Shown here in pieces: positions 1 through 64,000 of a stretch of 64,000 nucleotides of DNA. Origin of the DNA: Heptranchias perlo (lineage: Eukaryota). Below the pieces are notes generated by a model. It was not told the DNA's origin, searched no databases, and saw nothing but the letters and a program-made list of their open reading frames with translations. Location: positions 80,910,001 to 80,974,000 of the forward strand of contig NC_090332.1 of the NCBI RefSeq assembly GCF_035084215.1. The letters run 5' to 3'. Each line of letters opens with the position of its first letter. Position 1 is the stretch's first letter. Position numbers and translations under genes: made by a program.

Positions 1-2
1 GG

Positions 3-698
3 AGACTAACACGGGACGCAACCAACAGAGTACCCTTTGTCGTCCAGTACTTCCCCGGCGCGGAGAAACTACGCCATGTTCTCCGCAGCCTTCAACATGT
101 CATCAATGAGGACAAACACCTCGCTATGGCCATCCCCACACCTCCACTACTCGCCTTTAAACAGCCACCCAACCTCAAACAGACCATCGTTCGCAGCAAA
201 TTACCTAGCTTTCAAGAGAACAGCGTCCACGACACCACACAACCCTGCCACGGTAACCTCTGCAAGACATGCCAGATCATCGACACAGATACCACCATCA
301 CACGAGAGGACACCACCCACCAGGTGCATGGTTCATACTCCTGTGACTCGGCCAACGTTGTCTACCTCATACGTTGCAGGAAAGGATGCCCCAGAGCATG
401 GTACATTGGCGAGACCATGCAGACGCTGCGACAACGGATGAACGGACACCGCGCAACAATCGCCAAACAGGAGGGTTCCCTCCCAGTCGGGGAACACTTC
501 AGCAGTCATGGACATTCATCCACCGACCTTCGGGTAAGCGTACTCCAAGGCGGCCTTCGAGACACACGACAACGCAAAATCGTCGAGCAGAAATTGATAG
601 CCAAGTTCCGCACCCATGAGGACGGCCTCAACCGGGATCTTGGGTTCATGTCACGCTACACGTTACCCCACCAGCGAACAAATGTTATCTGTTTTTGA
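3..698 (+). CDS. Penelope ORF C-terminus: RT thumb/linker, Cys-rich linker and GIY-YIG endonuclease (5'-partial, open to window edge)
   Basis: Frame open from nt 3 (RVPFVVQYFPG...). Contains AFKQPPNLKQTIVRS, PCHGNLCKTC, NVVYLIRC...WYIGET...RMNGH and GLNRDLG, typical of PLE GIY-YIG domains. Confidence 0.85.
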   Translation, partial: RLTRDATNRVPFVVQYFPGAEKLRHVLRSLQHVINEDKHLAMAIPTPPLLAFKQPPNLKQTIVRSKLPSFQENSVHDTTQPCHGNLCKTCQIIDTDTTITREDTTHQVHGSYSCDSANVVYLIRCRKGCPRAWYIGETMQTLRQRMNGHRATIAKQEGSLPVGEHFSSHGHSSTDLRVSVLQGGLRDTRQRKIVEQKLIAKFRTHEDGLNRDLGFMSRYTLPHQRTNVICF

Positions 699-926
699 TA
701 TAATGGGTCATTTGCTGGCTTTCTCTGCCTTCCGGATGTTTCTGCCTCTCTCTGTTTTTTTTCCTGTTTGTTTTTTTGTTGAATGTGTATTCGGGGGTTC
801 TGCAGGTGACACCTCTCTGTCTGAACACGGTGATTGCCTTGGCAACGGGCAGTTGCAGGGGCAGTCTGTAAACACCATGTATTGTTCTATATGTATAAAT
901 GCGTAGGCTTCAAGGAGCTCCTGAAC

Positions 927-967
927 ATTTACCTGAGGAAGGAGGAAGTCTCCGAAAGCTTGTGAAT
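927..967 (+). ncRNA. Minimal type I hammerhead ribozyme motif
   Basis: ATTTAC (stem I) CTGAGGA A GGAG-GAAGT-CTCC (stem II) GAA AGCT (palindromic stem III) T GTGAAT (stem I'). Confidence 0.8.
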
Positions 968-2109
968 TTAAAATAAAATTGCTGGACTATAACTTGGTGT
1001 TGTAAAATTGTTTACAATTGAATATTTAGGGCCGTTTAACCTCCACCACTCATAAAACAGCTCAGTCTAGAAGATGACCAAGGAATATTCACGCTCTGTT
1101 TGCTTTTGAAAAACAAGTGCAGTCTTGCAGTAACATGGTTTGGTACTCATTTTGTACTACAAGTTCTGGAATAATAAAAGTATAAAATCAAGTGTCGGTC
1201 ATTTCCCGTTGGGATCATTACCGCGATGTGAGTAACGGAGGATGAAGATTCCCTCCGTCCGTTTTAAAAATGTTCTTGGTTATGCCAGCCACCACGTAGA
1301 GCGGGCAAATTATGTTGAAGTTAATGGAGTTAAAGTCAGGAGAAAAATACTACGGGCGGCTGAATCGATATTTCCTGTTTTACACTATCGCCCAAAGTCA
1401 AAATTACCCCTATTGGGTGTATAAGGTCACACTATGGTTTGTTATGAGCAATGGCTTGCTTACAGGAGTGGTCCCTTCTGCTGAACAGCCTTTGGTGATG
1501 GTGCTCAATGCAGTTCCTATGCTTTGCCTACAGTTGGCACAGTGGAGGACTGCTAAATTGCTCAATGCAATGCTACTCAGTGGAACACTGTCAACTGGAT
1601 CACTTTGACTGAATCCCAACAGTATGACTCACAATCTAACAGTATTGCATCAATTATGTACCAGGCACATTAACAGGCAAATGAAGGTCAAATAATTGTC
1701 AAGCTCTAACTACGTGCTGTAACCAAGTATCTGTTTGTCATTGCTTTTGTTAGTTAGTTCTGTAACTATTACAATTGAAAACCACAAATGCCACTAGGAT
1801 TTCCTTAACTCTTCACACAAAGAGTCATACTTTGGGACAGGACCCTGCAGGTTTGCAATTACCATAGAACTAAAGAAGATTACAGCATTTTTACATATTG
1901 TTTATGGTAGATATTAAAATGTTATTGAAAGAAGTGATAATGACTGGGATCCTGCCTACAATTGGGCAATACAGCAGGTGAGGTGGAACAGGCTCGAGGG
2001 GCTGAATGGCCTGCTCCTGTTCCTATGTTCCTATGAGGCCTATCACCGGTGTGTATTCCCCCCACCCCCGCGCCCCGCCCACCGCTGGCCTCTCCTCCCC
2101 TGGCTGCGG

Positions 2110-2560
2110 CATCCAAAACTCCACTGCCCATATTCTATTGTGCACCAAGTCCCGCTTGTCCATCACCCTTATGCTCACTGAACTTATATTTACTTCCAGC
2201 CCCACATTTCAAATTTAAAATTCTCATCTTTTTGTTTAAACCTCTCCATGGCCTCACCCCTCCCTATCACTGTAATCTCACCCAGCCCTATAATACCCTC
2301 CCTCCTCCTCCACAAACTCTTGGTTCCTCTAACACTGGCCTCTTCTGGACCCCCCCTCACTGTTGGTGACTGTGCTCTCCTAGACCTCCCCACCTCCCCC
2401 TCCTTCCTTAAGACCCTCCTTAAAACCCAGCTCTTTGACCAAGCTTTTCATCACTCCTAATCTTGCCTTCCTCGGTTAAGCGTCTGTTATTCTTTATGCC
2501 CATGTGAAGTGCTTTGCACGTTTTCTATGTTAGTGGCTTTATATAAATGTAAGTTGTCAT
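2110..2560 (+). mobile_element. L2 LINE 3' fragment, degenerate
   Basis: ITLMLTEL...FKILIFLFKPLHGLTPPY matches the L2 ORF2 C-terminus; tail tatataaatgtaagttgt. Confidence 0.7.
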
Positions 2561-3159
2561 ACTGAACAGTGAATGCTGGAAACAATGAAACAAATCATGT
2601 AGCACCTTTGGAGAGAACAGGGGAGTTAACGTTTTGAGTATGGACCCTTTGAAATTAAAATCAGAGCCCCCTTTGAGCAAATTCATGATAGTCTATCAGA
2701 TGTCTTCTTAATCTTCTTTGTTCTAATGAAAAGAGTCCCAATTTCTTTGGTCTCTCCTCAAAACTAAAGCCTCTCATTCCTTTTATCATCGTGGTGAATC
2801 TCTTCTGCAGCTTCTCCATGGCCAGGACGTCCTTTTTATTCCTTCTCTGGATGTGGACATCACTGGTAAGGCCAGCATTTATTACCCATCCCTAGTTGCC
2901 CTTGAGAAGGTGGTGGTGAGCCTTCTTCTTGAACCACTGCAGTCCATGTGGTGAAGGTGCTCCTATAGTGCTGTTAAGTAGGGAGTTCCAGGATTTTGAC
3001 AATGAATGCTCTTCTTCTGCTTCCTGCCCTTCCCTATAACTTATTTGTAGCAGGACTTTATTTTCCAAGGCTTCTCAATTTCTTGAAATTGTTGGCCTGC
3101 CCCTTTAAACAGGTGCAGTGACTGAAACATTCCAACTGCATAGGTAGAAAGAGAGATGA

Positions 3160-6100
3160 GGTCCTGCAGGCAGATTTTAAGGAGTTGGAAAGAGATTAAC
3201 AAACAGGACCTCAAAGGTAGCAATCTCTGGATTACTCCCGATGCCAGGTGCTAGCGAGTATAGAAATAGGAGGATAGAGCAGATGAATGTGTGGCTGGAG
3301 AGATAGTGCAGGAGGGAGGGCTTTAGTTTCCTGGGGCATTGCAACCAGTTCTGAGGGAGGGGACCTGTACAGGCCGGACGGGTTGCACCTCAACGGAGCT
3401 GGGACCAATGTCCTCACGGGGAGGTTCGCTAGTGCTGTGGGTGGTGGGGTTTAAACTAATTTGGCAGGGGGATGGGCACCAGGATGTAGCATTGGAAAGG
3501 AGAAAAAAGGTGTACAAAGGATTGGGAGAGAAAGATAGCACTAGAATAAGAAATAGTACAGTATTAGGTAGGATCAGACTAAGAGAGAGTAAAAGAAAGT
3601 CTAAGATTGGTTTACAGTGCACGTGTGTAAACTCACAAAGCATGGTAAACAAGGTTGGTGAGCTGCAGGCGCAAATAACCACATGGCAATATGATATCAT
3701 GGCGATAACGGAGACCTGGCTCAAAAAAGGACAGGATTGGGTACTAAATATTCCTGGATACAAGGTGTTCAGGAAAGATAGGGAAGGAAAGAAAGGAGGG
3801 GGAGGGTGGCAATATTGATTAAGGAGATTATTGCAGTGCTGGAGAGAAAGGATGTCCTTGAGGGGTCAAGGACAGAATCTATTTGGTTAGAGTTGAGAAA
3901 TAATAGAGGTGCCATTAAACTACTGGGTGTATTCTATAGGCCACCAACTAGTGGGAAGAATATAGAGGAGCAAATTTGCAGGGAAATTACAGAGAGGTGC
4001 AAAAGCCATAGAGTAGTGATAATGGGGGACTTCAACTATCCTAATATAGACTGATATATATCGACTAATATATAGACTGATATTGACTAATATATATCCT
4101 AATATATAAGTGGCAAAGAGGGGGAGGAATTTTTCAAGTGTGTTCAGGAGATCTTTCTTGACCAGTATGCTTCCAGCCCAATAAGGAAGGAGGCATTGCT
4201 GGATTTGGTTCTGGGGAATGAGGTGGGCCAAGTGGAGCAAGTGTCAGTGGGGGAACATTTAAGTAACAGCGATCATAGTATCATAAGGTTTAGAATAGCT
4301 ATGGAAAAGGACATGAATCATTCTAAAGTAAAAATACTCAATTGGAGGAGGGCCAATTTCAGTGGGATGAGAACAGATCTGGCCCGGGTAAATTGGAATC
4401 AAAGGTTGCCAGGCAAAGCTGTAATTGAACAATGGGCGGCCTTTAAGGACAAGATGGTTCGGGTACAGTCTGGGTACATTCCCACGAGGAAGAAAGGTAG
4501 GGCAACTAAAGCCAGAGCTCCCTGGATAACAAAAGAGATGGAGAGTAAGATAAAGCAGAAAAAGGGGTGTATGACAGATGTCAAGTTGATAGCAGAAGTG
4601 AGAACCAGGCTGAATATAGAAAGTTCAGAGGGGAAATGATAAAGGAAATAAGAGGGGCAAAGAGAGAGTATGAGAATAGATTGGTGGCCAACATGAAAGG
4701 GAATCGAAAAATCTTCTATAGACATGTAAACAGTAAACGGGTAGTAAGAAGAGGTGTGGGGCCGATTAGGGACCAAAAAGGAGATCTACTCATGGAGGCA
4801 GAGGGCATGGCCAAGGTACTAAATGAGTGCTTTGCATTTGTCTTTAGCAAGGAAGAAGATGCTGACAGAGTCTCAATAAAGGAAGATGTAAGTGAGATAC
4901 TGGATGGGCTAAAAATTGATAAAGAGAAGGTACTAGAAAGGTTGGCTGTACTTAAAGTGGATAAGTCATCTGGTCCGGATGGGATGCATCCTAGGTTGCT
5001 GAGAGAAGTAAGGGTGGAAATTGTGGAGGTACTGGCCATAATCTTCCAAACATCCTTAGATATGGGGGTGGTACCAGAGGACTGGAAAATTGCAAATGTT
5101 ACACCCTTGTTCTAAAAACGGTGTAAGGATAAACCCAATAACTATAGGCCAGTCAGTTTAACCTCGGCGGTGGGGAAACTTTTAGAAACTATAATCCGGG
5201 ACAGAATTAGCAGTCACTTGGACAAGTGTGGATTGATTAGGGAAAGCCAGCACGGATTTGTTAAAAGCAAATCGCGTTTAACCAACTTGATAGAGTTTTT
5301 TAATGACATAACAGAGAGGGTAGATGAGGGCAATGCAGTTGATGTGGCGTATACGGACTTTCAAAAGGCATTTGCTAAAGTGCTGCATAATAGGCTTGTC
5401 ATCAAGATTGAAGCCCATGGAATAAAAGGGGCAGTAGCAGCATGGATACAGAATTGGCTTAGTGGCAGGAAACAGGGAGTAGTGGTGAACGGTTGCTTTT
5501 CAGACTGGGGGGAGGAGTACAGTGGTGTTTCCCAGGGGTCGGTACTAGGACCACTGCTTTTCTTGATATATATTAATGACTTGGACTTGGGTGTACAGGG
5601 CACAATTTCCAAATTTGCGGATGACACAAAACTTGGAAGTGTAGTGAACAGTGAGGAGGATAGTAATAGACTTCAAGAGGATATAGACAGGCTGGTGGCA
5701 TAGGCGGACACATGGCAGATGAAATTTAACGCAGAAAAATGCGAGGTGATGCATTTCGGTAGGAAGAATGAGGAGAGGCAATATAAACTAAAGGGCACAA
5801 TTCTAAAAGGGGTACAGGAACAGAGAGACCTGGGGGTATATGTACACAATTCAGTGAGGAAGCGGTTAAAAATGTTGATAGCAGAAGTGAGAACCAGGCT
5901 GAATATAGAAAGTTCAGAGGGGGAATGAAAAAGGAAATAAGAGGGGCAAAGAGAGAGTATGAGAATAGACTGGTGGCCAACATGAAAGGGAATCGAAAAG
6001 TCTTCTATAGACATGTAAACAGTAAACGGGTAGTAAGAGGAGGGGTGGAGAAAGTGATTAAAAAAGTATACGGGATCCTGGGCTTTATAAATAGAGGCAT

Positions 6101-6680
6101 AAAGTACAAAAGCAAGGAAGTCATGATGAACCTTTATAAAACAGTGGTTCAGTTCTGGGCACCGCACTTTAGGAAGCATGTAAAGGCCTCAGAGAGGGTG
6201 CAGAAGAGATTTACTCGATTGATTCCAGGGATGAGTGATTTTAGTTACGTGGATGGATTGGAGAAGCTGGGGTTGTTCTCTTTGGAACAGAGAAGGTTGA
6301 GAGGAGATTTGATAGAGGTATTCAAAATCATGAAGGGTCTAGACAGAGTAGATAGAGAGATACTGTTCCCATTGGTGGAAGGGTCAAGAACCAGAGGACA
6401 TAGATTTAAGATGATTGCAAAAGAACCAAAGGAGATATGAGGAAAAACTTTTTTACACAGTGAGTAGTTAGGATCTGGAATGTACTGCCAGAGTGGGTGG
6501 TTGAGGCAAATTCAATCAATGCCTTCAAAAGGGAACTGGATAAATACTTGAACGGAATAAATTTGCAGGGCTATGGTGATAGGCCAGGGGAGTGGAACTA
6601 GCAAGAGTGCTCTTGCATGGAGCTGGACTCAATGGGCCAAATGGCCTCCTTCTGTGCTGTAACCTTTCTATGATTCTATG
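3160..6680 (+). mobile_element. CR1 LINE: ORF1 esterase tail, near-complete disrupted ORF2 (APE endonuclease + RT) and 3' UTR
   Basis: ORF1 SGNH-like DLYRPDGLHLN; EN motifs DIMAITETWL, GVFYRPP, MGDFNYP, SDH; RT motifs QHGF, QGSVLGP, FADD; (TTCTATGA)n tail. Multiple stops and frameshifts. Confidence 0.95.
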
Positions 6681-8094
6681 CACAGGATATCCTGCACTCA
6701 CACAGTGACAGACTCCCAATGGAAGTTATACATAGCGCTGGGAACCCATCCTGAATATTTAATTGGCCCTAACTGGGACGGGGGTACAGTGGTGGCCAGA
6801 AATCCCATTCTCACTCCAATTTCAGCAGAAACCCCACCGATGAGGAAAATCCAGGTCCTTTTCGTTTGACTGGTTCACAATATTTTCTCGGTACACAGTT
6901 CAGTGGTACTGCTGGGCCTAACTTTTTTTTCCAAGAGCTTTATATATAAAAAAATATATGTTATCATTTACAGAATGTTTGGTAAAAGGAGAAATTAAAA
7001 AGGCAAAAAATAAAATCGGACTTAAAAAAGACTTTTTTACAAATCAGCATTTCGTTGCAAACAAATTTTCAGCCGAGGCAAAAACTCCTGATGTAAGCTG
7101 TTAAATAACAGCAATAGCAAGCCTGATAATAGAGCATCAAGTGTGATAGTTTGCAAATTATTAAAACACTTAAGCATTATGTAACTTTGATTACAGGCAG
7201 CCAAAAAGCCCTTGGTAACTGCAACCAGATGCCACCAATAGTCTTTGGGATGACTTCCTCAATTGTCTTTAGAGCAGATTACCAAAAGGTCTCAGTTTCA
7301 ACAGCAATTTATATCTGATCCATTATTCACTTAACACTTTGTAACATTATATGGGTACTTGCCTCTACTGTCAAGCTCTTTGCTGTATGTCCCGCATATG
7401 AGCAACGGATGTTGATCTAGCCAAATCAAATTGATTTCCACAGAGAAAAAAGTTAAAATGGTGAAATGTTTCAAACAGTAACACTGGGTGCAATGGTGTG
7501 AATATTTGGCTGTGTAATTAATATAGAAGGGATATCACATATATTCAAAACAAACAAAATATGAGAACAGCTTCAAACCATTGATATAGCTTAATCATCC
7601 TAGAAAATGTAGTTACTGATATTTTGAATATTTGGGGGTTTTAAGGACGCCGTACTAAGTCATCCCAATACAAGTAACTTAACAAAATACATTTTTACAT
7701 ACTTTTGATTTATATTATTGTAAATTTACACATCTGAGACCAATAGCTGCAGGGCAGGTTCCAGTCAGGCAGAACAGTGTTTACATTGCCTGGCTCCTGC
7801 CTGGCTAGTACTGTCTTGCCCAGGAAAGAACTGTGTGCATGTCTGGCTACAGCATAGACAGAGCCCTCTTCCCAACATTTAAACATTTATATATGTTTAA
7901 AAAATAGGCAGAGGGAATCCCTGCTCTCTAAATGTTTACAGTGAGGTTAGGTGGGTTTACAAAGGGCCCCACAGGTTGACTGGACCCCCCTGAGCACTTT
8001 ATAAATCAGGTTTGGCACGACACTGGGTTTACAGTTCATGCGATGTCGAACCAAAATGGTGTGAGACTATTGCCCCGAAGGTGTTGCACTTTCC

Positions 8095-8813
8095 TGTGCT
8101 ACGAGCCATGATGGGAACCCAGCCCACCCCTAGATATTTGTTTGGGGAGCCCGGAAGCCAAATGAGTGCATCGCAATCTGCGATCGCAACTCAATTGAAG
8201 GTGAGTATTTGCGTTTTCGGGGGCTTGCTGGCAGCCTGTCGGCCGCGAATCAGAGAAGGGGGGCTGGAAGGAGAGAGAGATCGTGGGCCCTGGAACAAAT
8301 TGGAGGGTGGGGGGGGGGCGTGGATCGGGGGGTCCAGCATCAGGGGTCGGGGTGGGGTGGGGTGTGGTTCGGATGATCACGGGGTCATGTCGCGCCCGGT
8401 GTGCTTGTCGGGCCTGGATGAATCACTCCTGCTCCTCCGGACCCACAAGCAGTGCAATAAAGACACTCACCTCGTGGATCCGGCCGTTCCCACCTGCTTT
8501 CACCTGACATGAATCGGAAGCGATGGGAAACCCGAACAGGTAAGGTTAAATTCATTTTACTTTTGGAATACGCAAAAACTTACGTACCTCAACTATCTCA
8601 ACGAGGTACATTGCCCCTTTAAGTATCGGCCCACCGGCTTTAAGTGGGGGCGGGACTTCTGGGTGTCTGTTGTGCGCGCACATCCAAATGCGCCTGGGCC
8701 AAATCCGGAAGTGGGCGTGTTGGAGCCGGGATGCGGTCCCTCTCCAAAAAGCTATTATATTAACCTCCAACCTACCCCCAACCCACCCATTCTTGGGGGT
8801 TAAAATTACCCCC
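8095..8813. mobile_element. Harbinger-type MITE, partial
   Basis: Ends in ...GGGGGTTAAAATTACCCCC, matching the TIR of the 43404 element; reverse-complement similarity to 11295-12580. Confidence 0.65.
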
Positions 8814-9394
8814 ATGATATCCATCGGCTCTGATTGTGATGTACACTGCCAGTGCGAAGCTGAAATCGCTTTGCTCCAAGGCTAAACTAGCAGTGTAAAT
8901 GCATCCTTAAAGATCATGTAGAAAGTAAGAGGGACAAACCGATGTGGGCTCAATTTAACCCAAACCAACTTAAGTCCATCAAAAGTCACCCCACCCCTCT
9001 CCCCACTATGTTCTGCTCTCTTGTCTTCCCCCTGTGCACCATTCCTTGGCCAGAGTGGGACCATGCTAAATATCAGAACCATGCTCTAGACCCCAGACTA
9101 CATGTGAGCAATATCACAAGAGATCGTCTCGCACCTGTTTCTCCTACATTACACCATTGACTACACCTCAAAAGTATTTTGGCGTCCTGAGGTCATGATA
9201 GGCTCTATATAAATGCAAGTCCCTTTCCCCTCCTTAATAAGAATGAATATAGTTTTTATAGACACGCCCAAGGAATCACAGATACACCTTTAATGACAGC
9301 TAGTGAGCAGGTAGGAATTGCTTGCATTTACACCAGGCCTCATCATATTGTTGAAACATCACAAAACACCTCACACTGACAATTGTTATGTCGG

Positions 9395-9645
9395 CAAACA
9401 CAGAGCTATTTTGCACCAGCAACACCCCACAGACAGCAATGAGATGAATAGCCACTTAATCTGTTCTTGATTAAAGGAGGAATATTGATCAGGAATACAG
9501 GAATACTCCCTGCTTTTCTTTAAATAGTACCATGGGACCTTTCACATTTACTGGAACACAGATGGGACTTTGATTTAATGCCTCGTTCAAAGGATGGCAC
9601 TTCTGACAATACAGCACTCCACTGGAGTATCAGCCTTGATTATGT
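9395..9645 (-). mobile_element. Deu-domain SINE fragment, old
   Basis: Degenerate match to the Deu-core copies at 21.0, 30.1 and 42.3/46.3 kb. Confidence 0.6.
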
Positions 9646-9654
9646 ACTTAAATT

Positions 9655-10058
9655 TTTTTTTTTTTATTCGTTCACGGGATGTGGGCGTCGCTGGCGAGGC
9701 CAGCATTTATTACCCATCCCTAATTGCCCTCGAGAAGGTGGTGGTGAGGCCATTTCAGAGGGCAATTAAGAATCAACCACATTGCTGTGGGTCTGGAGTC
9801 ACATATAGGCCAGACCAGGTAAGGATGGCAGGTTTCCTTCCCTAAAGGACATCAGTGAACCAGATGGGTTTTTACGACAATCCGGTAGTTTCATGGCCAT
9901 CATTACTGATACTAGTATTTTAATTCCAGATTTTATTTAATTAATTGAATTTTTAAATTTGCCAGCTGCCGTGGTGGGATTTGAACTCATGACTCTGGAT
10001 TTTAGTCCAGGCCTCTGGATTACTAGCCCAGTAACATAACCACTATGCTACCGTCCCC
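9655..10058 (-). mobile_element. tRNA-derived SINE
   Basis: Minus strand shows A box TAGTGGTTA, B box GAGTTCAAATCC and tail GCGACGCCCACATCCCGTGAACGAATAAAAAA; same family as 11713-12134. Confidence 0.8.
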
Positions 10059-10499
10059 TTAAATGCCAACTGAGCTCCTATAACAGTGTTCTCACCAGAG
10101 TGGTTTTCATTAGCAAAGAAAATAATGGGGCGTATAAAGGAGTTTCCCCAAATGATAATGATGGTGGCTGTGCTCAACACATCATCTAATTGCTTTTATT
10201 AGTTTCATGATGGTACCATCTGCCTCTAAGGGCAGGATAATGGAACTATGTGGACAGCCTTTTCAGAGAACAGTACAGGTGCAATGAGCTAAATGACCAC
10301 CTTCTGAGTCATTACACATCCCTGATTCTATAATCCATCTGGCGACTGCTTCTTCTGTTACCATTCTGATAGTGGATTGAGCGCTGTCTACTACATGAGA
10401 TTTTGTTGCTGCTTCCACTGTGTTTTCCATCAAAATGGCATAGGCGCTCCGTCTCTATTGATGTCTCCCTGTGAGTTCTGCCTTTTCATTCTCCATAGA

Positions 10500-10835
10500 A
10501 GTTTACAGCGCAGAATGAGGGTGTTCAGCCCATCATGTCTATGCCGGCTAAGAGCAATCCAACCCTAATTCCACTGCACTGCTCTGTTCTGTCTAGTCCT
10601 GTAAGCATCCTCTACTTCAAGTGTTTATCCAATGTTCCCTTAAAATATGTAATGGCATCTACCTCAACTAGGTCCTGTGGAAAGCATCCAATGCTCAGAT
10701 AAATCTCTGCGTAAAGAAAATTCTCCAGCCACTCGTCTTAGTCTCATAGCGACAATTTAGACATTGATCGCCTCTCATCACTGACTCCCAACCAAAACAA
10801 GTAGCCTTTGCCTATTAAACCTACCAAAACTCTTC
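10500..10835 (-). mobile_element. CR1 3' fragment, old
   Basis: Degenerate match to the CR1 3' ends elsewhere in the window. Confidence 0.55.
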
Positions 10836-10837
10836 AT

Positions 10838-12686
10838 GGCTGAGAAATTCCGTGGTTTGTACACTCCAGCACTGACCGTTGCCTGAGTTTGCAGGGTCAG
10901 TGGGAGGTGACTTCACTTGCATGGGCCAGTGGGTGGAAATGCCACTTTAGATACTTCTTTGGAACCTAGCTGCCACACGCACCAGGAAACTTAGGTGATC
11001 GCTTGCCTGTGAGGGGGTGTGGAGGGGCATTGGTCGCCCAGACCTCCGCTGATGCTGGCATGGCTCCGATTGCCCCTCAAGTTAGGGAGCTGAACCAAGA
11101 AGTAATTTTTTAAAAATAAAAATTCTCCTCTTTGGGGTCCTTGCCAGGAAACAGCGGGTCCTCACTCAGGGTCATTTACTGTTTAGAGAGTCCCCCTCCC
11201 TGTCCCTACCCCTTCATTTGCCTTGTAGTGGACAGCCAGAAGTTCTGCCTCTTAAAAGACAATGCAGAAACTGGCAGAAATGGCAGAGACCAGGCGGATA
11301 ATTTTAACCCCCAAGAACGGGTGGGTTGGGGGTGAGTGGGCAGTAAACATAGTCGATTTTTGGAGTGGGACCGCATCCCGACTCCAACGCGTCCACTTCC
11401 GGGTTTAACCCAGGTGCGTTTGGATGCGCGCACAACAAAAACTCGGAAATCCAGTCCCCACTTAAAGCAGGTGGGCCGATATTTAAAAGGGCAATGTACC
11501 TCATTGCAATACCGAGGCACTGAATTTTTCGTGTATTAAAAATGTCAAATAAATTTAACCGTACCTGTTCGGGTTTCCCATCGCTTCCAATTCACGTCAG
11601 ATGAAAGCAAGCGGGAAGGGCCGGATCCATTGCACTGCCAGTGGCCCGGAGATGGGGGCGGGGGTGGTCACTCAGACCGCCGCTGACACTGGCCACAGCT
11701 CCAATTACATTACATAGTGGTTATGTTACTGGACTAGTAATCCAGAGGCCTGGATAAATAATCCAGAGACATGAGTTCAAATCCTGCTACGGCAGCTGGG
11801 GAATTTAAATTCAGTTAATTAAAATAAAAAAATCTGAAATAAAAAGCGAGTATCAGTGATTGTGACCATGAAACTACCGGATTGTCGGGAAATCCCATCT
11901 GGTTCACTAATGTCCTTTAGGGAAGGAAACCTGCCGTCCTTACCCGGTCTGGCCTATATGTGACTCCAGACCCACAGTAATGTGTTTGATTCTTAACTGC
12001 CCTCAGAAATGGCCTAGCAAGCCACTCAGTTGCCAAGAAGGCGACTCACCACCACCTCTGAAGGGCAATTAGGGATGGGCAATAAATGTTGGCCTTGCCA
12101 GCGACGCCCACATCTCACGAATGAATAAAAAAAAGGAGCAGGAGTGATTCATTCAGGCCCAACAAGCTCGCCTGGCATGATCTGACCCCCGTGATCGGCG
12201 TACCCCCTCAATGCTGGACTCCCCACCCCCCCCCCGATTCTGGACACCCCCCCACCAATGCTGGACCCGCCCCCCCCCCCGACGCTGGACCCCCTTCCCA
12301 CCAATGGTGGACCCTCCTTTATTTTTCTCCAAGGCCCACCCGACATCGTCCACGTTCCCCCACCTCCCCCCAACCCTCCGATTTCTTCCATGGCCCACAA
12401 TCTCTCTCTCCCTCCCTCCCCCCACTCCGACTCACGGCTCCTTTCCCTTCCGTTCCACGTGGGAAACCCAGACGCACAAATACTCACCTTTAATTGAGTT
12501 GCGATTACAGATTGCGCGCACTCATTCAGCTTCCAGGTTCCCCACGTGAATATCTACAGATGTGCTGGGTTCCCAGCTGCGAGCTAAAGTCATTCCAAAG
12601 GTCTTCCTTCTTTCCCTGGGGATTCTGCTAGTCCCACCAAAGTTAAGGCAAGAGACTGGCAGAACCTCGGCGAAATTTCAAGGCCA
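10838..12686. mobile_element. Nested Harbinger-type MITEs (outer element plus inner 11295-12580) interrupted by a SINE
   Basis: Outer ends GGCTGAGAAATT...AATTTCAAGGCC; the inner element starts with the ATTTTAACCCCCAAGAACGGGTGGG TIR motif. Confidence 0.55.
11713..12134 (+). mobile_element. tRNA-derived SINE
   Basis: CATAGTGGTTA A box, GAGTTCAAATCC B box, 3' tail ...GCGACGCCCACATCTCACGAATGAATAAAAAAAA. Confidence 0.8.
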
Positions 12687-12879
12687 GGAATTTTAAAAAA
12701 CTTCTAATAAATCTCCACCTAGCCTTCTCCGTTCCAGTGGAAATTGTCCCAGTATCTCAAGTGTCTCCTCATCATTATAGGTTCTCATCTCTGGTATCAG
12801 CCTGTTGAATCTATGCTGCACGTTCCCTTCAACTACCAATAATATAATCATCTATAATTAGGGGTGTTTATGGTTAACA

Positions 12880-14185
12880 AATAAACATGGCTGTTATTAG
12901 TTAATACTGAGGAAGATGACTACAAAGTACATGAAGACGTTAATAAACTTGTAGAATGGACGGGTAATTGGCAAATTAAATTCAATATAGTTAAGTGTGA
13001 GGTGATGCATTTTGGTAGGAAGAATAAGGAGGCCAAATACTTCTTGGAAAATAAGAGTCTAAATGGGGTAGAGGAACAAAGGGATCTAGGGGTACAAATA
13101 CACAAATCACTAAAAGTAGTGATGCAGGTTAATAAGGCCATAAAAAAGCAAACAAAGCTCTGGGGTTCATTTCTAGAGGGATAGAATTGAAAAATTGAAT
13201 TGAATTGAATGTTAAACTTGTATAGAGCCATAGATAGACTACACTTAGAGCATTGTGCAATTCTGGTCTCCATATTATAAAAAGGATGTTCGAGGATTTT
13301 GACCCAGCGATGATGAAGGAATGGCGATATATTTCCAGGTCGGGATGGTGTGTGACTTGGATGGGAACGTGCAGGTGGTGTTGTTCCCATGTGCCTGCTG
13401 CCCTTGTCCTTCTAGGTGGTAGAGGTAGCGGGTTTGGGAGGTGCTGTCAAAGAAGCCTTGGCGAGTTGCTGCAGTGCATCCTGTGGATGGTACACACTGC
13501 AGCCACTGTGCGCTGGTGGTGAAGGGAGTGAATGTTTAGGGTGATGGATGGGGTGCCAATCAAGCGGGCTGCTTTGTCCTGGATGGTGTTGAGCTTCTTG
13601 AGTGTTGTTGGAGCTGCACTCATCCAGGCAAGTGGAGAGTATTCCATCACACTCCTGACTTGTGCCTTGTAATTGGTGGAAAGGCTTTGGGGAGTCAGGA
13701 GGTGAGTCACTCGGCACAGAATATCCAACCTCTGACCTGCTCTTGTAGCCACAGTATTTATGTGGCTGGTCCAGTTAAGTTTCTGGTCAATGGTGACCTC
13801 CAGGATGTTGATGGTGGGGGATTTGCCGATGGTAATTGCCATTGAATGTCATGGGGAGGTGGTTAGACTCTCTCTTGTTGGAGATGGTCATTGCCTGGCA
13901 CTTGTCTGGCACGAATGTGGAACTTGCTACCACAAGGAGTAGTTGAGGCAAATAGCATAGATGCATTTAAAGGGAAGCTAGATAAACACATAGTAGGATA
14001 CATAGTAGGATACACAGAAGGAGGCCATTCACCCCATCGTGCCTGTGCTGGAAGGGAGAAAGGAATGGAAGGTAATGCTGATAGGGTTAGATGAAGAGGG
14101 GTGGGAGGTGGCTCGTGTGAAGCATAAACATGGACCAGTTGGGCCGAATGGCCTGTTTTTCTGCTGCACATTCTATGTAATTCTA
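12880..14185 (+). mobile_element. CR1 3' fragment split by an inserted LINE
   Basis: KCEVMHFGRKN...EQRDLGV and WNLLPQGVVEANSIDAFKGKLD; TTCTATGTAATTCTAT tail. Confidence 0.85.
13290..13915 (-). mobile_element. Non-LTR retrotransposon RT C-terminal fragment (family distinct from the local CR1)
   Basis: ORF 13447-13842: IDQKLNWTSHI...YKAQVRSVMEYSPLAW...IQDKAARLI. Clade not resolved. Confidence 0.75.
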
Positions 14186-15037
14186 TATTTGTAATTCTCT
14201 GAGTCACCACGAATTATGAGGTTGGTGACATTTTTTAAGGTTAATTTTAGTGTAAAGCTTGTTATATACTCACCGGTGATCAAGACTCACAAATCATGAC
14301 AGGACATTGAATGGCCATGTTAAACTATTATTCAGTCAAATACTGGTAAATCATGTCGTGTAATATTTTTTTCTATGTACTGTCATTCTGGTCTTGTAAG
14401 TTAGCAAGATGCACTAATATGTCTATTGCTTTAAAATGGGACAATATTGGGAAGCTCGGCGAGGTACTGACTGCCGGTCATGTTAGCGCTAACCACAATG
14501 GCTTCTTAATACTAGAACTTGGAAAAATGATCAATTATATGTCTGCTTTAAGCTAGAAGAGGCAATAAATTACTATCTTCAACTACTTCAGTTTGAAGTC
14601 TGGATTCAGCCCTTCAATTTGAGGAGATTAAACTCAGGTGCGATCATTGTCATCTGTGCAAACTCCATACTCCCTCACATTTATTCTCTAATAATGGAAA
14701 TTACTCTGGTAAGAGCACTCTTGTAGGAGTCAAAAGCAATGGGTCTGACTGGTTTCTGTTCTTGGTGTTTTATCTGTGATTCCTTAGATTGATGCCTAAT
14801 CATTATCAACTTCAAATATTTTCAAGATCTACTTTGATAAAACAAGGGACTAAAAGCAAGAGTCAAAAATATAGCTGAATCATTTTCTTTTTTCCAAAAA
14901 GCTGAGGTAAAATACTTCCCAAGTTCCTCAATAGAAAGATCATTCGAAAAACTGTAATGCACATTACTGGTATTGCTTAAAGTTGGTAAAATTGCCTCAT
15001 ATCTCTCAACTAATATTTTGCATAGTTTTATTAGATT

Positions 15038-15340
15038 AAAAACAGAAAAGGCTGGAAAAAAAACATTCAGCAGGTGAGGCAACATCCATGGAAAGAGAAA
15101 CAGAGTTAACGTTTCAGGTCGATGCCCTTTCATCAGAACTGGAAGATGTTAGGGATTAACAGCTTTTAAGTAAGTATAGAGCCAGGGGAGATGGTGGTGG
15201 AGAGGAACGAACAGGGTGGAGGGCAGGAGTGATTAAATGATAAAAAGGGATGATGGTGCAAGGCAAAAGGAGGTGGTAATGGGACATGTAAAGAAACAAA
15301 GGATGAGTCCAGAGGAGATGTAAATGGTTTCAGCAGAATA
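15038..15340 (-). mobile_element. Non-coding hammerhead-containing repeat (Penelope-type 3' end or retrozyme-like)
   Basis: Same sequence as 42914-43043 in the opposite orientation; a degenerate third copy lies at ~2570-2650. Confidence 0.7.
15104..15140 (-). ncRNA. Minimal type I hammerhead ribozyme motif
   Basis: Minus strand: AGTT CTGATGA A AGG-GCATCGA-CCT GAA ACGT T AACT. Confidence 0.75.
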
Positions 15341-17697
15341 GCAGAGGGGGAAGGGAAGCATGGAAAATCTGTCAAAGAGGTCATAGAGTCATAGAGTCAT
15401 AGAGTTATACAGCACGGATAGAGGCCCTTCGGCCCATCGTGTCCGCGCCGGCCATCAGCCCTGTCTACTCTAATCCCATATTCCAGCATTTGGTCCGTAG
15501 CCTTGTATGCTCCCATGGCCCAGGAATGTGTCGGAGAAAGGTGGGTAGACCCCAGGGATCTGTCCACCCCACCGGCCATGTACTGATAGGGGATCTCCAC
15601 CCCAAGTACCAACCCTAAATCTTATTAGATTACATTGCTACAAAATCAGAATCCACTGGAAGTGAGTCATATTCTATTGCTTTGGAAATCATGGCCTTGT
15701 TTTGATTCACTAGGTGTTCCGAGATGAAAAATAAATCGTTTCTTACATCGTAATATCTTAAGTTGAACCTACTTCTAACAGAATAACAAATGATTCAACC
15801 TAATAAAAATACTTGTGTTGTTACTATTTGATCAGCTAGTACGCTTATCAAATTTCCCTTGTGATTGGAGTTTCACTCCTGAGGTCATCGGCTCTCGCTC
15901 TGTTCCTTACAATTACAATTTCAAGCCTCTTATGTGCCAACAAATCACAGCTTTGTAGTTTCTCTCGCGGAAGAAGGAGAGAGAGAATCCTCCCATTGTC
16001 CTGGCCAACATTTCTCCCTCAACCAATGCCACCAAAAGCAGGTGAACTGATCATTGCCCTAATTTGTTGGTTACGGGATCTTGCTGTGTGCAAGTTGGCT
16101 GTTGTGCTTGCCTAGAAAACAATAGTGACTACACTTCAAAAAGTAATTCATTGTCTGTGAAGCATTTTGGAACATCTTAGAATGTGCTAAAAGTGTTAGA
16201 TAAATGTATTTATTTTTCTTTCTTCTATTTCCTCCCCCACCCCCCGTAATTATGATTCGAGAAGACCTGCAGAAAATCAAGAGTATTGAAAGCCGCGTGT
16301 TTAGTCTGTAAAAAGATGATATTTATCTAGAGCTGCTAAACCAGAGTAATCATCACTAGACTGCAGTACCCAGAGGAATATGGTGGGAAGATACATGGTG
16401 AAGAACCATCTTGTTTTAGATCTAGTATGTGGTTCATGTGTGAATCATACAGGGGATATAAGCACTAGAGACTATTTTATCTGAGAGAATGATTTGTGTT
16501 TTACAGCCTATTCTTTCATATTACAATTCTATGGAGGCTCTTGAGAATGATTTAGGACTTTTGCTGGCGTTGCTGTTTCTTTGGGTTATTCTCTTATCTG
16601 CTCGATGTTTTCATGGCGAGAGACATACAATAGTTTATGATACCCCTAACAGTAACAGTAACAGATGTGGATATCACAAAATATGGATTTATGAAACACA
16701 ATTACCAGTCTGCCATCTGAATCTATCAGATGCAAAATAAAATTAGATTTATTTACTTGTAATAAAAAAGCGACTGTCAATCAGGTTAAAAATTGTCAAT
16801 TGAGGCAAGAAAGGCCTGAATATTTTGCACAAATAATTTTATCACATCTTAGTGACATTTTTCAGAGCAGTATTCTGAGATTTATTCTGTTTGTACCAGC
16901 ATGCCAGAACCCTTCATGTATGATTTATGCATTGCTGACTGGTATGTGGAAATTTCACGACATGATGAAATTCAGCTTCAAGAAGTTTTAATTCATCGAT
17001 GAAGGAATTGAAGATTTTCATTCCATACAAAGAGGTAATGATTCATTCAGATGGCTCAAAGTCTTCTGTTGCAATCACACCCTTCGCTTGTTGGGATCCC
17101 CCAATGGCTCAGTCGGTGAATGGATCACCTGGTGTATCACTGCACCATACTGTTAAAGACAATCCCACATTTCAACCCTGATCTGTGTTGAATTAGCTGA
17201 GCTTTAATGGTATAATGCTGAGCGTGCAGAATAAATACATTCCCCCGACCAACACGTTCTGATCGAGCAAACGTGACCCTGAATGGATTAACAAACAAAG
17301 TAAAAGTGAGATGAAGAGGAAAAAATGGCCTGTACAAATCCTGTAGGGAGAAAGGAGAAGGGATTTACTGGGATGAATATGAGACAGTAAAGAAGCAGGT
17401 TAAGAGGATGATTAGAGGGGCAAAGAGAGATCTGGAAAAAGACATACGCTCTGATTTTAACCTTGCCTGCCTAGCGCAAATGTGCAGATGAGGGGTTAAA
17501 ATGGTGGTTGGTTGCTATGCATTACGTTCCTGACCCCGTCCCCCACACCATTTTAACCTCCAGGTTTTCACAAGCATCAAAACAGGCGGGGGGCTCTTGC
17601 ATATTGAAACAAGATCTACCCCTATGTCTTTCAGCAGGTCTTGGGTACCCTGGAGGGGAAAAATACCTCCTCACTTACTTTACTATGTTACTAGAGA

Positions 17698-17817
17698 AAT
17701 GTAAGGAATCTTACAACACCAGGTTATAGTCCAACAATTTTATTTTAAAATCATAACCTGGTGTTGTAAGATTCCTTACATTTGTCCGCCCCAGTCCATC
17801 ACCGGCATCTCCACATC
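17698..17817. mobile_element. Penelope micro-insertion with inverted arms
   Basis: 13-bp TSD ATGTTACTAGAGA (17685-17697 and 17818-17830); ~30-bp inverted repeat plus a 35-nt tail. Confidence 0.85.
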
Positions 17818-18574
17818 ATGTTACTAGAGAGAAGTGGAGGGAGTGAATAAGCTCCTGGCAGCCCACTAAAAGCACTCCTTCTCCTGGTGCCTATCTATAG
17901 TCCCTACTGATCCTGTCCTCACTCGACATTCACGCACAGGATCAGCACCAAGCTCAACTTAAATGGCCCACATGGTCGAACAGCAACCCAAACTTCACTA
18001 ACTAAGTTTCTCAGATTAAGAATTTGTATCTGGGCGAGGTACTGGAAGACTGTGGAACCGTAGCATAATGTGAATCACCAGAAGTGACAAAAATAGTTAT
18101 GTCACTCACTGAGAATGTAACAGTTTACTAAAGGATCATAATATCTAACAGGTGTTCCCATTGAACTGACAATACGGGGGGGAAATGTTAGGTCAGTATG
18201 AGTGACAAAGCTTGCAAACCCATTATAATGCTTGGAGCTGTATTTATTTTTAAAGGTGACGTACATCAGAACAGGTCGCATTTTTAAAACCAAAATGAGG
18301 TTTAGTCAACTTCAAAGGAGCAGCACTTGATAGGCCTGCTTCTAGAGATTTCCTGTATGCAATGGTATGTTTACATTGTGCAGCCAGAACGAACATAACG
18401 ACAGCTGTGCACACACCGTTGTTTTCAAGTCATGAATCATGACTTTGTATCTGGCTGCTGAACTTTCCTCAGTGGCTGGGGAACGTGCACGCAGACTAAA
18501 AGAGTGTAAAACCACTTAGTGGGTTTGGTCAGCCTGCTGGCGAGCAACAGACACATCTTCCACCAGCAAGAACA

Positions 18575-19700
18575 GCAACAACAACTTGCATTTATATAGC
18601 GCCTTTAATGTAGTAAAGCATCCCAAGGCGCTTCACAGGAGCGATTATCAAACAAAATTTGACACCGAGCCACATGAGGAGATATTAGGACAGGTGACCA
18701 GCATCTTAAAGGAGGAGAAAGGGGTAGAGAGGCGGAGAGGTTTAGAGAGGGAATTCCAGAGCTTAGGGCCTAGGCAGCCGAAGGCACGGCCGCCAATGGT
18801 GGAGCGACTAAAATCAGGGATGCGCAAGAGGCAAGAATTGGAGAAGCAGAGAGATCTCAGAAGTTTGTAGGGGTTTGAGGAGGTTACAGAGATAGGGAGG
18901 GGCGAGGCGATGGAGGGATTTGAAAACAAGGATGAGAACTTTAAAATCGAGGTGTTCCCGGCCCGGGAGCCAATGTAGGTCAGTGAACACAGGAGTGATG
19001 GGAGAACGGGACATGGTGCCCGACAGACAGGCACTCGAGGGTGCGGCTTAGTTCCAGAGACTCCTGCTCCCTCCACCCTCACCTCCAACGAAAAGTGTGA
19101 GGAGCTCATGTACTTCTTTGTCACTAAGATTGAGACCATCTGTCCAGCTGCCTCTGTCACTTCCCTCCCTTCCCCTAGCCCACCAAACCAAATTTCCCCT
19201 AACGTTCCCCCCGTCCCAGCTCTGAACTCGCATCTTTTTCTAGTTTCTCTCCTATCTCCCCTCATGCCCTCTCCGAGCTCGTCTTGACCATAAGACCCAC
19301 CTCCTGCTCCCTCGACCCTATTCCCACCAAACTGCTGACCACCCAACTTCCCTTTCTGGCCCCCATATTAGCAGATATTGTTAACGGTTCCCTCTCCTCA
19401 GGTACTATCCCCCTCCCCTTCAAATCTGCCGTCATCCCCCCTCCTCAAAAAACCCACCCTTGACTCCTCTGTCCTTGCAAACTACCATCCCATCTCCAAC
19501 CTCCCTTTCCTCTCCAAAGTCCTTGAACGTGTTGTCGCCTCCCAAATCCATGCCCATCTTTCCCGCAACTCCATGTTTGAATTCCTCCAATCAGGTTTCC
19601 GTCCCTTACACAGTACTGAAACGGTCCTTACCAGAGTCACACATCCTATGTGACTGTGACCACGGTAAACTATCCCCCCTCATCCTTCTCAACCTGAAAA
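18575..19700. mobile_element. L2 LINE with inverted 5' segment (3' end on -, RT N-terminal segment on +)
   Basis: Minus strand: RSPITPVFTDLHWLP...FKVLILVFKSLH and an L2 tail. Plus strand: PTSCSLDPIPTKLL, NYHPISNLPFLSKVLE, QSGFRPLHSTET. Confidence 0.85.
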
Positions 19701-20174
19701 TCGGCCCCATGGTGTTACCATCAAAGGCACCAGTGAAAACCATAGCCAGGATTTTCCACTTTGGTGGAAACTCCACAATGAAGTGGGTTGGACAGTCTTT
19801 GTGCTGCTGACCCTGATAGATTTTCTGGGTTCAGTGGAGCTGGGCTTGCTGTCTGGAACGGCTGAAGAGGGGGATCCATTTTAAAAACAAATTAAATTGT
19901 GTGCTTGTGAAATGCAATTAATTGCCACTCCATCAATTGTACTCCGTAACAATGCCCTTTTAAAATTAAAATCCCCTCCCACACACCATAGCAACGCTGG
20001 GTGTCAGAAACATGCTGGTATTTCTGGTGTTCAGCGTTGCTATGGTGATAATGATGGAAACTGTGACGTATGATATCACTCCATTGTTACCATGCTATTT
20101 GAATAGGCATGTCCATATTTGGGTGGGTGTACTCAACAGCTGCCATCACCTCCGAGGATACAGCGGCCATAGCA

Positions 20175-20540
20175 ATATGGGAACAAGAATAGGCTGGTCA
20201 GCCCCTCGAGCCTGTTCCACCGTTCCATTAGATCATGGCTGATCTGCAAGTCCATTTACCTGCCGTTTCTCCATATCCCTTGATAACCTTACCGAACAAA
20301 AATTTATTGATCTCAATCTTGAAAATTTTGATTGGACCCACACATCCACAGCCTTTTGGGGAGAGAGTTCCAGATTTCCACTACCCTTGATGTGAAAAAG
20401 TGTTTCCTGATTTCACTCCTAAATGGCCTAGCTCTAATTTTAAGATTGTGCCCCCTTGTTCTGGATTCCCCTGCTAGAGGAAATAGTTTCTCAGTATCTA
20501 CTCTATCAAATCGCTTTATCTTTTTAGACACTTCGACCAT
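20175..20540 (-). mobile_element. CR1 3' fragment
   Basis: FDRVDTEKLFPLAGESRTRGHNLKIR...WNSLP. Confidence 0.85.
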
Positions 20541-21029
20541 CTCTTGGGCAGATTTCCTGCTGCCAATGGCCTCAAATTCACTTGAAATCATGCGGTCTCC
20601 CAGTGCGAAATAGGGCTCATGTCTTTCAATAGTTCTTGACCCTTTTGAGGCAAAAGTGCCACCTTATTTACTTCATTGGAGAGAAAGGATGAGAGTAAAT
20701 GTGGTTCAGTACCCAATTAATAGCATATGGTAGATTGTAAAATTCAAACTTTATAGACTATATAAAATACTACAGAGCAGGCAGTTTATTGATGTTTTCT
20801 GGTCTCAATCAGGGTTAACTTTTATTTTTTTATCAACAACAGCAATTATGCTTCAAAAGTAATTCATTGGATGTGAAACACTTTGGGACATCTCCAGGAT
20901 GTGACACAACACTATATAAATGCAAGTTCATTCTTTCTTTAATTTGCAAAATATTACAGCTTTTTTGGCTGAACTTCAATTCCTATGACCAATAAATGTA
21001 CAAAAGCTATTAAGAAGAAAGAAGGAAAG

Positions 21030-21412
21030 AATTTCGAGTTATTTGGCACCGTTCATGACCTCAGTACATCCCAAAGCACTTCACAGCCAATAAAGTACAG
21101 TGCAGTCAGCATTGAAATGTAGGGAAATTTGCACACAGCAAGGACCCACAACAGCAATGAGATAATGACCAGATAATCTGTTTTAGTGATGTTGGTTGAG
21201 GGATAAATATTGGCCAGGGCACTGGGAAGAATTCCCCTACTCTTCTTCAGTAATACTGCCACAGGATTTTTTATGTCCACCTGAAAGGGCAGACGGGGCC
21301 TTGGTTTAAAGTCTTACCTCCAACAATGCAGCGCTCCCTCAGTACTGCACTGGAATGTCAGCCTAGATTTTGTGCTCAAGTCTCTGGAGTGGGACTTGAA
21401 CCCACAACCTGA
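21030..21412 (-). mobile_element. Deu-domain SINE (SacSINE1/AmnSINE-like)
   Basis: Minus strand: B box GGTTCAAGTCC, GTACTGAGGGAGCGCTGCA, TGGCCAATATTTATCCCTCAACCAACATCAC core, L2-like tail. Confidence 0.75.
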
Positions 21413-21863
21413 CACCTTAATAGAGGATAAGGATTGGAAGTGGGTAGGAAGGGAAGAAGGAAGAAACTGTAGGGTTCCCCGAGGGTACTGCCTTGGCAAA
21501 TAAGTTTTCAATATAAATACTTGTTCCAAGGACAACAAGTCGGGGGAGGGCAGCTAAACTCGAATCCCAAAGGCATAGAATAACAACAAGCAGAGATTGT
21601 TCAACGTATGAATGCAGCTGGAGGCTCAGAATAATCCAGGAACTCCCACACCCAGCAAGATTTACACAATATTGATTGCAACTGTCCTGCTATTATAACC
21701 TTTCAAAAATTTATCTAACTTATACTCTACAAAATATTAAAATTCTTAACTTAGAATGCTTGGCACGAAAGTCTAAAAGCAATAAAAAAACTGCAAATGT
21801 AGATTCTCTGGCATGCTAGCAGGGGTGAAGAGTTACTTTCATGAAGAGCGGCTTGAGAGATTA

Positions 21864-22528
21864 GGCCCCCCGATATTAACGGGGAGGCGGGGAGGGTGCG
21901 TGGGAGCGCGATCGCGCGGGGAATACCAGGCAAGGCTGAGGACATGGAGGCCCTGCTGATGTTAACGGCGGGGCCTCATTTAAATAATCTGATGCAGACT
22001 CCTGCCTGACAGCCAGCCAGATTGACAGCCTGGACGGCAGTGCAAACAAGTGGCAGGAGGCCGTAGTCGGGGAGCCGTGGGGATGGCCCCAGCAATGAGA
22101 ACTACATGGAAGCTCTGGGCCATGTTCGGGGCCGGGGAAGGGATGTGGAGAGAAGACAATGGGGGCCGCGATCCAGGTTCGGGAAGGCCGAAGGCTTCCT
22201 TGTGAGCCCTGCGGGGAGCAGTCCTGCTCCTCCTGGCCCACAAGGAGTACTAAAGGGAGCAGATCTATAGCACGTACCTTGGCCAGTCGGCACCTCCTGT
22301 TGCCGGGAATCCCACAACGCAGGCCTCCCCCTCACTCATGGTTAAATTTAATTCATGGCGCCGTTGGTGTAATCAGGCCATGTCTTTGGAATGTTAATTA
22401 GGCCCCCGCCTGCCTTCTGCTGGTTGGGTCAGGTTCCCCGATCCCGATATTTTAACCCCCCCCCCCCGACCCTCTCCTGCCCGTTGGGAGTGGGTGGGGA
22501 GGGAGTGGTGGGGATTAAAATCGAGGCC
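21864..22528. mobile_element. Harbinger-type MITE
   Basis: Ends GGCCCCCCGATATTAAC...TTAAAATCGAGGCC; flanks TTA/TCA; related partial copies at ~51739 and ~62791. Confidence 0.6.
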
Positions 22529-22949
22529 TCACACTTATCTCACTGCAGTTGAAAAAGTTAAGGAGTGGCCTGATAGAAGCCTGCAAGATTATGACGAGTT
22601 CTGATAAGGTAAATTGTGGTAAATTGCTTCCACTGATTGATGAGGCAGAATTGAGAGGACACAAATTTAAGATAATCAAAAAAAGGCTTGAAAGGGGAGG
22701 TTGGAAAAGATTGCTTTATACAGGGCATAGTTAGAACATGGACATAAATTCTATCAAAAGGGATTCAAATAATTGTTCAGAAAAAGGAACACATAAGGAT
22801 ATGAGGACAGAGCAGGATGGTTGGATTATAGCAGGTGGCTTGGGTGGAGAATAACACTGGCATAGACAATGACCAAATGGTCTGTTTCTGGGCTGTAACA
22901 TTCCATGTGAAGGTTCTGCAACTGATGGTAGAGCAGAAGAAAGGGCGTT

Positions 22950-23510
22950 GGAAGATGAATGGTGTAGGAAGGGATCGAAGGCTGGAGAAAGGTTGGAGAG
23001 GTAGGGCGGGCCGATGCCATGAAGGAATTGGAAGACGAGGAAGAAGATTTTGAAATTGATGCAGGATGAGTGACTGGGAGGTCGACAAGGATGGGTGAGT
23101 GGAGTGCATGATAGGATGTGGACAGCGAACTTCTGGATGAGTTGGATGTTTATGTATGATGGAGCTTGGAAGGCCAGCGAGAAGGGTATCAGAAAAATCA
23201 AGCTTGGAGGCAGTAAAGGCGTGGATCAGGGTTTCAGCTGCAGTGGGATAAGTTAGGGGTGGAGGTGGGTGATAGTTTGGAGGTGAAAGTAGACAGTCTT
23301 AGTGATCCACTAGTTGTGAGATTTGAAGCTGATTTTGGGTTGAGCGTGACACTGAGTTTGTAGACCATCAGGTTGAATTTGAGCAGGTAACGAGAGAGGG
23401 AGGATGGGTTGGAAGGGCCAGAGTGTGGAGTTTTTCAGGAGTGGAATAGATTTGCTTTGGCTTTGCCAATGCTTAGCTACAAAAAGTTTTGGATCATCCA
23501 CAGACATGCA
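22950..23510 (-). mobile_element. L2 fragment, old
   Basis: FKIFFLVFQFLHGIGPPYLSNL. Confidence 0.6.
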
Positions 23511-24738
23511 GTAATACCCTACGCACAAGGATGAAGAGGATCCAATACAAATAACAAATTGCAATGAGGATAACGTCTTGTGCAAGGCTTTGTCCTATGA
23601 AAATGTTAACAGACGTTTGGGAAAGTAGATAACTGGAGCAAGAATAACGGAAGTTACACTGTGCTATGAAAAGCAGATTCAACTTTTTTCAAACAGGTTA
23701 AAATTAACTTAACAGAAATGAACAGGAGTAAGTCACGTCCACGGCATCAAGGAAGCTTTATCTCAAATTGACAACATTGTAATTCGTACATTGACAGCAT
23801 GTGAGGACGTGAGTGATTCCAACAAATTCTTCTAATCGCCAAGTATTATTTCCTGAACGCTACTTCCTCTAACGTAAAAGTTTGGTCAGTGATGAGATAC
23901 ATGAGCTGTTGTGTAACTGTAACGTAGTATAGGACATCGCGTGCAAGGCTAGATAGTACAATGGGTCTCAGTGTGCATTGGTGGCATGTTGTTGATAAAA
24001 TAATGGATATGGTACCACAGTCTTATTCCATAATGTATCGAATAAAATTGGGATACCATACCCATTATTTTATTAACAATAAAATGTAAAATAATATCAA
24101 AAATAAACGTAAATTAATCTTGTTGACAAACTTGAAGACATTTTGGCTAGAAGCTGCTTTTCTCTGTAACATGCCTCATTGCCATGGTTTTTATTAACTG
24201 TGGACTGCATTTTTGAAGGGTAGACTGCAATTGCTTACGTTTCAGTATTTCTTCTCATGCTTCTCACTTCTCTTCCTGTCCTCTACCATTTATCTTTCCT
24301 CCCCTCCCCCCCTTACCAACATATTGCTTCCGATTCGGAATGGACTTGCCAGCTGATAAGAAACTGCAAGAAAAGTTCAACAAATAAACTAGAGAGGGAG
24401 TGCAAAATGAATGATAGAGATGTGACTCCAAGAAGAGAACATACAGGCCTTAGATGGAGTGCAAAGCCATTTGTCAGTTGAGTTTCAATATACAAAAATA
24501 TTGTATGTAACTCATAATATCAACAATTAAGCTATTGGAAACTAAATCAGAAGATCTTCCAACTCAAATTTATTTCATAAACATATAACCTCATTGTCAT
24601 CATTCTTGATATGATATTAATTATTAACCGAGACTACTGAATAATCACAACAACTTTAAATGAGGTATCTGTAAGCTCATTAATGTCTGTCAGTCATTGT
24701 TTGTTATAATCTTAGTCAATCTTCTAAAACTGCCTGCC

Positions 24739-26493
24739 GGGCTCTAAATTGGGCCGTGTAGTGCCCATTGTGTAGGCGCTACGCAGATTCCTAAGGACCA
24801 AAATGGCGTCAGGATTCTAGCGTGACGAGCGCCAGATGCCATATTGGTAAAGGCGTTCACACACGCGCAGATAACGAGCGTCGGCAGCATGTAAAGTAAG
24901 GAGACTATGTGGGAGATCAGTGTGCAATGCTGATTTAAAGGGACAATGCGATTTTGGAACTCAATGCTCCAGCCAACGCAGTGTCTTAACCTCGCACAGC
25001 TGAACAGGTCTTAAACAGCATGGAAGACCCCCACCCCCACCCCATCAGCGCTATTTAAAGGGATCGAGCAGGAGTTACAGGTTAGTTGCTGGATTATTGC
25101 TTCTGGCTGATGGTGCATTTGTACCTGTTTTTGAAGGTCTCCTATACTTGAATACTAGGACTAGGGACATAGACTAAAAATTAGAGCCAGGACTTGCAGG
25201 AGTGAAGTTAGGAAATGCTTCCACACGCAAAGGATGGTAGAAGTTTGGCGCTATTCCGCAAACAGTAATCAATGCTAGTTCAATTGTTAATTTTAAATCT
25301 AAGATTGATAGATTTTTGTTATTAAGGGATATGGAATTAGGTCACAGACCAACCAGCAATGCTGGCATCCTGAGAGAGGACAGCAGGTTCATGTTCTATG
25401 AGTGGCCTCCTGTTATGCACCACTTTCTCCTGCAAGAAAGCGGGACGTGTGTCAGTGAGTGTCCTGCAAAATGGTTGGGTGATGTGGCGGTCATGATTGA
25501 ATAGGTGCCAGTGTGTACGACCTGTGAGTTGTGGGTGTGCAGCTTGCAACTGTGGTAATGTGTGAGGGTGAGAGGAAGCATCTGATTGGAAGAGTTGAGT
25601 ACTGATTGAAAGAGTTTGTTGGTATGTGGGTGATGGGAGGTGTAGTGTGTGGAGCAGTGGATGTGGCTAGTGGTGCAGTTGGTAGGAGATGCCACTTGAC
25701 AGTTGACCTCACTCACCTTGACCTCTTGCGTCAAATCATTGAACTTCTTCCTGCACTGCATCCAAGTTTGTGGTGCTATGCGCCTGGCATTGACTTTGTC
25801 CCCTACTGCCTCCCACTACCTCGGGAGCATATGTCCGGAGGGCCTCTTGCCCCCCTGCGGATATAGGATGCCCCTCCTTTTGTCCACCTCTTGCACCAAG
25901 GCCTCTAGTGCATCATCAGAGAACCTTGGTGCATGTGCATTCTCACAGGCCCGGTACAAACTCAGATTGGCAGATTGGTGGGGTCTGGTATGCAGATTGG
26001 AGGATGTGGGATTTAGTAGTGCGCAACCTTTATTAACATAACTCAACAGTTTGTAAACATAGGGGCGGGACCTGCATCTGTGTTTTACATGTACGATGTC
26101 TGATCTCAGATCAGACTCTTATATTTTTTTGCAAATATCAGAGTCCCGTTGAGCAAAGGTCGAGTAGCCCAGTTGTTGCTCATTAAAAACTCCAGAGTTC
26201 CCATCATCACCATGCTTCACTATATTGCAGCACAGATTCACTTGCCAATTGACTTCCACCACCTCCTGCAGCCACACTGCACCTCCCCTTTAAGAGGTAC
26301 AGGCTGCCTTTAAATGGTGCTAGCCACTCACGATATTGGGGCCTCCCGCTGTTGGTGCTGGCTGGACGCAGCAATCAAGTAAATCACCGGGCAGCACAAA
26401 TGTTACGTGCTGCCTGCATCTCAACGACCGGGCATGGGTTAATCGCTCACCATGACCCCCGCGCCAGGTTTCGGGGGTTATCCAATATAACTC
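24739..26493 (-). mobile_element. Harbinger/PIF deletion derivative with a spliced Myb/SANT-like ORF1 remnant
   Basis: APRFSDDALEALVQEV...QCRKKFNDL ends at donor AAG|GTGAGT (25717/25716); acceptor TTTCTTGCAG|EKVVHNRR at 25429; TIR-like ends. Confidence 0.8.
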
Positions 26494-27367
26494 GGCACTC
26501 CTCTTCCTGTAATGTAATGAGGTTCACTTTTAGTGACCTTATGAATGGAAGGTGCTACACAGCCCAGCAGTACCGATATGTGATGTTACAGCAGTGGGCG
26601 GTCTCTGCTACCTCTCGAGGAGGTGGGGGGGGGGGATATTAACTCTAACCTAGCAGAAACTGGGAGGGGGTTGAGCAGTTAAAATGCCCCCTGTTACTTA
26701 CCTGCTGGAAAGTTGCCCAGATCCCACCAGAGTGCTCCTCTGGGCCCTACAAGGAAAGTTTAGGCCTCCCCTGCCCCGGACTGCTCCTCCTTCCCCAACA
26801 CAAGACTCCGTGGAACCTCGTTCCATACACTTATCTTAGAGCCGGCAGGATTTTCTGGAGCATGGCAGCTGCTCCCTGCCCACTTCCCTCCCGGAACAGG
26901 AAAGAAGCAGAACGTAATGAGGAAACAGGCTCAGCACTATAACATCTGGGTCTCCTGTGGAAAGGTAAGGCATGATCTCCGATGATGTGAATTTGACGTT
27001 TTGTGGAGCTTGGTGGGGGACTGCACTGCTTAAGAATATAATCTGCCGTACACAATAGGAAAGTAGAAGTGATTTTAAACAATTGGCGATAAACTGGAAC
27101 TGATCATTACTTGTTGACCGTGGTAAGGGGAGGAACAATCAAGGAAGCAAAGTGGGAATATTAAGAGACAACAAATGGAAGATGGTGGAAATTTTGTGAA
27201 GCACTGGAGGTAGACCTATGAGGGTAGGCTGTACATGGTCCAGGGAAAGACCAAGCTCAATGGGAGGATTGGCTTTTCTTCGTTCTATGCTTTCTTTAAT
27301 CTTGTATGTGTCCAGATTTTAGCAATTTGCCATGCATCGATGCTCCGTAGCGATCTAGTGGAGACTA

Positions 27368-28542
27368 GGGGCATGAGTTTAGCCTGGCAAAATGGGTGGG
27401 TTGGGGCGGGGGCGGGCATTAAAAATTGCAACAATTCCAAACCCGACCCCAACTTGCCCATTTCCGGTTTTCACGGAGGCGGGATGAGGGATGGGCAACC
27501 GACCTGCTCTCAGGAGGGCGGGTTGGTCACTAAAACCTTTCAAGGAGGCTACAGGCCTCCATTTTTTCAGGTTTTGTGATTTTAGCCTCTGGGGGCCGGG
27601 ATTCCCGGGTCTTCTCCTTCACGCCACATGAGAGGAGGCGAGAAGGCCCGAAGCTGCAGGTAAGTGCCTTTATAGCATTGCTTGTGGGCCCGGAGGAGCA
27701 GGAGTGCGTCCCCTAGGCCCAACAATCCTACCTGCAGTGACCCCCCACCCCCACAACAATCGCTGACGCTGCCCCAATGATCGCATCTCCCCCAATGATC
27801 GCAACCCCCAACAACGATCGCGACCTCCCCCAACGATTGTGACCCCCGCGATGACCCCCGTTCCCAACCCCCCCCCTCGGTGACTGACTGCTGATCCTCC
27901 TCCTGATGACCCCCGATCCCCCTCCCGATGATTCCCGATCCCCTCGACCCCCCCGATAACTGACCTCCCCAATGACTGAACCCCCCCTGATAACTGACCC
28001 GCCCCCGATGATGACCCCCCCCGATGACTGACCCCCCCGATGACTGACCTCCCCGATGATTGACTGCCCCCAATGACTGACCTCACCCAATGATTGACCC
28101 CACCCTGATGATTGACACCCGATGACTGATCCCCCCAATGACTAACTCCCCCCCCGGTGACCCCTATGCCCGCTGATGCCCCCATGCCCTCTAATGCCCC
28201 ATGCCCCCATAACCTCCAATGCCCCCATGCCTGCCAATGCCCCCTGATGCCCCCAATGCCCACCAATGTCCTCATGCCCCCCCATGCACCCTCCCAACAC
28301 CCCCCATCCCCCCCATCCATCCAATCTAAGACTTACCTGAACACTTACCTCTTCCTTGCTCTGCTCCTGTCCGACTGAGACCAGCCTGTCAATCAGGCAG
28401 GCCTGTCAGATGGGAAACCATCAAATAAAAGACGTCCTTACTTCAAAAATTGTAAGGACATCGGGAAACCAGTACTTTCGGGTTTCCCATCCGCAATTCG
28501 ATCCCCTCGCCCCCTTCCCAGTTCCGGGCTAAAATTACCCCC
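27368..28542. mobile_element. Harbinger-type MITE with internal minisatellite (family A, copy 1)
   Basis: Co-linear with 38194-39077 and 57247-58014; ends ...AAAATTACCCCC. Confidence 0.8.
27775..28320. repeat. C-rich minisatellite: ~15-18 bp units with (G/A)ATGACTGAC core, then CCC(C/A)ATGC units
   Basis: Tandem CCCCGATGACTGAC variants are directly visible. Confidence 0.85.
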
Positions 28543-30064
28543 ATATATTGGTTTTCAATGGCATTCTAGCGTGTACATTTCAAGGAGAGAGAGATAGGGA
28601 TCTGAGCTATGATGCTTTCCCGTCTCCTTCCAGTTTATTGGTGTGCACGGGATGAGGGGCCAAAGGCGGGATCTGGTCTCTTGTATCATTTGGGAAGTAT
28701 GCAACTGTATATGTTGGCTGGCATCCTTCCCCTCAACCCCGCCCGAAATCATCAGGACCGCTGCTGGCCTTTACTCCCCCAGCCACCTCACGTAAATGGC
28801 GGCAGGGAACGGGGTCCAGGACCCCATAAAATTCCCTCCCGTCCACCCATGTTACCGCCACCTCCCACGGGCAAGGTGGTGGCAGGTCCTGGGAAGTGGC
28901 AGTAATGGTCCCCAGGTATCTCTATGGAGGGAGAGGGCTTTGCGTTAGCCTCCTCTTCCTCGATTCTGGCCCCACTTACTTTCTTATATCTCTTCCGAGG
29001 CCTACCAGCATACCAGTCTTTCGATATTCGGGGCATTCCTGCCCCTTTAACTGTCCAGTTGCCTCTTTGTACGCTGCAGCAGTGGTCCCATTGCATCACC
29101 GCTGGGACTACATGCCAGGAAATGGCGGGCTCCCTCTTCAAGACAGGAATCCCGCCAGGAACCTGCCATGCATGAGTGATAGTAATGAAGGGATGGGCGG
29201 ACACCGCTACTGTGAGGATAATCTCGGCTCTTATCTCTGGTAGTATATTGTGACGAATTTATCTTCGTTCCCTAGAAGTTTAGGAGAAACCAATTGCTAG
29301 CTGAAAGGATTGAGGTTCACCCTACAGTTTTATGAATAAGTGAATTTTAGGATCTCTGGAACCAAATCCCAGATTAAATTTGGATCTGTACCCCTAGACG
29401 TTGTAAGCTAAAATGCATTTTGTTTTTCTTCTCTTACTGATGTCAACTTGTCATCACTCACAGAAGTCTTTCTCATTATCAATAACTTTTCTCCTGTGTC
29501 CCATTCTGACCACTCTCATGCTCCATCATACCATGCTCTGACCTTCCAGTGCTATTTAAATGCTTCTCCCTTGTTGACATTTTTAATGATATATCATTCT
29601 AAGCTTGCAGTGTTTCCAGAGGGCTTTGGTTTCCTGTTCAGTTTAACCCATTCCTGCTGCTGCACTGCATGTCCCTGCTTTGAACTGTCGGTATGCTTTA
29701 TGACACTTCATTTTATGTACTCACTTCGGTCCCTGCTGTCTGCTGACTTAACTCATGTTCTCTGTTACCATGTCCTTTTTGTGGCAGAACCCCAAGCCCA
29801 GCTGTCAATCATTGATCAACTGATTGATTTTGATGCCCTTTCCTTGACCTCACTAATTTTCCTGCTACATTCATGTTATGTGCACCATGTATCATCCATT
29901 TAACACTTCCTGCTTGTTCCACTGTCAAACATAGCTATTCAAATCAGTTCCATGCTGCCCTTAGGTTAGAATTCAGTTCTCCCAGCTGTCAATCAATACA
30001 CCACCATTTTTGACCCTACTTTGAGGTTCTAATCTGACAATTTCCAGCCCTGTGGAGAGTCTGC

Positions 30065-30380
30065 CAAACTGATGAGATGCTAAACCGAGGCCCTGTCTGC
30101 CCTCTCAGGTAGAAGCAAAAGATCCCATGGCACTATTTGAAGAAGAGTAAGGGATTTTCCCCTGGAGTCCTGGCTAATTTTATCCCTCAACAAACATCAC
30201 TAAAACAGATGATTTGGTCATTATCTCATTACTGTTTGTGGGATCTTGCTGTGCGCAAATTGGCTGCCGCTTTTCCCTACAACAGTGACTACACTTCAAA
30301 AGTACTTCATTGGGTGTAAAGTTCTGTGGGACATCCTGAAGCCATGAAAGGCGCTATATAAATGCAAGTCTTTCTTTATT
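30065..30380 (+). mobile_element. Deu-domain SINE fragment
   Basis: GATGAGATGCTAAACCGAGGCCC...GATCCCATGGCACTATT...TATATAAATGCAAGT. Confidence 0.75.
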
Positions 30381-30774
30381 TAAGCTATGAATTCTACACA
30401 AACTTAATGCCTACCCTTCCTCACAATGAACTTCCCTGGCTTTAAATGTTTGAATTCTAATTTCCTTTATAATTCAAACCTTTTAAGCCCTTTAACAGTA
30501 GTTAATTTTTATTCTGTCCACTAGTGGGATCTCCCATGACATTCCCCATAGAAAAGCATATTTCGCTAAGAGTACTTTAGAGTTTCTGTAAGTGTGGGTT
30601 TGGAAGACCTACAGTTTCTGGAACTTATGAAGTTCCATCTAGTATTAGATGTGTGCAGCTGCAGGCCTGACAGTTTGTCGCAGAATAATGATGCCCAAAT
30701 AAGGAGCGTGAGACATACATAGCAATATTTAATATATTGATATATATGGCAATCAAGGTTACACATGACATAAT

Positions 30775-31503
30775 GGGCCTGATCTTGCAGGAGTGGGGCA
30801 TCTCGTGGCGTGCCCCATTAGCTAGACTTTTTTCTGTACCCTTCAGCTCGAAAAATCTTTGCGCCTTAACTTGCTGGAAGTGTGAGCTGATAATGGTGTG
30901 TCGAGGGCAATGGGACATCTGGGACCTTAGTGTACCATGGGAACAACAGTCCATCTCCTTAAACAATGAGATTTAAGGAATGAGAAAGAAACAAAGACAG
31001 AGAAGAAGGGTGAATTAGAGTCAAATCAGGTACAGAAAGAGAAATAAAGAGAGGGAAAGAAAGATTGGATTAAGAGAGAGAGAAAAAGGAGACAGAAAGG
31101 AAAAGTAATAAAAAAAATTTATAAATAAAAATTTGACAAATTTTAAATTTCTAACAACAATTGACCACATGCAGATATGAGATTGAACCATTTAAATTGT
31201 TCCCTTTCTGGTCCAGAGAGGTTGATTGGAATTGCATTAACAATTATCACATTGTTAAAAAGGTACTTACACTCTTAAGTTCCAGCCCTAACTTTCTGAG
31301 GCGAATTTAATGGGCAATTAATGTGCAAATTCAGCAAGTTCTTAAAAATAATGGAGAGGCTAAGGGAGAGATGTTTATGTGAAGCAAACAGCAGAGCAAC
31401 TCACAATGTACCTCTCAATCCCCTGAACTTGCTGGCCGATTTGCACATTAATAATGGCGTGTGTCGTTAAACACACCGTTGTTTTTCCAGCAAGATCCAG
31501 CCT
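30775..31503. mobile_element. Harbinger-type MITE
   Basis: TIR GGGCCTGATCTTGCAGGA / TCCAGCAAGATCCAGCCT; 3-bp TSD AAT. Confidence 0.75.
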
Positions 31504-31564
31504 AATGTCTACAAATCTTGTTTGGAATCTAGGAAATGAGCAACCTTACTTTTCATTTTAAACC

Positions 31565-32209
31565 GGGGGGCGGATTTTAACCTCCAGTGCGTTTCAGGCA
31601 GGCAGGCGAGTGTAAATCACGCTTGCAAGCTTAAGTTTGAGGCCTGGGGTATTTAACTCCCTTGTCTCATCTGCATGCCACTGGTCAGTTGCCCGCCCAA
31701 GTTGGACGTAAAGGGGAAGATGGCCATTTCGGCAAGAGAAGAAGTTCGGGAGGCTGGAGGTCGCTGGCCAGAATCAAAGGGACAGATCGCCAGCAAATAG
31801 GAGGGGGTTTCAGGAGGGTCTCACGGGAGGGTAGGGGGAAGTCCAGGGCAGGGTTGGCCACGACTTTCCTTGTGGGGTCCTAAGGAGCATTCATAAAGAC
31901 TTGGAGGGCCACTTCATCCTTCCCAATAGCTGCCTACCTGCATTCACCTGGCGGGAAAGCCATGGCAGTTTCACCACTCAGGCCTGGATTAAAATCGAAT
32001 TGGGGTCCCATAGTTGTAATAGGGCCCCAATTTGCATTAATTCACGAGGCTCCTGCCTGTTTTCGACAGGCACCTCAATCACCTAACTGCAGTACGCAGC
32101 TACAGTGGTGGCCAGTGCGATTCCAATGGGAATGGGGCGGGAAGATACTAAGCTCATTTTAAAGGTCCCTCTGCCCCTGCAGGGTGGAGTGGGTTAAAAT
32201 CGCCTCCCT
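31565..32209. mobile_element. Harbinger-type MITE
   Basis: GGGGGGGCGGATTTTAACC...GGTTAAAATCGCCTCCC inverted ends. Confidence 0.65.
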
Positions 32210-32339
32210 GGTGTCATACCACATTTTCATAGGGAACAAATCCTTCAGATTTCCAGAAATCACCTCATTCTAGTGTGGTGTCGGTATAGGACTGGGTCAG
32301 TGGGATGGATTTTGGACCAAAAAAGGATCAATCCTAATA

Positions 32340-33605
32340 TTTTTTGAATAGCTAGGAACAGTGGAGGTCCAAAGAGATTTAGGGGTCCATGTACACAAAT
32401 CACTAAAATGCGGTAGTCAGGTACAAAAAAATAATCAAAAAGGGTAATGGAATGTTAGCCTTTATAACTAGAGGGCTAGAATATAACATAGAAAACATAG
32501 AAAATAGGAGCAGGAGTAGGCCATTCAGCCCTTCAAGCCTGCTCCACCATTCAATATGATCATGGCTGATCCTTTATCTCAATACCATATTCCCGCGCTC
32601 TCCCCATACCTTTGATGCCTTTTGTGTCTAGAAATCTATCTAGCTCCTTCTTAAATATATTCAGTGACTTGGCCTCCACAGCCTTCTGTGGTAGAGAATT
32701 CCACAGGTTCACCACCCTCTGAGTGAAGAAATTTCTCCTCATCTCAGTCCTAAATGTCCTACCCCGTATCTTGAGACTGTGACCCCTCGTTCTGAACCCC
32801 CCAGCCAGGGGAAACATCCTCCCTGCATCCAGTCTGTCTAGCCCTGTCAGAATTTTATATGTTTCAATGAGATTCCCTCTCATTCTTCTAAGATGTGGAG
32901 ATGCCAGTGATGGACTGGGGTGGACAAATGTAAGGAATCTTACAACACCAGGTTGTTAAAACTGTTGGACTATAACCTGGTGTTGTAAGATTCCTTACAT
33001 TCATCCTTCTAAGGGGAGGAAGTTTTGCTACAGCTATACAAAGCCCTGGATAGACCACATCTGGAGTACTGTATGCAGTTCTGGGAACTGCACCTTAGAA
33101 AGGATATATTGGCCTTGGAAAGAGTGTAGCGCTGATTCACCAGAATGTACCAGGGCTCCAAGGGTTAAATTATGAGGCGAGAGTACATAAACTAGGCTAT
33201 TATTCCCTGGAATATAGAAGTTTAAGGGGTGATTTGATTGAGGCTTTTAGGATTTTGAAAGGAATTGATAGGTTAGATAGAGAGAAACGTTTTCCGCTGG
33301 TGGTGAAGTCTAGGATGAGGGGACATAACCTTAAAATCAGAACCAGGTCATTCAGGTGAGAAGTTAGGAAACACTTCTTCACACAAGGGTAGAAGTGTGG
33401 AAATCTCACCCACAAAAAGCAGTAGATGCTAGCTCAATTAATAATTTTAAATCTGAGATCAATAGATTTTTGCTAGCCAAGGGTATTAAGGGATATGGAG
33501 CCAAAGTGGGTGAATGGAGTTAGGATACAGGTCAGCCATGATCTCACTGAATGGTGGAAATGGCTCGAGAGGCTGAATGGCCTACTCCTGTTCCTATGTT
33601 CCTAA
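32340..33605 (+). mobile_element. CR1 3' fragment containing an antisense CR1 3' end (32487-32891) and a Penelope micro-insertion
   Basis: Plus strand QRDLGVHVH...RPHLEYCMQFW; minus strand RGNLIETYKILTGLDRLD...WNSLPQ. Confidence 0.85.
32892..33001. mobile_element. Penelope micro-insertion with inverted arms
   Basis: Flanked by CATTCTTCTAA / CATCCTTCTAA; mirror-image organisation of 17698-17817. Confidence 0.8.
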
Positions 33606-33697
33606 TACTGAGAGACCAGCACTTCTCTGAATACTGGAGTGCTCATTATAAAGGATAAAATGGTCATTCAAATTAGCTTGTACTTCCTAAAGTGCTT

Positions 33698-35880
33698 AGA
33701 ATCATAGAAATCATAGAATCCTAGAAAATTTATGGCACAGAAGGAGGCCATTCGGCCCATCATGTCCGCACCGGCCGAAAATGAGCCACCAGGCCTAATC
33801 CCACTTTCCAGCACTTGGTCCGTAGCCTTGTAGGTCACGGCACTTCAGGTGCACATCCAGGCACCTTTTAAATGAGTTGAGGGTTTCTGCCTCTACCACC
33901 TTTTCAGGCAGTGAGTTCCAGACCCCTACCACCCCTACCTGGGTGAAACATTTTTCCTCAGCTCCCCTCTAATCCTTCTACCAATCACTTAAAATTTATG
34001 CCCCCTGATTATTGACCTCTCTGCTAAGGGAAATAGGTCCTTCCTATCCACTCTACCTAGGCCCCTCATAATTTTGTACACCTCAATTAAATCTCCCCTC
34101 AGCCTCCTCTGTTCCAAAGAAAACAACCCCAGCCTATCCGATCTTTCCTCATAGCTAAAATTCTCCAGTCCTGGCAACATCCTCGTAAATCTCCTTTGTA
34201 TCCTCTCGAGTGCAATCACATCCTTCCTGTAATGTGGTGACCAGAACTGTACACAGTACTTAAGCTGTGGCCTAACCAATGTTTTATACAGATCCAGCAT
34301 AACCTCCCTGCTCTTATATTCTATGCCTCAGCTAATAAAGGAAAATATTCCATATGCCTTCTTAACCACCTTATCTACCTGTCCTGCTACCTTCAGGGAT
34401 CTGTGGGCATGCACTCCAAGGTCCATCTCTTCCTCTACACCTTTCAGTATCCTCCCATTTATTGTCTACTCCCTTGCCTTGTTTGCCCTCCCCAAATGCA
34501 TTATCTCACACTTCTCCGATTGAATTCCATTTGCCACTTTTCAGCCCACCTGACCAGTCCATTGATATCTTCCTGCAGTCTACAGCTTTCCTCCTCACTA
34601 TCAACCACACAGCCAATTTTTGTATCATCTGCAAACTTCTTAATCATGACCCCTACATTTAAGTCTAAATCATTAATATATACCACAAAAAGCAAGGGAC
34701 CTAGTACTGAGCCCTGCAGAACCCCACTGGAAAAAGCCTTCCAGTCACAAAAACACCGTCAACCATTACCCTTTGCTTCCTGCCACTGAGCCAATTTTGG
34801 ATCCAACTTGCCACTTTCCCTTGGATCCCATGGGCTTGTACTTTTTGACCAGTCTGCCATGTGGGACCTTGTCAAAAGACTTGCTAAAATCCATGTACAT
34901 TACATCAAATGCACTACCCTCATCGACCCTCCTTGTTACCTGCTCAAAAAATTCAATCAAGTTAGTCAGACACGACCCTCCCTTAACAAATCCATGTTGA
35001 CTGTCCTTGATTACTCCGTGCCTTTCTAAGTGACGCTTTATCCTGTCCCTCAGAATTGATTCCAATAATTTGCCCATCACCTAGGTTAGGCTGACTGGCC
35101 CGTAATTACTCGGTCTATCCCTCGCTCCCTTTTTAAACAATGGTACAATGTTGGCAGTCCTCCAATCCTCCGACACCACACCTGTATTCAGTGAGGATTG
35201 GAAAATAATGGTCAAAGCCTCCGTTATTTCCTCCCTTGCTTTTTTTTAACAGCCTGTGATACATTTATCTACTTTCAAAGATGCTAATCTCCTTAATACC
35301 TCCTCTCTCATTAAGTTTATCCCATCCAATATTTCACACTCCTCCTCCTTAACTACAATGTCTGCGTCGTCCCTCTCTTTTGTGAAGCCAGACACAAAGT
35401 ATTCATTAAGAACCATACCCACATCTTCCGCCTCCACACATAGGTTAACTTTTTGGTCTCTAATAGGCCCTACTCTTTCCTTTGTTATCCTGTTGGTCTT
35501 AATGTATTTATAAAACATCTTTGGGTTATCCTTGATTTTACTTGCCAATATTTTTTCATGCCCTCTCTTTGCTTTCCTAATTTCCTTTTTAATTTCACCC
35601 CTGCAATTTTTATTCCCCTCTCGGCTTTCTGTAGTATTGAGTTCTCGGTGTCTGACATAAGCTTTCCTTTTCTGCCTTATCTTACCCAGTATGTTCCTTG
35701 GCAACCAGGGGGCTCTAGATTTGGTAGCCCCACCCTTTTTCTTTGTGGGAACATGTTTACTCCGCACCCCTTGAATCTTATCCTTGAATGCCTCCCACTG
35801 CTCTGACATTGATTTTCCTTCAAGTAGCTGTTTCCAGTCCACTTTTACTAAATCACTTCTTAGCTTAGTAAAATTGCTTA
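33698..35880 (-). mobile_element. CR1 LINE, 5'-truncated (RT + 3' UTR), disrupted
   Basis: DSQHGFVKGGSCLTNLIEFFE, YINDLD...FADDTK, LYKTLVRPQLKYCVQFWSP; (TTCTATGA)n tail. Confidence 0.95.
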
Positions 35881-38193
35881 GCCATTAGTTTGGTCCAGGA
35901 AAACAATTAACGGATGTGGATACCATCTTGAGCGGAGGCAGGGGTGAAGCGAGTATATGTTCTTGAACTAAATAAATGGCCATGTTAATTCAAGGCAACA
36001 CAATGTAATTCTATGTAATTGCAAGACTGTGTGCTACTTGTATCACTTCAGAGCAATAAACTGGACTTCCCCTGTAATCCCTGTTAATTAACAATTTGTT
36101 GACCCACAAAGCATCATGAACAGCAGCTGCATATTAATTAGCACTAGCAAGGCTCCAAATGAATGTTAAAAATTGTATTCTGTAAAATGCCACTTCCACA
36201 GATTAGTTCTGCACAAAAACACTGCTTCTTAATTACATCCATCTGCGTGAGTTCCTATTTATAAATTTACATAAGCTTTATGAATAGGGCCCGAGAGGAT
36301 AAAGATTAGTAGGTCTTTAGGGACAGCGATGTGCTTGATTTATACTGTCAGCTACACATGTATGTGACCATATCCTATTTTATAAATCCCGTTGTCCCTT
36401 TCTATCCAAATAGGAATTCCAATCAAGTTACATACATGAGCTCCTTTCCAAGACATTATGATAAACAGGGTGAGTTGGACTATCCATACCAAAATAGGAA
36501 ATTTAACTGTTAGAAAGAGGATTCTGCACCAGGAAAGGATATTGAAAAGAGTGAACAATGAACCAATATTTATGACTGTTTTAATTTTTTTGACTTCAGC
36601 AGAATTCCATAAGTAACCAGTGAGGTCAGAAATCCAGATTGCAACTGGATTTAAAAGAAGATCAGTAGTGTTGTTTTGTAAAACAGTTATTGTTATGCTT
36701 AACAATAGTCCCCAATTTAAATTGCTGGCAGGTAACTTTTAAAAATTGAACAAGCAAAGAATGCCTTATTAAAATTAACATTTCCAAGGATACGGCTGCT
36801 TTTATTGTCAAATCTAGGGTGGCTCTCCATTTCCAATAGAGCATGATTAATCTCACAGCTTTTGAACTATGCTGTCAGTCCATGATTCACTTTAATAAAA
36901 TGAATATATTCTTCTAGAAAAAATATATTTTAAAAAATTCAACTGAAGGAAGTACCAGTATATCATTATTGATTGACTGACAGTGTTCACCTTTGTAATG
37001 AGCACTCCAGTATTCATAGATATCCTGCTCTCTCAACATTAACCGTGTTTTTTGAATTATCTGTTCATAGGAAAATAGGAATTATTGGTCGGAAAAAGAC
37101 CACGGTCCATCTGGTTCGCCTGCTACCATCCTGGTAGTTGCATCATGCAATGATACAATCTCAGTAGCCCCGGCACACAATGAAGACACTCAAAGGAGGC
37201 GGACCCTTCTATGGAAGCATCATCATGTGCTGCATCACTTCCAATCACCAGAGACTGGCACCCCAGCTGGGTTAGACAGTGAGTAAGAGGGGTCTCTGTA
37301 TGGCACCCAGCACTAGTGATCAGCAGCAGGTACTGGTGGCAGGGATGGCTTACGAGACAGCTCGCTGGAGGGGAAGGTCCTCTCCCAGCTCTGCTGAGGA
37401 AGACAGAGATGAGGACTTCAGGGACCCAGCAATGAGAAGACGGCCACTTGCCTCGCACTAGCACTTATACCAGGTATTGGAAGGCATGCTAATGAGTTTC
37501 ACCACCATGGCTGAGGGTGTGGAGGAGTCTGCTTCCAGCCTGTGTGGTGTCATCTCCCAAGGCATCACTACCCTGCAGTCTACCTTGGTGAGTGTGACCA
37601 TCTCCAGGGATGCTGCATCTGGATCCTTACAATAGGAATCAATGGTCTCAGTCTTTGCAGCTTTGATGGAAGTTCAAATGGCTGCCATACAGACTCTGGG
37701 CTCAAAACTGTGCTCTATGTTGGAAAGGCAGATGTCCACCTTGGAGAGGCAGATGTCCACCTTAGAGAGATTGCTAGAGCGAGAGCGAGTGGATAGGGGC
37801 TTTGAATGCAGCACTCATCTTCTGCAGTCTGCTCTCCCTCAGATCACTGGAAGTGCTGAGCACCAGCCCCATGGGAATGGTAACGGTTCAGCGGGAGGGG
37901 CACGAGTTGTCCTCTCTTAGGTGTCAGCACACCTGCTTCCTCGCCACCCTCTCAACCAATACCAGCCACGGTGTCAGAATGCCAGCTGGGCCAGACTGCC
38001 CTGGCAGCAGCCGAAATCTGCAGTCTGCAGCCATGCACTCAGAGGTTCGAGCTCCCAGAAACTATTGGCCACAAGGATCGCAAGGGTCTGCTCATGACTA
38101 ACAGCAGCCTTCCACCAGCTCTGCTGAAGCCACTGGGCAAGTATCTCATAGGAGTAACAGGGTTAGTAAACCTTCTTTTAAGGAAAACACTAT

Positions 38194-39077
38194 GGGCAGT
38201 ATTTTAACTGTGAAAAACGGGTGGGTTGGGTGCAGGGGGGCATTGAAAATTGCAACAATTTCAGACCCACCTCCAACCCGCCCATTTCCAGTTTTCACCG
38301 GGGTGGGACGAGCGGCGGGCGACTAACCTGCTCTCAGGAGGCAGGTTGGTCACTAAAACCTTTCAAGGAAGCTGCGGGTCTCCATTTTGAAAGGTTTAGC
38401 GATTTCAACCTCTGGGGGCCGGGAGTCCTGGACCTTCGCCTTCACGCCGGGCGAGAGGAGGCAAAAAGGCCCGAAACTCCAGGTAAGTGCATTTCTGGCG
38501 CAGCTTGTGGGCCCGAAGGAGCAGGAGTTCTCACCCCAGGCCCAACAAGACTACCTGCAGTGCCCCCCACCTCCCAACGATCGCAGACACCCCCAAAAAT
38601 CGTGGACCTCCACGACGACCTTGGATCCTGACCCCGACCCCCGCCCCTTGGTGACTAACCCCCCGGTAACTGACACCCAATCGCCCCCACGATGACTGAC
38701 ACCCCCATGACCCCCAATCCCCCCCACTACCATGACTGACCCCCTCCCCCATTACTGACACGCTCCCGGTGGCCCCCATGCTCACTGTGTCCCCACGCCC
38801 CCTGATGCCCACCCATGCCCCACCCCCACATCCATACAATCTAAGACTTACCTGAACACTTACCTGAAGACATCCTCTTCCTTGCTCTGCTCCCGTCCGG
38901 CTGAGACCAAACTGTCAATCAGGCCGGCCAGTCAGATGGGAAACCAACAATAAAAATAAAAGACGTCCTTAAGTCAAAACCGTAAGGACGTCCAGGAAAC
39001 CCGTACTTCTGGGTTTTCCATCCATGATTCGACCCCCCCCCCCACCCCCTTCCCGGCTCCGGGTTAAAATCCTGGCC
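38194..39077. mobile_element. Harbinger-type MITE (family A, copy 2)
   Basis: GGGCAGTATTTTAAC...GTTAAAATCCTGGCC; flanks TAT/AAT; co-linear with copies 1 and 3. Confidence 0.8.
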
Positions 39078-39349
39078 AATGGGTTGCTCACTTGGGTGAC
39101 AAAAGAATTCACTACTACATTATGTTTGGAATTGAAATCAACACCTTATTACATTTACAACTTTGATCTATAGTTTCTTCTCATTACTGCTTCTTGATCT
39201 GCATTGTCGGACAGTCATTGACCTAAAGGTTGACTGAATAGTTTCACTGTTCTTTAATGCAGAATCAAGGAAGGGGTGAAGGGGTCATTGACAAAGACTG
39301 TCAATGCTGAGAGCTTTTTCTGACTTTTCAGATAAGGGAATTGAGGAGG

Positions 39350-40352
39350 TCACTGAAAGCAGTGCTCTATCAACTACTCCCTGACCTCGCTGGCTGTAAT
39401 GCGTTCTGCTGGCTCTCCGTCTGGTGGTTCTCCCTCGCCTTCATCTACTTCTTCCTTGTCTGACATTGCCTCGTCTTGTTGCTGTGCCTCTTCCAACTCC
39501 AATCCCCTTAGCATTGCCAGATTGTGCAGAATGAAGCAAAGTACAATAATGCAGTCTACTTTGTCTGGGCCATACTGTACGGACCCCCACAGCAATCAAG
39601 GCACCTGAATCTTTGCTTCAAAATGCCAATGTTATGCTCTATGATGTTCCCGGTTGTCCTACGGTTCTGATTGTACCTGTGTTGCTCAGGCATGTTGGGG
39701 TTGTAGAGGGGTGTCATCAGCCAGGTGTGGAGGGGGTAACCCTTGTCTCCTAGCAGCCACCCTCTGACATTCTTGGAGTGGAAGCTCTTCCTGTTCACAT
39801 AAGCTTGTCCTCTGGTGCCCTGATACCTATATGAGTGCAGTCTATTACACGAGGGAAGCCGACCACTGCAGCAAGTCCCAGATCTCTCTCATTCTGGCTG
39901 TTGGCGTCCAATGGAAGGTAATGTACTGGTTTGCTCTGTCAAGGAGCGTATGAGTGACCTCTTTGATGCAGCTGTTCACAGCACATTGGGAGATGTGTGT
40001 AGTAGCCAGGAAGGAGCCTGTGGTGAACAAGTTAAAGGAGGTGGTGACTTTGAAAGCCAGTTGCGAAGCGTGGCCCTTTCGTTCTGCAGGCAGCAGTTCC
40101 TACTGCAACACGCTGCATGGGTCAGCAACAGCCTGCCTGGTGAAGTGCAGCCTCCTCCTGCACTGCTCCTCAGAAATATCTTGACCGATAGATCCTTTGG
40201 GCTGGGTAATGCCTTCCAGGAGCAGCTCCCTTCACCTGCTGTCTTCAAACAGGCCCAGCTGCTGCTTGTCCTGGTTGTTCAGGTTACTGCTTCTGCTCCT
40301 CTTTCTCCAGCTGTGTGTCCATTCAAAGGAGTGAAGCAAAAACGGCACCCAT
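39350..40352 (-). pseudogene. Harbinger (HARBI1-like, DDE_Tnp_4) transposase pseudogene
   Basis: [20 protein letters not shown]...[44 protein letters not shown]...ISQ; stops and frameshifts. Confidence 0.9.
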
Positions 40353-41689
40353 GATAAGCAGTGAGTGCTTAATGAGGGTAAGTAAGGGGGGAAAACACAG
40401 AAAGGAGCAAACTCCAAGCTCAGAACTGCCTTGGAAAGGCAGTACTCACAGTGGCACACAGATCCTAATGACCTAAGTAGGTGAGTGCTCCTTTAAATGC
40501 AGCTTCCAGTCAGGTCAGTCAGTTTGTAAAGCCAATCCCGCTAACTTATACTTACCAGGTTTGCTGCTGGATAGGACTTCTGACCCGCCCAGTTAAAATC
40601 GCATCAGGGTCCAAATGATATCATCTGATGCCTATTCGAATTTATTCACGAGGCACCCTCCTCTTTCTGGCGGGTTCGTTTGTGATCTGCGTCAGCTCCA
40701 GAGTTAAAATGGCAGTCGGTGGGTTTCCAGCGGGAAGGGGGCAGTCAGTCAATTTTTGCGATTTTAACCGTTGACCTGCCCTGTACCCGTCGGGTGAGTT
40801 GGGTCAAAATCAGGGCCTAGGACTTTACAGAAAAGAATGTGTTGCTTTAGCCATTGTTTTATTTTTATTTTATTGTATTTTCCAATCGAAGTTCATTGTT
40901 CCAGTACGATTACTTCAATTAATTTAGTTATGTTTCTGAAATCAATGAGTGCATCAAATAGAAAAAGTCAGAAATAGTCAAAAATTGATTGAAGACAGAG
41001 GGAATAAGAAAGGTTATTTCTTTTTGATTGAAGAAGACCGCCACACTGAGATAAAAGCACTTAAAAAAAAAGTACTAACATTGTCAAAATTCCTTTATAA
41101 TCCCCGAGTGATGAAATCCTAGCTTTTATAGTCAGAAAATAGCTTGCTGGAGACCTGCCATGTTGAGTTTTCCAGCCGCAAAAGACCTACTTGGAAAACA
41201 GGCATGGTAGCTCTTCAGCCAGCTTTTACACGGAGTGGAGATCAACATCTTTGCAGCTCCTCAGTTTGATCCCAGCAGTCTCCCATGCAATTAAAAAGTT
41301 CAGTACATTTTCTCTTTATGCCTTAGCGAAGTTATTCAGTGAGTATTACACATCCGATCATTGAACATTGAGTTAATGTGACAACTGAAACTTTGTATTT
41401 GAAATTTTGCATTGCTTATTTATTTTGCAATATATTCTGAGTGACAGCGATGATTGAATCTATGTGCGTTTATGTGTATCTGAGAGAGAACGCTTGAAAC
41501 AAGTACAGCAAAGAATGAACTAACTTAAAGGGAGGAAATCCTTGGAAGGACTGCTCGATCGCACAAGTAAGGAGGGGAGGTTGATTAAGAAATCCTCGGC
41601 CCAACAGCAGTCTTGGGGCCTCAAAGTCAGGTGCAGCAGGCCCAACAGAGGTTGGAGTTTTGTTGGGACCCATACAAACATATGAAAAC

Positions 41690-42260
41690 ATCGGTCAGGA
41701 AAAGACCAGGAGGTCCATCTAGGCTGTCCCATAGAATTGTGATGCCTCATGCATCGTGCCAAGAGATTGCTTGACTCCTAGCTGCCATGTAGTCTCTTGG
41801 GGGAGGGGAATGCCAGATCACAAACCCAAGGCCAATTAGGGGAAAAAATCTGGAAAATTCCTCTCTGATCCCTATGGACTATGGGAACTAGTTCAGGAGA
41901 CCACATTCACCATGTCCACGACCTCTTTGTTTGGACCTATCTCTTGTACGATGCGATCTCCGCCTATGCCAGGTACCAGTCCAGATCTCCTTTGCAGAAT
42001 CAGCACCATACGCACAACTTACTCCATAGGTGTACTATTCTCTGGGAAAAGGACAGCCTAACATCTAACCTCGTTCTTGCCTTACATAATTTATACACAT
42101 CACGCCTGGTCCTCCTGAACCTTTCTAACTGAAATAATTTGTCAGTGTGCCCACAATCTAGTCCTTTCATTATTTTAAACACCTCAATCAAATCGCCCCT
42201 GGGTCCACACTTCTCTATAGTATAGCTCTTTAAACCTATCTGGGTAGCTAATAATCTAGG
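41690..42260 (-). mobile_element. CR1 3' fragment (long 3' UTR subfamily)
   Basis: RGDLIEVFKIMKGLD...FSQRIVHLW; 3' UTR resembles 53165-53500. Confidence 0.75.
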
Positions 42261-42267
42261 ATGACAC

Positions 42268-42376
42268 TTCTGTGCAGTACTGAGGGAATGCTGCACTGTT
42301 GAAGGTGTCATTTTTTGGATGAGACTTTAAGCCGAAGGCCCATCTGCTCTCTCAGGTGGATGTAATAGATCCCATG
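42268..42376 (+). mobile_element. Deu-domain SINE, left half (split by the LTR element; right half at 46332-46570)
   Basis: ...GATCCCATG | insert | CATGGCACTATTCGAAGAAGAGCAGGGG rejoins to match the uninterrupted copy at 30120. Confidence 0.85.
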
Positions 42377-42913
42377 TGTAAGATAATACTGTAAGAGAAT
42401 AAGATAATACTGTAAGAGAATAAAAGTAACTAGCTTATACTAAAAAATGCTCAGTGTACAATGGGTCAGATAGAAGAATGGAATATAAAAAGCACAAGAA
42501 CCAGCAGTTCTGCTGATAAGAGATCTCTCTTGATCAGGGAACAGATGTCATTCATTGAGACGGTCAGTCTGTAATCGAGCAATTGTCAGCAATAAATGTC
42601 CTGTACAAGGTAATTGTTAAAGAACGTCAAAATATGTCCCTGCCTAGCCATTGATTTTCTATTGTGTAGATGCAAATGTTGTCACTCGAGACCACATGTT
42701 TGCCCGGGAAAGTACAAAAAAGAAAACATTTTGACCAGCTCTCTTTTATCAAACAAAGGAAATAAAGATAATCCTGTTAACTGTTGCATTACTTTAAGGG
42801 CCTTTGACCTTGTTACTTGATAAATAACAAACAAAGATCAATCAAGTGAATGGGAGGAAATCCACACTTAATTGAGGCAAACAAGGACACGGTAATCTTT
42901 GTAAGAAACAAAG

Positions 42914-43043
42914 TGACGAAAGGTCTTCGACCTGAAACGTTAACTCTGTTTCTTTCTCCACAGATGCTGCCTCACTTGCTGAGCTTCTGCAGCATTTTCT
43001 GTTTTTGTTTCAGATTTCCAGCATCCGCAGTATTTTGCTTTTG
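42914..43043 (+). mobile_element. 5'-truncated hammerhead-containing repeat inserted in the LTR element leader
   Basis: TGACGA A AGGTC-TTC-GACCT GAA ACGT T AACT; first core C and the 5' strand of stem I are missing. Confidence 0.7.
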
Positions 43044-43069
43044 ACCCGGGGAAGTTGTGGTTTTGGAAG

Positions 43070-44444
43070 TGATGAGGGTGCTGAGATTAATGAGGGAGCT
43101 TTGGAGGATGTGGCGTATCATTACTATGATGATGATGCTAAGGGAGAGTACAGAACCAGGTAGAGGTGTTGTACCGTAGAGTCCACACTAATCCAGCGGG
43201 TCAAGTAATGAGTAATTGTGAGGAGGATCGCCCGATCACCCACGTAGAACAACAGACAATGGCGCAAGAGGTAGGTCCAATTAAAGACGGAAGGGACCCA
43301 TTAGAGCTCACTCAGACATTTGGGGTCTTCATCCAGGGTCATCCTGAACTTGGCGATCCAGATCTTAAGCACATAGGTTGTATGGCTTGTGTACGGACTG
43401 CAAGGGGGTGATTTTAAACCCCAAGAACGGGTGGGTTGGGGGCGGCTGGGAGTTGAAAATAGTTGTTTTTCTTGGATCACAACCGCAAAATTTTCGGACT
43501 TTGCATTCCCAGTGGGAAGCCTGTACTTTTCCGCGCTGACGTTAAACCCGGAAATAAAGCCGGGTTGCGGTCGCGACCCAAAAAAAACAACTATTTTCAA
43601 CTTCCACCCGCTCCCAACCCACCCGTTCTTGGGGTTTAAAATCACCCCCCAAGGCACGGTTGGACCCAGTGGTCTTTACCGCCGCCACTAATTCTCAAGA
43701 CATCAAAACTGCTATTCTTACAGCATTAGGAATCGGTCAGATCGATGTTTATGATGCGATTGGTAAATGTAATCAGGGACAGCAAGAGCACCCACAGGTG
43801 TTCGAGCAAAGATTGCATGAGCTGTATGTTAAGTTCCAGCTGCTGGCCCCAGTAGGGACCAATCATCGTAATCAGGAGGGATATAAGAAGTTGTTCCTCT
43901 CAAAGTTAACCCCGAAAGTTAAAATAGCCCTGGGGGTAGTAGCGAACGAAAACAGTACTTGGGCTGCAATCATGGGGGTTGTACTTCAGGCATATCAGAA
44001 TGTATGAGCCTTTGGGCCGGGGGTAATACCGGAGCAAAGCCCAAAGTGAAGTCTGAGGTCCATATGGTTGAGAGTCCGTACCCTAAAGGGGCTAGTGTAC
44101 GCAGCAGGGGTTAGAGTAGGCAACAGGTCTATGGGGCCGGACCAGGGAACAGAAATCGCCCTGGTGAGGAAGGATGTTTTAACTGTGGTAAACTGGGACA
44201 CTGGCCGAGAGATTGCCGAACTGCACCTCCTCGATCCGGGGGTGGCGGAGGTCCAGGACCGAGGTCCAACCACTCTCCTCCCTACAAACCCCCACGTCCG
44301 TCCCTCACAGATCAAAAATTGGACAAATTAATTGCGTTATTGGCTACTCAGCAATTAACTGGAGCTGGCCTCCCTCAGGTTCATTCAGTCCGGGCCTCAG
44401 CGCCAGCGCTGGAAGGCGAGCCAACTCGTCCGGGCTCACAATGA
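43070..44444 (+). pseudogene. gag: gag pseudogene (capsid MHR-like motif and CCHC zinc knuckle)
   Basis: CNQGQQEHPQVFEQRL (MHR-like); CFNCGKLGHWPRDC at 44175-44216; TGA at 44442-44444. Start position approximate; interrupted by a MITE. Confidence 0.8.
43404..43649. mobile_element. 246-bp palindromic Harbinger-type MITE
   Basis: ~80-bp imperfect TIRs starting GGGGGTGATTTTAAACCCCAAGAACGGGTGGGTTGGG; 3-bp TSD CAA. Confidence 0.92.
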
Positions 44445-46327
44445 TGGGGTTCTGGCCTCCATAAATATCCGGTACTAATGTTCCGGAGGACACGTGACAA
44501 TCGGCCTTTTGTCACTGCTGTGATCAAAGGGGACCCACAGCAGTCGTTATTAATGGATCCTGGTTCTAATGTCACTGTCTTACATACTTTACACACCTCT
44601 GACTTTGCAGGAGCCACAGGGGTTATTCATTCACTGCAAGGCTTTAACGGCTCTGTACAGCAATATATGCAATTGACTCATATTGATCTGAGTATAGATG
44701 GTATTCAGATGCGAATACCTGATCTGGTCACAATAACCATGCCAATGAATAGGGGGCTATGCATTAACCTGGTGTGGGATATTGATTGATTATATTAACC
44801 AATGTTTATGGATAAGAGATGCAATAGGACTACATCGTAATGTGTCTTCCGCGATTATATCCAATGTTTTTGTCGTGCATGCAATTAAGAAACCTGAACC
44901 GTACTCTCCCCTCACTCATTCTGACCCAGGCATTCAAGCAATCTTGGACAGATGGATGGGGTGATGGGTAAACATAAATAAGATTGTGGTAGGCTAGACA
45001 AGGAAATAAGGGTTAACGGCCCACCCCACTGTAAATGTAAACAATATCCAATTCCCATTGAGAGCTATCCTTATCTACAGGCTTCAATTGACCCTATGCT
45101 AGAGCAAAATGTGATCCATCAGGGACCATTCAGGGATCACTCACACCAATTTGACCAGTAAAGAAACCAGATTGTAGTTGGCGATGAACAATTGATCACA
45201 GGAAATTGAACTCAGTCACACCTTCGTGCGCACCTGTTGTGAGCAATTCACCCACGTTGCTGGCACAGATTCCGAGGACGGCCGAGATCTTTTCGATCCT
45301 CGATATCTCCAATGGATTCTGGAGTGTTCCAGTCCACCCGCAGGATCGGTATAAGGTCGCCTTTACTTTCAACAACCAACAATATACCGGGACAAGTTTG
45401 CCACAGTGGTTTCATAACTCCCCTGCAACCTTCCACAAGTGTATGGCATCTATACTGAAGGGATGATCTCACTCAGTCTGTTCTACAATACGTGGATGAG
45501 ATTTTGATTGCCACCAGGACACGTAAACAACATATGATAATGCTTTGGGATGTTCTGGGCAAACTAAGGTCGGCCGGTCTAAAAATCAATCCCAAGAAAG
45601 CTCAGCTACTACAATCGGAGGTATCTTTTTTGGGGATCAGTTTATCGCACCATGGAAAGATGTCTGACACCCACAAAGTGGAGATTATTACAGAGGCTAC
45701 CATTGCCAGTGTCAAAGATGGCTCTCTGATCGTTTCTGGGGCTGGTGGGGTACCAACGATCATTCATTCCACAGTTTGCAGAACTAGCTAAGCCATTGTA
45801 CAACTTACTCAAAGGAAATGATGATTCAGTTCAGCGGGATTGGATGGATAAACATACCGATGCAGTAACCGAGCTGAAGCAAGCGGTTGTGCAGGCTACG
45901 TGCTTGATTTCTCCAGACTCTAATCAGCCGTTTCACCTGGAAATGGTAGCCACATCCGTAAGCCTAGCAGCTGTATTGTGCCAGGAGGTGCACAGCCGAT
46001 TGACACCGATCGCTTATGTATCCCGCATCCTGACTGGAGTTGAGAAGACATTCGACCCATGTGAGCAACACCTTCCCGCAACCTTCTGGGCAGTCAAGCA
46101 TTTACTTATATCACCGGACTACAGACTCTGGTGTTGCATTCTCCCCACACACCTCTGGACTTGCTACTAAAGCCCGGTAACATGTTGGTTTTGTCGCAAC
46201 AACTGAACCATTGGACATTACTGCTGATGGAACGTGACCTCCAGGTCACCCTTAAAAAGACAATGCTTATTCCGCATCTTTTATTGTACCAATGGGAGTC
46301 ACACACGTGTCCCTTGCCCATCTTACA
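44445..46327 (+). pseudogene. pol: pro-pol pseudogene (protease, RT, degenerate RNase H/tether; no integrase)
   Basis: LLMDPGSNVTVL; PVKKPDCSWR*TIDHRKLN; LDISNGFWS; LPQWFHNSP; YVDE; PIAYVSRIL...CEQHL. Confidence 0.9.
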
Positions 46328-48147
46328 CATGGCACTATTCGAAGAAGAGCAGGGGAGTTCTCCCGGTGTCCTGCCCAATATTTATCCCTCAACCAACATC
46401 ACTAAAAGAGATTATCTGGTCATTATCTCATTGCTGTTTCTGGGACCTTGCTGTGAGCAAATTGGATGCCATGTTTCCCTATATTACAACAGTGAGAACG
46501 CTCCAAAATGGACATCATTGGCCGAAAAGTGCTTTGGGACATCCTGAGGTTGTGAAAGACGCTATAGAAATATTCATTGTTTTTCTTTCTTTCTTTCTGT
46601 CTTTCTGTCTTTCCCTAACCAGCTCCTCCTGACCCCACAGAAATCTTCAGGCCCAATGTTGGCCATTTAGTGGCTCTCCCCAGATTATCTCCTCCACTGT
46701 TCAGGGCATGACTTCTGGATTGGCTCTACAGAGAAGCTGCCAGATTCTCCAACCCCTCCTCAGTGGGCTCGCTGAGCGCTGGCAGCTCATCCCAAAATAC
46801 TTAGATGAAGCCTGACCATGCCCGCCAATGTTGAAAATCCCCCCCGCCCCCCACCCCTCCATTGGGACACCAGCACTATTATAGGAAGGGCTCACATCCA
46901 ATCGGAGGTGTGGGTATGGGGATGGTGATGGGAACAGTGGTCTGATAGATTTGCTTTCCCTCTTTAAAGTGTATTTCATTGTGACATGTTCTGCACTTTT
47001 CTCTTAACTAAAGTAACTGGTTGTGGAGGCAGTTGCCGATGTTAACACTGGAAATGTGACTTCCTGGTTAAAACAATTACCACAAGTTTTTGTTTTTGGT
47101 TATTGCAAAATCTTTTTTACTGTTAAGAACAACCTGCAATGACCTTGTAACAATGATTTATGTAAAGTGACAAAGCAGTAGTGTTATTTAATCGATATTT
47201 TTAACTACTTTCAATGATTAATTTATCACTTAAAAGTATTCATATTGAGAAGAGGGATGTAGCATTCCATTAAGTATAATGATTTTGAATTTTAAACTTG
47301 AAAAACATCGACACGACAGTGTTCAAACATAGAACATGGAAGAGAGAGAGATAGATAGAGAGAGAACACAGAAACTGCCAAATGCTTCTAACAGTACAAG
47401 AGTTCTGATTTGTTCACCTAAAACTTGTTTTTATTGGTTCCAAGGATAAAATGTTGGGAAAAAGTCGTCAATAGCAACCACTCTGAAATGATAAGGAGGA
47501 AGTGAGTCAGCTTCTACCATTGCTTACTTTTCTGCCTAATGAAAGGAAGTAGGAGGCGGAAAATGTGCCATGGCAAGATTTAATCTTCGTTAGTCCTTAA
47601 GGACATCATCGGAGCAGAAATGGGTTAAAACAAACACGACCAGATGCCCTATTTACTGTATGAAAAAGCACTGAAAAAGCAGAACACTAACCATTTTCAG
47701 AACAGCAAAGCAGCCTTAATTACAATATTTCAACCAACAACTATATGTATAATGCATGACCCCCAAACATGACATCTCTATAATTCTCTACTACTCTAAT
47801 GTTTAATTCACATTTTAATGAACTTCTTTAAAGCAACAGCAGGTGATTTAATGCTTTTGAACCGTATGATACGTGAGTTGTATTTATTGTCAAGTTTCGC
47901 TGATAACGATGCGTTATGATAAGAAGTATTCTGAATATCCTTTAAAAAACTTTATGACATAAATATTCCAATTAAGGGGGGAAGATTTCTTCTATGCACT
48001 AAGTGGAGCAACATCATAAAGCTGGTCCATATAAATGCATTTACGGTTTTGCTACACTTAGTGTACGGAGGAAATCTTTCTTCATGGTATTCCAGCTTTT
48101 GAATTTTACCCTTGCTTATATTATCTGTAGACTTAGCACAAGATATT

Positions 48148-48826
48148 GGCCCAGAAATTCAGCCACGCCCATTTTCGGGTGCATGGGGTGGGGGCGAGGG
48201 GGGGCCAAGGGTGGTGAGGCCCGAGGCTCCCCAGATATCGGGCCTCGGTCCTCAATGTAATGGAGCCAGTGTGGCTTGTCATGCCCACTAGTGAAAACTG
48301 GTGAAAAATTGGGCCTAGCATCGCAGGGACCCTCAAGTAAGGGGGTCCAGGATCGGGTCGGACGAAGCAACTTGGCGCTGGGGGTTGAGGATCGGGGCCT
48401 GGGTCGCAGATCTGGAGTCCGGGAATTGGGGGTCCGGGAATTGGGGGGTTCCAGGATCGGGGGTCAGGAACGGCAGCTATCTGAAGGGGGTTAAATGTGC
48501 GGTCGGAGGAGCACTCCTGCTTCTCCCGGCTCCACATTCAGGTAAATTACTTACCTTCTTTGTTGTAGGCGATCCGTAGGGCTGGTTTCCCTAAGTGCAG
48601 CCAGCAATGTTGTGGGCTACCTCAGTGCAAACCAATCTTGGAGAGGGGACCTCAAACAGGCATTAGGCCCCTTACTTGCATATGCTTCAGGCGTGACTAA
48701 AGGACGCCTCTTATTTGTCCTTACCCAATATTGCAGGCGGTGCACTTCCGGCCGCAAGTGTGCACGTGCTCCCTGGGGTCTCAGTAGGCCGTTTAGCGCC
48801 TGAAAAACGGGTGCAATTTCAAGGCC
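48148..48826. mobile_element. Harbinger-type MITE
   Basis: GGCCCAGAAATT...AATTTCAAGGCC ends; G-rich short tandem GGGGGTCCGGGAATT. Confidence 0.6.
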
Positions 48827-50399
48827 ACAATGTTAAACCATCAGTCTGCTTGCTGCATTTTATTGTGTTTCCAATTAATAACTAGGATTGAGTGATGTCG
48901 AGTAAATTTGGATTTTTTTTTTAATCAAACTATACAATTAGTTCAAAGACAACTTCATGTATTTCCTGTTGCAATGCCTGGAGCTGTACTTATCTGAATG
49001 AACAAAGCTGATCCGATATGGTTAAATTCTGGTAAATCCAAATTGACTTAACTCAGATCAACTTGGATTCAAATTTGACTCTGGAGTTTGTCGTTGACCT
49101 TGCAACACTTAAGGATTGGATTGTTTCCACATCCTTTGCAGTCTGATAAAAATAGTTATATGTGCGTAAAGGCAGCCATCCACAACCATCCTCCTGTGCT
49201 ACTAGAAGTTGATTTACTGTCTCTTCACATCACTGCCAAGCTTCTTAAATATTGGTAAGTTAATTGTATTATTAATTTTGCGACAACTTTGAAAGCGTTT
49301 ACTTTAATCCTTTCACTGGCACTTTGCGAATGAAGCTCACTCCAGGGGCCATTAATTCGTGCCACGACCCTGTCAAGTTTTCAAACAGCCTCAGTTCCTG
49401 GAGCTACCAGAAACAGACTGCTCTAAAAATTCCATTTCCAAGGCTGACACGTTAGCTCCTGGGAAATTTCACAGTGCACTGTTGTTGGCCCAACAGTGTT
49501 GTGCTTCCTGACCTAGCAGTGCTACCCAGCGCTGTAGAACTTGGCCCCCTCACCCAGCGGTTCTCTTCCCAGGCCCAGCAGTGCTCCTCTCCCTATCTCA
49601 GAAAAGATTTTTCCCTGACTCAGCAGTGCCACCCAGCTCAGTGGGGTTTGGCTTCCCAGCCCAGAGGTGCTGTACTCCCTATCCAGGGCCAATGCTCCAC
49701 TCCCTTCCCCTACCTAGATCTCTGCTCCATGCTCTGCGCTTCCCATTCAATCCTGGCCTGTGCCCCTGCTCAATCCCAGACCCTGGCTCTCAGTTTCCAT
49801 GTCACCCAGACATCTGTTGCAGCCCCTCCTGGATGGATGAGACAGAGAAACACACAGAGACAGAAAAAGAGAGACCCTTCACTCCATGCCCGACGTCAAT
49901 CCCAAACTCCTAGTCCCTGCTCCCTCCCAGTTCAGGTCCCAACTCACTTGCCGCCCACAGCTGCCTTCCAGCTCAAGGCTCGGAACCCACATCTGTTGCA
50001 GGAGCTCCCAGATGTACCAGTACTGATGGGAGCCATTTCTTCCGATTCAGTGCAACAGCAACAGACCATCAAGTCCAGGGTAGAAGAGGATCTTAGAAGA
50101 GGTGAAGGTCCCTCATTCCCTCCCAAGCCCCAGCTCCTCCTGGCTTTAGCCTGCAGGCCCAGGCCCTCTCTTTCCTTCTCTCCTTTTGGTACTCAGGGAG
50201 AAACATGGCTGCTTCTGCATCGGTGAGAGGATTAGTGCCCTTGTGGTTCCAGGTCTCCATGGGAGGTGAAAGACAAAGGAGGGAGTGAGAAACATTCACG
50301 GAGAAATAGGCAGAGAGACAGAGGGATGGGAAAAGTGGAAGATATACAAAAAGACAGAGACAAAAAGATAAGGGTGCCATACTAGAAAAAAGGCAAAAT

Positions 50400-51060
50400 T
50401 CAGCAAGATAGATAGTCTGGCCCAAATTAACTGGGCCGAGTAGTTAGCAAATGGGTAAACAGGTTGATGGATCAGTAGTGTAAATGTACAAATACGAGAA
50501 AGATTGAGTACAAAAGAAATAGATTCCTATAAGGCGAAAAGAGGTCCATCAAAGAAAGACTTCCATGGATAAATAAAGAGATTAAAGTAAGCAAACACAA
50601 AAAGGAGGCATCTGATAAAGTTAGACCTAATTGATGAAAGTGGTGAGGGATCTGGGAAGTGTAGTGTGGAGGTGAAAAGGGAGATTAGAAAGGTTAAACG
50701 GGAATATATGTTAAAAAAAAAGGTTGGTTGACCATATTGTACCAGGAATGAGGGACTTCAGTTATGTGGAGACACTGGAGAAGCTGGGGTTGTTCTCCTT
50801 AGAACAAAGAAGGTTAACAGGGGATTTGATAGAGGTGTTCAAAATCATGAATGGTTTTGACAGAATAAATAAGGAGAAACTGTTTCCATTGGAAGATGAG
50901 TCAGTAACCAGAGGATAAGTTAAGGTAATTGGCAAAAAAACCAGAGGCAATATGAGGAAACACTTTTTATGCAGTGAGTGTAATGATCTGGAATGCACTG
51001 CCTGAAAAGGTGGTGGAAGTAGATTCAATAGTAACTTTCAAAAGGGAATTGGATCATCCA
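50400..51060 (+). mobile_element. CR1 fragments
   Basis: PGMRDFSYVETLEKLGLFSLEQRRLTGDLIEVFKIM. Confidence 0.8.
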
Positions 51061-53748
51061 TAGAAGCATGACAGGCTCCTGCTTTTTACAGAATGACAGG
51101 ATTCCTAGATTGCAGCCAAATGGCCCTATGCTCAATGCTCCAAACTATATAAACAGGAGAGGTTCCGCTCTCAGATCATTTGAGACCAGCGACACGGCAT
51201 AATGCAAGTGAATGCTCAGTCTCCCAGGAACCTGTCACAATGCCTTCATTTTAAGGCAGTCCACTGTGCCAGCACACTTTGATTGAGAAAAGCCCAAACT
51301 GGGCCAAAGCTGATTTTGTTCTCCATGGGAAGGGGTTGCAATGGGCCAGGGCCCATTTTCTTCACAGTGGGGTGTGGACAGAGAGAAAGGGAGAGGAGGA
51401 GAGATGGACAAGGAAAGAGGAGGGGATAAGGGGCGGAGGAGGAGCATCGGGAAATAGGGAAGGGGTGGGCTTCACTTGGCCAGGGCCATTTCCATTTCGG
51501 TTGGGTGGGGTTGCAGAAAGTTGGACTTTATCCCGGTTGGAGAGGTGCAGGTGTTGGATATCAAAATTGGTGAAAGTTCATGTATTTACCAGTTTCTGCT
51601 TGATGTTCGGCAGATAGAGGATTTGTTTCACCAGGGTGAATTAAATGCACAGTTTTTAGATATTTTTGTTGTTGGGATGTAGACAATGCTAGCAGGGACG
51701 TATTTATTGCCCAACTCCAGTTGCCCCCTGGACATTAAGGCCCCGATATTAATGGGGAGATGGGGAGGGTGCGGGGGAGGTCGTATCAGCCAAAGGACCC
51801 AGCAAGACTGGAGACGTGGAGGCTCTGGCAGCACAAGCAAGCAGCAGGAGGCCACAGCCAGGGACCGTGGGGATCGGGGCTTGAGGCTCAGGGCCGCGAC
51901 CGGGAGGGAAGGGCTGTGAACAGAGTTGCGATTGGAATCGAGGTGGGGAGGGGGGGGCGAGGTCTGTCACCAATCGGGGCCGGGGGAGGGTGGGCGGGGA
52001 GCGGTGGGGAGTGGTCTTGCCACGATCAGGGGCAGTCTGGTTCAAGGGAGACCTGGAGGAGCACTCCTGCCCCAAAAGAAAACCTGGAAAATAAATTTCA
52101 AACTTACCTTCTGGGCCTCTTCTGGCCCAGGATCTGGCAGCCGTCAGGTTTTATCTGACAGGGGAGTCGACATTGCTCACCCAAGTGAGTTTTGGATGGA
52201 CGGTCAAGGCCATCCATTTACAGCTTGATGTGGTTCACATCAAGGACTTTTAAGAGTGGCTCAATTGCTGCCAGATCTTCATGCTGCCGTTTGCAGCATC
52301 AGTTGAAAAAGTGATTTGGAGAATTTCTCGGAAGTTTTATGTTTGCCGATCGCATGGAATTTAAGCTGAAGAATTGGTTCCACATGTCAACTGCGGAAGG
52401 GTGAATGAATTTAAGCACAAGGATAGATGCCACTATCCAATGTCTGGAGGGCTGGGGAATGGCCCAGCAGGTTGTCACATAACGTTAGGGTGGTCCCACT
52501 TCATTAAACACATAACTTGACCCTCAGAGCATCACCTATAGATGCAATTCCATTAGAATATTTTGATCACTCCCATTTTTAATATATTATAGATGGTAAT
52601 CATGGAGCCTTACTGGTGCTTTGGGAGTCAAATTCCACAATTCTGGCTATTTTTCCATGAATCTGAAAATCAGTAATTCTCATCAGTTAATTATTATTTC
52701 TTTACTTTTTTACTCGATTTTTATCTTAAGTTTTTAAAAAAAGAAATCACCTGAAACTCTGTGCCTTGTACATAGAAACATGAACACGAACTGAAGCAAG
52801 AAATGAGTGACACAAAATCTGTTGGTCATCGGTACCCATTTTAGTTTCTCCAAGACCTTTTATACACCAAGAAACAAAAGTAAAAGTATCTTCCAAATGC
52901 TTGCTTTCTTTGTTTATGCACGAAGCAACCAGCAGCTACAGGGACAGTGCGTTATTTTTTTATTTTTTTGCGGTGGCGTCAACTGGTTGAACCTGGGAAA
53001 TATCATTTTAAAATATTTTAAAGCTATCATTATGAAATAATTTAGAGGCTGTTTCAAAATTGAAATACCTTCAACTTTGTTGCAGTGAGGAGGGAAGAAA
53101 CTTCTCGAGGAGAGAAGTATTAGAATCAAAGAATGGAAACAGCACTGCCTAGTATACAAGGATTACCAACATACCAAATTGACAGGCAGGAAAAGACCAA
53201 CTGGTCCATCAAGCCCGCCCCACACTATGACGGCCGGTCTGTCATGACTAAACACTTCTTCTCACCCTTCCTACCTCCCACCCACCCCAGCAGCCGTGTA
53301 ATCTCCTGGAAGAGGCAAAAAAAACAGAGAAAAAACCCAGGGCTAATAAGGGAAAAAATACTCTGGAAAATTCCTCTCTGACCCCCACCTCAGGCGATCG
53401 AAACCAGTCCAGGAGATCACATGGGCCAAGCGTTATCTATAAAGACACTTACCTTCTATGTGATGCGATCTCTGCCCCAGTCAGGAACTGGTCCAGCTCA
53501 CTCTTGAAGGCAGAGAGTCCGCACCCACCACACCAGCCGGCAATGTATTCCAGATGCTCACATTTCCCTGGGAAAAGGACTACCATCCAGTCTATTCCTA
53601 CTCTTCCACAGTTTAAACTCATGTCCCCTGGTCCTCCCCAATCTGTTAAACTGGAATAACCTATAAATAGGGACAGTATCCAGCCCTTTAATTATTTTAT
53701 AGATCTTTATCAGGTCACCTCTAAGTCTACACTGCTCTAAAGTTAATA

Positions 53749-53842
53749 TGAAATCACAAGCTTTCGGAGCTTTGCTCCTTCGTCAGGTGAAGTCACTCAA
53801 ATAAAGCTGTTGGACTATAACCTGGTGTTGTGTGACTCCTTA
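53749..53842. mobile_element. Penelope micro-insertion with an inverted hammerhead
   Basis: 12-bp TSD CTAAAGTTAATA (53737-53748 and 53843-53854). Confidence 0.85.
53755..53790 (-). ncRNA. Minimal type I hammerhead ribozyme motif
   Basis: Minus strand: TCAC CTGACGA A GGAGC-AAA-GCTCC GAA AGCT T GTGA. Confidence 0.8.
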
Positions 53843-56800
53843 CTAAAGTTAATAGACCAAGGTGTTTGAGCCTATCTGAGTATCTGAAGTTCTTTAAGCT
53901 AGGAATCATTATTGTAGCTCTTCTCTGAACCTTTTCCAAGGGCACTATATCACTCACCATGTGGGGGGACCAAAACTGGGCACAATACTCTGGATGCGGT
54001 CTGACCAGCGGCCTGTATAGTATCAAAATGTTGCCCTTTGATTTATACTGAATGGTTCTATTAATACAACCCAATACCTTGATAACTTTAGCTAAGGTTT
54101 CTCTACATTGGTCGTGAACCTTCAGTGATCTGTGAACAATAATACCAAGATCTTATTCTCTCTCAACCTCTTTCACTATTGTTGCCTGCAAATGATATGT
54201 GCATTCTGTGTTGGCCCTACCAACATGCATGGCACTATATTTATCTAAGTTAAACACCATTTGCTAATGTATGGTCCACTTTCCCAGCACATCTAAATCT
54301 TTTTGGATTTGATTGCACTCCTCTACCGTCTTAACCCTTGCACAGATTTTGGTATCGTCTGGAAATTTACTTACCATACTCCCAACACCACTGTCCAAGC
54401 CATTAATAAAGACAGTGAAGAGTAGTGGACCTAGGACCGATCCCTGGGAGACACCACTAGTAACATGTCTCCAGGTTGAACCACATCCGTTAACTACAAC
54501 TTTTTGGCTGTGGGATTGGAGCCAATTCCTACTTCAGTATTTCAAATTTCTACTGATATCTTGTGAAGTAACCTAGTGTGAGGTATCTTATCAAAGGCTT
54601 TCTGAAAGTCTAGGGAGATAATGTCTACCGAATTGCCCTCATCCACTACCCTAGTGACTTCCTCAAAAAACTCTATCATATTTGTTAGGTACGACCTATT
54701 TTTTCAGAATCTGTGTTGTGTATTTCTAATGGCCCCTTCTGTTTCCCAGTGATCATAAAGGGCATCTCTTATGATCGCTTCCAGCATCTTCCCAAGAATG
54801 GATGTCAGGCTGATAGGCTTGAAAGCTAAGTTTGCAATGGAGTCATGTACAGCTTTACTCAGTAAAACTAATGCAAACACTTTGTAGATGTTACTCATGT
54901 CAGAAGGTGCGACAAAATCATAACACAGGAAGTAAGAAAGCATGACAATATTAAGCACATGAAGTTGCAAGAAGTTTAATATATTTTAGACAGAGAGTGA
55001 AGGAGGGATGGATAATGGGTTTAATACACTGATGTCACTCTTGTCTTGAGAGACACGTGACTTCAGTGACAGAGCAGAAAATAAAAACATGGGCGGTGTT
55101 TTCTTGGTATATGCCCTAGAAATGAGCAAAGTGCCTCACTACTAGAAGTATGGGAAGCTTTTCCAAGGTGACCAGCAAATTTACAAAAATTCGCGAGCAT
55201 CACTAAGTGAAACTTTTGAAACTCACAAGGCCTGCTGTGCCGTTAACAGTTTTAAAAATAAAAAGATGTCGATGCATATGAAGGGGCCCGCTTTGCCCTG
55301 TCAATAACACTGGTCCGAGAAATTCACTGCATCAACATTCATTTTTTGTTTCCCTCTTCTCCAGTTTTCTTTGTGCGCATGCACTCTCCAGGAGGCAGCC
55401 GCTTATGTCAGGGTTTCAGTAGTCCTGTGGTGCCTCACTCAGGTGATCATTCAATATGTGTGATGCTGGACAATTAGTATTGGCAGATTATTCGACCATG
55501 AGTCCCATAGCAGTCAAAGACAAGTCAATCCATATCTAACAGTCAAATACACTGAATAATAATCAGAACAAAAAGCTTAATTCCTCTCCCCCCTGCCCCC
55601 ATCACCATCACCGCTCACTGCATTGGTCAGCACGCACCACTCACAAATCATTATGTTAAGATATGCAAAGATTACTGAGCGGTGTTTTGGTGGCATTTAA
55701 CCCCAAAATATGGGCACCCATTAGTTGCAGAGACAGGCGGAGGAATGTCTGGCCCAATTGCTGGTTAGTGGTTGGATTGCAACAAAGAAAATTTGCTGTC
55801 ATCAACCTCCCGTATCATTAGACGGCTGGAGTTTTGTTGTACTGAGTACAGGACTCCACCTGTGCTGGAGAGATGTGAGACTATTTTTGTCAAAACGCAG
55901 TGGCGCACAACTAAGGCCAACTTCTTATTGTCCTCGTTGTGGGGGGGCGGGGAGGTAATTTTGACTTTGGGTGATAGTGTAAAATGGCTGATATTGAATC
56001 AGCTGCCATTATACATTGAAGTCAACAAAAATGAAAATCGTGAGAGATGTATATCCAATATCCAATATTTACACTATCACCCAAAGGCTTAATGACCCCC
56101 ACTGCCATTTAAAAAGAAAAAGAAAATTTAGGAGTTCCATGAATAATTCTACAACCCTCCCTGATTGTATGTTCAGCGATAATTGATTACTGTCAACATT
56201 GATGTGAGTGGTAACATGAATAACCTGCAGATTGATATTACTCAAGAATTGAGCTGTATACCGTCTGCCAAGAGAAGACTAGCCCTCTGTTCCAAGGAAG
56301 GCATCAATCAAAACTATGTACTCAAGAGAAATGAAAGTGCAGGGGAGTGCCTTTATGTTCAAAGTACTTCCCCTTTTTATCGAAGAAAACTATACTCTTA
56401 CCAGATAGTTCTTGCGACTTTGTTTTTTAAATGCCAATTTTATCACTGCCATGGAGACCCTCGAGTGTCATTTCCTTCCTGCTTCAGCAAAGGGCTCTGT
56501 TTCACTCCCTGCTCGAGGAAAACATTGATACGTCAGATTTACAAGGAGAAAAAGCAGGCTGAGACTGCCATTCACAAATGAAACTTTGCTTGACATTTAT
56601 CAGAAACCCTGAAGCTGTTGCTACAAAGGATAATTGATCCATGACAGACTTTCTCACTGTGTGTATATTTATAATTGTGCTTTTAGTATTTGCCAAATAT
56701 TATGTTTCATTTTACTCTTTGATTGCAAATAAAGAAATTAATTCTTTTATGTGATGATATTTATCATTTTAAAGATAGTTTGGCAGCATAATGTGAGACG

Positions 56801-56879
56801 ACCTACTGTCAGGCAGCTTGTCCGACATTAAAGGAAAGATGAGTCATAAACTCCTCCACTGAACATCAAGAAGATCGAA

Positions 56880-58380
56880 TCCATTGTTTTTGACCCCGCC
56901 ACAAACTCTGCTCCCTTGCCACTGACGCCCTCCCCTTCCTCACTACTTGCTCAGGCTGAACTAAACAACAAAGCTTTGATGTCCTGTTCAGATCTGTGAT
57001 AAGTTTCCAATCCCATCATCAGACCCTGAATTTCCACCTCTGCAGCATTCCCCTTCTCCACCCAGCCCCTCTGCTGCCAAACCTTGATCCATGTTATTCT
57101 CTCAATTACTACAATGTCTTTTTTGTTTGCCTTCCATCCTCCTTAAACTTTGATTTGTCTAACACTCAGCTGGCCATAATCCTGTCCCACAGTAAATCTC
57201 CCTTAACATCACCCGTTACCTTTGGCTCCCTGTCACAAAAGACATTGGCCTAAATGTTAACTCGGAAAAATGAGTGGGTTGGAAGCAGGGGAGGCAGTAA
57301 AAATGTTTAAAATCTAAAACCCACCCCCAACCCGCCTCCAACCCACCCATTTCCGGTTTAGACGGAGACGGGACGAGGGGCGGGCAACCAATCCACTCTC
57401 AGGTGGCGGGTCGGTCACTAAAAGCTTTCAAGGAGGCTGTAGGCCTCCATTTTTACAGCTTTTTTTTTAACCCCTGGGGGCCGGGATTTCCGGGCCTTCT
57501 ACTTCGTGAGATGAGGCGAGAAGGCCCAAAAGTGCAGGTGAGTGCCTTTATAGCAGAGCTTGTGGGCCCGGATGAGCAGGAGTGATTCCCCCAGGCCCAA
57601 CAAACCTACCTGCAGCGAGCCCCCCTCAAAATGATCTCCAACCCCCCCCCCACGATCTGCGACTCCCTCATGACTCCCGAACCCGGACCCCCCCACCGAT
57701 GACTCCGATGACTACCAACCCCCGATGACTCGCGACCCTGATCTCCGATGACCCCCGACCTCCGATGACCCCTGACTCCAATGACTCCCGACCCTGACCC
57801 CCTGATGACCCCCGACAACTCCTGATGACCACCGACCCCCCGATGACCCCGAGCCCCCCCCATGACTGACCCCCCCACATCTAAGACTTACCTTCTCGCA
57901 TCCGTTTCCTTCCTCTTCTCCTGTCCGACTGAGGCTGTCGAAACCCGAAATTCCAGGTTTCGGATCAGGAACTCCACCCCATCGTCTTCCCAGCTCCTAG
58001 TAAAAATTTAGGCCATTAAATATAAAATCCTCAAATAAAAAATTCCTTGATGACCTCATTTCACAATTCCCTTAAGCCCTATATCCCCTTCAGACCTCCG
58101 ACTCTGGGCTTCTGTGGACCCCCCCCCCCCCCCCGTCTCTTTGACAAGAAGCCTTCAGCTGCCTCAGCTCTGCTCTATGGAACTCCCTCTCCAAACCTTG
58201 CTGTCTCTCCACCTCTCCCTCCACCTTTAGAAATCGTCTTAAAATCCATCTTTTCAACCAACCTTTCAATCACTACTCCTAATCTCTCCTCTCATTGTTC
58301 AGCATCAACCCCTCTTGTGAAGCTAATTATAATGTTTTTATCTTTATAGGTGCTTAAATAAATGCAAGTTGTTGTTGCTA
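56880..58380 (+). mobile_element. Old L2 3' fragment split by a MITE
   Basis: Pyrimidine-rich L2-like sequence on both sides of the MITE; ends TAAATGCAAGTTGTTGTTG. Confidence 0.6.
57247..58014. mobile_element. Harbinger-type MITE (family A, copy 3)
   Basis: Perfect 9-bp TIR GGCCTAAAT/ATTTAGGCC; 3-bp TSD ATT; GATGAC minisatellite at ~57660-57875. Confidence 0.85.
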
Positions 58381-59882
58381 TATTAGAATATAATAAACAG
58401 CATTTAGATTATTGTATGGAAAATTGGACAGGCTCTGTTACAGGCATGTGCTCTGCCCAGAAGAGTATTTAATGCCCAGATGAGAGGGAAATCTGCCCTA
58501 TATTGTGCATTGCATTAAGAAAAACATAACATGTAGCTTCTATCATACCTTCAGGATGTCCACTTTCCAGCCTATTAATTATTTGTGAAGTGAAGTCACT
58601 GTTGTTAAGTAGCAAATGTGGCAGTCCGTTGGTGTACAGCAAGATTCTATAAACAGAAAATGAGATAAATAACTTTGGCTTTATTTAATATGTAAAGCTT
58701 AGCTTGTGACTTACTTCCTCAAACTATTATTGAAAGTGGAAAGAGTGTGCATTTTGCTTAGTCTAGTTGGTGCCTCTGTCACCATGAAACTTCTTGTAAA
58801 CTGAGATGACAAAAGAGGTCAAAAAAGGTATACAATATTCTAACAAAGCCTTAATTTAACTATTTTTGAAACTGCACCTATAATGTAATTTTGTACATAG
58901 CACAAATAAGTCGAGAGCTGCTAAATTATTCAGTCCTGTTTTGTGAATTGACTATTAAAATTAATATTCTCCTAAGTTTCTAACATGGCTTCATGTCTTC
59001 CCATCATTGCCAACAGCAAATAAATCAAGTATCCAAAAGCACAAGAAAGATATAAATATCCATTTTTACAGTGATGTATAGTTGAAACTACCACATTATT
59101 GTCAATTTTTGTTCTAGGATGCCAATCCTAGAGGATGCCAGCAACTTAAAAGAATGCAGCAAGCTTGTTATACATGGTAGACATACAGCGCATGGCATGG
59201 GAGATGTATGTGTGTGGCCTGGGCTGTTAACAAGACTGATATGTAAACTTTTGTTTAATTATTAATCCAGATACTTCACGGACATCAATTCAATTCTTGT
59301 ATTGCCCACCCTTGCCAATGTTTTTTGACTCACTAAAAGGTTGTAACCCTACAGTGTGGAGTCCTCTCTTAACTATCATTCAAAATCTCTTTGGCACCAC
59401 ATCATGCGCACTTGGTACGAGCCATTGGTTTTATCTCACTGCTGCCCCATGAACGGTTATGACCAGGAAGAAACTCCAATTTCTCCTTCAAGAGGTGGGC
59501 ACGGAACTTGTATGCATTCCTCCGACCTTTCTGAACACAAATCAAATGAGCAGCCAGCACCGGGCTGCCAGGGAATCAGAGCACAGACAATTATGAAAAT
59601 CATAACCTGAATCCACAAATAGACCACTGCAGAAGACACATCCATGATGCACCTCTCTCTCGTAAACAAGGAGTTTGTCCACAGCAGCTGGAAATACCCA
59701 GCGCCCACAGCCCAGGTGAAATTGCCAATTAAGCAATTTTACGAGAAAATGTAGTGATTTATTGTCAGAACTGTGTATTTTGTCATCTGCTTGTTCTGCT
59801 ATTTCTTGCTGAATGTAGAATGGCAGCCTAAGACAGCGTGAAGAAATGAGTGACTTGGTCGGGTTTTTTTGGTTTGTGAAGG

Positions 59883-60543
59883 TGTCGAAACTTAACACTA
59901 TACCAATGCACTAACACACTCAGACCAGTATCACAAAGGGAAAAGTTTTACTTTAATTGACTTGTATACAAGGGAAGCTGTACTCTGAACAATGGTCAGA
60001 ATAACCTCTTCACTGAACAAAGGAAACAGTTCACATTTATACAGTTTAATTAGCAATGTCCACCTGTCATAGAATATGGGCATACATGTACATTCTTTAT
60101 TGGTTCAGGTAGTTGGTCAATCAAGTAGTGAGCCTGCCCCCTCTGGACGTCCATAGCTCATTCCTATATTGGCATGTAGGCCTCGTAGGCCCGAGCACAT
60201 TATCCTCCCTACATTCTAAAGCTGGTTATCAGTAGGGCTGAAGTCAGTCTCAAGGCCACATGGCCTCTCAAGAAACTGTATTCTCATTATATTTTATAGT
60301 CAGCAATACCCTTATCTGCTTGGGGGGGACAGACAGTACTAAGCACCTGCACAGCCAACTTAATTATCAACATACCAAGGCTTAAACATAATTACACAAT
60401 TGTGTCTTTCTGTGTGTGTGTGCTGTAGCTACCCCATTATGGGAGCCAAGGAGTTAACATGCATTTCTTCTTTACTATGGTCAAGTAACTGTTCATGCAT
60501 TTCTACATTAACATGGTCAAGTATCTCTTTATGTATTTCTACA
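59883..60543 (-). mobile_element. Solo LTR (661 bp)
   Basis: TGTCGAAA...TTTCTACA termini (7/8 inverted match), 4-bp TSD AAGG; on the minus strand CCAAT boxes, TATAAA (~60040) and ATTAAA (~59955) occur in U3-R-U5 order. Confidence 0.85.
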
Positions 60544-61276
60544 AAGGGGTAGTTTGGAAAACAAAAATGAGGGATTTGATTGCTCATTCCTCTGAAAGTT
60601 ACTTGTTCCAGATTGGTGTCTTTGCTAGTTTTGATTCATTCTTATTTAGCCAGTTGGATACTTGATTGGTACCCTTAACAAATACGTTATTTGAACCAAT
60701 GCTAACATTTTGCTTGGATGTGTGGCACTTTCAGGTGCGATGCCATTGAAAGGCGAGAGGCTATGGTTGTGTGCTAGGCATGAGCTTTAATTAAATGGAT
60801 TTGTGATATTTCCTTGCATTTGACACAGTAATGAATGAAAAGTAAGGTACTTGGTTGGAGGTCCAGATCTGGATTCAAAAGCACAGTTTTGCACACCTGT
60901 ATGAAGCTGGTTGTATAAGCAAGGTTTCTGAATACATGATTAGGCAGATCTGGATACTAGAAGCACAGATACCTAGCAAGACAAAAGTCAATCAATGTGA
61001 AGCTGGAATCTATACTTGGCATATTTCATGAGAATTGTGTGGCACTGGTTATCACTTGAAAGAATAACAATAGCAACACTGGGCAGTATCAGGGAGCTAA
61101 AAGGAAGTTTTCATTATATTATTTTTCTCTCCTTTAACTCCTTAAGTATGGTTCCATGGTGCCAAATGCCCTCTGATAACCCGCCCAAGTGACCATTCTT
61201 CATCTGTGAGTGTTGACAGGTTATTTAATTGTGGGGGCATCGCAGCTGAGTCTGATCCTGTCTTCATCCAAAACTA

Positions 61277-61972
61277 GGGGGTAGAAATTGGTTATGGCCT
61301 GTTTTTGGGGGCATACGGAGCATGCGCCCCAACCAGGAGGCCCGAGGCTTGCCCGAAATTGGGCCTCGGGCCTCACGAGGAAAGAGGCTCGTATGGAGCA
61401 TAAACGCCTGCACAGACCAGTTAGGCCAAATGGCCTGTTTCTGTGCTGTAGTTTTGATGTAACTCGATATGCTAAATTTGGGTGAGTTGCTGGCACTTTC
61501 GCGTGCAGCTCGCCCATTTTGCACGCGCGAATGTCAGGCTGCTTGCCTCGCCGGCAGTGGCCCAAAGGTAAGTCCCGAAATGGGGGGTTTAGCGGTAATG
61601 TGACTGGGTGGGTGTGGGCCGATCGTGGGGGGAGCACTCCTGGCTCCACAGCAACGTTTTCAGAATTTTTTTCCAAAAAACTAATCTTTTGCTAGTGGCT
61701 GTGAAGAATCTTAAGAGGACTAGGCCTGATGCCTGCCCCACTCATTGCAGGCCAATTTCTCTTTAGAGATACATGAACTAAGAAAAATTGGTTGAATTGC
61801 AGGCCAATTTCTCTAAAGGGATCTAAAACCAGGCCTTAAGCCCCCCCATCTACCTATGTAAGGGACTTAAACCTGTTTTAGGCAGCCGCCAGAAACGCCT
61901 GAAATATGTCCCGGGTTGGATCTCTTTCAGGTGTAGTTTGGGTGCACCTGTAATAAGGTCCAATTTTGACTC
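61277..61972. mobile_element. Harbinger-type MITE with a nested CR1 tail (61380-61470)
   Basis: GGGGGTAGAAATTGG...CCAATTTTGACTC; right boundary uncertain. Confidence 0.5.
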
Positions 61973-63684
61973 ATGGGAGTCACTTAGGATAAAAGGGAAC
62001 TGCTTGATCTTCCATCCCAGGAGTATTGAGACTAATTGTACCCCCTCACCAGCTGAGATGAGATAACCTGAGGCCCTACTGCTACCTTGTCAGTACTCAC
62101 CATAGACCAGGGATGTATGCAGGGCCTTCCAGCTCTCAGTGGCTTGTTCTACATTAGGTAGCACATTTTACAATTGGAACCACTAGGATAGTTCAAATCA
62201 CATTATTTTTCTTCGTTCAAGTATCTCTAAAGATAAATTATTGGATTGCTAAGTGAGTCTGCTGGAAGCTCCTTTAACATATCACGCAGGTCTGTTACGG
62301 GTATTGGCAGTAAAGAGGTGAGTCTAAAATGAATTGTCAGCCTCCCTCCTAATGAGTTTTGATGCAGCTGGTAAAATGCTGCTTGTGGAACAGCTGCTTC
62401 CCACGTTTCAAATAAATGAAGCTGTCGACTTTAACAAGTACATAATTATAGTCGAGTATTTGGCATTGAGTTGTTCTGAGCAGGGTCATCTGTACCCAAA
62501 TGGTGTTCTTGGTGGACAATTTTAATGGGCATTTAATGCTCTGTTTGCTTTTATAGCTTAATATGTAAAAAGTATTGTCAACAATGCTTTTTTTAACAAT
62601 TAATTAAAACTAAAAATAGAAAGACACTAAAATACAATGTTTACACAACACACCCTGGGGAAGAAAGTGTTGGCTACATTTTTGTTATCAAACATATGGC
62701 AGATATGAAACTTATTAATTCCCTTACATTTAATTTTATATCTATAGTCCCTCGTTCTAGGCCCTTCAAACAATAGAAACAGTCTGGCCTGGCCCTGATA
62801 TTAATGGGGAGGGTGCTGTGGGGGTGGGGGGATGGTGGCTGTGGACGGAGCTGCGATCAGGGCCGGGGGAGGGGAGGATGGGGGCTGCGGGCGGGGGCCG
62901 AGTTGGGTTGCAAATTGCCCCTACCATGGCAATGTGAGGCCCCGGAGGTTTTAAATCCTGGGCCTCATCTGCATAGACTCATTCAGGTTCCTGCCCCAAA
63001 CCAGTGGGCAAATGGCAGCTGGATGACGAATGGGACCAAAGGTAAGTCGCTGGGAGGGAGTCTGGGAGACAATCAGGGAAGGAGGCCTTGTAGGTCCCAG
63101 GGGAGCCTTGGATGTATCTCGTCAGGTCCTGTCACTTTATCCTCCTTTAGCTATAACTAACTTTTCTGTTATTTATTATAATTTACTATGATATCCCACT
63201 GTGAAATTTAATTTTACCATAACTCAGCAATTCGCTCCTGCATAGAAATATTAATCAGAACAGATCAGTTGGAATTCATCATTCATTGTTCTCGACCCAC
63301 TAAATAAAAATAAATAATAGAGTGAATGTTTTCAATAGATCAGCATTTATATGTACCAAAGTTGTCCAGGAATTTGCCATTGTTCAATTCTGTTATCATT
63401 TTTGGGTGGTGATGTTTTCATACCCTTGTACACACTGTGAAAGGTCTCCCCTGCCCTGTGCAGCATGTGCCAAGTCTGTAATCAGTGTTCGTACAGTGCA
63501 TTCAAAATTGAAATTTAGATATTTGTCTTTTGATTCTTTATCAGTTTTACCAGTAAAACAAAAAAAATATAAAAGAGGGAGAGGGTAGAAATATAACCAT
63601 GTGTTTAATGAATGTCAGTATCGAGGATGTGGACCACGAGTGCTTTTGCAGGCCATTAACCCAAGATCTCTCTATGTTCATTCA

Positions 63685-64000
63685 ATCATAGAATGATACA
63701 GCACAGAAGGCCATTCAGTCCAACTGGCCTGTACCAACTCTTTGAAAGAGCGATCCAATTAGTCCTGCTCTTTCCCCATAGCCCTGCAAACTTTTCCCCT
63801 TCAAGTATTTATCCAATTTCCTTTTGAAAGTTATTATTGAATCTGCTTCCACCACCCTTTCAGGCAGTGCATTCCAGATCATAACTACTTGCTGCATTAA
63901 AAAAATCTTCTCATCTCCCCTCTTGTTCTTTTGCCAATCACCTTAAATCTGTGTCCTCTGGGTACCGACTCTTCTGCCACTGGGAACAGTTTATCCATAT
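63685..64000 (-). mobile_element. CR1 3' end (continues beyond the window)
   Basis: VVMIWNALPERVVEADSIITFKRKLDKYL plus tail. Confidence 0.85.

What the first reader, a model, noticed from the sequence alone, without database searches (positions are those of the whole stretch)
42377..46327. Basal retrovirus-like element (loki/foamy-like RT with MHR+CCHC Gag and dead RNase H tether) in a probable shark genome
Seen: Gag has an MHR-like motif (NQGQQEHPQVFEQRL) and a CX2CX4HX4C knuckle. RT reads PVKKPDxSWRxTIDxRKLN / LDISNGFWS / AFTFxxQQY / LPQxFHNSP / YVD(E). The following RNase H-like block reads FHLEMVAT where Ty3/Gypsy has catalytic F-x-L-x-TDAS. Established: DxxNGFW, LPQGFxNSP and YVDD resemble foamy virus RT; foamy Gag lacks MHR and CCHC; a dead RNase H tether followed by a second RNase H marks Retroviridae and their sister lokiretroviruses. 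Inference: this is a loki-like or otherwise basal retrovirus rather than an ordinary Gypsy. As I recall, lokiretroviruses were described from lampreys, bony fish, amphibians and reptiles, so a cartilaginous-fish member would be notable; I cannot verify that host range or the host species here.
Basis: partly seen in the sequence, partly recalled or inferred. Interest (0 to 1): 0.75.

Follow-up and report, generated by a model that had tools for sequence, protein, structure and literature searches.

The report
Truncated deep-branching shark retrovirus, not loki
This is a dead, half-length retrovirus fossil in a shark-type genome that groups with ordinary retroviruses, likely near the snakehead-fish virus, rather than with lokiretroviruses; its relatives carry an envelope predicted to fold like measles/RSV fusion proteins, and worn fragments that group with true lokiretroviruses lie elsewhere in the same genome.

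Summary
Motifs and coordinates check out. 42377-46327 is a broken provirus: partial LTR, gag (MHR-like motif, one CCHC), in-frame stop, protease, RT, non-catalytic tether. It stops inside pol. Siblings (80-87% nt) continue into a second RNase H, integrase, env and a 3' LTR, so it is not Gypsy. The host is an elasmobranch (RAG1).

It is not a lokiretrovirus. RT+tether trees place it inside Retroviridae (100/99), AU tests reject loki (p 1e-4) and Gypsy, and it lacks the loki RT signature. It is a deep-branching class III-type ERV, closest to a Xenopus ERV and resembling snakehead retrovirus; such ERVs are reported in cartilaginous fish. A strict clade with SnRV was not recovered.

Three extras. 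(1) The group's Env is predicted F-like and aligns to loki Env; its second RNase H groups with loki and foamy. (2) The copy sits between 4-bp duplications and ends at a 10-nt mimic of its own LTR end inside pol, likely an integration at a cryptic att site. (3) Four degraded RT loci elsewhere in this genome nest in lokiretroviruses, where a 6-genome screen found none. The scan noted the SnRV-like/F-Env reading, and once the loki fragments, in other genomes.

The parts
42373..42376 (+). left target-site duplication CATG
   Evidence: The host repeat is split here. Left and right flanks are contiguous, with a 4-nt overlap, in other copies of that repeat (L033 1453/1450, L048 4948/4945, window 30129/30126).
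42377..42912 (+). 5' LTR, U3-side part only (starts TGTAAGAT; 21-nt tandem duplication at its start)
   Evidence: Matches both LTRs of two-LTR siblings at 72-87%; the sibling LTR at C3 is about 930 nt.
42914..43043 (.). host repeat fragment (SINE-like; label recalled) standing where about 1.1 kb of LTR end, primer site and leader is missing
   Evidence: 10 further hits in fetched DNA; sibling C3 positions 6084-7194 have no counterpart.
43044..44444 (+). gag remnant with MHR-like motif (43771-43815), one CCHC knuckle (44175-44216), in-frame TGA at 44442-44444
   Evidence: the TGA is kept in 9 of 11 siblings.
43404..43649 (.). MITE inserted in gag, 85-nt terminal inverted repeats, CAA on both sides
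   Evidence: 92% complementary arms; absent from siblings; other copies in the window and loci.
44445..44900 (+). protease remnant, in frame behind the gag stop (LMDPGS at 44550)
   Evidence: No Pfam hit itself; 80-85% nt to siblings; the related copy L020 gives RVP E 0.0013, under the cut-off. End approximate.
44961..45720 (+). reverse transcriptase, broken
   Evidence: RVT_1 on two pieces; tblastn; breaks counted. Ends approximate.
45840..46240 (+). tether (degenerate first RNase H); FHLEMVAT where Gypsy has TDAS
   Evidence: RT_RNaseH_2 E 3.6e-21; motif comparison. Ends approximate.
46320..46327 (+). right end ATCTTACA inside pol, the reverse complement of the LTR start
   Evidence: Siblings read on as ATCTTACA|GT, which equals the reverse complement of AC|TGTAAGAT at their 3' LTR start.
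46328..46331 (+). right target-site duplication CATG; host repeat resumes
   Evidence: 4-bp duplications also flank sibling proviruses.

Best explanation
The locus is a dead, 3'-truncated endogenous retrovirus whose RT groups inside Retroviridae and outside lokiretroviruses, likely a member of the class III, snakehead-retrovirus-like ('clade Huo') assemblage, and it likely entered the germline in truncated form when integrase used a look-alike of the LTR end inside pol. Shown: domain order and decay; siblings with tether, second RNase H, integrase, env and two LTRs; 4-bp duplications; tRNA-Arg primer site; in-frame gag stop; tree position. Inferred from known retroviral biology: the parent virus primed on tRNA-Arg, made Gag-Pro-Pol by reading through the TGA, used the second RNase H for catalysis with the first as a connection domain, and entered cells with an F-type class I fusion Env (predicted fold, from a stingray relative). 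Inferred for this copy: integrase joined the normal U3 end and the internal mimic to one target site. The copy was dead on arrival and later took a MITE, a host-repeat-associated deletion, frameshifts and stops.
For: Tree: RT+tether, 38 rows, LG+G4: the window lies in a 28-row retrovirus clade 100/99, with loki apart 100/100; same under LG+C20, 26 rows. AU rejects loki+window group (p 1.3e-4) and Gypsy+window group (p 1.6e-122). Closest named rows: Xenopus tropicalis P0007 (100/100), then frog and coelacanth 'NYNRIN-like' Pols. Anchors: P0026 matches the SnRV row, and P0029/P0034 resemble the Loki-Aro/Loki-Oja rows of Wang & Han's supplement, compared by eye. Architecture: sibling L022 has RNase_H (E 5.5e-9) then Integrase_H2C2 (E 2e-8) behind the tether; env-profile hits lie on 6 of 16 B/C-family stretches. 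SnRV-like traits: one zinc finger and stop read-through (PMC1224870 passages; seen in L095). The primer site of sibling C3 matches this genome's tRNA-Arg(CCG) 18 of 18. Env: Foldseek best hits are RSV/hPIV3 F (E 5e-11), with foamy Env at E 5e-7. Ends: exact 4-bp duplications at 5 sibling or related proviruses and near-exact at 3 more, of 9 LTR pairs read. The 8-mer occurs once in the roughly 9-kb interiors of C3 and C13. Of 29 other loci, 23 read straight on, 3 resume after a local change and 3 break earlier at a shared deletion; none ends there.
Against: A clade of SnRV with this group is weak in RT-only trees (UFBoot 42-60) and rejected in the RT+tether set (p 0.013), so 'SnRV-like' names a grade, not a shown clade. 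The second RNase H groups with loki+foamy, not SnRV (95/94), and the integrase tree leaves loki among these elements. Family-A Gag has no significant BLAST match to SnRV Gag (E 0.55). My reference set had no class II, HERV-L/S, Odin, CmiERV or published Huo sequences. The Env model is of a stingray protein (pLDDT 62, pTM 0.43; TM 0.2-0.3 by query). A post-integration deletion over the 3-nt ACA shared with the true U5 end would leave the same right junction. One sibling (L083) has a short deletion starting within 5 nt of the site without the mimic.
Confidence: 0.85

Rival explanations
1. It is a true lokiretrovirus, the first in a cartilaginous fish.
For: Dual RNase H; Env homologous to loki Env (hhalign 98%, E 2e-13; 69 bits against at most 6.5 in 500 shuffles); second RNase H groups with loki+foamy; integrase unresolved with loki.
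Against: Loki is defined by RT position. The RT signature is absent, AU p 1.3e-4. A loki RT-core query matches this group at 35-47% but other loci of this genome at 50-60%, and those nest in loki 100/99 while the window does not.
Confidence: 0.04
2. It is an unnamed lineage, distinct from both SnRV/clade Huo and loki, near the root of Retroviridae, which kept RNase H, integrase and Env modules shared with loki (or passed them to loki).
For: The group branches second from the root of Retroviridae in both RT+tether trees; forced grouping with SnRV is rejected; RNase H, integrase and Env lean to loki; its Env profile scores loki Env far above SnRV Env (98% vs 78%).
Against: Deep nodes are weak (84-90) and SnRV is a long branch. 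Clade Huo is reported from all vertebrate groups and CmiERV lineage I clusters with SnRV, so the group is probably already sampled there. Not tested against those sequences. This refines the best explanation more than it excludes it.
Confidence: 0.3
3. The provirus integrated whole and later lost its 3' half by deletion between pol and the end of the 3' LTR.
For: Both the cryptic site and the true U5 end finish in ACA, so the junction cannot be told apart by sequence; deletions are common in this family.
Against: It needs one breakpoint within 3 nt of the LTR end, sparing the duplication, and the other at the only LTR-end mimic in about 9 kb.
Confidence: 0.25
4. It is an ordinary Ty3/Gypsy element or a foamy-like ERV.
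For: DxxNGFW and LPQGF resemble foamy RT; Pfam RT_RNaseH families are shared with Gypsy.
Against: No TDAS; second RNase H and env in siblings; AU rejects Gypsy; never grouped with equine foamy virus RT; has a CCHC, which spumaviruses lack.
Confidence: 0.02

Closest known systems
Snakehead retrovirus and clade Huo / class III ERVs (Xu 2018 PMC6001957, passages and section 7; CmiERV lineage I, Han 2015 PMC4422223, whole text)
   Same: RT motifs LDISNGFWS / LPQGFH / LQYVD, one CCHC, in-frame gag-pol stop, tether plus second RNase H, weakly homologous F-type Env, deep position in Retroviridae; cartilaginous fish are known hosts.
   Different: No supported RT clade with SnRV itself; TGA rather than TAG; RNase H groups with loki+foamy; SnRV Env is much longer and SnRV has an extra 3' frame. 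Not compared with CmiERV-I or Huo sequences.
Lokiretroviruses (Wang & Han PMC7947760: parts 1-3 of 4 of the text, supplement parts 8 and 68 and search passages; renamed lokiorterviruses in PMC9040795, passages)
   Same: Dual RNase H; Env homologous and F-like; second RNase H in the same group.
   Different: RT lacks the PFGY signature and lies outside the loki clade (AU p 1e-4).
Database 'protein NYNRIN-like' Pols of frogs, coelacanth and ostrich; Xenopus tropicalis P0007/P0008
   Same: Best protein matches (54-59% over window RT and tether pieces); same domain string; sister to the window family in RT, RNase H and integrase trees.
   Different: Automatic labels, not a described family; different hosts.
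Foamy viruses (Env structure PMC11468914, abstract and passages)
   Same: F-like Env fold; second RNase H in the same group; DxxNGFW motif.
   Different: Foamy Gag has no zinc finger and Pol is made separately; RT does not group with them.

Membership tests
Lokiretrovirus | RT in the clade sister to canonical retroviruses | tested here: not met
   loki anchors labelled by eye from the supplement.
Lokiretrovirus | RT signature (C/T)PFGYxNSP...YVDD seen in the 5 Loki rows read in full | tested here: not met
Lokiretrovirus | Tether plus second RNase H | tested here: met
   Siblings; not in the window copy, which ends before it.
Lokiretrovirus | Env similar to Mononegavirales F | tested here: met
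   For the group. The model is of a stingray homologue; family-B env pieces match the same profile (best E 4e-57).
Retroviridae (canonical) | RT inside the retrovirus clade | tested here: met
   100/99; class II and ERV-L/S references were missing.
Retroviridae (canonical) | LTR-gag-pro-pol-env-LTR, tRNA primer site, short duplication | tested here: met
   Siblings C3, C1, C13.
SnRV-like / clade Huo | Supported clade with SnRV in Pol/RT trees | tested here: inconclusive
   UFBoot 42-60 in RT; AU p 0.013 against in RT+tether.
SnRV-like / clade Huo | One zinc finger; gag-pol stop read-through layout | tested here: met
   read-through itself is inferred.
SnRV-like / clade Huo | Grouping with Xu 2018 Huo consensus set and CmiERV lineage I | not testable with these tools
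Ty3/Gypsy | Catalytic TDAS RNase H directly before integrase, no env | tested here: not met
Spumaretrovirinae | RT groups with foamy viruses; Gag without CCHC | tested here: not met
   One foamy reference only (P0108).
Odin retrotransposons | Dual RNase H without env, sister to loki | tested here: not met
   Env present in siblings; no Odin sequence was in the trees.

The most novel reading that the evidence does not exclude
This shark family belongs to a basal retrovirus group that pairs a canonical retroviral RT with an RNase H, integrase and F-type Env homologous to those of lokiretroviruses. The F-type Env would then be ancestral to, or exchanged between, loki and canonical retroviruses, against the independent-acquisition model preferred in PMC9040795. 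Sharks also carry degraded true lokiretroviruses.
Probability: 0.45. Interest if true: 0.65.

Novelty: new member of a known kind. Interest (0 to 1): 0.4.

Why it matters
The locus itself is one of many dead class III-type ERVs in sharks. Its family matters for the origin of retroviral Env: Wang & Han found no significant overall similarity between loki Env and retrovirus Env and prefer separate acquisitions. Here a group with canonical RT has an Env that aligns to loki Env, weakly to SnRV Env, and is predicted to share the F fold already shown for foamy Env. So F-like Env is not a loki hallmark and makes a single old origin testable. Separately, loki-type fossils in this genome would extend that group to cartilaginous fish (0 of 6 genomes in the original screen). 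The copy's ends offer a natural example of likely integration at a cryptic att site.

Tried and rejected
Pfam and PDB sequence searches with Env found nothing useful; only profiles and the fold search did. The Env word search returned 1 protein. Atlas hits for the stingray Env were all under the 0.9 bar, so leads only. The Gag profile found nothing in PDB and only modest hits to retroviral capsid regions among 120 proteins (best E 4.7e-8), so the MHR call is moderate. A whole-Pol loki query returned only the window's wider group (35-40%) and missed the loki fragments; the short RT-core query found them. I first read family A as an intact lokiretrovirus; the tree and the authors' alignment overturned that. 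The SnRV genome paper (PMC190236) is not held, so the tRNA identity of the SnRV primer site (Arg) is recalled, not tested, and not used as evidence. PMC9447858 had none of my six terms. Rows left out: 2 of 134 (short match); 71 of 132 RT rows kept; hand-picked subsets of 38, 26, 34, 27 and 32 rows. Absolute dating was rejected as unreliable: the rate assumed in PMC4422223 and the mammalian rate differ tenfold.
Full report
Verdict. The element is a real, dead, 3'-truncated endogenous retrovirus of a shark or ray. It is not a lokiretrovirus, a foamy virus or a Gypsy element. It is a deep-branching, class III-type member of Retroviridae. Interest 0.4.

Observation. Pfam gives zf-CCHC, RVT_1 on two pieces and RT_RNaseH_2. 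Read with X at each break, RT plus tether has 4 frameshifts and 5 stops. The element runs from 42377 to 46327, between two copies of CATG. The flanks are two halves of one host repeat, contiguous with a 4-nt overlap in at least three other copies. Inside, a host repeat fragment stands where about 1.1 kb of LTR, primer site and leader is missing, and a MITE interrupts gag. Nothing of the 3' half is in the window.

Host. This genome's RAG1 is 88-92% identical to six shark and ray proteins and at most 82% to the other 114 of 120 listed. I did not go below elasmobranch level.

Family. A tether query scored 150 of 1705 candidates; a 198-nt DNA query found 39 other copies at 79-91%. Siblings continue past the window's end into RNase_H, integrase, env and a second LTR. 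LTR pairs of six B/C copies differ by 0.06-0.095 (K2P), and the window differs from five siblings by about 0.13 in pol. A related family A has LTR pairs at 0.011-0.023. No shark rate is known, so I give no age. Target duplications are 4 bp: exact in 5 and near-exact in 3 of 9 LTR pairs read. The primer site of sibling C3 is the 18-nt complement of this genome's tRNA-Arg(CCG) 3' end with CCA added. The in-frame TGA between gag and protease is kept in 9 of 11 siblings and in family A; read-through is inferred.

Placement. I used 120 database Pols as references. The supplement of Wang & Han gave labels by eye: P0026 matches their SnRV row, and P0029 and P0034 resemble Loki-Aro and Loki-Oja. Loki RTs carry (C/T)PFGYxNSP; the window's group carries LPQxFHNSP. 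In RT+tether trees the window lies inside a retrovirus clade with 100/99 support, loki forms its own clade 100/100, and the nearest named row is a Xenopus tropicalis Pol, then frog and coelacanth 'NYNRIN-like' proteins. AU tests reject grouping with loki (p 1.3e-4) and Gypsy. Against a neat label: grouping with SnRV is weak in RT alone and rejected in RT+tether (p 0.013). The set held one foamy virus and no class II, ERV-L/S, Odin or published Huo sequences. One zinc finger and a read-through layout match SnRV (PMC1224870 passages; L095).

What is shared with loki. The second RNase H groups with loki and foamy rather than SnRV and class I (95/94, 149 columns). The integrase tree is poorly resolved and places loki among these elements. 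An Env profile from family A and a stingray protein found 45 relatives. One, P0285, resembles a Loki Env printed in the supplement and hits Pfam Fusion_gly (E 4.7e-6, under the cut-off). The 24-row Env alignment aligns to it at 98% (69 bits against at most 6.5 for 500 shuffles) and to SnRV Env at 78%. A moderate AlphaFold model of the stingray protein (pLDDT 62) matches RSV, hPIV3 and henipavirus F (E 5e-11), foamy Env and walleye-virus Env. Family-B env remnants match the same profile (E 4e-57). So F-like Env does not define loki. Foamy Env is already known to share this fold (PMC11468914, abstract and passages).

How this copy likely formed. Its right end, ATCTTACA, lies in pol. Siblings of its subfamily read ATCTTACA|GT there, the exact reverse complement of AC|TGTAAGAT at the start of their 3' LTR. 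That is the unprocessed U3 end, with the GT that retroviral integrases remove (established knowledge, recalled). The 8-mer occurs once in about 9 kb of two sibling interiors. Of 29 other loci, 23 read on, 3 resume after an insertion, short deletion or repeat expansion, and 3 break earlier at a shared deletion; none ends there. With an intact 4-bp duplication, the simplest reading is integration through a cryptic att site (about 70%). A later deletion over the ACA shared with the true U5 end gives the same junction (about 25%). How an internal DNA end arose is not shown.

True loki in this shark. A short loki RT-core query found four loci at 50-60% identity, above the 35-47% of the other 146 scored hits. 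They nest in loki 100/99, sit among host repeats, and loki-type Env fragments lie beside loki-type pol pieces at other loci. Wang & Han found loki in 0 of 6 chondrichthyan genomes. These loci are outside the finding.

Literature. Class III and SnRV-related ERVs are known in cartilaginous fish (PMC4422223, whole text; PMC6001957, section 7 and passages; PMC11089739 passages: most shark ERV RTs are clade III). My searches for loki with shark terms and for SnRV-type Env with paramyxovirus terms found no paper reporting shark lokiretroviruses or an F-like Env in this group. The library lacks most subscription papers, including the SnRV genome paper and the Cell foamy-virus structure paper, and bioRxiv supplements were closed, so absence from print is not established. 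Other papers were seen as passages only (PMC12440569, PMC12287698, PMC8922424, PMC9040795, PMC10435555, PMC12583693, two preprints); PMC9447858 returned no passage. The scan itself reached the SnRV-like/F-Env reading in other genomes, and once noted loki fragments. I saw those notes after my own tests, and they are not independent support.

Scores. Canonical deep-branching class III-type ERV 0.85; lokiretrovirus 0.04; Gypsy or foamy 0.02. Novelty: new member of a known kind. Most novel open reading: shared or exchanged RNase H, integrase and Env between loki and basal retroviruses, probability 0.45, interest 0.65.

Noticed in passing
G000 C6:98.78M (L096), C8:53.56M (L097), C1:87.85M (L099), C5:87.75M (L114/L115); also L124, L125, L127: Degraded RT loci, three with the loki PFG/PFR-Y motif; the four placed in a tree nest in lokiretroviruses 100/99. 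They lie among repeats shared with the window, which argues against contamination. Their read-through was guided by a loki protein, which may pull them toward loki; the C6 hit is a single frame.
   Followed up: partly
L116-L120 (C31, C25, C2, C8, C15): Decayed fragments similar to loki Env (best E 7e-26) and not to the window group's Env; three lie next to loki-type pol pieces.
   Followed up: partly
L016, L018, L058, L060: A younger related family (A) with gag, pol and env frames, LTR pairs 1-2% apart, coiled-coil Gag N-terminus and TGA-CGG junction; well over 50 hits. Its primer site looks like tRNA-Asn (recalled, untested).
   Followed up: partly
L061, L062 and about 45 similar hits: A further multi-copy family of the same RT type with long pol frames.
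   Followed up: no
L021, L029, L031, L033, L034: Five copies share one internal deletion from the tether to just before the 3' LTR and have shorter LTRs: an amplified non-autonomous subfamily.
   Followed up: partly
P0241 (Hypanus sabinus LOC132401028): A 745-aa open Env of this group annotated as a stingray gene, 50% identical to family-A Env; a young provirus or a co-opted gene, not examined.
   Followed up: no
Walleye epsilonretrovirus Env models also match the F-like model (E 5e-9).
   Followed up: no
L027/L042 (C8:19.73M): A 2607-nt 100% identical tandem duplication inside a sibling provirus; recent duplication or assembly artefact.
   Followed up: no
L025 (C1:32.65M): A tandem expansion of a roughly 30-nt pol segment inside a sibling.
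   Followed up: no
window 39556-39888 (-): Harbinger-type DDE_Tnp_4 transposase fragment (E 1.2e-11); related MITE ends at 38201, 43411, 57254.
   Followed up: no
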